DNA of 64,000 nucleotides. It comes from Iphione sp. A-MEVVRFRX5. Lineage: Eukaryota. How positions within the stretch are numbered: position 1 is the stretch's first letter; each line of letters begins with the position of its first letter. Under the pieces are notes generated by a model that was not told the origin of the DNA, did not search any database, and was given only the letters and a program-made list of their open reading frames with translations. The stretch is from NCBI GenBank assembly GCA_976226885.1, contig OZ320322.1:41044001-41108000 (forward strand). Direction: 5' to 3'. Positions 1 through 64,000 of the stretch are shown piece after piece. A program made the translations under genes and the position numbers.

Positions 1-699
1 TAAACGCACACCAACATACAAACAAACATACAGTTACCTCCCGAGAGCACAAACAAGTTAGTGACATCGACTGGTCGCCCTATACCAAGAAAACCACTGT
101 AGGACGAAGCATCTCCAGACGAAACGTCCATCGCTGCAAGAAGACGCATGTAACAAGCACCCAGTGCTCCCTGCTGGGTGTGGATCTGCTGCACTTAACT
201 TAATCACCTTAGATGTTGCTCTTTGTGGCCGTATCGATTAGGCCCTCCGTGTTACCACCTTTATTGAATTGGTGGCAGCTGAGTTCACGTTGTTACGGCC
301 TGGGCAGTAAGTGACGTTATGTCATCAGGCGGTTGATCAGTCCAGTTAGCTAAGCCGCCTTCGGTCGCTCACCACCCGCCATTAAGACTCGTGCAGGACG
401 AAGATGGCCGACTGACTCAGGCCGGCCGACCATTTGAATATCCCTCCCCACCCACTACATGCGATTTCCTCACCGACAGAAGAACATTCCTCCGCCCTTC
501 TGGAGGCATCATTCACCATATACCACTCAGCCTGATCCAGTCTTGAATTGTAGGGGGGATTAAGTCGGCTTAAAGCTAGCGCCGCATGTTTCCACCTGTG
601 GCCCCCCATCCCCACCCCCGGTTTGTAGCTGGGCCTGCCTATGACACATGGCTGTGGTAATCTGGGCAGTGATAACAGCCCCGTGTGTAAGTAGTATAT

Positions 700-2216
700 A
701 TGGCGAGGCAAGATTGGCCGGGTTGACAGTGTTGTAGGTGGTGGTGGTGACCGCGGCGAGGAGGGAGCCAGACCCGCGCTGGCTGTAATTCTACTATGAA
801 GGATGGCATCCTCAAGTGAACCCTAGGGGGAAGGAAGCGATGGAAGGGAGGATAGGGGAGCGGACAGGATGGAGGGATAAAAGGAAGGAAGAAGAAGGAG
901 TTAGACATTGAGGAGATATGAGAGGAAAGCAAAGAGAAAGATAGAGAAGGTAGTAGGATAGGGAGATGGGAGATGTTTTCAGGCACGGAGTGAGTACTGG
1001 GAAGGGGAAGGGTAGGTTGATTGATGGGACGAAGGCAGTGTGGAGGTAAAGGCTGATGCGAAAGGAGATTTGGTTTCAGAAGAAGGAAGCAACGTTATAT
1101 GTTGTATTGAAGGAAATATTGGGTTCAGAGGGAGAGGAGGAAGAAGTAAACTGCATCAGAAGTAGGAAGTAGGAGTGTCATGGACTGAAGAAACAGGAGA
1201 GAGGACTGCTCGGTTTAAGGGCGAATGGATCTATAGTGGGGAAGATATCGCCGTGGGAAGAGATGATAAAAGGAGGGAAGAAGAGAGATATCACGGGAGA
1301 TATCGGAGTGAAGGGAAAGGCTGAAGAGGATTGGTTTGAAAGAGGAAAGGTAGTTTACTGGGAGAAGGCATTTTTTAAGAGGTAAAAGTGTGGTGAGAGA
1401 AGGGACGGGAAGGTCTGACGTGAACAATTTGGTCGTGGGGAGGAGGGAGGAAGGTGGGACCAATTCTATTTGGGAGAGAGGGAGAATGATGGGAAATGAT
1501 CTGAAGGGAGGGAGTTATCAGAAACCTGATTGCAGAGGGAAGTGGGTATAACGGGAGAAGCTGGGATGTGGCTGGAGAATGGTGGAAGGACAAAACATAA
1601 TGGAACTGGCTGGTAGGTATCGTGGGATAACGTAGGCTTAGGAGGGGGAAGGGATTTTGAGGAATGCTGTGTTATGCAGGAATCGAGGTATGGAACAAGA
1701 AGGTTGTCATGGGGAGGGAGAGACCTCCGGTGAGAATACATGATTTGGTTGACAGAGACATGGAGGAAAGCGATTCAATTGCCTTCAGGGAATGAAGAAC
1801 ACTGTTTTGGAAATGGAGGGGGGGGGGGCACAGGTAAGCGTTCGGTTTCGAAAGAGGAGGGGGAGTGGGAGTTTATGCAGGGTAAAGATCGGCTTCACAG
1901 AGAGGGAGGGAGCAGGGAGGGGTTCGGATGTCCATGCACATGTACTGTTGGGTTAGGTACCGAGGGTTAGGGCTGGGAGCGGGGGGAAAGCAGGCGAGCG
2001 AGGGGCTCTGTCTCCCTGTGGTGATCAAATCTCCCCGCTCGAGAGCGATGATCTCATTAGGCGCGGCCATACTCCGAGCCAATCACAGTCCGCTCAACGA
2101 GCCTGCAGCACACTAGGCCTCGCAGCACGGTCCAGGCCGTCAGAAGGTCGCCTCTTTTTGATCTACTGTGGCCACTCCGGCGTTTTAGTCACGAACGTCG
2201 TATGCTCGCCATGTCA
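700..2216 (-). mobile_element. Decayed non-LTR retrotransposon remnant (L2/CR1-like), 5' end plus frameshifted APE endonuclease traces
   Basis: The minus strand begins with an ATGGCG-N7-GACGT...CCGGAG motif like the 5' end of the intact LINE. Broken frames give SCILTGGLSLP (~GDFNLP), YLDSCITQH and LPSDHFP (~SDH), in APE motif order. The sense strand is very C/T-rich. No RT motifs seen. Confidence 0.4.
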
Positions 2217-4001
2217 TATTTAGCGTGGGTCACCTACCCGGTGACAGGCATGCCATTCAGCCTTCGCTTGATGCTCTATCACCACCTCCTTTGCAGACGG
2301 CAGGTATTAGGCTGGGGTTATTTTTACGCTCCAAAGTGTTATGGCGCCACTGCTGTCTGACTCTATTAATCAACTGTATATTAGCAAAATGTAAAGTGAA
2401 AGAGAGGTAGTCCACATCTTTGGTGAATTCTCCTTTTACTTAATGAAGAAATTGCTTTAAAATATGTTCACGTTTTACACTATTTTTAACCTTTCGAGCC
2501 TGCTGATGAGATATGAGCACGCATCTAAAACCTTCGATTAAGAAGTAATCTTAATTCTACTTTATCAAATTAGATAATCTAATGACCAGAGGTGATATTT
2601 GCAGGAGCATTCCATGGCTAGGGTTATAATCCCATTAGGCACAAAAGAAGGCAGTGACAGCAATAACGATGAGAGAGCGTCGTTTTCTTTGTCCGTGCCG
2701 AAGCGTTTCCTCCGTAGAAACCTATTTCCAAACGGTGTACTACGAACATCACCAAGCACGTCCCTAATTCGAACCAAGCTTGAGATCACATTCCGATCAT
2801 TCAGGAAGGCTCAAGTGCGAGGGCCATTTTACAAAGGGTCGATTTGAGGCCCGAGTAATGGCTTGTCCCGGTAGGGGGAGACTGTGGAGTGTTCTCGTTC
2901 ATGTTAGCCTGACAGGGGGCACTTTTCTCTCTGTGTGGTCAAGGAAGATAAGCAGCCCAACCTCCCATCCATCCTCCACTCACCCAGCCACCACACCTCC
3001 CACACAAAGCATCCGTATTGTAATAACGTAGCCTTGACTTGCATCTGCACACCAAGCACAAGATTTGGTCCCGCATTGCGCTAACTAGTTCTGGCTAACT
3101 TCCTGTAAATGTGAATAACGCACCGTTTATATGCAAATCACATTGAACGTTGATTTTTGGTTACTGGAACGTGATAGTGGATAGACTAGAGTAATTCATC
3201 AGGAGTCTAACTTAACATTTATACAAGTTAATTCGTAGAAGCTGAAGGATAACCACAGTACTCTTTCTCTGAGGTTTCACGAAAATGCAGATCTACATCG
3301 GCGATCAGCCTATGATGCCAGAGTTTGAATGCTGATTGAACCTTTGCAAAGAGACCCCACTGGATGTCCTTCAGGACTGTTAAAACTTTGATGCGACCAA
3401 ACGTGTGTTAATACGCCCCCCAAACCGTGGTTTTGAACTGTTGCTGACTCACAATGAGCAGTTAATTCGCAGCATTTAACTCACATGCTGCCGGCTTAAA
3501 GCATATTTTATTTACAGGCTCAATGCACCCGTTCGAACACCAGCTAGCGTGATGTCGAGGCCTGTCGAGAATGGGTACTGCGATGGTATAGCTGGGGTAA
3601 ATGAGTTAGGGCGGAGAGCGAAACTGATGAGCTCTATTCACCAACAACCCCCCCTCCCCTGTCTCCCGTGCCACGCTTCAGTGGTTCGTGGTCACAGTGA
3701 TGGAATCTGCCTGGTTACATTCGCACGGCGGGAGAAGTTATTATATGCATTTCAATGCCGATCGACATTCGACTCGGATCTTTCAATGGTAGCTACCGTT
3801 AGAGCCGGTGCTGCGAAGTCGAAAAAAGGACTTCTATATGTGTTGCGAATTCGGCAAATGGCGACTGTACCGCGCACGTTGTTCACATAATGAGGACGTA
3901 AATGCTGAATTTGGCTTCGGTTGTACCGGCATTCGACAGCTAGTGGGAATGTCGGAGGGGGGTGCCTGGTAAGCCCCTGTATTGTTGGTGGAGTGATGCG
4001 T

Positions 4002-4148
4002 CTATGGCATGACATAATATTGAGATGGCATGCCAGTGGAGCCTCTCATTCCTGCTGGTGGTGGTGGCGGCGGCGGTGGCGGCGGCGGCGGTGGTGGTGG
4101 TGGTTGTGGTGCCTCCAGTGAGGGTATACGATGACTACTGATGGCCGG
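4002..4148 (-). CDS. Putative terminal coding exon of unidentified gene (poly-Pro in phase 0, His/Arg-rich in phase 2)
   Basis: Acceptor ttgtatctccccag at 4149-4150; phase 0 reads PAISSHRIPSLEAPQPPPP...AGMRGSTGMPSQYYVMP*. Low complexity, so support is weak. Confidence 0.3.
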   Translation of the reverse strand, partial: PAISSHRIPSLEAPQPPPPPPPPPPPPPPPPAGMRGSTGMPSQYYVMP

Positions 4149-6698
4149 CTGGGGAGATACAAATGCATGTACCTCCAATCACCATCACCATATCCTACGA
4201 ACTCGCCCACCTAAACCCACCCCTACTTTTGCACTAACAACGGTAGCTAACATTTCAAATGATCTTTTTGTTCTGACAGTAATTGGACCTTGGGTGACAC
4301 ACGATCTCTATTTCCCATGTCACGCGTTCGGCTTTTCGAATCTACAGACTCCAACTTCTCCGCAGAGACAATTATGGACATGCAAGTCTTTTTTTACAAA
4401 GCTGCAGCACTCTAATGGGTGTAGTTATTTATCATCAGTACCCTGGTGTTTTTTGTCATAACAGCACCATGAAGCAGAGATAAGGGCCGATAATAGCTAT
4501 GGTAGGTGTCAGATTGACCAAATACTACATTCTTTTTTGCGAGCATGCCATGGCCAGTGGCAATTGCGGTGTAAATCATTAACGAACGAATGACTGATAG
4601 CTAGGTGGGCAGGTGTAGCTGATTACAATATTCCCCTATAGTCCTCTAGATTCCATCCACATGTATTTAAACCTGCGAACCTTTTTGTATATGCTATTAT
4701 ATGCCATGTACATGAATATAAATCGATTTCCGTATGGTTCTCATGCCTCCGGCTCTGTTTGGCTCATTATTCTAATCAGTCAATAGTTGTGTGTGGTTCT
4801 GGTTCTTCAAGGCTCCGTCTCTGGCGCTGTGAGCTCCCCTCCTCGACCTACCATTTTCTTCCGTCATCTTTGCCTCTAAGATGTTTTATTATTTATCGCA
4901 ATGTTCCACATCTGATGCCTTTGGCCGTCCTACGGCCTCTCGAATGCTTCAAGCGGGCGCTAGACGTCACAAAATAGACCGACATGGGCAATACAGGACC
5001 TAACAGAAACACTGACTTCATTTACATTTTGTCTGTCCCCTCATGAATCCCACCCGGGAGGAGTAATATTTTGTTCCTGACACAGGTCTTTGTAGATCTT
5101 TGTTATTTACGTCACATGTCCCTATTGCTTTCCGTTTGGTTATTGCCGATGGCTACGGCGTCAGACCAAGTCCTTCACTTCCAGTGAAAATACCCGTCAC
5201 CTGGTACTTTGTTGTATTATTAATAATCCCACACCCCTTGAGGTGAAAGCCTCACTGATATTACTTTGAACTGCTAACCATTACCCTGATGGTAGGAGGT
5301 AAATTCGGTCAGGAAAATCGAAGAGCCACTTCAAATGAGCCGGCAGGAAATCCATGACCTCCAGCGTATATTCGTATTGTACCCGGCTGTAAATAATGTA
5401 GTATGTTCAAGTCCTCAGAAGGTGCCGCGCTATGATGTAAGGACTTCCAGCTAGTTGCCCACGTTTCTCCGGATATTTCTGGTACCAAAGGTATTCGAGT
5501 ATCTCAAGGCATAAAATATCAATTCTTTCAGCAAATAGTATATGTACATGTACGTTGTTTATGACTGGGTGTGCATTGCGGATTTCCATATCTACACGAT
5601 TGCGGTACATGCTCCGACCATGTACGACAGTTTGATTTTCTTCAAATGTCAACAGTATTAAAAGAGGGAGGCTTCTCTTAGAATGGAACTATTCATTACA
5701 TGCACTCAGTGGTTATAAAAACAGGCTTTAGTTCCATCGGTATGGTTCATTCTTCTTCATGTCTGCTGCTTAACAGGCCGTCAGATGCCTTTTTTATTAC
5801 TTTCATTTGGTTTCTATTGATTTGTTCCTGTTCTGCCCGCATGGGGCAAAGGCCACCATGCATCTTAAATAGGCGTATTTTCAGTATGCGCCCTAAACTG
5901 TATTAAATTCGTATGAAATAGCCTGTATTTTGTACACAGTACAATAGAAATGAATCGGTATGTAAACTATACTAAAATCCATGGTTCTGAAGAACGGAGC
6001 ACACTTTCAGCACATAACCTCCTGCATTTTGAAGTGAAATAAACTCTTTATGAACTGTTTAGGATAAGCTGGAATTACATTATAAAGACTTTCTGGCTGG
6101 AAATTTCGTGTGTGAGTGTAACTTGCTGCCACGATAACTGCTGCTAATTGTGATAGTCCTCGTTGTCTCCTCAATTGAAGGTGTTTCGAAGACGTCCGTA
6201 ACTGATTATTATAGATTGTAGGTTGTCAGGGGAAGAGCAACAAATCAAACTGACAGGTGTGATCGGTACCGAAATAGTCATTCGAATCAGACCAGCGGTG
6301 GACGCTGAGCAGAAGGTTATTTATCACAGAGCGGCATTTAAAATAGTCATGTCATGACTTTTCATCACTTTAATAATTATAGCAGGTGAATTCCCGAGCC
6401 ATGTGGTGGCGATCTCGACAAGAAGCCGGTTAAAAACAACAGGGTCCCAAAGTGTCCACAAGTTGCAGCCAATTGACGAATGATGTGAGTATTCTTCAAT
6501 CACGTCTGAACTGTATGACCCGCTTTGTTTGAGGGAGTCGGTATGCAATCGGAGTAGTGGATACCAACAAAGCCGGACTGAAAATAGCAGTGGAACACTC
6601 GTTTACAGATACTCGTTCACAGATAAGGACTTCAGTATAACAACCAAATGGAGGTGATGGGTGCAAGCCTTGGCAGGAAAATAAGGAGGGAGAGGTAG

Positions 6699-6700
<2 letters not shown>

Positions 6701-6729
<29 letters not shown>
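6701..6729. repeat. (CA)n microsatellite
   Basis: Read directly. Confidence 0.95.
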
Positions 6730-6730
<1 letters not shown>

Positions 6731-7055
6731 GACAAGACAAGGACATCGCGAAATGGTGGAGAGAGAGAGACAGACAGACACGTAGTGGAGAGGATACGTA
6801 AGCACGAAATACCACAGGGGCTACACATATAAATGAGGACACCGGAAAGATTGGAATACAAAGACGCAGCAATGCAAGGAAGAACGCCATGGAGAGATAG
6901 TGAGCCGGAGGTTGAAAGAGTTAACAAGAATAAGTCGAGACTGCCATTGGATTTGGCCTGCCGCATTGCGGGGGCTGGTGACGGGGTGTATTGGAGTGGG
7001 GCAACGGGGTGCCGGTGTGGGCCCTCCGCAGCACCGAGTCCCCGGTCACACGCAC

Positions 7056-7135
7056 CTTGATCCGTGTCCTCCGCATCCAGCCATTGCAGCCATTGCAGCT
7101 GGGGGCCTAGGTTGAGCGTAAGCCATGCGTGATGA
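7056..7135 (-). CDS. Putative 80-nt internal exon (SSRMAYAQPRPPAAMAAMAGCGGHGS)
   Basis: Flanked by tgcag and gtgcgt; phase-0 start is compatible with the exon at 8896-8970; no homology recognised. Confidence 0.3.
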
Positions 7136-7837
7136 CTGCACCACACAGGGATGAATCACAGGAGACGTCCTGTCTGGTCTCAAGTGGTTTGTAACATCTC
7201 AGTCGATCGACTGATATAATTGGACAGGACCAGGCTCCCTCTGTGTGTACATGTATGTTAGTGAGTCTGTCTATAGTCTGTGTTGGTTTTGTGTCCCTGG
7301 TAAATGTTTGTAATGAACGTATGTGATACATAGGAATGGAGATAAGGCAGTGTGAAGAGGGGAGTGGAGACAGCGGCTTAAGAGAGTATGTTATGGCGAG
7401 GCAGCGAATCAAGAAAAGTCAGATTTAGAAGGGAGGACCAGGGTATTTTGCATACACACTTGCAATTTGGGTTCACTTAAACGAAATAGGCACTCGGTAT
7501 ACGTACGGATGTTCTACATGTACAAAGCACTTCAGTCAGGCCAGTCAATCAAACGGTATTATGAGAAACAAATCAATAACGACCCTCAGTATTTGGCCAA
7601 GACCGGCCTCCATTATTTGGGCATTGCTTCACACGCTGTGGAAATAATTCGCACTACGGATTCTCGGTGCGGAGTAATGTTGGTGCTGGATTCCATTTTG
7701 GAGGCAAGCCACAAGGGAAAATCCCTCCTGTTTTGCTACTTTTTGAAGTCTGGGAGGTGGCATGTAGTACTTGGTTAAGAGTACATTTATGCCTCTGTGT
7801 TAGTGCTCGGTGGTAACAAAGGTACATTAATTGGCAA

Positions 7838-7847
7838 ATCATCATCG

Positions 7848-7880
<33 letters not shown>
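7838..7880. repeat. (ATC)n microsatellite
   Basis: Read directly. Confidence 0.95.
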
Positions 7881-8599
7881 CCATTAACCTTATATAATCA
7901 TCAAAAATCTACTTACAATGATCATGCGGATGGCGTGCTTCAAATAGATTAACGATGTTTAACAAGACCAGGATAAGAATTAATTATCTAAATTCAATTT
8001 GTTGTTACTCGATGAAATATTTCAGTGCAAAAGTTCTTACCTGCCAGAAGTTCATCTGTTAGTTCCGGATCCTTTTCCTGACAATAACAAAATCACAGTC
8101 TGCTTACTATTCGACCACTTAATAGTTACATGTATAGATATAATAACCAAGCAAAATTCATTTTTCAACAATAACTTTTTGAACGAGACCATTCTTCAGT
8201 TCAGGTCAGCACTAATTATCTCAAGCGTGTCTCGATATAAATAGGCCTTCTATTTTGAAATTGCCGGTGAATAATAGGTTAGCGGACAAAACATTTTCGG
8301 ATTAGAATGCTTATCTTAATATTAATTTGAAAATTTTTGCTGCATTTACAAGGTTGATGTTCGAGCCGTCAATAGCCTAAAACAAAAATAACTATTGTGA
8401 CATGAATATAACACAATATCTTTGAGATCTACTAGGTGGACTCCTCGAGTTCTTTAAGCAGGGCGCTAAGCTCAGTAACCACACCTTGAACTTACTTAGA
8501 GGACACACATAAAGTGGGCGAGTTCTACGAGGTAATTAAAAGGTAAATAGATTGTGGTCCACCTGTGCGACTCGCCAGCCTGACGACAGCTATTATCAG

Positions 8600-9930
8600 C
8601 CAAGTTATGGCTAAGTGGAGTGTCGTCAGCGGCGAGGAGAGTCTCCAGCCTGAACCGTGGGAGAGACGGTGGTGATTGTGGTAGGCACACGGAGGACTTG
8701 TACTGACTGGGAGACCAAGGAGGGCCGGTCAGCGAGCGCTACCAGCGTGTGGGTGTAATAGTGGTGCTGCTGGTGGCCGTCGTGGTGGTGGGGGCAAATC
8801 ACTACATTGACAGTATGTAAGTCAGCCAAGCTGACCGTCAACAGGAAGTCGTCGTCCGCAGCGACGACCGCGTTACTCAGGTAGGACTCTCTTACCTTTA
8901 GCGTATCGTCGGCGTTCCGCAACGCCCGCGCCGCCTGCTTCTCCGCCAACTGGCGCTCGGCGTCGGCCATCTTTGCACGGGGGGAGAGCTGTTCTTAGCC
9001 GCTCCGAGCCACTCCAGCGCTGCTGCTGCCGCTCCTCTTCCTCCTCCTACTACTACTGGTACTCCCGCGCTGCTGGTGTTTGCGACGGTAAAGGTGGCGG
9101 CGGCGGTGGTGACGACGACGACGGCGGCGGCGGTGGTGGTGGTGGCGGCAGCGGCTGTGGAGGCACTGGTGGTGTCCTCTCCTCTCCCTCCCCTCCTTTA
9201 CTCCTGCTTCCAATCACTCGACCAGCTTTCCGCCCGGTCGCTGACTTCTGAGCCGCTTGCTCCTGCTGTGTGTTAGGCTCGATGCGCCCAGCTGCTGCTA
9301 CTCTCTCTCCAGCTGCCCGACGACAACCACGAGGAGGAGGAGGAGAAGGAGGAGGAGGAGGAAGAAGAGTAGGTAGATAAACTTGGTGCTGCTCGTGTCG
9401 GCGCTGGTCGAGCAGCAGACACAGCTGCTCGTCCCTAAGGAACTGTTGTCTTGGGCAATGGGGAGGGCAGGGGGGGGGAGCTGTTCGAGCAGCTCCGTTG
9501 GTGGATGTGGATGGGTGGGTGTTGGGAAGAGAAAGGGGCGAGGGTGGGTGCCCCGCCAACAGAGAAAAGGAAGACTGCTTTAAAGAAGGCCTCTGCTGAA
9601 CATTGGGTGTAATAAGCGCGAGCGAACCGCCCAAGACGGCTTCGGTAACCACAGCAGCGGCGGCGGCAACGGCAGCAAGCGGAGGATAGTGGCCAGTGGG
9701 CTGATACCAGGCGAGGGAGACACAGTCAGTGAGGGGTGTGGGCTGGTGCTGGTTGGCGCTGTAACGCCGGCCACAGCACTGAAGGGACTGTGGGCGTCGC
9801 CTCCGTGACACTCTACTGGAGCCAATCTAGCGGCAAAGGCGTCTATAGCTGTCTGGGCCCATCGCTACTTCCTTGGTCTGGAGACGAACCCAACCAACTC
9901 CCCTTCCCCCAGCACCAACCTACTCTATAC
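8600..9930. promoter_or_regulatory. CpG/GC-rich island around the promoter and 5'UTR of the minus-strand gene
   Basis: Dense CG dinucleotides and GGC/GGT/GAG triplet runs against an AT-rich background, directly upstream of the ATG at 8970. Confidence 0.45.
8896..8970 (-). CDS. First coding exon of an unidentified gene (MADAERQLAEKQAARALRNADDTLK)
   Basis: Strong Kozak context (gcaaagATGG), helical-looking peptide, consensus donor AAG|gtaaga at 8895, inside a CpG-rich island. Confidence 0.6.
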
Positions 9931-11778
9931 TACTACCAACCCTCGCCGAGCATCCCAGCACGTGCCAATACCCACTGCTTTCCCGCCATCCATCCCCATG
10001 GCTGCCCTGCTCTCTCGGCAGAATCTACTTACTTAAATGCGCGATCGATCTCGAGGTTATCTTTTATTGAATTAGCCAACTGCTCCTGGAACGGTCGTGG
10101 AAAGAACTCACTCTACCCTCAAGATCACACCGGCAGGTTACATGGTTAGAGCAAATGCATCGAAAGCGCAGTGGTATTCCAGTTCGAACTATACACACAC
10201 AGTGTGAGAGTTCTTTAACGATGCCAGACATAGAGACGCTACAGATGTTCTTCCGGCAAATGTGGGGTATTCAACAGACAAAATGAGAGCTCAGGAGCTT
10301 TTTAGGTACTTTTCTATCCGACGTTCCATATTGATGGCTCTGCATGGTAGATGGCGGGAGTTTTTAGCCCCAACCATTTGGTGTTGGTGCGTTTTAGCAA
10401 CGCCTGCCGCTTGGTGATAGGGCACTTTGATCGCTACCGTCCCATTCCCACAGTGGTAAATACCCCAGCCATACGGTGTACGCCCTTTTTCTCACTGTAC
10501 ATGGAAGGGCTTTATGTCTTTGCTGTATCAAGGCAAAGAAGTAATCTGAAAATTACATATAACAATAATCATCATCATCATAATCTTATCAACGTTTTCT
10601 CCTCTTTTGACTCTATCTTTTACCGTGTCTAGAAGATCCTAATGTTAAAAAAGAGATTCTACAGTCAACTTGAACAGTACCCCACGTGACTGCCCTTCAA
10701 AGTACATACCACCGCGAATAGATTTCGATCTCGTGCACAGTCCCTTTCATTACGCCTGACTTTTGTTCGGCTCCCTTCTGTCCTACTAACTTGCCAAGGG
10801 AGATCTCCAAACTGACTGTTTGACGCAGGGGGTGTGTTCCCCAAATGGTTTTCTCTCAGTGCCTCATTCCATTAGTCAAATTGGCTCAGCGCCTTCCGAA
10901 TAATTACTTCCGCGAGCTTTGGCTGTACACCAGAGAGGAATGGCGTATATAGGAAACAGTGCTAATCATTTTCTTCCGACGTGAATTTATAAAAAAAAGC
11001 TGTGCGATTAACGATGAAAAGTAGACTCTCTTTCTCTTAATACTACGTCTTATCCATGGCCTTTCAGTTATGAAACTTTCCGGACTACACAAAGGGAGAA
11101 CAGCAGCCATTTGAAAAAAAAATCCCGATCTAATTCATGAAAGCAGACAGGAACATAAATACCAGATGGACTGATCCAAACGGTTTCGTGTCTTAGCTCT
11201 CTCTCACGGACTGCATGCGACTTAAATCTCTGCCGATAAGCTTGCATGTCACCCTACATTGCTGTCGTCACGTCATTGCTAAAATTGGAGTATTTCTGTA
11301 GCACTTTCATCCTCTAGTGTACAGAACCTTAGCTGAGCCAGTTCGACTTACATTTCCTAACTGGCAAACATTAACGGCTCCAACAGTATTCTCCTTCTTC
11401 GTTGTTGTCATAGACATTTTGGCCGTGTGTATTTTGCTTGACGAAACTCGCTAGAAATGAATCAAGGCGGATGTTGATTGGCACTAAAACTTTACTTTCT
11501 GTTCAAACATTGACGATAGTGTCATAAAGAAGAGGAGAAACTACTTCACAGTAATCATCGAATGCTTGACTGCCGGTGAACTATCACTGAACTATTTTGA
11601 TACGTAAACATGGCCATACCTCTGAACCACCAAGCTAGTTTCACACTTCCGTGAATATGATTGTATGAATGAGCCACATGGTAATTTGTCCTACCATGGG
11701 GGTATTCGTCTTTGTGACAGTTCACCATTTTAGTTTGGCGGTTTGACAATATAATCTAACCATTGAACCATTTCGATA

Positions 11779-12588
11779 TTTCATCTGGAGGGAACAAAAA
11801 CAGAGAGGAGGACAGATGCTAGGTTGCTGGGTTATGAGATAGATGATGACCTATCTTGAAAAACAATGGCAAACTCAGTTAAGAGGAAAGCGAGACAAAG
11901 GGGCTTAGCATTATCCAGACTAGTGACACGTCTCCCTGTTCGAGACCGGGTAAGAATGTTCAAGACATTCATCCAGCCAATCTTCGATTATTGCATTCCA
12001 TTGATGCTATATAAAAGCAAGAAATACATGGACGAGCTACAGGCAGAATTTAATTGGCAGGTTAAACTGATCATTAAGGGGACCCTCAGAACTCAGAGAA
12101 GTGCACTGTCCCTGTGATGACAGCATGACATAGGGACCCTATGGGATAAGGGCTGGGATCTGTTAGTGAATCTAGTGCACAGGCTGGTAGTGAGTGGGGT
12201 CTGGAGCACTGGGAGAGTAGGAAGAAAAACTAGACGAGGGCAGAATCTGATGATACAGCTAGACAAACCACAAACAGCACTGTATAACATGTCATTAATT
12301 CACTGTGGTGGTCAATGTGGAATGCCCTCCCTGAGGAGATAAAGCTGCATCCCCAGCTAGGGGCTCGTGTTGGTAACTATTTGTAACCAACTGGTAGATG
12401 ACCTTGAAAATGGCATCATAGTTGTGCGATTACAATGGTTCTGTGTCATTTTTAATGATCCCTTATTTCTCCATTGGTATTACCTCTTTTTCCCACTTTT
12501 CTACCACGTTTGCTAGAAGAACTCGTAGTTCCATTGTGTGATGTAATTTTGAGAATGTAAATAAAGTGTTTGACTTTGACTTTGACTT
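11779..12588 (+). mobile_element. 5'-truncated LINE (CR1/L2 group), ORF2 C-terminal part and 3'UTR
   Basis: Reads ...RLLGYEIDDDLS*...RMFKTFIQPIFDYC..., matching the post-RT region of the 924-aa ORF2 (YLGYLIDENL...MAYNGFVLPILNHG). In-frame stops; AATAAA at 12560-12565 and a (TTTGAC)3 tail at 12569-12586. Confidence 0.8.
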
Positions 12589-15500
12589 GGACAGTACATG
12601 TACATGTATGACGAGATTGTTCGAAAGTCATTTTAATACCTCAATTCAACAATATCCTTTAATCATTGAACAATTTTGATCACTCAATATGACATCGTAA
12701 TTATACCAAAAAGACATTAATAACGTGGTGTTACAGTATCCTTCTTTCACTATGGCCTAGTAAAAATATGTTTTCCGGAACCCAGCCGACCCTTGTTTTA
12801 GTTCCAATGCAAGGCTTAATTTTATTATTGTTTCATAAATATCTTAGAGTAAAGAAAGATACAGATATATTCATAATACACCATTTTGTTGGTTGCATCA
12901 TTGACTTTCATATGATATCAGTTTAGTTAAAATCCAAGCAGCAGAAGTTTGTTGTTTTCAGTAGTAATTAACATTACAAAACACACACGTACCTACTGAC
13001 CCCTTTCCTCACAATTTTACCAGAAACACATGTATTCTTTCTCCACCTAAACCCTATTGATAAGCAAATATGATATTATTGTTCTACCAGAAAGACAATT
13101 TTACCCTTTAATGTGACAATGTCCTTCTATTCATGAACCGTAACTATACGTCCGTGTGACAATATCACCATACCTCAAAGATAATGTTACAACTGATCTT
13201 TTTTAATATCACAATATGTCAGTTGGATATCCCTACATTTTAAAACAGAACACATAAGAAATCGATATGCCCACATAAAGTAGACATTCAATAACCCAGA
13301 AAGTACACAGTTTTAAACTACTATGTATGTATTACCATTTCGCACCATTTTTCTACTTTAGAGGTAAGGCTTCCGAAAAAAAAAACACAATTTGTTGCAG
13401 TGAGTAACTTCCATTGAAAACGACACGTATTACCCCCTTCCCTGTTTCATATGCCTTTTGTACTTGAGGAGATAGAAATGAAGTGGGATGGGACTGAACT
13501 ATCATGCCAGTTACCAAAACAGTCGGTATCCCCCTCACGTCTACCTTATATAATTGGCCGTACCACGCACCTTGTCCCTTTGTAGGAGGGTGACCCAATC
13601 TGCTACTTCCAGGACAGTCGATACTGTCACGGCGACTGACGCAGCACTGGAGGGGACAGTAGTGTGGCTGGCTTCTCTCTAGACTTGAAAGGTCCACATA
13701 CACAGCTTTGGAAACTCTCCGAGCTACATTGTATTGTGTAGTAGGCGTGGAATATATCTACAAGATAAACGAGTCTAAGGGATGACAGATGAACCCGCGG
13801 AGTGGAAAAAAACTCTTTTGCTTTTTGGATGTAGGAACATCACATCTCTGGAAGCTCGCGACGATAAGGACCATCGCCATACTCCCTAGTTAATCCAGGT
13901 CCTTCGATTTCTTTCCCTTACCGAAGAAGGGAACTTGGTGTGTTCTGACTGGCAACATATTGAAGTTAGATAATCTGTCAAGTTCGGTGATGCACAAAAT
14001 CAGTGGCTTCCAGAATGCCCCTTTTTTGACAGTATCAATGGAAAGCTGTACTTAAAACATTCCCTGCCAAGTGGAGTCTATGCCAAAGATGCATCCTGTA
14101 GAAAGGGCCAGATCCGTAGCCATATAGATTCGTCTGACCATGTGCCACTCCATTTTTTATCTTGTGGTTTATTTACCCTTTTTTCATACCAACGATACCT
14201 ACGCCTACCTTTCTTTTCCTCCCATGAAAAACAGGCCACACCTCAGGGAGATATGTTTTCTATTAAGGTGAACATGCACGATAACAGACCCGTGCGATTG
14301 ATCTGAATGAGTTCTGATATTGATGTTGATATTGATAATTATTAATCATCTCCAAAATACATGGTTGGAGGTTTTCATGATTAATGTGCCGAGAAAAGAC
14401 AAAGTGCATGGTGGCTGTAAAGGTGGAAAAATCGGTGGGCAAAGTTGGACAGCAGAGTATGGCAATAAAGTACCGACCTGTGCATGGCTCAGATTACATA
14501 ATAGTCAATAAGCAAACACTCTTCATTTGTTCTAGCTGACGCACGTATGCATTGAAGCACAGGCACAGTGACTCTGATGAAAACATGGAACACAGGCTGT
14601 ACAAGCACTGTTATTCAGTAAAATTGACACACTGGCGTATTGATTCTAACACACTGACGCTGACGTATATAAATGCTCACATGAAACATGTTCCTCACTC
14701 GGAAGTCCCGGTTTTGATGATGTTTTGGATTCCATCCTCTTCTGAAGGGAACACAGCTGTCACTAGTAAAGTATGTGCAGTTGTAACAGTTACATTCAGG
14801 AAACACTAAAAGGTGCCCGACCGTTTTTTGCCCTAACGCAAAGCACCGCGGCTCATTTTAGGTTAGAGCGGGCTTCTTTTTACCTTTAAAATTTCAATCA
14901 TCACTTAAAGCATACAGACATACACACGACCCATATGTTTTCATGGTATAAAAATCGCATGGCAATCAATACACCAAGTCAGCTGGTATGTCAAGACAAT
15001 GGATTATACCACATGCGCATTTATTGACCACTCACAATACGACGAGAACCAGCTATTTATAGTATAAATTCCATTCGTAATAGAAGATATGCGGAAAATA
15101 TTCCACTGTCCTAGCTTGCAGTGACTGAATGTTTATCTTTCACCATGGTCTACATAAAACTTCCATTTGAGTCTCCTTATATGCACGTACATCTTTCTGT
15201 ATTATTACTACTCTAACCATTACCAAATGAGCATGAAATTTGCTACGCATATCGAAGATCGTACACAGGATAATGTATCAAAGTATTAGTTCAACTTTCA
15301 TAGGGAATTCCCAGGATAAAAACTAACAAGGCAAGAGAACACCTTATAACTTTACATCATACTAGTGTTTGCAAATTCTCTAGCTAGATTCGTATCCTTT
15401 TAGGAATATATTGAGATATGTTAACCTACAAAGGATGCACCTCAACGAGTGAGATTGATAAGACCTATTGGAAGATATTGCAGCATGATATTGCAGCCTT

Positions 15501-17551
15501 TATGACAATGTGTATGTGTAAAAGATGAAACATACCCGAATATTCGGATGCGCGCCGTGTACTTCCACGGACCTCGGCTATCTTTGATCTGATACTTGTA
15601 TGAGGAAAGCCTTAGCAGTCACTTTTACTGCCAGTCCCCTATCTTCAAGGCGATCAACATATGAGGAGAGACGAACTGTGGGCAGCCAGGCCGAACTGGG
15701 ACATGCGGGCAGCTCCCCATAGTCTAAGGAACTCGGGGATTATCTCAGGTGAAAAAGCATCTTTCGAGTGCTCGGGCTGCAAGCTTGGGCTCCGTGTGGC
15801 AGTCTTGAGGGAGAAGTGGAGTAGATAGGTGGAGTAAGTAGAAATCGATGAGGGAACATGACAACTCGGCGATAATATCTCCGCATGCTTGAAATAGTTA
15901 ACAGAAAAAAACACGTGATATTTTTTAACATAAAGGAATGTTCCCAAGAACCTCACTTATCTCTTTAGATAGTTTATACAAGGCAGTCCAGAACTAAGTA
16001 CATGTGTCCATGTTTATATGCAATTCATACCCACCGCCTTTAATACAGAAGCACCTGCATAGAATTATCTGTATACTCTTAAAATAGGGTTCAAAATCAA
16101 TCATTTAACATTAGGATATAGTGCATATACAACTGCATTACAAAGGTAGTAAATCCTTAAAACTTAGGCCGCCTAATGACAGAGTGAATCATTAGTAGAA
16201 ACTCGGTGGCGCCGTCTATAGGGAGGGGGATCAGAGGTCTGGCTGGGGAAGGCCAATTGATTGATTTGCACTCACGGTTGACCCGGCAGCCATCTCCCTC
16301 GTTAAATTAACTTTTTGCCCAGTGGACCGCTCCTACCTGTCTTAACGCTACGTCTATATTATCGAATAACACTCACTTTTAACTGTAAGAATCCCATAAA
16401 ATACAAATGTGTCGAGGAACTTGCACTTAATCTTGACGGTCTCCCCAGTCCAAAGTAATACATGTCCTTTTTATCTATATATATATATATGTGAATATTC
16501 CTGTATAATGCAGCTTCTACACTGTTGGAAGAGTAGGAAAGCTAGTTTGAATGATCAAAACCTTAAATTCAACGTACAAAGGGTCTTTTAGAATGGCTGT
16601 TTTTGAAATTAGAAGTGTGAAGAGACAAAAAGGCCGATTACCAAGCTTGGCCTCATTGTATGGTTCATGTAAAATGGTCCCGTAGATACACAACCCTGTA
16701 GCAGGGAATATCATACTATAGCATGGGCTTGCTACAAGAAGGTTCGCCGCATATCTAATTGTACTTCTACCCCCGATGGGGTGCCACCTTTCAATGTGAA
16801 TCCGTCGCAGTCGAGCAGGTGTCTTTAGAAAATCAATAGACCCAATGCATGTACCGTGAACACCCTCCATGCTCCCATATTGAACCAATCAGATTGCGAC
16901 GATTTATCTCGCTGAACTTAAGCTGATACATGTGATCGGGAGGTAGAGTTAGACTTCCAATCAATATTGTGCAGCTTATCTCTGGAAAGCCCTGCTGATA
17001 ATACACTCACCAGTATTTCCCATCTGTCATAACTATTTCAATGGAGAGGAATGTTACAGATACTTCAATATCATGCATGGTTCACCCAGTTTACTGCTTA
17101 AAGTCTTATTAAAGCTTATGATTTTTTTTCAAATTCAAGTTTCTACTTATAGGTTTTGGTTCCGCTAATCTTTTCTCATTAAGATATGTACTGGTTATTC
17201 TGCTCTACCTTTTTTGAGTTTTTTTGATCACCAAGACTGATTTTCAGCCGTGAAGCATTATTCATTCCTCTTACCTCCCGATCTATCTGCCCCCACCCAC
17301 CCCTTCTGATTACCGGACCTCAAACCACTCCTGTCTTTCTTTTTATGTTCCTATGGGAACCGCTAGTGCTTTATGTAATCTTCTGTTTATATTGTGTCCT
17401 GTCATTGTGTTTCCACTTGCTGTGGTGGTCTGCCTCTCTTGGGACTCAGACCCGAATTGTTCATTTGAGGTGCTGATACTATTCTTATCCATTCCAGTAC
17501 TGCAACCACTAGGGATTCGAACCTGCAGCAAGCAAGGTGCTGTCTGTTTGG

Positions 17552-17553
<2 letters not shown>

Positions 17554-17589
<36 letters not shown>
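17554..17589. repeat. (CT)n microsatellite
   Basis: Read directly. Confidence 0.95.
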
Positions 17590-17592
<3 letters not shown>

Positions 17593-18378
17593 CCTGTTAT
17601 GTGTCATCAAAATGTGATGTATATACAATGTTAATGCTCTTTCTCTGTTTTCCTGCTGTGGGTGACCACAATTTGATGCATGTGTACTTGTAATGCTTTC
17701 ATAAAGACACCAATAGCATGACCCCTGGTCAAACCCCCTGTGGCACCCGCATTGACCAAAATTCGAATTCTGCTAATGCCTAAAACACCAATTACACCTA
17801 CATCTGATCACATTGACATTATATAAAGAATAGGATAAAGAATAAAAAAGGTCCTTAAATTGGATCGATTGGCCAGAACAAGATAATTACACAATGTCAA
17901 TTACTGCATGTATATTAGAAAATCCACTTGCATAAGCTAAGAAAGAGGATACAGAGCAATGAAATATAGTTACCTGGTTTTGACCAAGTGAATTATATCA
18001 AAAAGACACATAGACTTAAATTTCAGAAAGAATACACGCGTGATGTTCACCACATACTATTATAAAAACGCACTGTAAACAAAGAAGACCAAACATGTGA
18101 TAGTTCTAACATGATACAATTGCAAGAAGATTGTTGAGAGTGGTCCTGAATTGAAAGAATTGAAGAGAAACGTGACGAAATATATTTTTGACAATGGGTG
18201 AATTCAATAACATTGTCCAAACAAAGGATTGCACATGCATATGAAAAACGAATTACATATTCCGTTATGCATAGGTTATGTACATATTCAGAAATAAAAT
18301 AAATGAATGAAATTCCACATATCCGTAAGAATTAAAGACATCTTCAGTAGGTTGCAGGTCGTGTCTGGCCGAAAATAT

Positions 18379-18400
18379 GGGTTTAGGGTTAGGGTTAGGG
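18379..18400 (+). repeat. Short interstitial telomere-type repeat GGGT(TTAGGG)3
   Basis: Read directly from the sequence. Confidence 0.8.
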
Positions 18401-18431
18401 TAAGGAGGAAACCCACCACATCTCCCTTTTT

Positions 18432-18434
<3 letters not shown>

Positions 18435-18470
<36 letters not shown>
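18435..18470. repeat. (TC)n microsatellite
   Basis: Read directly. Confidence 0.95.
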
Positions 18471-18473
<3 letters not shown>

Positions 18474-21400
18474 CTTCCTCTCTATTTTCAGGTATGTGTT
18501 ATTGGTCATTGGATAATCAAAAAGAGCATCGAGGCCTCTGGCCTGCCATATCACAATAGTCCAAAGCTTCTAGATTGAATCGAAGAGTAATTGTCACCTT
18601 TAAAGCGCAAACATCTTGACTGGGTAGGCACATAGACTTGAGGGTGGGTTGGCTTACACCAGTTCAAGTCCTCATCAATCTGTTCACTAAAATCAAACCA
18701 CTCAGTGCAAGCACTTCATGCTTTATTTCACTGTAACCAGACGGCGTCACGTGTTATATAATGCTTATTCATGTTCTTGGCCACACAAGGTTGTAATAAC
18801 AAGAAGACAGTTAAACACAACGTATAATTTATCAGAATATCTAAAAAAATAATTTTTTGTATTTTCATTCTTATGGTGTTTATTCAGGTAGTTTTTGCTT
18901 TTCATGCTTTTGGTTTTCACGCAGGTAGTTGTGGTTCCTGTGTTAAGTACTGCGCCGGCCTCGGATAGATGACTGTTTTCGCTGTTTATTCAGTCCGCTG
19001 TAGGTTGTCTGTTTGCGCTTTTTATTCAGGTAGATGTGGTCTCTCTTGCTTTCCGAGTTGTGTGCCGGTCTGCCATCTCTGTTTTGTATGTCATCAACCA
19101 GCTCATAACTGGCCCCTAGCACCAGCTGAACCTTGTTGTCCTTGGTCAGCCAGTTTACCCAGTGCCCAGACCATTTAAAGCATTGCATTGTACAAAGACT
19201 ATCCCCCCTCCCCGCCTCACCCCCTCACCCCCGTCTTCCTTACACCTGCTGTCACCTCCGATAGACGTAAGGCAGACAGCGATTGCACTGCTGTGCAGTG
19301 CAGATAGGCCATACCAGCACTTACCTAAGAGAGTGTAAGGCTTGGCGCACCGGTCATTGGTGGATATTCCTCGCACGCGGCGCCCCTTTTAGGCCGACAG
19401 AGCTCGACGGCTGCAACTGGAGGAGGAATCCTTAAAGGCGCTTTTGATCAGTGTCCGTGGAGGAGACGGAGTGACAGGCTTGGGGGTGGGTTGTAAGGCT
19501 TGCGCCTCCGAAGGCGAGACGGGATCTGACCGCCTCCGATTCCGTTTGATATGAAGAGCGGATGGGGGAGGGTGGTTTGAGGGGTGGGCTCTGTGGCGAC
19601 CACGTTAAGAAATGACAAATGGATCCTGCTGTGATCTCCGGCGGCCACAGACCGCCCTGGGGAGTGTTTACGGTCGTCATCCGAGGGGCCACCAATTCTT
19701 TACTCTCTCTTTGTTTTCCTCGCCGATCTGTCAAAGTGTTACTTAAACAATGCTCATCATCTGGCTAAAGCCCGACGTGGTCCACGTTTAAAGGGCTGCC
19801 GTCCCCTCCCCCCTCCCACTGCGATCCCAAAGATCAATTAATCCTGCACTTAATACGCACAACCAATAGACCCGGCCGTGTGAGATCTGCGGCGAGATTT
19901 TTGCCAGGCGCTTCACTTGATTAACATGGGTATTTATCACATTCTCCCTTGATGGGATTTTAAAATTATGTCGTCACTTAATTATGAAGCTTGCTTCCTT
20001 GTCCGGAACATCGGCACGGTTCTCCCCTCAGGAGGAGCAGTTTTCGGTTGACATCTCAGTGAATCCTGCGTAAATCTCACGTTGCGATAATTTGATATAG
20101 CTATCTTACATATTACACTATGAGTTGAAATATAAAAAATCCTGTCTAGATTGCAGCTTTAGGTCTTGAAAAAATTAACGTTCTTAGATGTTGATAGTGC
20201 CCTCAAGTACCTAGTCAAGAAATAACGTATTGTATTAAAACTAAGTATATCACGTCAATTCCAACGTCAAAGTAAGCTTCTTTTTTAGTTAACTGATTTG
20301 TTAAATTGATAAAAAGAGTGCTATTCTAATACAGTGTGGCATTGTAATACAACCAAAGAGAATAAACGACCACAATTCATCTGCTTCATTATAGCAAAAT
20401 CCCTCCCCGACTGGCGCATTGAATTTGGTTATGTTGACTACAACTCGATGTATTCTAGTTATATTTATTAAACACTCGTTATCCAATAATAATAGGATGA
20501 AAAAACCTTTACTAAGGATTTATTTCGAACTTCACTCTCATTAAAACATTTTGCTGTGCGCAGGATAAGGTGTGGGGCTGCATTGTGTTACCGGGCAATT
20601 GGTCTTACGAACACCGTTGCCAGTAGCGCATTCCATTCGCCGTGCTTCAGTGAAACTACGTGCCTGTAGTTGTAGAATACATGGGCCGTCTGCTGGGTGT
20701 AGTCAAACTGATGAACAACATGCCCTCATCATATGATTACTATCATTACCTGGAGATTAGTGGCAGATAGAACGAGGAATGCTGGGAACCGAGGGTAGGT
20801 CAACGTATAGGCCATCCACTTTTATAAGGAGCTCAGCATTTCTGACATTCTGCTTGGAAAAAAGTTAACATGGGCGTTCTCTCGTTTCCCTTCTCCATCT
20901 CTCATTCTCTCTCTTTCTTTCTTTTTCTCTCTCATTCTGTCTCTGTCCTTTCTAGCTGTCTCCCCCTCATTTTCGCTTTGTTTGCACTATCCGCACAAAC
21001 TTTCTGTCTTTGCCTGCACTAAATTAAGTACATTTGCAAGCATGTTATTAGTGTTGCATTGAGCACATGCATAGCATGGTAATTTTTTGTGGGTAAGCTT
21101 TTTTTTTAACAAAAAAAACGTGATTACCCTCTCAATAGTACGTTTCATAATACATCACAGTTCAGTGGGGTGCTTATGTGTTGTAATATTTAATGATCGG
21201 ATGTTATCTCTAGCGCCACGAGAGATGTCTCTAAGAGGCAGGTTCCCACAACTGCTGATAGAAAGAAGGTGAATTTTGGAAACCGGGCGTCGATCGGATG
21301 CTGGCACATCTTGAAACTGGTAAGATTTATCATATACAGGGTTTCCTCGTTATTTCGAGACTGACTTGCAGAGGTAAGAAATAGTATTTTACTATTCATA

Positions 21401-22724
21401 CTCATATTATCACCCGTCCAGCTTATTGATTCTTATGTAGAGGTGCAAACTCAGTTAACGATCCTATTTGGCGGAGGTCTTTATGGATCTCTTATCCATA
21501 AAAAAGCAAGGTTTGCTCTAATAGTCAATCTATGAACCACAAGATTAACGTCCCGTTTCCTTCCTCTAGAGTCAGCATATGAGACCCAAATAAAGAAAAC
21601 AACTTGAAATGGCGTATCGTGCATTCTCATTGGTGATAAACAAATAAGTCAGTCGAAGCCATTTATTAAAAAAACAGGAAGGTTCTACATACTTGCGTTG
21701 ATTTCCGTAAACCATCAATGAATGCATTTCTGATCCATTTTAAAACCGTTTTATCTGTTCTGCTTGGTGTCACATACCTGGAGAAATTATAATTTACACG
21801 ACCTCATTTGAATTATTGGTAGTGAGAATTGTTTCCTTGATTATTTCGGATGATAAACCATTATAAATCAGAAAACACTACGGTAAACGGAAACACGTGT
21901 ACATGTATAATTATAATTTAATCGCTGATGAATACTTCAACCTTTTCCCGGCAGACGTCAGCACAAGCATCATAACCTGGTGGCGCTTAGGCCACACGGT
22001 GAGGTCGTCTGGTGGAAGTTCAGTACTTCCGAGGCACCTGGTGCTTGCAATGATTCTACACCTACAAGTATCTGTATGGTAATAAAGCCGCTCAATTGTA
22101 AGACATCGTGTCCTGGTAATTCGTAAGTGGTATTGATGGAACCTTCCAAGTAAATGACTAATACATATATACAAGGAAACCTAAATAGCGGACAATAACA
22201 TCCAAACCAATTACAAGGTAGTAACCTATGCAACGATCAGTTTAATATACACATTCACATGTATCTTCAACGACTGTACCTTTTCTAAGTTCTCATGTTT
22301 ACTTTAGATGTTCTTAAATCGGCCTCCCGCTTATGAAAATATCAAGTGTGGGTGTCAGCAATTTAAGCGAAATTCTACTTGGAGATGCTAATTACACTAC
22401 CTATATAAAACGTTGCTGAAAGTAGTCTGGCTGCCATCGGACTGTCATCTCATTCTGATGTGATTATACCCAAATGCATAATTTTTATTACTACTTCATC
22501 CATAATTATATTGTAAGCCAAAAGAGGAATGATTATTCATCTTTTATGTATGTAAAATGCTTATTACTAAAAAGTATATGCCATATGTGGCCCTACTTTC
22601 TATGCAGACTGGTGTATTCCTACCCACCTCTGTTCAGTCAAGCAGAACCGAGGATGTAAAAGGCCAGATGGGTCTGTACTTTGACCCCTTCCCCTAGCAC
22701 ACTACACACACACTCTAACCAACC

Positions 22725-24948
22725 AGTGCAGGTGCCGAAGGCACTTGTTACACTACCTATATAAAACGGTGCCTGAAAGTAGTCCGGCCATGGTGGCAGA
22801 CATCTTGGAAGGAAGAGTATCACTACACCTATGTGCAATCAAGCATGGCCAAGGGTTGTAAAAAGTAGTACCAGCCATGGCCAGTCTGGATTTGACCTTC
22901 CAGGGCGGGAGGGGGATTGGGAGTGTGTGTGTGTGTCCAGGTGCCAAAGGCACTTGTTCTCATATAAGACATCTCTAATCTAATATGGATAACCAGTGTG
23001 TTGATTAAAGGTCAAATGTTCCATGCACATCGTTAAGGCTTAAACGAAAGTAGTATATGAAAAGGAACTTTTATTCTGGCAATATATGTCCGCGAAATTA
23101 GGGAACATTGAACTGGGACAGGTCAATTCCAAAAGGTTCTTAAACTGAGACAGAGGGAGAGAAAGGGAGAGAAAGTCAGATAAACGTATGTATCTTTATA
23201 ATCTCTATCAACACTTCCAAACCAGTCCTGCAGTTGTACTCAGACTTTCCTAACAAAATGAAATCATCTAAATAATTTATCACGTGGCATTCAATCCCAC
23301 AATTCTTAAAGGTTTTCCTGGAGAAATCCGAAATTCGCGAAAAGAAATTGCATGGAGTGCACCTCAGACTGAAGGTTAAGGTGTTGTTAACATAGAATTC
23401 ATCTGAACCTTTTTCAATTCCACCTGAATCCCTGATAAATTCTATGCTGGTTCCTGACAGGCACAGACCTGTCCCCATTTCTGATGTCGACAGTGCTCAT
23501 GTAATTCCCTACACCGAGGATGGCAGCTACGTCATTCACCAAATAAGAAAAATCCTCCAAAAATGACTAAATGATTATTATTGATCGATTTTTAAGGTGA
23601 GAGCAATCTGCTATTGGACGTAAGGAACAGTCTGACCTCTCCATCCCTCCCCCCGCTTGAATGAATGTATCTAGGGTTATCATCAACTCTGAAGATGTAA
23701 CCTTTGGCCAACTCTGTTTCAACCTTTCCATCCATGTATGACTTGGACTTCTCCTCCAGAACTGCCTTATAGTTCTCACAATCATACGAGACCTCTGTGT
23801 GATCTACGGTCTTGAAGCCACACACAATACCTGAAAAATAAACCCCCTAGGGTCAACTTCATTCTACTCAGTAAAAAAATACCTCGAAAACCTACAAGGT
23901 AATAATTGGGATGCAACCCCACCAATATTGTACTTACAACCACACACATTTGACTAACATCTATCGTAGACTGCGATAGCATACGAAACATTATATAGGA
24001 AAAATAGTGATTTACCATTGCATGAGACTTCTTCAAACTGGAGGTTCATCACTCCTCCCGTCTCAAAGGATTTTGAACTACGTGCACTTATGTCCCATAG
24101 GGTCCATGATAACATGACTTGGGAATCTGTATGATTTTTATACCAATCGAAGTAGTGCAGGTGCCGAAGGCACTTGTTACACTACCTATATAAAACGGTG
24201 CCTGAAAGTAGTCCAGCCATGGTGGCAGACATCTTGGAAGGAAGAGTATCACTACACCTATGTGCAATCAAGCATGGCCAAGGGTTGTAAAAAGTAGTAC
24301 CAGCCATGGCCAGTCTGGATTTGACCTTCCAGGGCGGGAGGGGGATTGGGAGTGTGTGTGTGTGTCCAGGTGCCAAAGGCACTTGTTCTCATATAAGACA
24401 TCTCTAATCTAATATGGATAACCAGTGTGTTGATTAAAGGTCAAATGTTCCATGCACATCGTTAAGGCTTAAACGAAAGTAGTATATGAAAAGGAACTTT
24501 TATTCTGGCAATATATGTCCGCGAAATTAGGGAACATTGAACTGAGACAGGTCAATTCCAAAAGGTTCTTAAACTGAGACAGAGGGAGAGAAAGGGAGAG
24601 AAAGTCAGATAAACGTATGTATCTTTATAATCTCTATCAACTCTTCCAAACCAGTCCTGCAGTTGTACTCAGACTTTCCTAACAAAATGAAATCATCTAA
24701 ATAATTTATCATATTTATCACCAATATTGTACTTACAACCACACACATTTGACTAACATCTATCGTAGACTGCGATAGCATACGAAACATTATATAGGAA
24801 AAATAGTGATTTACCATTGCATGAGACTTCTTCAAACTGGAGGTTCATCACTCCTCCCGTCTCAAAGGATTTTGAACTACGTGCACTTATGTCCCATAGG
24901 GTCCATGATAACATGACTTGGGAATCTGTATGATTTTTATACCAATCG
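22725..24948. repeat. Local direct duplication with A-C-B-A'-B' structure
   Basis: A 22725-23282 = A' 24154-24711 (558 bp, 3 substitutions seen). B 23920-24149 = B' 24719-24948 (230 bp, no differences seen). C (23283-23919) is single-copy. Confidence 0.95.
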
Positions 24949-25420
24949 CATAAAACTTTTACGCTTTCCTTATCCAGCAACATGGAGTCCTCCTTGACAA
25001 AAACAGCATCATTCAAAGTTTTAGCATCTAAATTATTAGAAAATAAATTTTTTCTTTCATCTTCTACATGATTGCTTGCCAAATCTTCCACGTCGCGGAT
25101 GCCTCATTCGATTTTCCTAGTCTTTGAAGTCTTTGAATCATTCGAATTATTGAAATCGTTGGCACATCCAAAACCACGGTGGCCAACGTCACCGCAAAGG
25201 AGGCAATCATGTCTTAAGCTGCAGCTACCCCTATCACATGTACCACTATTTTATCTGTAGCAGATCTTTTCAGACACATTTCTTTTCTCAAACCTCCTTC
25301 TGATTTAGAAGATTTCCTTTGGTCATTTACAATCTAGGCATCAAACTCGAGAAGATCTCCAACCTTTGGCAAGAGCTCAAATTTATCAATAGTCCATACT
25401 TTCCATTCAGTTATTCAAGG
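23190..25420 (-). mobile_element. Degenerate DIRS-order (tyrosine recombinase) retrotransposon: gag C-terminus and RT
   Basis: Perfect CX2CX4HX4C knuckle CLLCGDVGHRGFGC at 25164-25205, then SQLLPCRF, YDCENYKAV...ELAKGYIFRVDDNPRYIH, FYVNNTLTFSLRCTP and INYLDDFILLG (YLDD ~23264-23275). Many stops and frameshifts; no RNase H or YR seen. Confidence 0.75.
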
Positions 25421-27755
25421 CGTCAAAGTCAGTCTAGCTGGCTTAGGGATTCAAACCCACATTGACCTCATGAACTTGAGCTGCCTGTACACGGTCTATA
25501 TGGGTGTTAGTGCCCTTACCCACTAGCTCACAGTCACTTAACTATGGTTTGATGATGAATTTTGCATTTATAGAAGTACAGTACAATCTCAGCCGAAATA
25601 TGTTAGGATACACACCTTATGGAATGCATTTGATATATTTGTACGGTACAACTAAAGAACATTTTTGGGCATCATTTGATGCCGAGATTGTGTAAATTCT
25701 TTCTAGATCCTGAGATATTTCAATTTAAAGTTGATATAACTCACCTTTCAAAATGATCCTTCATCCAGACTGGTGGTTGCAATTTGTCATTTAGTACAAC
25801 ACAATCTGGGAGTTGTATCAGTGGATGATACACTGTCAGCTGGTAGATCATTGTTCACTAGGGGTGGTACTGCTAGAGTTACCATATTATCAAAATTAAA
25901 CAAGTGCATAATTATACATTATGTTCAACCACATACATTGATATAAACTTAATTAATATCTGGAACAATGAAATCCATATTTTCCCCTGTTTTGTCCATT
26001 TTTTAAAGATCTTAGTTTTATCTGATGTTTTCTCAAGGAATTTTCTCGATAAAAGTGTGCCTTTTTTATCGTTCTATTAAGGTGCTGGAGTTTTGTTCAT
26101 AAAAACACAATTGATTGAATGCAAATGTGTATTGTCTTGACCAAAGTATGGGTGTTTGTAGCGAGGCGATCCACACCCCTTTCGTACCCCATAAGGAAAG
26201 CAATCGCCTTCCTATTGAGGCAATATTTGGGTGTAAACGATTAGCCTCTCACGATATATGAGTAACGGCAACGTAAGAGGCAGGTGTACGTCAAGTGTGA
26301 GGACAGAATTGTGCTAAATGAGAAGGTGTAAATAGTTGAGAAGATATGAGGTACTGTGAGTAAAAGTAGTATTGTTCCACCTAATCTTTTACGATTTCCA
26401 CGAGGCTTGTAACTTGTCTCAGTTCATTCTAGCATCAAACGTGTAGTCCGTGTGATGATCTGCTCTTGACTTAGCATTTTCTCTTAACATTACCAGAAGA
26501 GGTTTCTTGACCATTGTATGATTGATCAATTGGATGGGTTATCTGCTCAGTGGACTGCCAATGTTATCTGAAGAAGAAATATATAACTATACTTCAAATT
26601 TATGTTTTTAATGATTGTTTCCTGCTCTAATAACATACGTTTTTGTCCAATTGCTCGGTTTTATCACGAAATTTCATGTATGATTTTAATCCCACAAAGC
26701 ATTCTCTGTGAATTTACATAACCACCCATAATTTACAAAAGATCATCACAAAAACTTTAGTCTGTTAGTGTTCAGAGCAATAAAACTAAATACTATGGGA
26801 TGAGGACACTGTGTTATACAGGGAATGATTCCACGTACCTGTATATTTTCCTTTGACACAAATCAATGTTTGAAGATTTGGACATGTCCCATTTTTCATG
26901 GAGCATGAATTTTTGTTTAGTCTAGAAATACATGAAAAAAGGAGTGTGCGTGATGGTTTATTTGGATAGACGTATCAAATTTCTGTGCGTGTTGATAGTC
27001 AGCCTACAAAGTGTTGGAAGTGTAGGGGCTCATCTGTACATGTATCTGTATGGAGTCAGTTTAGATGTATCTACAGTCATTCCTTAGTAACCGACAAAAA
27101 TATAAGTGACGGTATATCTTTACCGACAGTCTTTCGAGTAACCATGTGTATTGAACTTCCGCTACAGTTGACTCTCTCAAATCTGGATACCCTCTGTTCA
27201 TCCGCAAATCGTCTGTATTTCAGATGCGTCTGGTTTACAGATCTGTAAGTAGGATATGAAACAGCGCAAAATTCGATGAGTATGAGTCCTAAAAGTATTG
27301 AATTTGATGAGTAAAAAGTCCTAAAAGTGCCAAATCATCCGCAGCTGGGGCGCGTCTGGTTTGTAGACATGTTCACGTGGGGAGAGTCTACTGTATATTC
27401 TATTCCAGCAATCGACAAATACTACATAAGTGATAGATACATACCGAGTATGGTGTTGTACGTTGATACATTCCCACAGAATGGATTAACAAGGAACAGC
27501 CGAGTAAATCCATTCTGTGGGAATATGTCAAATACTAGCACTGTGAGGTATCTATCTCACTTAAATTCATGGCTCCACAACTACACACCACACCTACACA
27601 CACACACCTACACCTGCATGCTCTTTGAGGTGTGTAGGTTACTTAAAGCATGGCTCCGCATATATACCCACACAGACCCCAGCACACACACACGTACTTC
27701 ATTCTATCTCACTTAAAGCATGGCACACACAAACACACACCACAGAATGAGAGAG

Positions 27756-27977
27756 ATTTGTGGTGAGTTTGAGGAGTAAAGATTTGAGTTGTGGTGAGTT
27801 TGAGGGGTAAAAACCTGAGTTGTGGTGAATTTGAGGAGTAAAAACCTGAGGTATAGGGAGTTTGTGAAGTAGAAGACTAAGTTTTAGTGAGTTTGAGCAG
27901 TAAAAACCAGAGTTTTAGTGAGTTTTAGGAGTAAAAACTAGAGTTGTGGTGTGTTCAAGAGGTAAAAACCTGAGTTT
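27756..27977 (+). repeat. 31-bp minisatellite, about 7 degenerate copies (GAGTTGTGGTGAGTTTGAGGAGTAAAAACCT)
   Basis: Head-to-tail units with no unique spacers. Confidence 0.85.
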
Positions 27978-28056
27978 GGAAGATAGAGTGTGTGTGTACG
28001 TGTGTGCACACTCAAACCCTACAATGAATGAAAGAATGGTGGCCTAACCTTTGTCA

Positions 28057-28260
28057 GGCCCCTATAGAACAGTGGATAGGAGTGCTGCTTCTCTCCATTG
28101 CCAGCTGAGGAAGCAGGTTTGAACCCCTACCAAGCCAACAGACTGATTTTTGCTAATGGCTTTTCACAGCTTTCCAGGAAGCGTCCACCGTCTCATACCT
28201 GTGGGGGCAATGCACGGCAGTCGTAATCCAAAGTGTACTGTATGCAATATATTGGCACAC
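28057..28260 (+). mobile_element. Possible tRNA-derived SINE head
   Basis: A-box-like TAGAACAGTGG at 28065-28075 and B-box-like GGTTTGAACCC at 28116-28126; no cloverleaf; 3' limit uncertain. Confidence 0.35.
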
Positions 28261-29289
28261 TTCCCCATATAGGGCTAAAGAGAAAAAAATGGCTGCCATA
28301 CTTTAACTGACGAAATCACCAGGAACAGCAATTGTTGGTTAGAGAGGAACCACTGTACAGGACATATCCCATGACAGTTGAAATCACGTTAATTTTGGTC
28401 ACGGGGCACACAAAAAATAAAGGTGGGTACATCCTCTTGGGCTTGGCAACTCCGACTATCAGATTTCCCATTTCGATTATAATGAAGACCCTGAAAACTT
28501 CCCGCGGGCGAATATCAAGTTACTTTCAGTTGCTGCAAACAAGTTTTTGCAACCGATCAATACCTTCTCTAAGTGTTTACTGGGGAAAGAAAAAAACCCT
28601 CTTTGTATCATGTTTGTGGCCAAGGATAGCAAAGACACACTTAAGACAAAGGATTGAAAGGCGTGTACAGTCTGTATTTGTATGTAGGGGTTGACGTCCT
28701 AGAGGTATACTGCTCTACACTGAAACAATTTGATTTTCTTATAATTTTTTTCGAGACAACCTGAGTTCTGACGGGTCTTTTTCGTAAAAAAACTAATGCC
28801 GCTATAAGACCATATACTACAATGTGACCAAAACCTCCATACCGGGCGAATATCTTCTTAACTGAATTTTTATCATTAACTATACGTTTAGATCGCAATG
28901 CGACCAAAACCATGAATGTGATCACTACAACTACGTATTGAAGGTCGATCGAATAGTGGTATTTGACTGTACATGTAGAAAGATTATGTAATTTACCACC
29001 TATTATTTGACAAGCCATCTCTATCTAAAGAACTTTTACCAACACTTTTTTTATAAGCATCTCTTGCAGAAATAGTTTTCTGCTTTCACTTTACATACTC
29101 ACAGCTTCCCCTGTTACACTATCACTAACATTCTCCTCCCAAGACCTGCATTTCTTCAGGGTATCTCCTTCGAGGTGACCCTAAGAAGCCACCCATGGTA
29201 CTGTGCTCAGTGATGAGTTGTTCACTGTAATTCCACGTCACATATAGGCTCACCTTCGTTCACCTTCGTTAACATTCCACTGCACTGGT

Positions 29290-29630
29290 AGCAACAATGG
29301 CGACTTCCAAAAGTAAACCAAACCAAGCAATAAACCCACCTAGATGTCTGCCCTCCTTTTACCACTTCGTTGTGCTATATTAGATATAAAGGTTGGTAAG
29401 AGGTGGGCCATCTAGACAAGAGTCGCTGTAGTTCTCTTTCGCTTTCCGGTTTTTCTCCCTAACGTTTTCGTCCAATGCTGAGGCAGCATATTGCCATTTC
29501 CCATCATTTTATCTCGATGCGATCATCTCACACCTGGGTCTCACAGAGTCTCGCGAGACGTGAGTTCATACGTTTAATGCGGCCGTCAGTGATTAATTGA
29601 CTTGGTCATGGCGGCGCATGCGCAACAGCG
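29290..29630. promoter_or_regulatory. Cluster of housekeeping-promoter motifs (TCTCGCGAGA, NRF1-type, YY1-like)
   Basis: TCTCGCGAGA at 29549-29558, GCGCATGCGC at 29614-29623, CATGGCGGC adjacent, and CAACAATGGCG near 29294. Confidence 0.5.
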
Positions 29631-30580
29631 CCAGCCGGCAACTGCGGGCGCGCCCCCCTGTGGGAATCTGCGAAACCATCACGCATTACAAAAAGCTTAC
29701 TTTGTGGCCCGGGCACGGAACTGGCCCGATCGATTGGTCGTCCATAGACCTAAAGGGAGTCGATTAGAAATTAAAGTTATATTGGTGAACGTGTGCAGGC
29801 AAAGGGAACAACACAAAGAATCAGTGTCCCGCTCCGTCCCCAGGGGTCTCTTGCACTGGTATTGGCCACTGTTCTAGGTGCGAAACGTTTGTATGGGATG
29901 CTGACGCTCAAGAAATAATGACCCCCCCCCCAATGAAGGCAGCTGATATTTCCTACTATTTTCTGCAATCTAAGGTAACGATTTACGATACGCACTGTTT
30001 TTGCTTGATCAATCTATAAATCGATTCTGTCCCCGAGACCCTGACATGACAGTTTATAAAGTAGTGAACGGTGATGAATTCAGATGCCAGTTGCAGTATT
30101 GTATATTTTTTTCGGGAGTAAAATAAAACTCAGTTTTACACAGGTGGGAAACAGCTGATGCATACTACAAAAGAATCCAGGAATCAAATATACCGTTTGA
30201 CAATCCCCACGCAACTTCTTGCATAATGGAATGGCACACGTGCATGTCGGTTAGCATCTAGATAAACACTGGTAATGTATGCAAATAAGTTATATGACGA
30301 TTTTTTTCACATTAGAAGGAGAATAGATTCAAAATTTTGCAAGAATTTTGCTTTGAATCTGCCCTATACAAAATATAGCGATGTATATCCTTGCGGATGT
30401 AAACTGAAGCGGATGCTGATTATCTCACGGTCGGGTTTGATCGATCAAAGTTCAAGAGCTGGCTCTTACGCAGGCTAACATTCATGATTTATGAGGCATG
30501 TCTTATTCATGCAAAGTATACCAACAACTGGGGACACCGACATCGTGAATAATTCCAACATTCCACCCCCCACCCCCTCC

Positions 30581-30605
30581 ACACACACACGCACGTACAC
30601 ACACA

Positions 30606-30644
<39 letters not shown>

Positions 30645-30665
30645 ACACACACACACACACACACA
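30581..30665. repeat. Compound (CA)n(TC)n(CA)n microsatellite
   Basis: Read directly. Confidence 0.95.
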
Positions 30666-31023
30666 TAAACCTCCATCTCCATAATTCTCAATGGCCTCAC
30701 ATCCCCCGAAACAATGTAATCTGTAAGGTCAACAACCAACCAAGGGCAAGGTAAACTGAATTTAACACAAAAGTACCCCCCCCACCGACACACATACACA
30801 CGTCCTGCGTCGGCATTCTCTATTCTCAAGCCTTGCATTTAAAACAGCTCTTAACTGTGTGGTAAGGTTTGCAGTTGAGCAGGTTAATTTGAGGAATTAC
30901 GAATAAAAGTTTGCACTTTTTTGTCAGCTTTAATCTACTTGACGTTCTCTGTTGGAGGATTGCTCTCGTCTGGGAAATTAAATCCGTTCAGATAACTTGG
31001 GTCACGATGAGAGAGAGACTCTG

Positions 31024-31027
<4 letters not shown>

Positions 31028-31069
<42 letters not shown>
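31028..31069. repeat. (GA)n microsatellite
   Basis: Read directly. Confidence 0.95.
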
Positions 31070-31075
<6 letters not shown>

Positions 31076-32037
31076 AGAGCTAATAAGGGACTGTGGGAGT
31101 GTGCGAGCCGGCGCTGGCGTTGCGTGTACAGCTGCCTGTAGAGGTATACAACCCGGGAAGTTGGCGGGCATATGCACAGGCATTACCTTTCCCCCACCCC
31201 TCCCATCACAACCCAACTCAGCCCACCTCACCCACAGCCGGCACGCTGCAGCGTCAGCAGAGGAGCAGAAAGACTTGCAATTGTCGCAAGCGACCACCGC
31301 CAAACAGGTCATACCTTTCGATCAGCAATGAACGGCGGACAACAGTGGTGGTGGTGGTGGTGTTGAAGAGCAGTTTGCAAGTGTGAAGTGGTGCATTAGG
31401 ATCACAAACAGTTGCTTGGGACGTATTTCCGAGCACGGAGGATGATAAACGAACGCCGGAGAAATGAGTGTCCCGCTCGAAATGGGAATAATGGATTATT
31501 AGACCACAGAAGGAAGGACTTCACCTATGACGTGAAGTGTTTTCAAGCTCTATAACTACGTCAATTACCGCCTTTGTTATGTTGGTCGGTCGCTCTTATC
31601 TCGCTGCGATCTGAGCAATGTCAAGAGTAGTACTAGACAAATAGTTGCATAGTGACACGACCAACACTTTCTCACTTGCCTTGAAAACCTAACGCGCCAC
31701 CAGGGTTTTCCTTCGCATCAACTTGCTGGGTCTAGTACGTCCCCGACCACAGCAGTTATACGGGCAAGCTATACCTTGGGAGCGAAAGGTGCCCTGAGAG
31801 ACGGAGGCGGCGGCGGCCGTACCGGTAGCGGCAAACACGCGCGCGACCTGTCTGTCGGCCGACGAACCCATTCCAGCACATAGTCGTTGGCACCGGTAGC
31901 ACGCATACACACACACACCTGCGGTCGTACGCGGCCCGCAAACGCACGGCCAGCAACTTGCGGGTTGACTGCACGCACCCTCCTGGTTGTTACGGGACGG
32001 TGGTCAATACAACGCCAGTGCACGTCAAGCAGGAACA

Positions 32038-32040
32038 ATG
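32038..32040 (+). CDS. CaM-like exon 1 (ATG only; 5'UTR in CpG-rich region from ~31700)
   Basis: ggaacaATG|gtaagt, the calmodulin-type intron directly after the start codon. Confidence 0.85.
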
Positions 32041-35000
32041 GTAAGTAGCAGCAGCAGCAGCCCACACAGGGACATCACCACATTCTCTACTATAGTAGGT
32101 CGTTCATTGACAAACATTGCGGTATGAGATAACTAGCTTCCGCCCTCCCGCCCCTCGCCTATTACTTTCTACCCTTTGTTTGATATTTTGTTCGTGTGGT
32201 GGTGCAGATGTTAGCATCTCTCGGTGAGTATGTGGATATCTATCTTTGAACGGGCCATGTTAACGTAAGACTATCGCCCTGTAGTATATGTCTCCACGAA
32301 AATATAATTGCTCCGCACTTTTTCAAAAGACGAATCAGAATTCTACTCACTTTGCTTTCATTTACAGAGATACCTTTCATCGTTCGTTACAGTTATAATG
32401 CAGTCTGTTTGAGTCAGGTCCACAGGCTTAGCAAAATAATGCTTGCTTTGGCATTTTTACATTGTGTTATAAAATATTTACTACACCAGGAAAGGTTAAC
32501 ATACACCCCCACTGCGGAGTTACTTTTTAAAAGCGAGCGAACCCCGGAAAGCATAATGTAAAAAAGCAATTTAATTGATGAATAAATCAAACGTGGTTGA
32601 CTCGTTGTACATTGATGGCAATGAAAGAATCAATACACACGTAAATAAAATAATCAATATTAAATTTTGGAGTAAAACCTAGAGAACAGAATTTTCATGG
32701 AGCAGTATACACGCGGAAACAATAATCCAATACGATTCTATAGTTCTGAAGGAATGCGAGTGGATTTATAATGCATATGTATGTATAAAAGCACATCCGA
32801 AGGAGTACACGCCCACTTTAAAAATAGAAAATCACTAAGATGCTTAAGAGCACAACAGCGTAGGCACATCCTGAGGCGTATCAGGCGTGATCCCACTTCT
32901 TAACCTTCCCTGATTGTTGACACAAGGTCATGTGAAATGCATTATATCTTGTTAATCGGTAGAAAACATTCACGAAAAGGGCTCACATTGCTCGTACGAT
33001 AAAAATCGTAAACCATACATCCCCCAGACTATCCAATATAAGCTACAATCTAGTATAAACTATGTCAGCAGCTTTAACTTGATTGCGATGTCATGCAAGT
33101 ACAGCATTGCTTCTGTTCTTACTTTCAGGAGTCGGAGTTCACAGAGAGGGAGATTGCTGGTAAGTCGTTTTAATATAGCGTATCCCTAGCATTAAAGGCT
33201 ATCATTTCACCAGTGGCGTTTTTTTCATCCATGATATGAAAACAACAAAGGATTCGCTTAGTGCAACATCAAAAATACATGTACACACAAAAGGTACCAT
33301 AACCTTCGAAAATTCTTGAATACCAACAATTATATTTAAGAAAAGTAGTATTACCTGATGAAGGGAAGCACTTCTTCACACCTATCTTTCTGGCATATCG
33401 CTCACCTGTTTAGTCTGCCCTATACCATGGTTAAGTGTGGAAGCTGTCTCATATAAAATATATACTCACTTTGGAGGTAGGAAATCAACTCATCAAATTT
33501 TGGCAAGATCACTAGTACAAACCTCAAAAAGACTTAGATTCAAGCTCATGAAACAGATTCTTATCAGGCAGACTGTATATTTGCAGCCCTGATCCAGCGT
33601 AGTTCAAGCCGCGTGAAAGGCTCTGGGTATTCAGGTCCTCGCATTAAAAGATCGGAGCAACTATGGATATTCATGTACAGTCAGTCCTCATCAACACGAC
33701 TTTTTTCAACAATTGAGGGGAAATTTGGGTGCTGAGGGATTTTGTCTTCAGTTCTCTCCTAAGGCGACTCTTTAGTTGGGAATATATATGGACCCTGTTG
33801 TGGGGTCCAGTAGGCGAACCCTCAGTATATAGAATGTTTACGTATCTTATCATCAACTTATGTACATCCATGCGGTATGTCACATGAGAACCACATAAAA
33901 GACAAGTTGAGAAAGAGATTAACATGACAGTTTTGTATTAAGAATTAGTAAAGAGCCATACAAATGTGTCCCGAGAGGCTTCGTTTTACTGGCCGTGTAC
34001 GGGCCCATTTGCGACAGTTAAATAGTGTTTCAGATAATGTATTGCTGAAAGGAAAGTTGTTCCATTATAGAGTCAATATTTCCAAGTAAAACGGGGAAAA
34101 AACCCTTAAAATATCAAAAACATGTATAGCTTATATCCATGGTAGCGCTGCTAGTCTGACTTGAAAAGATATATAGCTTGTGTCTCGTCCCGCCAGTCTA
34201 ACTTGAATAGATGATTAAAATAGAAAAAACTGAGGCAATAACAACATCTATGATACATTATCAATTGTTATGTTTCGCATTAATGCAGGAAAAACACTTG
34301 AATTCCGTTATTTGCTACATCTTTTCAGTTGAACTCGTTTTTAATATAATTAAATTCTGTTGAATCGGGTGCTAATTGACTATTGTAAATTTAAATGATA
34401 AAGCTGTACTTCCCAGTTCTTACCTATGGCATCGTTTTCGAGTTACCGGATCATAATATAAAGTAAATACGTTCAGAAAAATAATCTTATTATAGGCTGA
34501 CTTTTCTTATTTGAACTACGCCATATCGCACAACAACCGTGATTGTTTGTAAATGTGTGGGTTAAAATACGATAGAAAGAAAATCACAGCCCAGATAAAG
34601 GTCAGCGATCTAACGCTGGAGACTCACGATCGTTGTACAAAGTCTAATGACACCTCGTCCAATTGCAGCAGCTTTCACCAAACAGGGAAGGGATGGACCT
34701 TCTGATGTGTCGTTGTGGTTAGGGCTGTCTAATGTCATCCTGGATGACACACAGTAGCTTTCCGGCATTTTCAGTCCGATCAGGATAGCCAATTAACATT
34801 CGATTTATGATTCTCGGCCAGACGAAGGTGAAAAAAACGCAAATGACAATCATTGTGTAAAGGACGATAAACTTTTCAGACCGATGTAAAAGTTACTGAC
34901 ATGCACTTTAGCTGTAATTTTTTCTTGCACAAAAACAGGTCTCCGCGAGGTCTTTGCCATGTTCGACAAAGATGGCGACGGTACGATCTCAGCCAATGAG

Positions 35001-38000
35001 ATTCTCACTGCGCTCCAATCGACGGGGTCGCAGGTGAGCGAGAAAGACCTGAACAACTTGCTCACCGAGTATGATGCCGACGGTGAGTAGCTCATTTACC
35101 CTTCAATAGAGCAAACAGACCTTCAGCGAATGAAATAAAGGATTTTTGGAGCATGCAGTCTCCGTAGGTGTTTTCAATTATGATGGAGATTTTGGACTTT
35201 TGGAAGCGACACGAAACAATACAGACGGCTACATTTGAATGGCACCTTTCATACGGAGTTATTCCTTGGTATGGAAATGCTTGCGACTTCACATTCCATG
35301 GCCCTTTTACGATAATCCCTCATTTACCGATAGCATTGTAAGCGACAAATTGCTATTAGTCACTGCAACACTTAATACCGGCCAGAACACATGCAGCCAC
35401 TTTGTGTAGAATAATGAAGATGTACTTTATATAGTGGGGAAAATAAACAGCTATTTGATTCGAGATTATGTTTTAACCCGGCCGGTTGCAATACAAATAT
35501 TGTAAGCGACTGTTCTCGAAACTGAGAATATATATATTTCAAATAAATCACTGCAAGTTCATAAATATCATCTGACTAACGACAGCAGGAAGGTATGTGG
35601 AAATGTACCTGTTCACAGCAATGATATTGACGCATGACATTATTGAGGACATATCATTACGATAGGGCTAAATTCACTATAAATAGACAAAAGAAATACT
35701 ACATCGCGGTGTTTTTTCTCACTGCTACTATTAACTTGTTACGCATATCAATCGTCGTAAACTAGGTGTTATGAGATTCATAGGATAGCTTTTCTGCTGT
35801 TATAGAGGATGGCTGATGGTGAGTGAATAGAAAAGGAGACCAGGCGCTGATTTTCAGGTTTTAATGTACATGTACCAATATATGCACTGGAATATTCAAT
35901 GTGCAGTTGAGACTTACCCGAGCGAGGCTAGTCCCCTCAGGAGACCCATCCTTAGAGGAAAAACGACTGAAATTGTCACCGTAGCTAGCTTATAATAAGT
36001 ACATGTAGATTTAAGTAACCAACCTGTCCCTTAGATTACATTGATAGAAGTTTCTGGGTGGATGAGGAATCTAACCCTTCCATCACGAGATGGATTTTCA
36101 ACAACATGTTATACTCTCCCATTGGACACTATGTTCTATTAAATATAGATTCATATATCGAATTACTGGGAACAATCTGAATACAGAATGAGGACCAATC
36201 AATACAAGTGAGGTGTCCCTCTTCCCGTTGTTGAGTGGTAACCATGACAGAGAGAATTCCCTGTCTCCTCACTCAGCCCGTGACATGGTTGGGTTTGGCA
36301 TCCAGGACCTGGTCAGGCTGAATACACCTCTCCCATGGGTGCACTAAAAATGAACTTGCTTTGGCATTGTCAATGGCTTGTCTATATGGTTAATTCTACT
36401 GTTATCCTACGTTTTTGACAACCTAAAATATGCATGACAATGGTATAGTTAAACTGACAATACAGCTTGTCAAGCCGTACGTTAGGCCTAACTACAGCAG
36501 TTACTTTAAATGCAAAATGATAGAATCTATACCCATATTACTAAGGGAAAGTGAATAAATGTATGGCTGTAAAATATAGAATATTATTAGTAGAGTTACC
36601 AGACTCCCTCTGAAGACATTTTTTAGATCAGAAAGGCAAAGAAAATCATGTCATTCAAATACACTTGTAGCATACCCTTGATAACAGTTATGGAGATTGG
36701 AGCCGATTGTCAGAGGTGAGTGAACATATTAACTCATTACATGGTCCTGGGAAGAAGTCCTTTATACCAAAATGGGACTAAGAACCTCCCCTAGATAGCT
36801 GTTGCATTGGATTTTGTCCTTGATGATGTCTAAGGCATTTAATTTATGAAAATGTATGATCAAAATACATTGAGATATTGGTAGCTCCAAGGAGGAGCCT
36901 GGCATGGTCACCAACAGTTCTACTAACTTCTTTCAGCCCGTCCCTCATACTAGATTTATTGGAATATGTTTAGTTTGGTCTATTTCATTGGTTTTGCTAT
37001 CTGTAAACCCCTTTCTAAACGTATTATATCTTGGAAAAGTTTGAGCTGACATAATTTCTGCCATTGAAATTAAACCCAGTGACAGATGCATAAAGATACA
37101 TATTTTCAGTACCTGAGTTGCAAGCTGTAGTTGTGTTAGTAGCTGGTGTTTGCATTAGTATCATAGGGTTCTTTCTCTTTATCAATCCGACCTTCTTGAG
37201 AAGGGCATGTGGTCTGCACACTGCCCATGCTGTGTAGGCTTGTCAGTGACCAGAAGGAAGAAACCCTGTGTTAGGGTTCAAGTGGTCTTGGGGTCTGTTC
37301 TTGCTTGGTCTTCAGGAGACTGGTCTTCCTCATCATCTGGTCTTCTCTGTAATCTGTTCTGATGTAGGGAAATGTATGTGAAAGTATGTCGTTTTTTGAA
37401 ATACATGTAGTGGTTTCTTGTCTAGTCTGGTCTCCCTGGGACCTGGTTTTGAACTAGGTGTGCACTGTATATGGCATATCCTGACAAGTTAAGATAAATA
37501 AACTTGGAAATGCTTCATTATTATGTCCTGCAAGATTTCTAAATACAAAATTGTTGTAGTCTACCAAAGATATAGCTAGTATTGCCTAGTTACAACTGAA
37601 ACATGGAACATGATTTGTTATAAAATTTGGATGACAATGCTTAACCTGTACATTATATGACATTCAAAATAACAATGCAAAACTTGTCACTAAAGAAAAA
37701 CCTTATGACTAGTTTAGTTTATCATTATCACAATTTTACAATAGCAACATAATTGAGTTTATAACAAACTACTTTGTTACAAACTTTGAGTGACAATGCC
37801 AACTGTGTACATTGTATGACCATCAATAGGACAAGCCAAAACTTACCAGAGGCAAGTCCATGACAACTTTATTTTTTCAGTGGTTGATAACTAGAATAGT
37901 GAGTGGTATTTTCTGATAAGATCAACAAAATGTGATTTCTCCCTTACACGATGGAGGAAACTACACATAGTACTGAAGGAAATTATGTTTTTGTTGTGAG

Positions 38001-38475
38001 AAGTGGGCAATTCCCAGCAAATTCAAACAGCTGGGCACATGGCTCAAATCAGTACTATAGGAAAAGCCTATACCAGAATCATTTTCTATCTTATTAAAGT
38101 ATGAGTTCTGAGTATTTTTGCCTAAAACTTCAAGGGAGTTTAGGTCTAATGATACTGAACATTTTGCTGTAAAATAATTTATAAATAAATAAATTACTGG
38201 TTTATAACAAAATGCTCCTGACATAGATGTACCATTACTGAAAATGTCAAAGAAAATAAACCAATAGTTCAGAGACATTAGAACATCTAGCCCTATATGT
38301 TAAGCATTGTGAGAAAAGACTGCCTGTGCCCAGCCCCTCCCACAACAGGAAGTAGAATTCACGTGAGCTTTGGTGCCCTATAACTGCACATGAATTATAC
38401 TCGTCTTACTTAGGATTTGTAGCGGTTGCATTCACTGTCCAGGAACAAGGATTGACTCGCCTCGTCAATATGATC

Positions 38476-38510
<35 letters not shown>

Positions 38511-41500
38511 CGTTCACACGCGCAATGCTCTCGGGCAGTCTAGCTTGTACTAACTTGCATATACACATACGTATTTACTAGAAATTCTCATGTCGCAATA
38601 AGATGAGGGGGCATTATTTTCTTGACCGACCAGCAGACATATATATTCACAATCCACGTTTATGCTTACCCTGGATTCAATGTCAGTCAGTAGTTGATAC
38701 CCGAAATGATGTGCCACAATTTGCGTATCTTCCAGTGGTTCAAAAACCTGTTACAACACAAATATTCAAGTTTTATCGCAATTGTCAAAAAATATGGCAT
38801 TCTGCTCGGATGAGAGTCAGAAAAGGCCAAAGATATTGACTTTTGACGGTTTTTCCAGCCCCCCCCCCCCCGGCGATGGGTTAATTGTTAACTACCCAGG
38901 GAGGTTGCCGGAGGTTGGAGGAGGGGGAGGGGGTAGTGGGACCTCCCATTCGCCATGTAGCGACTTTGTCAGATGTTTAATTTGGTCACATTATTAAGAA
39001 CCATGGTTTCGACGCAAACGTATGTGCAGTCAACGACAATGCCGTATCCATATTATATTAGTACGAATCCATGTATGTGGTAACGTGTAGCACTTCCGCG
39101 TAACTGTTTAAAATTGTCACAACGATGCTTGACCGTGGAATACTCAACAGCCTAACAAACATGTCAGTAACGCTGCTGAGCTATGGGAACAGCAGCTTAC
39201 GGTTAAAAAAAAAACACGGCGGCGACCGGCAACCCTATCTCCCCTGCTGGGCTTTATAATTTTTATACAAATTCGGACATGTATGTACATGTAAATAGGG
39301 TTCTGATTATGTGGTTCGTTTCGAATTCTTTCTGTGAGTTCGTTTTCCAAGGAAGTGGGCAGTAGACGGATTGCTCAAGGAGATGAAAGGATGGCAGAGA
39401 GGGAAGTGTTTCAGTTCAGCTTGAGTTCAAAATGTGGGACGGAGATTTCACTTCTTAAAAGGTACGGACATAGCCGTCATTTCTTACAATCTACGTCAAA
39501 CTATAACCGACCCTAGGCAGTTAAAAAGGGCCTGATCTGGATGTGTTAGGAATGTTCAGACGGCTTCTGCCGTAGACCTGCCGAGGAGCGCTCTGGATGT
39601 TTGAGGCATGCGTATACCACACGTTTATATCACCCGCATCTCCCTACAGCCGAGTATCTGGTCTTATTAAGTATCAGAACTATGGACACTGCCTGGATAA
39701 TGACGTGTCGAGCACGATGGAAACCGAGATTATTTTTAAAAGATTGAAAAGATAGTATCCGGGCATTATGAATAGGATCCGTTCAAACAATTGAGTCATC
39801 GTCAACCAAGTGAACAACAATAGCAGCCAATATTGGAAGCGAACAAATCACCTGGCTTCGAGCACATTTTTTAAGAGGAGGGACGAGGGGGGGGGAATTC
39901 TTGCTGCATTATTGATGGTAATTACGTCCTGCCCGGCCAACCTGGAGACCTGGCCTCCGATGTATACGTGGTGTACGGCACGAACAGTCTTCAGCTTTTG
40001 GACACGATGAGAAACCGCTCTTGCCAGTCACTTATCGATCGTCACCATTCAGCCGCGGCCGGCCTCACGGTGGCGCCACCCGCTCCTCATTGAACAGGAA
40101 GCGGTATACTGCGGGACTATATTCTCCGTACCGGACCACTCTAAAAGTCGGCAATGCGGAGAAAACAGAAAAAAGCCTAAAGATACAGAGACAAAACATT
40201 AAATTAATTAGCATATATTATATACAGGTCTAAAAGAATTTGATAAATTCACAGCTATCATATTACCGAGTTTCCAGATTCTGCAATGTCAAAAAGGGAA
40301 GTGTACTTATGCAGTGTGTCACAATATCATTTATTACTGGGTTTGTGCTATAGGGCTCCAAAGCTTCACGGGAGTTCTACTTCCTGTTGTGGGAGGGGCT
40401 GGGCAAAGGCAGTCTTTTCTCACAATGCTTAACATATGGGGCCAGATCTTTCAATGTCTCTAGAGGATAAACTATTGTTCTGTTTTCTTTAAAATGTAAA
40501 GTGGTCATACATCTATCCCCTATCTATGAGTATGCAGAAGCATTTTACTGTAATCCTGTATTTTATATTTTGATAATTTTTTTTCAGATCAAAATATTCT
40601 GTATCCTTAAACCTATACACATTTCAAATTTTAGGCAAAAAGAAACCAAACTTATTGTTGTATAAACAGAAAATGATTTAGGTATAGGCATTTCCCATAG
40701 TACTGACTGGAGACATGTGCCCAGTTGGTTTGAATTTGCCACTTCTCGTGCAGGGAGCAGGACTTACTTTGGCACCCTATAAGCTCCCTAACCAGTTGGA
40801 CACTCGCCACGGTTAATTCCTTATTTGTAGAGCTGCCTCTGTGCTCCTGTACCCTGATGAACTAGTCTTATTGAGGCTTCATTTGTGTAGCGTGTTTTAT
40901 CAGTGTGGTGTTGTGAGAATTTACTCTTGCCTTTACCATATTCATAGTAATAAAATAGTAATGGAAATGGCATGGATCCTTGTTTCACCCAGTACATAAG
41001 CATAGAGAAACAGGTTCATACTGTTCATGGCCACAAAAACGGGGAGCCTTCTTAGTCTGAAATCATGCTACACGTGGATACACTACACAATACACATTAC
41101 ACATGTACATGGAAGCAGCCCGGTCTAGATAAGTATAGTTCCCGTAAAAATGCTGAAAAACATGCAGAATTGCCGTAAAGATTTGCATAGGCCTATATGG
41201 AAATTGAGCCTAATTCAGAATCAACAGCTACAGTGATTTCTTTTAGGAACAAAACTGAGCCAGTTGCTTCCTTAGCACTGTAGGAAACGGGCAAGTTGTA
41301 AGCGAACAATCTGCCGAAACTGGCTGGTAGTATACATGTATGCACAAGGAACATTTCCTTCTTGTGCTACCGAAGAAAAACAAGAATAATATTTCAATGA
41401 TGTCCATTCAAGGACCATCGTCCCTCAGACACTGTCCTATTAACTGTAGGGAGAGCTGCAGAAACCGTAAGGGAAAATCAATTCTCGACAAATATGTAAT

Positions 41501-44119
41501 ATGGGATGTAATGGTTCAAAAACAAATACAGTGCCACTCTATTGAGAAACCCACGCTACCTGCTATTCTTCTGAAGTGGTAGCACATTTGGTACTAATGG
41601 GACCAAATGTTGTCCCTTTTAAATATTCAAATGTCTAATATAAATCGAAATCGTATTGCTTTCCTGGCCTCACGTTGACTTCTCTACGAAACTGTCCTTT
41701 AAAGTAAAATGAACCTACCCTGTACAATGTTAAAAGCTGAAAGGTGCCTTTAAAAATAAAACGTCTAGTATTCTTGTCAAAAACCTGTATACCGGTAAAG
41801 TATGCATGTGCAACATGGTGGGAATAAATGGGATGGTCCTTTTCGGTAGATATTTAAGAACAAAACTCATATCAGTAATATGCGTTTTACAAGTGCAATT
41901 AACATATGTTACGTGTACAGTGGTTCTCACAAAAATATACATCGATTCAATGTGATGATATGAAACATACCAAATCACATGCCTTAACATTAGAAACTGA
42001 ACCGGAGTTACAAATTATATGCATATCTAATGTACATGTATATATATACCTACTGACGGCACGCACAGCCTCTTCGTTGGAAGTATAGCTAATGTGAATG
42101 TATAGTACCTAATCAGCAGGTGCCGTTTATTACGTATTGTTATAGGGTAACCAGTCTCTGATGAGGTTCACCCCATGTGATTCTCCGGGTAACCAGGACT
42201 GGGCTGTGTTACAACTGCATTAAACCGGCTCCATGTTTACGGCAGATATAACATCAAAGTTTAACAAAATAGCTTCAGACATCCCGCCCCAATCGATCGG
42301 CACTTAGCGGCCTAACAAGCCTCTACAATTTGAAGTCATGACAAAATGAATCATGCAGGAGAACATGAATTCGCGTTCAACTGGATGCGTTTGATTTTGC
42401 TTGTATTTTTAAAATGTGTTTTGTTAGTTGAGAATCTATCTGAACTTCCTTGCATCTCCAAGATGTGTGGGTAAAATCCACGTTCACACAAAACATAAAC
42501 TGCCAGACAAACACGTGCACACCTTCGTTAATTAACAACGTAAATACATGTGCACCTATATTTTCACATGAAAGTTGGATGTTAATTTGCGCTCTGTGTG
42601 GCTTCAGCCCTTCCTGCTTGCTTCTCTGGTCTCTAGGGGACGGTTCGTTCAGCTTCAATGAGTTTATGGAGCTTGTAGCCCGCAGTTCGGACACGGTTCG
42701 CCAGCTTCAGCAAGACGCCGAACTGCGCCAGGCCTTCGATGCACTGGACCGGAACGGCGACGGTTTCTTGACGGAGCGCGAGATCTACGAGGTCATGAGG
42801 ACGCTGGGCGAGGACGTCACCAAGGAGGAAGTCCGGCGGATAGTCAAGAACACCGACTTCAACGGTGATGGCAAGATTGAATACAGTGGTGAGAGTTGGG
42901 AGTTAAGTAGAGGGGTGTGGAGGACGACGTCTGGAGGGGGGAACGAAGGGTAGACGCAACGACGGAAGACTGGATGTCCGGTAAGGCCTAAACAAAAAAT
43001 AGCTGTGTTTCCGGTAATCCGACCGACCCTTATTTGGGTATTAATGTTAATTTTTATTTTTTTCTTGTTTTGTGAATATCTCTGCAATCAATAAGGGTAG
43101 AAACTCATATAATACACCATTGTGTTCCTTTTGCCATTAGCTTTCATTTGATATATATTTCATGAAGATATAACCATTAGAACATATATTACCAGATTGT
43201 TTTGTTGATGGGAGTATTATTTTACATTGAAAAAAAAGAGTAATAAATAAAATAATACCACCGACCTACCGACCCTACATTTTTTTCAGCTTGTTACCGG
43301 AAACACAGAACTTTTTTTTTAGGCCTAAAGATGTGGCGCCGGTCTCTCTTTTCTCTGTTTGGGACCAAAACGTTGGGTGCAGCAGGGAACCACCAAGCGA
43401 GGCGTATAAAAAAAAACTTTTGCGATTTATTATCGAAACACATTCTCTTGTTTTGTTAATAGCCATGTATACTCAATCCAATCATACAGGCATGATGTAA
43501 ACGTTACATTATTGCATCAATCATGCACTGACATACCGACTTATACGATACTGATTTGTATTAATCTTAATGTTAACTTGCGCACCCTGGCTAGGCTGTC
43601 TCCTTCCTGGTTCTCTGGCTTTTAGGGATGCTCAATCTGGACCCGGCACTAACCCTTAAGCTATCCCAACCCTATTACGAGCATAATGCGACAGGATCTC
43701 TGCAAGGTGATACACAAATTCCTTGTTACACAATTCCATTAATTATGTACTATTCTGAGGGTATGGTCACTTAATTTTATTCCCATGTGCAACAGATGGT
43801 CGCCCTTCTGGGAGAGAATGTCGCAAACATCATACAATCCCCTACACATCAAAGTAAAACCTCTTTGAAAGTGGATCAATGGTACAGGTGTGCTAATATT
43901 ATGATGAATGAGCGCTTAATCAAACTAAGGCCGTCACGTCGTGGTGAATATTTGAATGCTTGTGCTTTAAGTGCGACAGGTAGATCTCTATTGTAATCTC
44001 CTGAGTAAGCAAACCCAGAAAAAAAATGCTGTATGGCTCCACTGTTCATAACTTCCTTTTTTCTTCTTTTTTGCTTTTAAACAGAATTTGCTCGTGTTAT
44101 GAAGCAAGGCTACTGCTGA
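32038..44119 (+). CDS. Calmodulin-like four-EF-hand protein, 154 aa; join(32038..32040,33129..33159,34939..35082,42637..42888,44085..44119)
   Basis: All introns are GT-AG with matching phases; 465 nt open. MESEFTEREIAGLREVFAMFDKDGDGTISANEILTALQSTGSQVSEKDLNNLLTEYDADGDGSFSFNEFMELVARSSDTVRQLQQDAELRQAFDALDRNGDGFLTEREIYEVMRTLGEDVTKEEVRRIVKNTDFNGDGKIEYSEFARVMKQGYC*. About 40% identical to calmodulin by hand alignment, so a paralog rather than CaM itself. Confidence 0.92.
33129..33159 (+). CDS. CaM-like exon 2 (31 nt, ESEFTEREIA)
   Basis: tttcag| ... G|gtaagt; same length and phase as calmodulin exon 2. Confidence 0.88.
34939..35082 (+). CDS. CaM-like exon 3 (144 nt, EF1 and start of EF2)
   Basis: aacag| ... 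G|gtgagt; loop DKDGDGTISANE. Confidence 0.95.
37998..38382 (+). mobile_element. MITE copy 1 (one end truncated), inverted relative to copy 2
   Basis: Colinear with the reverse complement of 40349-40750, including the near-identical block atgttaagcattgtgagaaaagactgcct...aggaagtagaa; ends in ctttggtgccctata. Confidence 0.7.
38479..38508. repeat. (TG)n microsatellite
   Basis: Read directly. Confidence 0.95.
40349..40781 (-). mobile_element. MITE copy 2 with ~15-bp TIRs (TATAGGGYKCCAAAG)
   Basis: tatagggctccaaag at 40349 and ctttggcaccctata ending at 40781; non-coding AT-rich interior. Confidence 0.7.
42637..42888 (+). CDS. CaM-like exon 4 (252 nt, EF2 to EF4)
   Basis: ctctag| ... G|gtgaga; loops DRNGDGFLTERE and DFNGDGKIEYS(E). 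Confidence 0.95.
44085..44119 (+). CDS. CaM-like exon 5 coding part (EFARVMKQGYC*)
   Basis: Long polypyrimidine tract plus acag; supplies Glu12 of EF4; stop TGA at 44117-44119. Confidence 0.9.
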
Positions 44120-44895
44120 ACAACGAGTAACAGTAGACATGGAAATGACTCTGACGTGGTTCTGACCACACATACATACACACACACTACTTGCCTGTGA
44201 ATCATAGGACCAGCCCTGCTCACGTGACAAGGATTGATGCAAGGACTAGCTCGTCCAGTGACGATGATCAACCGTGGACATGCAACCCTTGTCTGACACT
44301 GCTCAAGAAAGGATAGCCTCCTGATATCTCAACCGACTGGAGGATTTCACTACTGTTTCCTAACCGTTTCCATCGCCTTTACACTAATACTTTTCATTAC
44401 TAAAGCACTGATGGTACATGGCCTGATTATTGCTCGGTGGGTCTGGCACAACCTTCAGTAGAAAATGGAGATGGTTGATGTATATCGACTATTGTGAATG
44501 TATCTACATTGCCTTTTTTCACTCCTTTACGTTCTTTAATTATGTACATACGTACCTTATAAGGCACATCTCTAGAGGTGAATTGAAAATTTGTGCTAGA
44601 TATATCACATTCACTGAAGGACTATTGACCACATCATTTTCTATTCCGCTGGCATTTTTTGTCAAGGATGACCTGCAGGATTGGGTCATTTTTTGTTCGA
44701 CGCTAACGTTACGTTTCCTTTTTTACGGGAAGCTAAACTAATTAGTTGCTGCTGCGATTTTAGCACCATTCATCATTCTGTAAATATCACTACATTTGTA
44801 CGACACAAACAATGGGAGATGGCTCCTGAGCGTGTAATCATTGTGCAGTGTCTTGGTGAGGCGCTTTCCGTCAGTGGCAGCAATATGAAGTAAAA

Positions 44896-44900
44896 AGAGA

Positions 44901-44936
<36 letters not shown>

Positions 44937-44960
44937 CAGAGACAGAGACAGAGACAGAGA
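44896..44960. repeat. (GA)n(GAGACA)n compound microsatellite
   Basis: Read directly. Confidence 0.95.
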
Positions 44961-47900
44961 CGCAGAGACCGACACCAATTTGATAAAGGTTCTTTCTGGG
45001 CACGGTGCACCTGAACTCCGGTATGGCCTACCGTGTTTTAAATCGTTGTAGTCCTAATCGAGGATATTCTCGCCGGACTGCTTCTGTGAGGAGTCATGCA
45101 GGACCACTCGAATGCCTGTGAGATAGCGCCTGAGAGGTCTGGTCACGATTCTCGAGTTGAATGAATGAATATGCCGGGCTAGCCTCTCCATCGGACCAAG
45201 GGTGGCATGCATATTATCATTGACCGTGTCTCATTTATCATATTAACTACAATCCTTGTCGTCCATCCTCTCAGGCTCCTCATGACCTTCCTCTTGGATA
45301 ATTTCGTGTTGAACCACTGTATCAATATCTTTATGCAAACAAAGACCTGCCTGTACAGTTGAACGCCCCTTGGCAGACATTTATCCAATGAAGCCTGCTT
45401 TCCATGTGTACAGATTTTTTTTCCAGACACCATGGTCGTCCGGAAATTTTTTGGGACTACCACAGATGACCACAGACACCCCCAGAGACAACCAAATCTG
45501 TTAAACCATGTGTTTTTTGTGCCAATCACAAGGAATTCGTAGCAAAGTGTTTTTTTTATGTAAATGACATGCAAATTAGAAAATATTTCACATCCAACAT
45601 ATGTTAGACAGTTTCTTTTAGTTTTCCCCTGAGAAACCTGTCGGATCCCTACCCTACTGGTCCATGGTACCATCTGGAGTTTGGAATCCAGGTACATTTA
45701 CAAACACTGTTTGTTTTCAATCTCCGGACCATTCTGGGTCACAGAACACAGAACACAGAACATGGACACTGAAACATGGAAGGAACACTGTTGTTTGTCA
45801 TTGTACAGTAAATACACACACATACGTGGAGTATGGGGAAAAATCCATAAACATGGAAAGTGTGCATAAGGCCATGTCCGAAATATGGATGATTTGGGCC
45901 AGAACTGATTTGTATTCCACAGTAAACCTTTTAAACAAGATGTCTGTAATCAGGACAACAATTTTCACCCAATGCTGCAAAAAATGTGTTAATGCTCACA
46001 CAGCTCTAATAGTATACCTGCAGCAGGGAAGTAGCAGCTTGAGAAGCCAAGCTTGTGTCATCAGCACGCTCCCATCCTGCCCCCCCCCCCTGCAGCAGGG
46101 AGAAAATAGCCGGCTGACTGAATGGGGAATGGTGGTTGGGAGTGAAGATGATGACCGTGACTCGACCTTCTGACTAGAGGGGCGTGGGTGGAAGTTGATG
46201 GGGGTGAAGGTCATGGCCCTCCAGCAAGCAGGTAGCAATCTTTGCCAAAGGTGCTTGTATAGTACAAAATGCAATTTGTTGTGATTTTAGACATATTTTA
46301 AAGGATGGAATTCACAGGAGTATTAAACACTGGGATTGGCTGCTTATCTTATCAGAAGAAGTTATTGCAGTAAGGCGCTGTCCCCATGTGCACAAGTTAT
46401 ACGTCCACCTGCTGTGGCATGGTCCGGGCTGTCCACTTCTCCCCACCACCTGGGGCAGGGCCTATCCCCATGTATATGAGTTATACACACTGTCTTTCTT
46501 GCCTTTGAAAACATGGAAAACACATGTTAGCTCTTAAAATTTGTTACTAATTTACATACCATTTTGTTGAAAGTGAGGCATATTGGTGGAAATTTCGTGT
46601 CTTTTTGTCAAAAGTGAGGCATATCAGTGGAAATTTTAAGTCTTTTTATGCAAATACAGTGGAAATAAGAACAAATTTTAAACATCAACACCATTTTGCA
46701 GATACTTTTACATACAGTTGAAACCCTATTTGCATCCCCCCCACATGGGACCAAGCTTAAGTGGTTGTATTGGCGAATTTGGTTGTAAATTGATGAAAAA
46801 TCCTATAGAAACTGTCATTTTTGTTCCCATCTTAAATGGTTGGAAATGGGATATGGTTGTTAATGTGGTCACAAATAGGGTCTCCACTGTGTCTTGAATG
46901 CCTCTTCTCTGCCCGCACAAGATAGCAGGGTCCAGGTGGACCAGACCAACATGATCGGTCTGCACACATCAGGTGGCTGGTCCGGACCATCCATGCACAT
47001 GGGGATATTTCTTTTTTCATACACTGGGTTAGATTTCCCACTCTCCATACACAAAGTGGCGGGTCTGGATAGTTTGTGCACATGAGGATAGTGCCTAAGA
47101 TATCACAATGAAGGGCACCTACAAGCCTAATTCGATCTTTCCTCATTGTGGATGTCATAGGCGTAAAATTAGATAACAATAGATGTTGTGTACTCAAATA
47201 AATACCCTTATTTGTAAGGTGTCTTTCAGGTAAGTTACAATGGAATTTTAAAGAAGGACTGTCTGGTCAATTAGGATTGATTGCATATGTATATGGTGTA
47301 TACAGTAAACATCCTATTTTTTGTGTTTTTGTAAACATCCTATTTATGAATAGCCTGGCAACTACGGACAACTCTTACTACAGACATAATTAGTACAGAC
47401 CCCAACAAAAGTCTTCTATATCATGTATAATACAGTCCAGCCACTACGGACACTTGGCCACAGTGTACATTCACCTGAGGACAGTTATTTTACAGTCTGA
47501 AAACCTCATTCTGCAAGATCTATTGCAAATGGAAGCAGGGTTTCTCACCACTTTGAGTAGTTTTAACACCCAGGAGATGTGCGAGTTCACTCCTGATGCC
47601 CTGAAGGAGGCAAAACTTCTCGCCTCTTTGAAGAGTCCTGACACTAGAGCAAGGTGTGAGCCCAGCTACAACGTGCACCGCCCTCTTCAGGTGGTCTCGC
47701 AGCAGTCCCAACGTTGTCCGTTGAACTGTCCCACCCTATAGCCCATCTAAATTGCGAGAGAAATAAACATTACATTTGAGGTACTGTACTAAAGTAGTCC
47801 TTATTAGGGAGGCTTCCATAAGGTAGTTCACCTGATATATCCCAACCCTATGTATTCCTCTATTTTGTCATCCAAACAAAACATGCATCCAGTGTAAACC

Positions 47901-49079
47901 AGCTATCAGTGCGTGCCCTCTGTATATAGAACATTATTTACATAAAATTGATTGCACTTCGATCTTCTGAGAGCTTTCAACATGTGAACTTGCTAGAGTG
48001 TATTTATAAATATGCCACTTTACAGTGGTGGAAAGGCGTATACGCAGGTTTAGCTTAGAACTGCCGGTTGTACACATCAGTACAGTGTACTGTTTTCATC
48101 CTCCATACTCCATTTAGCATAATATACAAAATGTAATATGATATGATACCGAGCATACACCGGCCTGTTTTAAAGTTCAGGCATGCCATTTGACAAACAA
48201 TGGACTTCGTGATTCAGTTATTTTGTCCATTGCGTGATGCGGGAATAAATGCGAACTTTGACTGTGATGTACCTTTTCTAATAGCGTTCCTTTTAAAATG
48301 CGAACATGGCCATTTGACTGCATGTAGTTTTCATTAAGCTGCACATTAGTTTAAAGGTAATCTCTCTATCTTGAGTATCCCCTACATTTAATTATAATAT
48401 TGATCCATTTTTTAAAAGGGGATATTTTTAGTAGAGGAAAATGCGGATAGGTAGAAATGCATTCACAACACTGCGAGCTGATACTGTTTGTAAAAAGTTT
48501 ACTTGAACAGATGCAGAGAAATTGTACATTATGTTGTGACGTACGAAAGCCGCTGTAAATTCTCCATCCATAGCGCCAGGATTGTGAAATTCCTGCATTT
48601 GTGCTCTGTTCCGCCGCTGAATGTGTGGGACTCATAATATACCATCATATCTAACCATATGTATCTCATTCTGTCTCACCTATATTCTCAGTATGACGTG
48701 TATGAAATTATTCCCACACCCCCAAATTGTGTTCATCGTGTTGGCATATCCGTGTCACCACCGTCAGACAGGCCATTTTTACGAAATCTAGTGATTTAAT
48801 TTCACTAGAATCCATAGTAGTTTAATAGCCGTTCTTTCAATCGAAACTCTGTTCTCTATCATGCTGCATCCGATCGACCTATTAGAAATGGATACTTAAT
48901 CTACTAGGTGTTGCAAATATAAAGGCTTTCTTATTGTAAAGCAGAGGTACAGGTCTTAACTTAAGAAGTTAAAGAATGACCCGCCTTCGTCATGTGGCTT
49001 ATTTTACCAGCAACTTCTTTTACAAAGAGTACATCGACAGGGACATAGTACCTGTGTTGTCTGCAGCATCAAATTTCAT

Positions 49080-49990
49080 CTCAGATGTATCTGTAGAAAA
49101 AAAGTATACTGGTCCGTATCCCTGGGTTAGGCTGTGTACACATGTATCCGTAAGAAAAAAACGTCTACGGATCCGTAGACGTAGGAAACCTCCTGGTTTG
49201 TTTATTCAGGGCCTTCTGATATGGATAGCAGATATCTTTTCACCATTGCCTCCTATGAGAAATGGATGAGTCTCCGTAAAAAATCCGTCGGCGACGGATC
49301 AGAAAACGGATACAGATCCGGATCCGTTTTCTAACGGATACATGTGCACAGACTAGTACAAGTGCTATGTGTGGTTAAAAAACGTCCACGGGTCCGTACC
49401 CGTTTTCCCGAAATACGGATACATGTGTACACCGCCTTAGGCTGTGTACACATGTATCCGTAAGAAAAAAACGTCTACGGATCCGTAGACGTAGGAAACC
49501 TCCTGGTTTGTTTATTCAGGGCCTTCTGATATGGATAGCAGATATCTTTTCACCATTGCCTCCTATGAGAAACGGATGAGTCTCCGTAAAAAATCCGTCG
49601 GCGATGGATCAGAAAATGGATACGGATCCGGATCCATTTTGTAACGGATACATGTGCACAGACTAGTACAAGTGCTATGGGTGGTTAAAAAACGTCCACG
49701 GGTCCGTACCCGTTTTCCCGAAATACGGATACATGTGTACACCGCCTTACCTCCTGTTGTGCATATTCTAAATGGTTACATATATATCCCAGATGTATCT
49801 TCAACATTGTTTCCTATGAGAAATGGATGGGTATCCGTGAAAAATCCGGCAGATTCAGAAAACATCTACGGATCCGTATCCGTTTTGAACGGACCCATGT
49901 GAACCCTTTAGATATAATACTACAGTCTTGAAAAAATCAGTCCACGGGTCCGTATCCATTTTCGGAAAATACGGATACATCTGAACGGCG
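49080..49990. mobile_element. Cluster of related palindrome-rich MITEs (PIF/Harbinger-like ends) with a 310-bp tandem duplication
   Basis: TIR pair GGCTGTGTACACATGTATCCGT / ACGGATACATGTGCACAGAC. Units 49127-49436 and 49437-49746 differ at about 7 sites. More diverged ends lie at 49770-49990. Superfamily is inferred from the GGC termini and TTA flanks. Confidence 0.7.
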
Positions 49991-52989
49991 CCTCAGTAAA
50001 GGATTTAGTGAGTTTATTACATGTGTTTGAACCACGCCCCTAGCTGGCATCATTAAAAAAATCGTTTGATATGGCGTTGTGCCTAGTGTGTTTTTCAAGT
50101 GTGTTATTTGGCTTTTACACACCTTTTAGTCTGTCTGAAGATACAAACAAGATCTGAACACAATGGCATCATTCGCTCTGAATATATAACCAAGAATGGC
50201 TTTAATGTTCATGTAGAATAACAGGATTGATAAATGTGATTTAAAACGTGCTTTTGTGTTCTAAAAATTTAATTATAGCAGTGCAGTCCCTGCCATTAAA
50301 TGAATGCATGTGTTGCATGAAGATACACTACTTAGTGTATGGTCTTGAGACAGCTTGTGTAATAATAATTTCAATTGGTTTATTGCTATCATGAGAATTT
50401 TAAAGGCAATAAATATGATATACACCATCTTTTTCTGTCGATTCCCGTTTTTAAAAGATAAACATGTCTTTAGGTATGTAATTTCTTTTTAAATCATTAC
50501 AAAAATAAGGCAAACAAAACACGTAATACTGAGACGTTATCTAGAGCATCAAAGAATATCATTGAAAATATTCAACATGATTTTGTGTCACTGGAATGGA
50601 AACGATCTCCCTGACACGTATAACCCGAAAATCTACTGGCCGAGAGAGTTCATGTGATACAAAGCAGTCCATGTAACAAAGTAGCACTCCAATCAAATCA
50701 ACATTGGTTTAGCAGTATTGGTCTTCATTGCTGAGAGTACATTATATATACGAACATAGTTACATCATGAAGCATTATTGCAATTTATTCGCGAAAGCTT
50801 GGCAAGAGATCAAATTTAAATATCAACCCTGATCTAAAGTCAATGGCTTTACCCATGCCTAGGTTACAGGGTTATTCATTCTTCAAAGATATCCCAACTT
50901 CCTGTCGTTTATTCAATCTAACTATTTGTTGGGATACGCACATGGAGATGCCTGTCTAACTCCATGCATCTTGTAAGTGCGTTCTCTCTGGCATTTACCA
51001 CATAGCATAATGCAGCTAGGTAGCATCATATACTTCCTAGAACCTTCTCCAATGATCACGCACAACATCCTGTAACTCAAACATCTGTACACTTTACAAT
51101 AAAACATACTTAATCCCAAAATTCTGAAACATTTTAGATAGGTGCTCATTTTTCTTTATCATAGCATAATTGTTACAACCACGTTTTGATTAACGTGTCG
51201 CGTACAGTCGCATTGTGGAAAGTGATATTGCCATGTATACCAATTAGCAGCTACATCTTAACCTGAATGATGCTAAAAATGGTACAGAGAAAATTAAGCA
51301 ATGTCAGGAGATTGAGACATAGAAATCCAGTTATGTGGATGAATCATTTGACACATCAGACAAAACCTCAACAAAAATGAATGAAAATCAAGAAAAAACA
51401 GGAGAATCTACCGGATTATGCAGTGACAAGTTCGGACGGGATGGATGAGATGGGAAGGAATAAAATCAGATGCAGTTGTGAACTGCGAACTGATTCGGTA
51501 GTATAAACATTTGCAGGTAAATACAGCTTTAGAAAAATGAAGATTTACTGTAATTCTGTCCAACTTATATACATGTACAGTCAAACAGATTGTTTTCTAT
51601 AATATATTCAATTGCTTTGCTATTCATCAGTATACATGTGACTGTACATATATACACGTAATTCTGGTGATGACATTTTTAGGTCCCTGTCGATCACCTG
51701 CACATCAAACTAAAATAATTTTGCATACGGTCAAGATAAAGAATGGAGGTACGTATACCAAATCAGCAATAAAATAATATTTGTATAGGAATTAAGTGAC
51801 ATATGTAAGGTCCTCTCCACAACTGAAGGGTTGGATAATACGTATGGAAAAATGAAGGAATCGTGGTCTTGACGAGACTTCACACAAACAACCTATCAAA
51901 CCTGAAGATATAGGAAAGTTAATACTCGTGCATAACAGAATATCTGATCTACAGAGGCACATTTTCTTTAAAGTGACGTTCCTCTACATTGTGGAAGATA
52001 GGGCTGAGGCAACCCAAAAAGAAGTATTGCCGTGTCAAGTAAGATGGATCAGGGGCAAAATTCATCACTATACCTGTTAATAATCTACCCAAAGCCTATT
52101 CACCCCCCTTAGTGCTTCGAGACCCAGCCACTTCCCCAGGTAATTGGAATTTGAAACCAATCAAGATGCTGGATTTTGGTAAAGAGATATTGAAGATTTC
52201 TTTAGCCAAGAATACTTTCTTGTAATATCTGTATGACCTATTAGGCCACTGCAGATGTGTAGTAATACGCAGAGCGTCACGAAATTTAGCTGTATGCATA
52301 CACCTGTGGCACAATGTAAGCGATTGCTCCAACTCAGATAGGATAGATAAAATAGTGTGCAAACACTGCAAGCCATTATAACCTTATACATTACTGCATT
52401 TCAGACAACCCATATGAAAACTTTGAGCACCAGGCGACGAATTATATATCCTGGTGTAAGGAGGTAAGATGACATAATTAACTATCAACACAAAGACGGT
52501 GAATCTGAAAACATGGAAACAAACTGGGCATTCTCTAAGTGAGAATGACGTCACAGTGACTGATAAGGCTGGTACCCTTAGTCAAATATAGGTCAGGTTG
52601 CCTGGGGTGGAGGTGAAAACAAGTGGGTTTCCTTCTTTGAACTATTATAATGTTTATGTCCATAATAATCATTTGGTAATGATTTCACTTCTAACTCTGA
52701 CATTATAATGAAAACACATATAAAACTACCTTTAGATGTAGTGCATAAGTCCAAATTATCATTAGTTTGTTTTCACCAGGCATTAGAGCTCACATTAGAA
52801 TATGCAGAAACTCCCTGATTATCACCCACTTTTCACCTCTGTAGGGTTTCTGCTGAATTACAAAGTTTAGAAAAGGATTTAAATCTATACACTAATTTAG
52901 GTCTTTAGTTTATCAATAAAGCTGTGAATTGAGTACAGTGGTTTCATATGATACAAAAGAAATGTGTATGAAAATTAACTTGACAGCTC

Positions 52990-53027
52990 TTTTTTTTTTT
53001 TTTTTTTTTCAATTCAATATGTTTATT
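52990..53027 (-). terminator. Poly(A) signal AATAAA (53022-53027) and 20-nt genomic poly(A) tail (52990-53009)
   Basis: Read directly, about 240 nt downstream of the ORF2 stop. Confidence 0.9.
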
Positions 53028-53261
53028 GAGCAACACTGTCACCTAAATCTAAGTGTTTCCCAACATGTGCTCAGAAAGGAAAGATTGTTTTCCTATCCGA
53101 TAACAAGCCGTTCATCAATCATCTGAGACGACATCCGGAGCCGCGTGCGTTCCTATAGGGCCTTGAGGTTTCTAATGCTCTTCTCACGGATGCTGTCACC
53201 GACGACACTATGTACAGATATACTCTACAACCTAATTCTCAATTGCTATTTCTGCGGTAAA

Positions 53262-56036
53262 TTACTTCTTCAGCACCCTCTTTAATTGGCCTTTATTCAA
53301 TTTCCTTTGGGCCTGAGGCAGTTTGTTCCAGCTAGTTAACCCTAAGTATAGAAAACTACCGCGATATGACTCTCTTGCCGGCCTGCACACTTCCCAGTCT
53401 CCTTGTTGTCCTGCACGAGTTCCATGTACTGGGATTGGTCTGAAAAATTTGAGTTGAGACATGTCATATATCAACAGGAGCAGAAAATACTCTATGCGAT
53501 CCTCCAACTTAGTCATACCATTTTCTTCCCTCCAGTTCCCCACCCTTCTCTGCGATGTAAACCTATTCATGAAGCACTGCTTAATTGTATCTAGAAATGC
53601 TCTCTGTAACTTGATCAACATACTCCCCTTTATCCCAGGTAGGAATTCTAGTCCATGATTTAGAATAGGTAACACGAACCCGTTGTAGGCCATTCTCATG
53701 GTCTTTTCGTCAAGAAGGCCCTTGGCCCTACCAAGGATATATCCCCGCGTTCGTAATTTTTTGACTTTGTCCTTGATTAGCTGGTCAAATTGCAGATTTT
53801 CATCTATCAAGTACCCCAAGTAGTTAAATGTCCTAACCCTGCCCAACTTCGATCCCTCCAGATACAGGTCAAGATCCATTGTACTTGTTTTCCCGAAACA
53901 CATATATTTTGACTTCGATTGATTTAGTTTCATCCCATTCTGTCTACACCAGGCAGATATTTGCCTTAGTGTATGTTGCAACTTAAGATTCAATGCCCAT
54001 GCACTCACTCCCCATGAGTATATCGTTATATCGTCCGCATATACAACTAATCGCGACGGGAATGACACTTTATTCAGGTCGTTCATTAGGACTGTGAACA
54101 ACCAGGGCCCCAATATGGAGCCCTGAGGGACGCCACGATGTACTGCCCTTACTGATGACAATGTCCCATTACAGGAAACCATCTGTTCTCTCCCATCCAA
54201 ATAGTCTTTGAACCAATCCTTCACTTTCCCAGTGTAGCCATAGTTACCCAGTTTGAGCAATAGAAGTTCGTGAGAGACCAGATCGAAAGCCTTGCTCAAG
54301 TCTAGGTAAATGGCTCCAGGATATCTAGACTTGTTACAGTCATTATAAACATGTGTTAACAGATCAGCACAGGCTAAGCTGCATCCCCTGCCAGAGCGGA
54401 ATCCATACTGGCATTCCATCATCAGCCCGCTAGCCTCGGCGTATGCACTGACCTGGTCAAACACGATCCTCTCGAGGACCTTTCCAGGTACTGGCAACAG
54501 AGAGACAGGACGATAGTTCTTGCAATCAGAACGTGTGTTCCTCTTGTAGACTGGTACCACTTTTGCTTGCTTCCAACTATCAATAAAATGTCCTGATGCT
54601 AAACAATCATTCATAATCCATGTAAACATGTCTAACTTTATTTGGAGCAGGTCCCGCAGTGTACTCATGTTCATGCCCTCAATGCCTGATGGTTTTGACA
54701 ACTTCAGTCCTTTGATATGCTTAAGTACCTTACTATTACTGACTTCCTGGAACGTCCCCATTCCCGCCATGTCACGTGTCAGGGGGGGTAGGAATACGTT
54801 ATCCATTTCCATTGCAGTCTCCTCAACTGAGTCAATGAAAAAGTTGTTAAATATCTCTGCGGACTCCCCTTTATCTCTTGTTATGCCATCCTGTCTTAGT
54901 ATTATGTCTCCTCTATTACTCACATTACCAAATACCTGATGTGTTATTGTTTGCCATAACCTTCTCGGGTCACTGATTGATTTGGCTATATCCTCCGCCA
55001 CCCTTTGTTTTTTGTTGCGTTGTATCTCCCTATTTACTTCCGATCGATAGTACCTATATATCCTGAGACTATCTTCCTCATGGTCCCGCTTATGCTTCCT
55101 AAAGAAATAATCCCGTTCCCTTTTCAGTTCTAGCACTCTCCCGGTCAACCAGAATGGTCTTCCTTCAAGTATTCTCTTCTCCCTAAAGGGTGCTAATTGG
55201 TCAAGGGCTGCTAAGCCATTACTCTGTAGTTTGTCCCAGGCTGCTTTCCCGTCGACTTCACCAGTAAGAGTCCAGTCCAAACTAGTAAGCGTTTCCTTAT
55301 AGTTTACGTAACTATATCCCCTATAGTCCCTTACTCTCATAATGGTTGATGGTGCTTTCCTATTGAACCTCTTTATCTTAATGTAGACTGGACTGTGATC
55401 ACTCGCTGCATCTCCCCATGTGCCGCCCTCAAACACATATCTGTGGTTCGTGTAGATATGGTCGAGGCATGAGCCACTACGAAAAGTTGGAACTGTTATT
55501 AACTGGGGTAGTTTGAAGCTTTTTGATAAGTCCAAGCACTTATTTCTGTCATTGGATGGTTTCATCCAATTTACGTTCATGTCACCTAGTACGGTTACTG
55601 TCCTATCCTCATACTTGCAGAGGTGAGTCAGTGTCATTCTCAGTCTTTCCAGATAGGCCCCTAAGTTGCCGTTAGGCCTTCGGTAAATGATGGCAAAGTA
55701 TTGTTTTTTCCTGTTACCTGGCTTTACCCTTAGTGCTAGGATGTGACCGTCTTCATCCACGGATGAGCACCCTTCCAGAATTTCATAGTCAAAATCCTGT
55801 CTTACATACACCAACACGCCACCACCCACCCGTAAGCCCGTCGCGGCTGGGCAGCGGTCCTGTTTGATCGATTTATATCCATCTATCTCAACAATAGAGC
55901 TTGGTATCCCTCCACTTAGCCAGGTCTCGACTATAGCCAGTATGTCTATCTGGTGTTCATATAACATACTATGCACCTCACTCAGCTTGCCCAGAATGCT
56001 GTGTACATTCCAAGCTGATATTGTTAGTATCGTCAT
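53262..56036 (-). CDS. LINE ORF2: AP-like endonuclease + reverse transcriptase, 924 aa, intact
   Basis: APE motifs WNVHS, VETWL, YRRP, GDMNVNW, LDHIY, SDH. RT motifs NYRPVSLL, QYGFR, LDLSKAFD, GVPQGSILGP, YADD. No C-terminal CCHC, which fits the CR1/L2 group rather than L1. Confidence 0.97.
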   Translation of the reverse strand: MTILTISAWNVHSILGKLSEVHSMLYEHQIDILAIVETWLSGGIPSSIVEIDGYKSIKQDRCPAATGLRVGGGVLVYVRQDFDYEILEGCSSVDEDGHILALRVKPGNRKKQYFAIIYRRPNGNLGAYLERLRMTLTHLCKYEDRTVTVLGDMNVNWMKPSNDRNKCLDLSKSFKLPQLITVPTFRSGSCLDHIYTNHRYVFEGGTWGDAASDHSPVYIKIKRFNRKAPSTIMRVRDYRGYSYVNYKETLTSLDWTLTGEVDGKAAWDKLQSNGLAALDQLAPFREKRILEGRPFWLTGRVLELKRERDYFFRKHKRDHEEDSLRIYRYYRSEVNREIQRNKKQRVAEDIAKSISDPRRLWQTITHQVFGNVSNRGDIILRQDGITRDKGESAEIFNNFFIDSVEETAMEMDNVFLPPLTRDMAGMGTFQEVSNSKVLKHIKGLKLSKPSGIEGMNMSTLRDLLQIKLDMFTWIMNDCLASGHFIDSWKQAKVVPVYKRNTRSDCKNYRPVSLLPVPGKVLERIVFDQVSAYAEASGLMMECQYGFRSGRGCSLACADLLTHVYNDCNKSRYPGAIYLDLSKAFDLVSHELLLLKLGNYGYTGKVKDWFKDYLDGREQMVSCNGTLSSVRAVHRGVPQGSILGPWLFTVLMNDLNKVSFPSRLVVYADDITIYSWGVSAWALNLKLQHTLRQISAWCRQNGMKLNQSKSKYMCFGKTSTMDLDLYLEGSKLGRVRTFNYLGYLIDENLQFDQLIKDKVKKLRTRGYILGRAKGLLDEKTMRMAYNGFVLPILNHGLEFLPGIKGSMLIKLQRAFLDTIKQCFMNRFTSQRRVGNWREENGMTKLEDRIEYFLLLLIYDMSQLKFFRPIPVHGTRAGQQGDWEVCRPARESYRGSFLYLGLTSWNKLPQAQRKLNKGQLKRVLKK

Positions 56037-56185
56037 ATTTACGCCTATCTACAAGGAGAAAAACTACCCCCAAGAACACGTATAGTAGATGCGTCTAAAG
56101 AGGTAATGTGATGTTTTCCAATGTTTTGACGGCCTGCCGACTTGACCAGCCCAGAAATAGTGATTTATCAAACCATACCTTACAC

Positions 56186-56815
56186 TCATCGCAGAATGAC
56201 TAGGACAGCGGACTTGATGTTTCTCACCCAGCTTGCCGTAGCCTTATTACCTGAATGGCAGCCATCATACAAGTACGTGTAGCGCATTCTGTATTTCCCT
56301 CTCGTCCTCCGATGCACAGGGAACTCTGTTGCAGGTGTATAAATACTGTAGAGTGAGTTGAATTTCCTATAAAAAACATTCATCTCCTTCACCATGTTAT
56401 TCAGTGATGACTGAAACTCATTAGTATATGTGGATGGGCTGTATTGTGCTAGGTTTATGCCGCATATTGGAACAAGCCCTATCGGTACATATGGGTGATA
56501 TTCATTTACCCTTGATTTGAGCAAGGATGCCAAGGCATCCATCCAAAGCCTAAATTCAAGCATATTGTCATGTCTAGGGCGCAAGATATTTGCTCCCTTA
56601 ACTTTTTTTGTTAGGTCACATATGCCTGCAAATATATACACTAAACTGTAGTCACTCAGATCTGTTTCTCGTAACTTATCTAGCAGAAAACCTAGTCGAG
56701 CACCGGGGAATGACCACACAGTCAGCTGCACTTCGTTTTCAGTGCCCCATTCCTCGTCCAGCATAGATGATATAGCCCGGCCTCTGGAATCGCTCAAAAG
56801 TAGTACTTGACGCAC
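56186..56815 (-). CDS. Stand-alone SGNH/GDSL-type esterase, 209 aa, GTG start or small 5' frameshift
   Basis: Block I LLLSDSRG, block II FPGAR, block III FAGICD, block V YDGCH, with typical spacing. Confidence 0.8.
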   Translation of the reverse strand: MRQVLLLSDSRGRAISSMLDEEWGTENEVQLTVWSFPGARLGFLLDKLRETDLSDYSLVYIFAGICDLTKKVKGANILRPRHDNMLEFRLWMDALASLLKSRVNEYHPYVPIGLVPICGINLAQYSPSTYTNEFQSSLNNMVKEMNVFYRKFNSLYSIYTPATEFPVHRRTRGKYRMRYTYLYDGCHSGNKATASWVRNIKSAVLVILR

Positions 56816-57285
56816 CAGTCAATATCATACGATGAGTAGAAGTATTATTCAAGTATTAATGGTAGAGTCCTGTAGGATCATTGTGCTGACCGGATTCTCT
56901 GCTATCATGACGTATATTAGTGAGCCTATTAGTAAATTAAATAGGCTCTCACGCTTGAAAATAGGTACTAATATTTCAACATTTTGTATCTATTGTAAAT
57001 TTGTGAACCCCGGCAGATTGTTGCAACAGGGTCGATCACTTGCCTAGACAGATTATGTACAGATTCTTTCCTTAGGACTGTGTAAAAAAAGTCGACTTTT
57101 TTTCTTGCTATTTTCTACCAACAAGGGTTACAGTGCAATAGTGGAGTTACTTTCCGCCTAGTCCCCATACCTCAGCCAGTATAGACACCATACCTCAATC
57201 CCAAGTGCAATGTGGCGATCGATGAGTCAATCACACGCTACCGTCTTGTTGTATGTGGCTGTCAGGATACTGAAAGACCATATGG

Positions 57286-59058
57286 TTACACATTATCATC
57301 TGACAGAGTGTCCCGTAATTTTTGCAACACGATACCTGTCAAATTTCTTCCAGTCCACCCACCGTTTTTGATTCTCGGGTCCCACAAGTGACAACCAGAT
57401 CCATAGATGTAATCACGATTTGCATCTATTTATGTTTTTTTACCACTGCCCAGTAATTCTCGAACAAATTTGTCACTTACGTTGAGCTTCGCATTGAGGC
57501 CTTCTTTCAGTATTTCTTCCTGCATGTGTACCCAATCTCTCGATTTCCGTATTTGGTATGTGAGAGACAACACCCTACTACCATCCGGCTCTGACAGGAC
57601 TTGCTGGCGAATGTCGTCACGATCATGTAGCCGCGCGCATTCTGCCGCTAGCCAATGATTGACACTTTTGTATGTCCCCCCGCCCAGTTCTAGAGATACT
57701 GGCGCCTCATTGGACAGGACACTATGTGGGCCGCTAAAAATAATTGAATTCCCGACCTGCCTTTTGGCCGTTTCCTCAAGAGAAAGCCCGTTGGGCAGCT
57801 TATGTAACTCATGGAATTTGTACTCTGTGCCCTCGACCCGAATAGTGGTGCCATTTACCGTCGATTTCATTCCCTTACTGTTTGCCAAGTTGCTAATCAA
57901 TTTTAGTGCTTTGTTCGTTTTCCTAGCTTCCTCAGGCAGATCCTCCCTAAAGAATATGTGACCTCCCCCCTGAAGATAATTCAGGTTTGATTTTTTCGAG
58001 AAGACACCATCCCTTATTTCTTCACACAGCATTTTTACTATTATTGGCCTGGGTCTGTTTCTCGTGTTACCTACCCTGACGGCTGATAGTAGCGCATCAG
58101 AGTAGTAGTAATCACGATCAATTGTGGATAGTAAGTTGTCTACTGCGCACCAAGTGTCCTCATTGTATCCCTCAGGTAGACCCTCAATTATAAAATTCGA
58201 TCTCCTGATGTCTACCTCAAGTTGTATAATCTGATCTCTCAACTTGGTGTTCTCCGCCTCTAAGATACCCAACCGTAGGTCTTGCTGGCGAACAGAGTTA
58301 TCAATCAGCTGGGTCATACTGTCGCTAATTGTACTACCTGCATTCTTTACACTTGCTTCGGCCTGCTCTAATTTGTCAGAGAGTTTATTGATTGTTTCCC
58401 TTTGTTTCGCAACCTTATTCTCAAGCCCTGCTACCGTTGTTTCTAGAGCACTTATTTTAGACAGCGTTGGACGAATTTCACTTAGCTCCTGCCTAATTTC
58501 ATTTAGTAGTAACATCATAATCGCATTGTTGGACGGGCTACCCCCACCGCCCATCGGGGTGAGTGAAACGGGGTTGTTGCCCGCAGAACACAAGTCAATA
58601 AGAGTGTATCCATCACTTTCATCGTTGAGTTTCAGTGGAAACTCTCCAATGGCATCAGGATCGTTCACAGGTACAGCGGAGGGGGGTAACGGATACACAC
58701 CTCCCTCCCCTTCATTGTTCTTCGCATGGTAATCAGACTCATGATCATCAACCGGTTTTTTCAGTAGCGTCCCGTCTGCTTCTGGAATGTTTATCGGTGC
58801 AGCTGGGGGTGATAACGGGTAAGAGTTGGTATCCCCCTCATTATCTTCCACATTGTGAACAGGTGGAGTGGGCTCGCTGGCACAGTCACCTGAGACCCCA
58901 ACAACAGAGGCACCCACCTGTTCACCGCTGTGCCCACCGATTCCTCCATTGTCGCTCAGAGGTTCCATTCCTGGCTTTCTATTCTTCTTTCCTTTCTTAT
59001 TTGTTGACGGTAGAGTGTTCTCCTTCGTCTCGACGGTACCCTGAGATCTTGTTAACAT
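57286..59058 (-). CDS. LINE ORF1: Pro/acidic N-terminus, coiled coil, L1-type RRM, C-terminal NADAR (YbiA-like) domain; one in-frame TAA at 57430-57432
   Basis: Likely ATG at 59058. Heptad region LETTVAGLENKV..., RRM start IRRSNFIIEGLPE...RPRPIIVK. NADAR-like FSGPHSVLSN...YKSVNH...W...EEILKEGLNAK...LLGSGKKT*IDANRDYIYGSG...WTGRNLTGIVLQKLRDTL; final stop at 57286-57288. Confidence 0.85.
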
Positions 59059-59699
59059 TATTCTCAACCAAAAATCTTTTCTAGGCTCAATTATCAATCG
59101 ATTTCTGGATGATCAAGTCGGAGTCGCGCCAGCACACGTCTTCACCCCGCCATGCTCTCTTTCGTCCACAAGTGCCCGGATTCCCCACTCCAAGAATAAA
59201 TATTAAGTAGTAACACTGGCGTAGCCCACCAGGGGGTGCTACCATGAATGCTTGTACACACGATGGAGTTTGTAACGTGGTTCTTCCTGTTAAGGATAGA
59301 TGGCAGTATCGTACACAAGCATTGAGTGAAAGAGGGTGGAAGTGATCTTCGTGGTTTCAGTTACTTACACTAAAATTGATCAGAGGCTGAGCCACGTACT
59401 CCTTTTCAAACGGTTTTACACGTAGCTTAGCAATCTAGATACAACGGATAAATTTCGCACGCTTTTTGTTTTTGTTGTAGGAAATTAATATTTTTACCGA
59501 CTAGGATCCGTTTAAAATACATGCAGTTTATCAGGTATCCACAGCAAATTGATATCCTGTGACCTGTAATAATGTTATCACCTGATTTTTTTTATTCCAT
59601 TCATGCATAGATGTTAGCTAATAGTGATTCGTTAAAAGACGTACCAGCACTCTTCATCTAGATTTACACCTGACTTTGTCATCTCTGGTTAATAGCCTG

Positions 59700-60480
59700 G
59701 TTTACAAAGTGTTAAGTACCATTGGAAGCTGGTCTAATGTAATTCTTTTCCTTTATGCGAGACTATATCAATTTCAGGATGCTTGTTGAAGACCAGATTA
59801 TTAAATTCAAGTCAATAGTCCCAGGGGTGTTGACACTCAGCTAAGTGGCTAGATATGTGATTCCTTTTTGCTTCGAGAATTAGCGTTTTCAAGAGGGATT
59901 AATAAAATTTTCCAATTCTGAGAATATCAATAGGTTCAAGGTCATCCGTAACCAGAGGGTTCAGATGATTCAGGGTACTTTCTAAATATTCAGTGAAGGC
60001 AATGTAATTGAAATCGTGAAACGATCTGGTCTCATAGGTAAACCGGTAGGTGATCAACGACCAGACAATCTACCGTTCGAGAGGCAGAAATATGAGCCAT
60101 ATTGGTGAAAATGAGGTCTAGGCATGCAGTGCTGGCTTTGTGAATTATAGTTGTCTCTTTGATCAACTGAGTCAAACCTAAATGCTTTAGATAGTTTTCC
60201 ACTTTTCCTATTGCTATTTAATTTTAAACTTATATTTAGATTTCCACTAATTACAAGGTCATATGTCCTTGGTATGGAGATAAGACAAGCCCCGAAGTAA
60301 TCGCATAAACGGTTGCCATCTGCAGGAGGGGAATATAAGTATTACAGACAATCAGTGGTTTCATGTAAGGCAGACTTAATTTTAACCACTGTGATTCAAT
60401 AGGGTCATAGGAAGTACTAAACCCAGTACTAAACTCCTGTTTGATCAGTATGATGACCATACGATACGAGAACCCCATGT
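59700..60480 (-). mobile_element. Heavily decayed LINE ORF2 fragment (APE and post-APE region)
   Basis: IESQWLKLSLPYMKPLIVCNTYIP (~IE.W..L...KP.LI..YRPP) and YETRSFHDFNYIAFTEYL among many stops. Confidence 0.4.
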
Positions 60481-60559
60481 GGTTTTGTAGAGCTTACTTG
60501 ATCTTGTGTAAAGATCTTGTACCTCTGCTGTCCCAGTAGATTCATGTGATGACTTTGAT

Positions 60560-60900
60560 CAGGTTTCGCAAATAAACAGAAAAGTGGCTAGGGATCATCA
60601 AGAAGATGGAATAAGTCGTATCTGTCTGGAAATAGGCGCTGCATATTAAAAAATAGAGATTTACCTTTCATCGTTAGTATGGTAACAAAAAACGTTAGTA
60701 GTGATGTCTACTGTACGGCTAAAATTCTAGTTGTCCGGTAGGTTTTTTTGAAGTATCCCAGTGTTACACACTCTTTTAGCATGCTGGTTCCAATCTCCAG
60801 TTCAACTTTTCTAGAAAGGGCGTAATAAATGCTAATACCAGAATATAGATAGCTGCCCTTATATTTTGAGCTATTGGACCTCTCTTGTTGCAAAAAAGGC
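60560..60900 (-). mobile_element. Decayed L2-like ORF2 C-terminal fragment
   Basis: QNIRAAIYIL..FITPFLEKLNW (~QN.AAR.I...HITP.L..LHW) and IF*YAAPI..IP (~F.YAAP..WN.LP). Confidence 0.4.
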
Positions 60901-61299
60901 CCTTCACTCAGCCTTTATTGTAGTTTGCGTGTTTAATCCTCCACTTGGGTATATCCAACTATTGTTACTACAGTCCAGGCTTAGTATGATCCACTGAAGT
61001 TAGCCCATGTATCCTCCCAAGAGGTAGTCCCAAGTGGTTATGTGCTGCTAAGGTTCCCCTGAAGAACAAGTGCCACAAAGGTAATCCAAGTGCAAACTGG
61101 TTTATTGGCCACACAGGACCCATATTTATACCTCTCAAACAAGTCATGTGATCACAGAAAATAGCAACCATGTATTCTTCTTTGGAATAAAATGTATACA
61201 ATGTCTCTTGTGTTGTCATTCTACACCAATCAGCTGTTGGCACCCTGGCTGGTATCTGGAGATCCAGGGGCTAAGGTCACCTCTAATCTTAACTGGTTC

Positions 61300-61517
61300 G
61301 GGGTACCCCAACGATCCGTATATCTGGGGGTCATTCGGTGCATCTAATTTTCCCTACTGTCTGGGGTACCCCAGCCCAAACCTTCCTAGGGGTGAACAAG
61401 TACATTCAGGCAAGTAGCTCAACCCTAGCTGACTCGGGGTACCCCGTACGTAAATGTTTCCCCTCCCTACAGTATCCTAGGTCGAGTAGCTGCGTCCTAA
61501 CTAACTCGGGGTACCCC
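61300..61517. repeat. Four GGGGTACCCC palindromes at 63-73 bp spacing
   Basis: At 61300, 61363, 61436 and 61508; the last two share the flank CT(G/A)ACTC. Confidence 0.9.
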
Positions 61518-61888
61518 ACACATGAAAGTGCTCCCTCTCTACACTCTCCCCTCGTTAAATCCAGCCCATCTCTATAAATAAGACCCTTCCCGAAATACAT
61601 GTCTAACATCATGAAACAACTTCTATGCAGATAATTCTTTTAGCAACCCCCCTGGCACTGGTCATTCCTGAAGCAGTCCGGACTACTGCACCAGGTATCC
61701 CCAGTCACCAGAATAGTAACATCCTATCACAACTTCTCAATTCTAGTTAACTTTTACCCTGAGTACAGAGATATAAACATTCCGTCCTGGGATAACACTG
61801 CAGAATCACCACGTCACGTCAACGTTCATCACAACCTTTACGTCGGTCTGTACAACTCTCTAGACAGCAGTCGATCACCTGTTTCTTA

Positions 61889-62422
61889 ACATCAACAACG
61901 TGTTTTTGTGGGGGCTAGTCCCCCTTTTGCATAAGTTTCTGACTTATCACAATCTTCTGGCTTTGGTCAGCGTATCACCATGAGCTATGACATCTTGTAC
62001 CTTGGATAACATCAACAACTTGTTTTTGTGGGGGCTAGCCTCCCTTTTACGTAAATTTCTGACTTATCACAATCTTCTGGCTTTGGTCAGCGTATCACCA
62101 CGAGCTGCAACAGCTTGTACCTCGGATTATACAGGTAACTTATTTTTGTGGGGGCTAATCCCCCTTTTACATAAACTTCTGACTTATCACAATCCTCTGG
62201 CTTTGGTCAGCATATCACTACAAAATCCCATACTGTAAGTAAGATGGGTAACTTATTTTTATGGGGGCTAATCCCCCTGACACATAAGCTCCTATCACAA
62301 CTCCCTGGCTTTGGTCGGTATATCACTACAAGCTACAAAGTCTTGTACCTGGAATAACATGAATAATATGTTTTTGTGGGGGCTAGTCCTCCTTCTCATG
62401 TCAACTTCTTGTCTTATCACAA
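61889..62422 (+). repeat. ~120-bp tandem repeat, about 4.5 copies
   Basis: Anchor T(G/A)TTTTT(G/A)TGGGGGCTA at 61901, 62021, 62141, 62254 and 62369. Confidence 0.92.
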
Positions 62423-62689
62423 ACAGGAATTACTTTTGTATCCGATCTTCGACCTGCACTTTTCAGTAATAAATCTTTGCATGAACACTAAGAGGCACAA
62501 CAAGTATCAAGGCCACGTCACCGGGTTTCATAATAGCTGATCATCCACAGTTCTCTTAAGCACCATCATACGGGCATCCTCTGGTTCTTCCTCACATCTG
62601 TGAGGTAGAACCCCGAGGGGTTTATAAGTCATCTAACACACCACGGGCCACCTGGCCAACAAGAAATAAAGTCCTATACCCAGTCAGCT

Positions 62690-64000
62690 TTACTTACGGC
62701 AACTCCGGAGCCGCTTATGCTTAGAACGACTCCGGGAGGAACACGTGTCTACCCCAACACGTCGGGGCGGTCCGCCCCACCCACTGTCCCACATGTCCGG
62801 TATCCCCAACCTGAGCTGTCGGGGAGGGGCCAATCGGCATACGTCGCTGACCGTGGGATGACGGGCACGGCGGACATCCCTGGCTGCTTGTGCTGCCTGC
62901 TGCCACTGTTGAGACTGTCGTACAGCACGTTCGGGGCTGTCTTGCAACCGGCGAACAAAGTTCTCAGCTGCCTCAGCGGTGCGGTTGTGCTGGGTGAAGG
63001 CATCTTCTAGGTCGCCCCAGTCCTCCGCCATCGGTAATGCCAGGCCAGGCAGCAGCAGCGCCGGACGTTTCTTGAGCGGGTCTAGTAGGGTTGGCGGCGG
63101 GGCCCCTCCACCATCCTCGACTAGGTAGAGGACCCACGCCAAGGCGAGGCATGACATGAGGCGCTGGGGGGCCGACATCAGCTCCCAATCCTTAGGGGGC
63201 CAAGTGACAGCTTGCGGTAAGCTGACGGGCTCGGGTACAAATCGTCCCCTCATGGCGGGAACATAGGACCCGACCAATCCGTCGAGGAAGCAGCGGGCTT
63301 GCCGCGACGCCAACGCCGCAGGCTCGGGCGGTAGTAGTCGGCCCGTTAGGCGAGACAGGTGCCCGTCGGGAAGCGGGAGGGAGTCGAGCAACTCTGGTGT
63401 GGCATAGTCGTCAGCGGCGCCGCAAGGGGGGGTAGGCCCCACCTCGGCCCCAACCTCTACTGCCGCTTTCAGTTGAGCCACCACCGAGGACACGTCCAGG
63501 GTGGCCCAGTGGGAAGACTGATCTGGGAGGTGCAAGGGCGGCGTCGGGGGCACGTCGCCAAAGAGGGGGTCATTACGGGCTGCACAAGATCCGCCCTCTC
63601 TGGCTGGAGTGGACGCACTGGAAAGGGTAATTGCCTGGCTGAGGAGTACATCTCCTCGTCTGGACGGGCTGCCAGCAGGAAGAGCGGGTCTCCTCCTCTC
63701 AGGTGTGGCGGGCATGGATGACGTCGCCCTCGCAGGGGAGGAGGGTGTGCTGTACCTCGGGCTCTGGTCGCTTCTCAGGATGCTCCTCGGGGACAGTATC
63801 CGGGGGGCTCTTGATCGGTGTTCGCTGGATGCAAGCAACCGCAGGGCCTCCTCCTGGCTCAAGAACCACCCCCTGCTCCTGAGGCGGTACGCCTTCAGGA
63901 GGATCTCTGTCAACTCATCATCAGGCACATGAACCTTGGCCTTGGGGTCAGCAATGACGTAAAATAACTCCCGATACGGGGCCTCAGTCAGGCCTAGTTC
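62690..64000 (-). CDS. Unknown GC-rich protein, at least 436 aa, open to the window edge (5'-partial); probably mobile-element encoded
   Basis: The frame is open from 64000 (ELGLTEAPYRELFYVIADPKAKVHVPDDEL...). Globular-looking blocks (YRELFYVI...RGWFLS and WPPKDWELMSAPQRLMSCLALAWVL...LLLPG) flank a Pro/Ser-rich linker; no introns; family not recognised. Confidence 0.65.
   Translation of the reverse strand, partial: ELGLTEAPYRELFYVIADPKAKVHVPDDELTEILLKAYRLRSRGWFLSQEEALRLLASSEHRSRAPRILSPRSILRSDQSPRYSTPSSPARATSSMPATPERRRPALPAGSPSRRGDVLLSQAITLSSASTPAREGGSCAARNDPLFGDVPPTPPLHLPDQSSHWATLDVSSVVAQLKAAVEVGAEVGPTPPCGAADDYATPELLDSLPLPDGHLSRLTGRLLPPEPAALASRQARCFLDGLVGSYVPAMRGRFVPEPVSLPQAVTWPPKDWELMSAPQRLMSCLALAWVLYLVEDGGGAPPPTLLDPLKKRPALLLPGLALPMAEDWGDLEDAFTQHNRTAEAAENFVRRLQDSPERAVRQSQQWQQAAQAARDVRRARHPTVSDVCRLAPPRQLRLGIPDMWDSGWGGPPRRVGVDTCSSRSRSKHKRLRSCRK

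What the first reader, a model, noticed from the sequence alone, without database searches (positions are those of the whole stretch)
52990..59160. Tricistronic LINE carrying a NADAR (YbiA-like) domain in ORF1 and a free-standing esterase
Seen: three same-strand ORFs between one 5' motif and one poly(A) tail. After its coiled coil and L1-type RRM, ORF1 ends in ~150 aa (57286-57744) matching the NADAR motif series: F...S.LSN, Y.SV.H, W...M...L.AK, LL.SG.K.L.DA..D..YG.G, W.G.N..G..L..LR..L. Established: NADAR proteins include YbiA N-glycosidases and the antitoxin of DarT1-NADAR, which removes ADP-ribose from guanine in DNA. The CR1/L2 ORF1 accessory domains I know of are PHD, esterase, CCHC and RRM; I know of no described NADAR. 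Inference: the element may carry its own counter-defence or repair module that erases or shields ADP-ribose or base lesions on its RNA or on the ssDNA/TPRT intermediate. ORF2 is intact, so the family is probably young. I cannot check whether Repbase or Dfam already list this layout.
Basis: partly seen in the sequence, partly recalled or inferred. Interest (0 to 1): 0.92.

Follow-up and report, generated by a model that had tools for sequence, protein, structure and literature searches.

The report
Three-gene LINE with decayed NADAR domain
This is one full-length copy of a jumping gene (a LINE) from a lineage whose RNA-packaging protein carries an ADP-ribose-removing NADAR enzyme domain, followed by a separate esterase gene; the layout is real, shared by distant relatives and barely described, but in this copy the NADAR domain has lost its key catalytic residues and carries a stop codon.

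Summary
The three-ORF element is real. It lies on the minus strand and ends in AATAAA plus A20 (52990-53009). ORF1 is a disordered N-terminus, a coiled coil, an L1-type RRM-CTD and a YbiA-type NADAR domain. A stand-alone SGNH-like ORF and an intact 924-aa APE-RT ORF2 follow. NADAR is supported by Pfam, a family profile and a predicted fold that matches PDB 8BAU.

The order ORF1-NADAR > esterase > ORF2 recurs in five diverged elements from other assemblies. Their ORF2s form one clade with this one, so it is a single element, not a juxtaposition.

- An in-frame TAA (57430-57432) cuts NADAR.
- The catalytic Glu and Lys equivalents are Asn and Cys. NADAR is the least conserved of 136 relatives, while RRM-CTD is among the best conserved.
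- The esterase has no in-frame ATG.

Of 135 relatives with all three catalytic columns, 122 keep the residues, so catalysis probably matters for the family but not for this copy.

Prior art is one sentence in PMC12477816 (oyster 'Tx1' ORF1s). This scan has already noted the same layout many times elsewhere in this genome. The de-ADP-ribosylation or counter-defence role is inference only.

The parts
52990..53009 (-). poly(A) tail (A20), the 3' end of the element
   Evidence: AATAAA lies 12 nt upstream at 53022-53027
53010..53261 (-). 3' UTR containing the AATAAA signal
53262..56036 (-). ORF2, 924 aa, APE endonuclease plus reverse transcriptase, intact
   Evidence: Pfam RVT_1 2.2e-35 and Exo_endo_phos 1e-7; YADD, ETWL, GDMN and SDH present; groups with ORF2s of other NADAR-bearing elements
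56037..56185 (-). 149-nt spacer between the esterase ORF and ORF2
56186..56815 (-). stand-alone SGNH-like hydrolase ORF (209 codons from GTG); Ser10, Asp184 and His187 kept; no in-frame ATG before Ser10
   Evidence: Homologous middle ORFs in L004 (BLASTP 9e-7), L007, L008, L010 and L011. Low-confidence model (pLDDT 56), but its 45 Foldseek matches at E<=1e-3 are almost all SGNH/GDSL-type hydrolases. Pfam GDSL_2 reaches only E 0.065. Invariant D9, S10, G38, G64, D184 and H187.
56816..57285 (-). 470-nt spacer between ORF1 and the esterase ORF; holds a perfect 20-bp palindrome at 57084-57103 and an out-of-frame ATG at 56826-56828
57286..57429 (-). C-terminal 47 codons of the NADAR domain plus the final stop, in frame with ORF1 but cut off by the internal stop
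   Evidence: Pfam NADAR 22.8 bits, profile 123-162
57430..57432 (-). in-frame TAA stop inside the NADAR domain
57433..57771 (-). N-terminal two thirds of the NADAR domain (ORF1 residues about 430-542); catalytic Glu and Lys equivalents are N467 (57658-57660) and C474 (57637-57639)
   Evidence: Pfam NADAR 28.6 bits; model pLDDT above 90 and match to 8BAU
57784..58206 (-). L1-type RRM plus CTD of ORF1p (residues about 285-425)
   Evidence: family profile vs 2YKP 5.5e-16; fold vs 2YKO 8.6e-8, TM 0.68; 25 of 28 conserved family columns kept
58207..58530 (-). coiled-coil helix of ORF1p (residues 177-284)
   Evidence: weak coiled-coil Pfam hits
58531..59058 (-). predicted disordered N-terminal region of ORF1p with an internal repeat of about 24 aa; the first in-frame ATG is at 59058
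59059..59160 (-). 5' UTR; the true 5' end was not determined
   Evidence: no TSD found; composition changes near 59500

Best explanation
The locus is one full-length, probably recent insertion (about 6.2 kb, minus strand) of a poly(A)-tailed APE-RT LINE. It belongs to a distinct lineage defined by a NADAR domain fused to the C-terminus of an L1-type ORF1p (coiled coil, RRM, CTD).

Shown: the domain anatomy; the same gene order in diverged relatives; one ORF2 clade for the NADAR-bearing elements examined; strong conservation of the NADAR catalytic residues across the family; and conservation of the Ser/Asp/His triad of the middle ORF in this copy and three relatives.

Inferred: ORF1p coats the element's own RNA. 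In most family members NADAR therefore sits on the RNP as a nucleic-acid ADP-ribosyl hydrolase or N-glycosidase. It would remove ADP-ribose from bases of the RNA or of the single-stranded DNA made during target-primed reverse transcription. The esterase would supply the lipid- or membrane-related function proposed for LINE esterases.

In this copy, and probably in its immediate lineage, NADAR is no longer an enzyme. The Glu and Lys equivalents are Asn and Cys, the Trp is Tyr, much of the ADP-ribose pocket is replaced, and a stop removes the last 47 residues. The RRM-CTD is meanwhile very well conserved. The esterase lacks a normal start codon. This copy is therefore a partly decayed example of the architecture, with only ORF2 and the RNA-binding part of ORF1 looking intact.

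Confidence is about 0.9 for the anatomy and lineage, 0.8 for 'NADAR catalytically dead here', and about 0.35 for the de-ADP-ribosylation role in the family.
For: - Anatomy.
- Family size: 1566 50%-identity clusters at E<=1e-3 and 403 at E<=1e-10. The listed hits mostly span coiled coil, RRM and NADAR in one aligned stretch.
- The family profile hits 8BAU at 1.8e-36, YbiA at 6e-29 and L1 ORF1p at 5.5e-16.
- Relatives pass the Pfam NADAR cutoff at 71-108 bits.
- Linkage to APE-RT ORF2: P0001, P0002 (four places shown, on five contigs), P0021 and P0107; L001, L004 and L005.
- Esterase between ORF1-NADAR and ORF2 in L004, L007, L008/L009, L010 and L011.
- ORF2 clade of 13 (support 0.94) holding the window, L005, L008 and L011.
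- Catalytic columns: 122 of 135 relatives keep E / K or R / E or D; the window has N / C / D / D / Y.
- The window keeps 25 of 28 conserved RRM-CTD columns but only 20 of 38 NADAR columns, the lowest of 136; Fisher p = 0.003.
- Roles of E43, K50 and E125 come from mutagenesis and the structure in PMC11543638.
- NADARs, including an animal one, remove ADP-ribose from guanosine and cytidine; the ScARP enzyme that makes these marks modifies both DNA and RNA (PMC12945103).
- Guanine-specific DNA ADP-ribosyltransferases exist in invertebrates (clam CARP-1; PMC11209040).
Against: - No activity, substrate or host ADP-ribosyltransferase was tested.
- Catalytic residues have been lost more than once: in the window, in L011 (Lys to Met) and in P0001 (Lys to Cys). 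Catalysis is therefore dispensable at least for some lineages.
- No second copy of this family could be obtained, so I cannot show that Asn/Cys and the stop are family-wide rather than private to this copy. Insertion age and the 5' end are also unknown.
- The SGNH assignment of the middle ORF rests on a low-confidence model and on motifs. Sequence profiles do not reach significance.
- The RT clade name was not established.
Confidence: 0.62

Rival explanations
1. In this lineage NADAR is kept as a non-catalytic module, for example an ADP-ribose- or nucleotide-binding or structural appendage of the ORF1p trimer. It is neither a dying domain nor an enzyme.
For: The fold-defining motifs and a confident model persist (pLDDT above 90) while active-site residues are replaced. 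Losses of the Lys also occur in P0001 and L011, which otherwise look like intact ORFs. The 47 codons after the stop still match the profile.
Against: This copy has a nonsense codon inside the domain. NADAR conservation is the lowest of 136 relatives, which fits relaxed constraint as well. Model confidence is partly borrowed from the family alignment.
Confidence: 0.2
2. The family's NADAR acts on RNA ends or caps (ADP-ribosylated or NAD-capped 5' ends, or RNA repair intermediates) to mature or protect the LINE transcript. It is not a defence against DNA-base ADP-ribosylation.
For: ORF1p is an RNA-binding protein. NADAR is fused to mRNA capping enzymes in giant viruses (Atlas neighbours). PMC12477816 relays the hypothesis of an RNA-processing role for NADAR in RNA viruses. 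ScARP-type enzymes modify RNA as well as DNA.
Against: No such activity has been shown for any NADAR in the papers read here. The demonstrated activities are on base-linked ADP-ribose and on riboflavin intermediates.
Confidence: 0.15
3. The gene order is a chance juxtaposition: an ORF1-NADAR gene or element happens to lie next to an independent esterase-ORF2 element.
For: Spacers are long (470 and 149 nt) and the esterase has no ATG. No TSD or second copy was found to delimit the unit.
Against: The same order occurs in L004, L007, L008/L009, L010 and L011, from two other data sets, at 22-30% protein identity. The ORF1 and ORF2 trees both group these elements with the window. There is a single poly(A) tail.
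Confidence: 0.02
4. NADAR works as a YbiA-like metabolic N-glycosidase on riboflavin-pathway intermediates and has no nucleic-acid role.
For: The family carries the YbiA-type Glu in the last strand in 132 of the 135 relatives aligned at that column. JGI names two hits 'ribA/ribD-fused uncharacterized protein'.
Against: A small-molecule housekeeping activity gives no evident benefit when fused to an RNA-packaging protein of a retrotransposon. YbiA-type NADARs also hydrolyse ADP-ribosylated guanosine (PMC11125620).
Confidence: 0.03

Closest known systems
Repbase 'Tx1' LINE families of Crassostrea gigas whose ORF1 proteins appear to hold YbiA-family NADAR domains (one sentence in PMC12477816, Genome Biol 2025)
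   Same: A NADAR domain in the ORF1 protein of a non-LTR retrotransposon of a lophotrochozoan.
   Different: Those are labelled Tx1 (L1 group). The ORF2 here is far closer to a bird RT protein (presumably CR1; 1.7e-89) than to human L1 ORF2p (1e-10). No esterase ORF, catalytic-site analysis or distribution was reported there. The Repbase sequences could not be compared here.
L1-type (type II, Transposase_22) ORF1p: coiled coil + RRM + CTD (PDB 2YKO/2YKP)
   Same: Same three-part core by profile (5.5e-16) and fold (TM 0.68). This type is also known in CR1 and L2 clades (PMC4120745).
   Different: It carries an extra C-terminal NADAR domain of about 160 aa and a long disordered N-terminus. Pfam PF02994 itself does not hit this protein at E<=1.
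Esterase-type (type IV) ORF1p of CR1/L2 elements, e.g. zebrafish ZfL2-1 (PMC3905857)
   Same: A transposon-encoded SGNH-like hydrolase with a conserved Ser/Asp/His triad.
   Different: Here it is a separate middle ORF without its own coiled coil, in an element that also has an RNA-binding ORF1p. Type IV ORF1ps were defined as a class lacking RNA-binding domains. The block III Asn is not conserved (GIC-D/N). Sequence similarity to known SGNH profiles is below threshold.
NADAR hydrolases: P. nicotianae NADAR (8BAU), E. coli YbiA (2B3W), the DarT1-associated antitoxin
   Same: YbiA-like fold and motif series. The family keeps the E43, K50 and E125 equivalents.
   Different: It is fused to a retrotransposon RNA-packaging protein with no partner ADP-ribosyltransferase in the element. 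This copy has Asn, Cys and Asp at those sites, plus a stop.
Ectocarpus Gypsy LTR retrotransposons with NADAR at the N-terminus of Pol (PMC12477816)
   Same: A retroelement that acquired a YbiA-family NADAR domain.
   Different: An LTR element with NADAR in Pol rather than in the Gag-like protein, in a brown alga; probably an independent acquisition.
CR1-Zenon elements (PMC13343379)
   Same: CR1-group-like ORF2 with a poly(A) tail. Zenon is reported in molluscs, crustaceans, insects and hydra.
   Different: The Zenon elements in that study lacked any ORF1. Membership was not tested here.

Membership tests
NADAR (PF08719, YbiA-like) | Significant match to the family sequence profile | tested here: met
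   Two in-frame, collinear pieces score 28.6 and 22.8 bits (E 2e-6 and 1.2e-4). Each is below the 35.1-bit cutoff on its own because a stop splits the domain. Read through with X, the copy scores 164 bits against the relatives' HMM. The relatives' profile hits 8BAU at 1.8e-36.
NADAR (PF08719, YbiA-like) | YbiA-like fold | tested here: met
   The AF2 model has pLDDT above 90 over residues 430-542. Foldseek gives 8BAU E 4.9e-5 (rmsd 2.5 A) and 2B3W E 3e-3. The model lacks the last 47 residues.
NADAR (PF08719, YbiA-like) | Catalytic residues equivalent to E43, K50 and E125 of 8BAU (E88, K95 and D171 of E. coli C7 NADAR; PMC11543638) | tested here: not met
   The window has N467, C474 and D545, and also Y552 for W133. 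122 of 135 relatives keep them.
NADAR (PF08719, YbiA-like) | ADP-ribosyl or N-glycoside hydrolase activity | not testable with these tools
   Needs biochemistry.
L1-type (type II) ORF1p | Coiled coil followed by RRM and CTD | tested here: met
   Helix 177-284 and RRM-CTD 288-420; 2YKO E 8.6e-8, TM 0.68; family profile vs 2YKP 5.5e-16. Pfam PF02994 gave no hit for the single sequence.
SGNH/GDSL hydrolase (LINE esterase) | Significant sequence-profile match | tested here: not met
   Pfam Lipase_GDSL_2 E 0.065, 14.2 bits against a cutoff of 32.9. A four-sequence profile against PDB finds nothing. Relatives give no GDSL hit.
SGNH/GDSL hydrolase (LINE esterase) | SGNH flavodoxin-like fold | tested here: inconclusive
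   The model is poor (pLDDT 56, pTM 0.54). Even so, its 45 Foldseek matches at E<=1e-3 are almost all SGNH/GDSL-type hydrolases, TM 0.4-0.54.
SGNH/GDSL hydrolase (LINE esterase) | Ser (block I), Asp and His (block V) triad; Gly and Asn oxyanion hole | tested here: inconclusive
   S10, D184, H187 and G38 are invariant in the window, L004, L007 and L010. The block III Asn position reads GIC-D/N. The L011 relative has Ser to Asp and Asp to Asn.
Type IV esterase ORF1p architecture | Esterase is part of ORF1p, with a coiled coil and no RNA-binding domain | tested here: not met
   It is a stand-alone ORF downstream of an RRM-type ORF1.
CR1-group LINE | RT phylogeny places the element within CR1, L2 or related clades | not tested
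   No reference RT set was available. Indirect evidence: the best named relative is a bird RT protein (1.7e-89), relatives carry PF14529, and some neighbours carry PHD modules, whereas human L1 ORF2p reaches only 1e-10.
CR1-group LINE | 3' end with a short microsatellite rather than poly(A) (poly(A) reported only for Zenon; PMC13343379) | tested here: not met
   A20 tail after AATAAA. Relatives L005 and L011 also end in poly(A).
Tx1 LINE (label of the oyster families with NADAR ORF1) | RT groups with Tx1/L1 | not tested
The weak similarity to L1 ORF2p, and no APE match to any solved structure including L1 EN, argues against it.

The most novel reading that the evidence does not exclude
A whole clade of invertebrate LINEs carries its own enzymatic kit: a NADAR nucleic-acid de-ADP-ribosylase on ORF1p plus a separate SGNH esterase. 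If so, ADP-ribosylation of RNA or single-stranded DNA would be a host defence against retrotransposition in animals, with catalytic-site loss in some lineages (as here) marking escape from, or the end of, that conflict.
Probability: 0.2. Interest if true: 0.85.

Novelty: new variant of a known kind. Interest (0 to 1): 0.6.

Why it matters
ORF1 proteins of LINEs are known to mix RRM, zinc-knuckle, PHD and esterase modules, but an ADP-ribose-processing enzyme is not part of the accepted repertoire. NADARs are the enzymes that undo base ADP-ribosylation of DNA and RNA, in bacterial toxin-antitoxin and phage counter-defence systems and in vitro for animal proteins, while the role of animal NADARs is unknown. 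I found hundreds of diverged ORF1-NADAR proteins with conserved catalytic residues, linked to one ORF2 clade. That gives a concrete system for asking whether nucleic-acid ADP-ribosylation acts on retrotransposon intermediates in animals. This copy adds that the domain can be lost functionally while the RNA-binding core stays under strong constraint.

Tried and rejected
- The search for homologous proteins found nothing with ORF1 or with the esterase. The word index missed relatives that the exhaustive HMMER search then found.
- No sequencing runs were listed for two stretches. Read laying was therefore not used, and copy number, expression and variation at the stop could not be checked.
- There is no other copy in the window and no TSD of 9 nt or more up to 61500, so the 5' end is undefined.
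- DNA for the ERZ26222911 loci was unavailable, so their middle ORFs are known only by size.
- Sequence-profile proof of the SGNH identity failed.
- I first thought the Lys-to-Cys change was shared ancestry with the best hit, P0001. The ORF1 tree instead places the window, weakly (0.53), with the esterase-bearing L004, L007, L008 and L010 proteins, which keep Lys or Arg. I dropped that claim.
- Rfam and Pfam scans of the rest of the window gave nothing.
- The search of earlier findings by sequence and by detailed words was blank.
- A named RT clade could not be assigned because there is no reference set.
Full report
**Anatomy**

The feature lies on the minus strand. ORF listing and three-frame translation give the following parts:
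- ORF1 starts at the first in-frame ATG, 59058. It runs 542 codons to an in-frame TAA at 57430-57432. The same frame then continues for 47 more codons to a second stop at 57286-57288.
- A 470-nt spacer follows.
- Next is an open frame of 209 codons (56815-56186) that has no in-frame ATG ahead of its first conserved motif.
- A 149-nt spacer follows.
- ORF2 is an intact 924-codon frame (56036-53262).
- The element ends in a 252-nt 3' UTR with AATAAA (53022-53027) and an A20 tail at 53009-52990.

ORF2 has Pfam RVT_1 (2.2e-35) and Exo_endo_phos (1e-7), and the usual ETWL, GDMN, SDH and YADD motifs.

The 5' boundary is not defined:
- I found no second copy in the window.
- I found no target-site duplication.
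- No public sequencing runs were listed.
- Composition changes near 59500.

**Is the NADAR match real?**

Yes. Pfam PF08719 matches both pieces on either side of the internal stop. The matches are collinear and in the same frame:
- Piece 1 scores 28.6 bits against profile positions 14-117.
- Piece 2 scores 22.8 bits against profile positions 123-162.

Each piece is below the 35.1-bit cutoff only because the domain is split.

An exhaustive HMMER search of 1.84 billion cluster representatives found 1566 proteins at E<=1e-3 and 403 at E<=1e-10. None exceeds 32% identity. The listed matches mostly cover coiled coil, RRM-CTD and NADAR in one stretch.

A profile of 30 of these proteins plus the window protein hits three solved structures:
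- P. nicotianae NADAR 8BAU at 1.8e-36
- E. coli YbiA 2B3W at 6e-29
- human L1 ORF1p 2YKP at 5.5e-16

Relatives pass the Pfam NADAR cutoff on their own at 71-108 bits. Read through with X at the stop, the window copy scores 164 bits against the relatives' NADAR HMM.

An AlphaFold model of the 542-residue product shows:
- a disordered segment at residues 1-177
- a long helix at 177-284
- an RRM-CTD at 288-420
- a confident NADAR core at 430-542

Foldseek matches the model to 2YKO (8.6e-8, TM 0.68), 8BAU (4.9e-5, rmsd 2.5 A) and 2B3W.

**Is it one element?**

Yes. Relatives of ORF1 sit directly upstream of APE-RT ORFs wherever context could be read.

A homologue of the middle ORF lies between ORF1-NADAR and ORF2 in two data sets:
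- L004, L007, L008/L009 and L010, which are Logan contigs of runs ERR14368245, ERR14368248 and ERR14368249
- L011, from ENA assembly ERZ25767047

Pairwise BLASTP of the window ORF against L004 gives 9e-7.

Other relatives lack a middle ORF: P0002, shown at four places on five contigs, and L005.

In an ORF2 tree of 118 sequences, the four elements with a known ORF1-NADAR (window, L005, L008, L011) fall in one clade of 13 with support 0.94. That clade excludes about 105 other CR1-like hits, including a bird protein and PHD-bearing forms.

In the ORF1 tree the window groups, weakly (0.53), with the esterase-bearing elements.

L005 and L011 also end in AATAAA plus poly(A).

**State of the NADAR domain in this copy**

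PMC11543638 shows which residues matter:
- E43, K50 and E125 of P. nicotianae NADAR correspond to E88, K95 and D171 of E. coli C7 NADAR. They coordinate the distal ribose and the phosphates.
- The E88Q, K95 and D171 mutants lose activity or antitoxin function.
- D130 and W133 also contact the ligand.

Aligning the 150 best relatives to the NADAR HMM gives these counts:
- E43 equivalent: Glu in 145
- K50 equivalent: Lys in 105 and Arg in 30
- E125 equivalent: Glu in 132
- 122 of the 135 relatives with all three columns keep E / K or R / E or D

The window has Asn467, Cys474, Asp545, Asp549 and Tyr552, and the stop is codon 543.

This is not uniform decay of a dead copy. Over family columns conserved at 60% or more, the window compares as follows:
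- It keeps 25 of 28 in the RRM-CTD, rank 129 of 136.
- It keeps 20 of 38 in NADAR, the lowest of all 136.
- Fisher's exact test gives p = 0.003.

I therefore infer that NADAR has been under relaxed or changed constraint in this element's lineage for some time. The nonsense codon is a late event, because the 47 codons after it still match the profile.

Sister elements with an esterase keep Glu, Lys or Arg, and Glu. L011, the closest ORF2 relative, has Lys to Met. P0001 has Lys to Cys. Loss has therefore happened more than once.

**The middle ORF**

Sequence profiles do not establish it as SGNH:
- Pfam GDSL_2 reaches only E 0.065.
- A four-sequence profile finds nothing in PDB.

The two-sequence AlphaFold model is poor (pLDDT 56). 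Even so, its 45 Foldseek matches at E<=1e-3 are almost all SGNH/GDSL-type hydrolases.

An alignment of the window, L004, L007 and L010 shows these residues invariant:
- Asp9-Ser10 (block I)
- Gly38
- Gly64-Ile65-Cys66
- Asp184 and His187 (block V)

I accept 'SGNH-like hydrolase with a conserved triad' as likely. The canonical block III Asn is not conserved.

Relatives start with an ATG three codons before the first strand. The window has TGA at that position, and the nearest ATG (56828-56826) is out of frame. This copy's esterase therefore either uses a non-AUG start or is not translated.

L011's middle ORF has Ser to Asp and Asp to Asn, which makes it a pseudo-esterase.

**Which LINE group?**

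- ORF2's best relatives are 27-30% identical.
- The only informatively named hit is a bird (Mycteria americana) RT protein at 1.7e-89. From general knowledge, bird LINEs are overwhelmingly CR1.
- Several neighbours carry PHD modules typical of CR1-type elements.
- PF14529 is common among the relatives.
- Human L1 ORF2p and R2 reach only about 1e-10, on the RT core alone.

This supports a CR1-group-like element and argues against L1/Tx1, but no reference phylogeny was possible.

The poly(A) tail is unusual for that group. PMC13343379 reports poly(A) only for Zenon, which lacked ORF1 in that study.

**Comparison with the literature**

- PMC4120745 lists Transposase_22-type ORF1 in CR1 and L2 subgroups. 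It found esterase ORF1 only in vertebrates and reports no NADAR.
- PMC3905857 defines esterase ORF1ps as a class without RNA-binding domains. It reports them in CR1, RTEX and Penelope elements of chordates, cnidarians and sponges.
- The only mention of NADAR in LINEs that I found is one sentence in PMC12477816. It says ORF1 proteins of several Repbase Tx1 families of Crassostrea gigas appear to be YbiA-family NADAR domains, and it also reports NADAR in Ectocarpus Gypsy Pol.
- Searches for DUF1768 or YbiA with retrotransposon terms found nothing else.
- The Atlas places the nearest ORF1-NADAR clusters in Eukaryota, with the few recorded members in Annelida.

**Function**

Shown:
- the domain anatomy
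- the linkage of the three ORFs
- conservation of NADAR catalytic residues in the family at large
- loss of those residues in this copy

Inferred: ORF1p packages the element's own RNA, so an active NADAR would act on the RNP. The known activities are removal of base-linked ADP-ribose from guanosine and cytidine, and N-glycoside cleavage. The ScARP enzyme that writes such marks modifies both DNA and RNA. Guanine-specific DNA ADP-ribosyltransferases occur in invertebrates.

A counter-defence or repair role is therefore reasonable for the family. I put it at about 0.35. RNA-end processing and a non-catalytic role are the main rivals.

For this copy the enzyme reading is unlikely. What remains intact is ORF2 and the RNA-binding core of ORF1.

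**Earlier notes of this scan**

Many first-stage notes describe the same ORF1-NADAR / esterase / APE-RT layout elsewhere in this genome. One follow-up (s1-327774) also concluded that the fusion is real, widespread and often lacks a catalytic residue. I did not rely on these notes; my own tests agree with them.

**Verdict**

This is a new variant of a known kind: a LINE with an unusual, barely described accessory-domain set. This copy is a partly decayed example of it.

Noticed in passing
window 57084-57103: A perfect 20-bp palindrome (A7-GTCGAC-T7) sits in the 470-nt spacer between ORF1 and the esterase ORF. Another first-stage note (s1-312060) flagged it too. Its function is unknown.
   Followed up: partly
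window 58531-59058 (-), ORF1 residues about 74-145: The disordered N-terminus of ORF1p holds two copies of a motif of about 24 aa (NEG..YPL.P.A.P.N.P.A.G) roughly 50 residues apart, an internal duplication.
   Followed up: no
L007:3887-6841 and L010:364-3441: In two relatives the esterase reading frame continues in the same frame directly after the single ORF1 stop codon, with no further stop before the esterase. This could allow readthrough fusion, or it could be chance.
   Followed up: no
L011:3591-5793: The closest ORF2 relative (30% identity) has the three-ORF layout with both accessory active sites altered: NADAR Lys to Met, esterase Ser to Asp and Asp to Asn. It still has open frames and a poly(A) tail.
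   Followed up: partly
L001:347-4244: This relative's ORF1 carries a Ser- and acid-rich tail of about 150 aa after NADAR. A 2.1-kb stretch without any ORF of 80 aa or more follows before ORF2, and no esterase was detected.
   Followed up: partly
window 62690-63928 (-): A 412-codon open frame rich in Pro, Ala, Ser and Arg, with no Pfam match, lies in a GC-richer stretch with strong negative GC skew (61000-64000). It is unrelated to the LINE.
   Followed up: partly
Atlas neighbours of ORF1: Structural neighbours include mollusc clusters in which an ORF1-like fold is joined to an Impact_N domain, and arthropod clusters with Baculo_FP domains. These may be other accessory fusions of ORF1-like proteins.
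   Followed up: no
P0090, P0098: Two ORF1-NADAR relatives from JGI metagenome contigs are named 'ribA/ribD-fused uncharacterized protein'. This is an automatic NADAR-family name that hides their retrotransposon origin.
   Followed up: no
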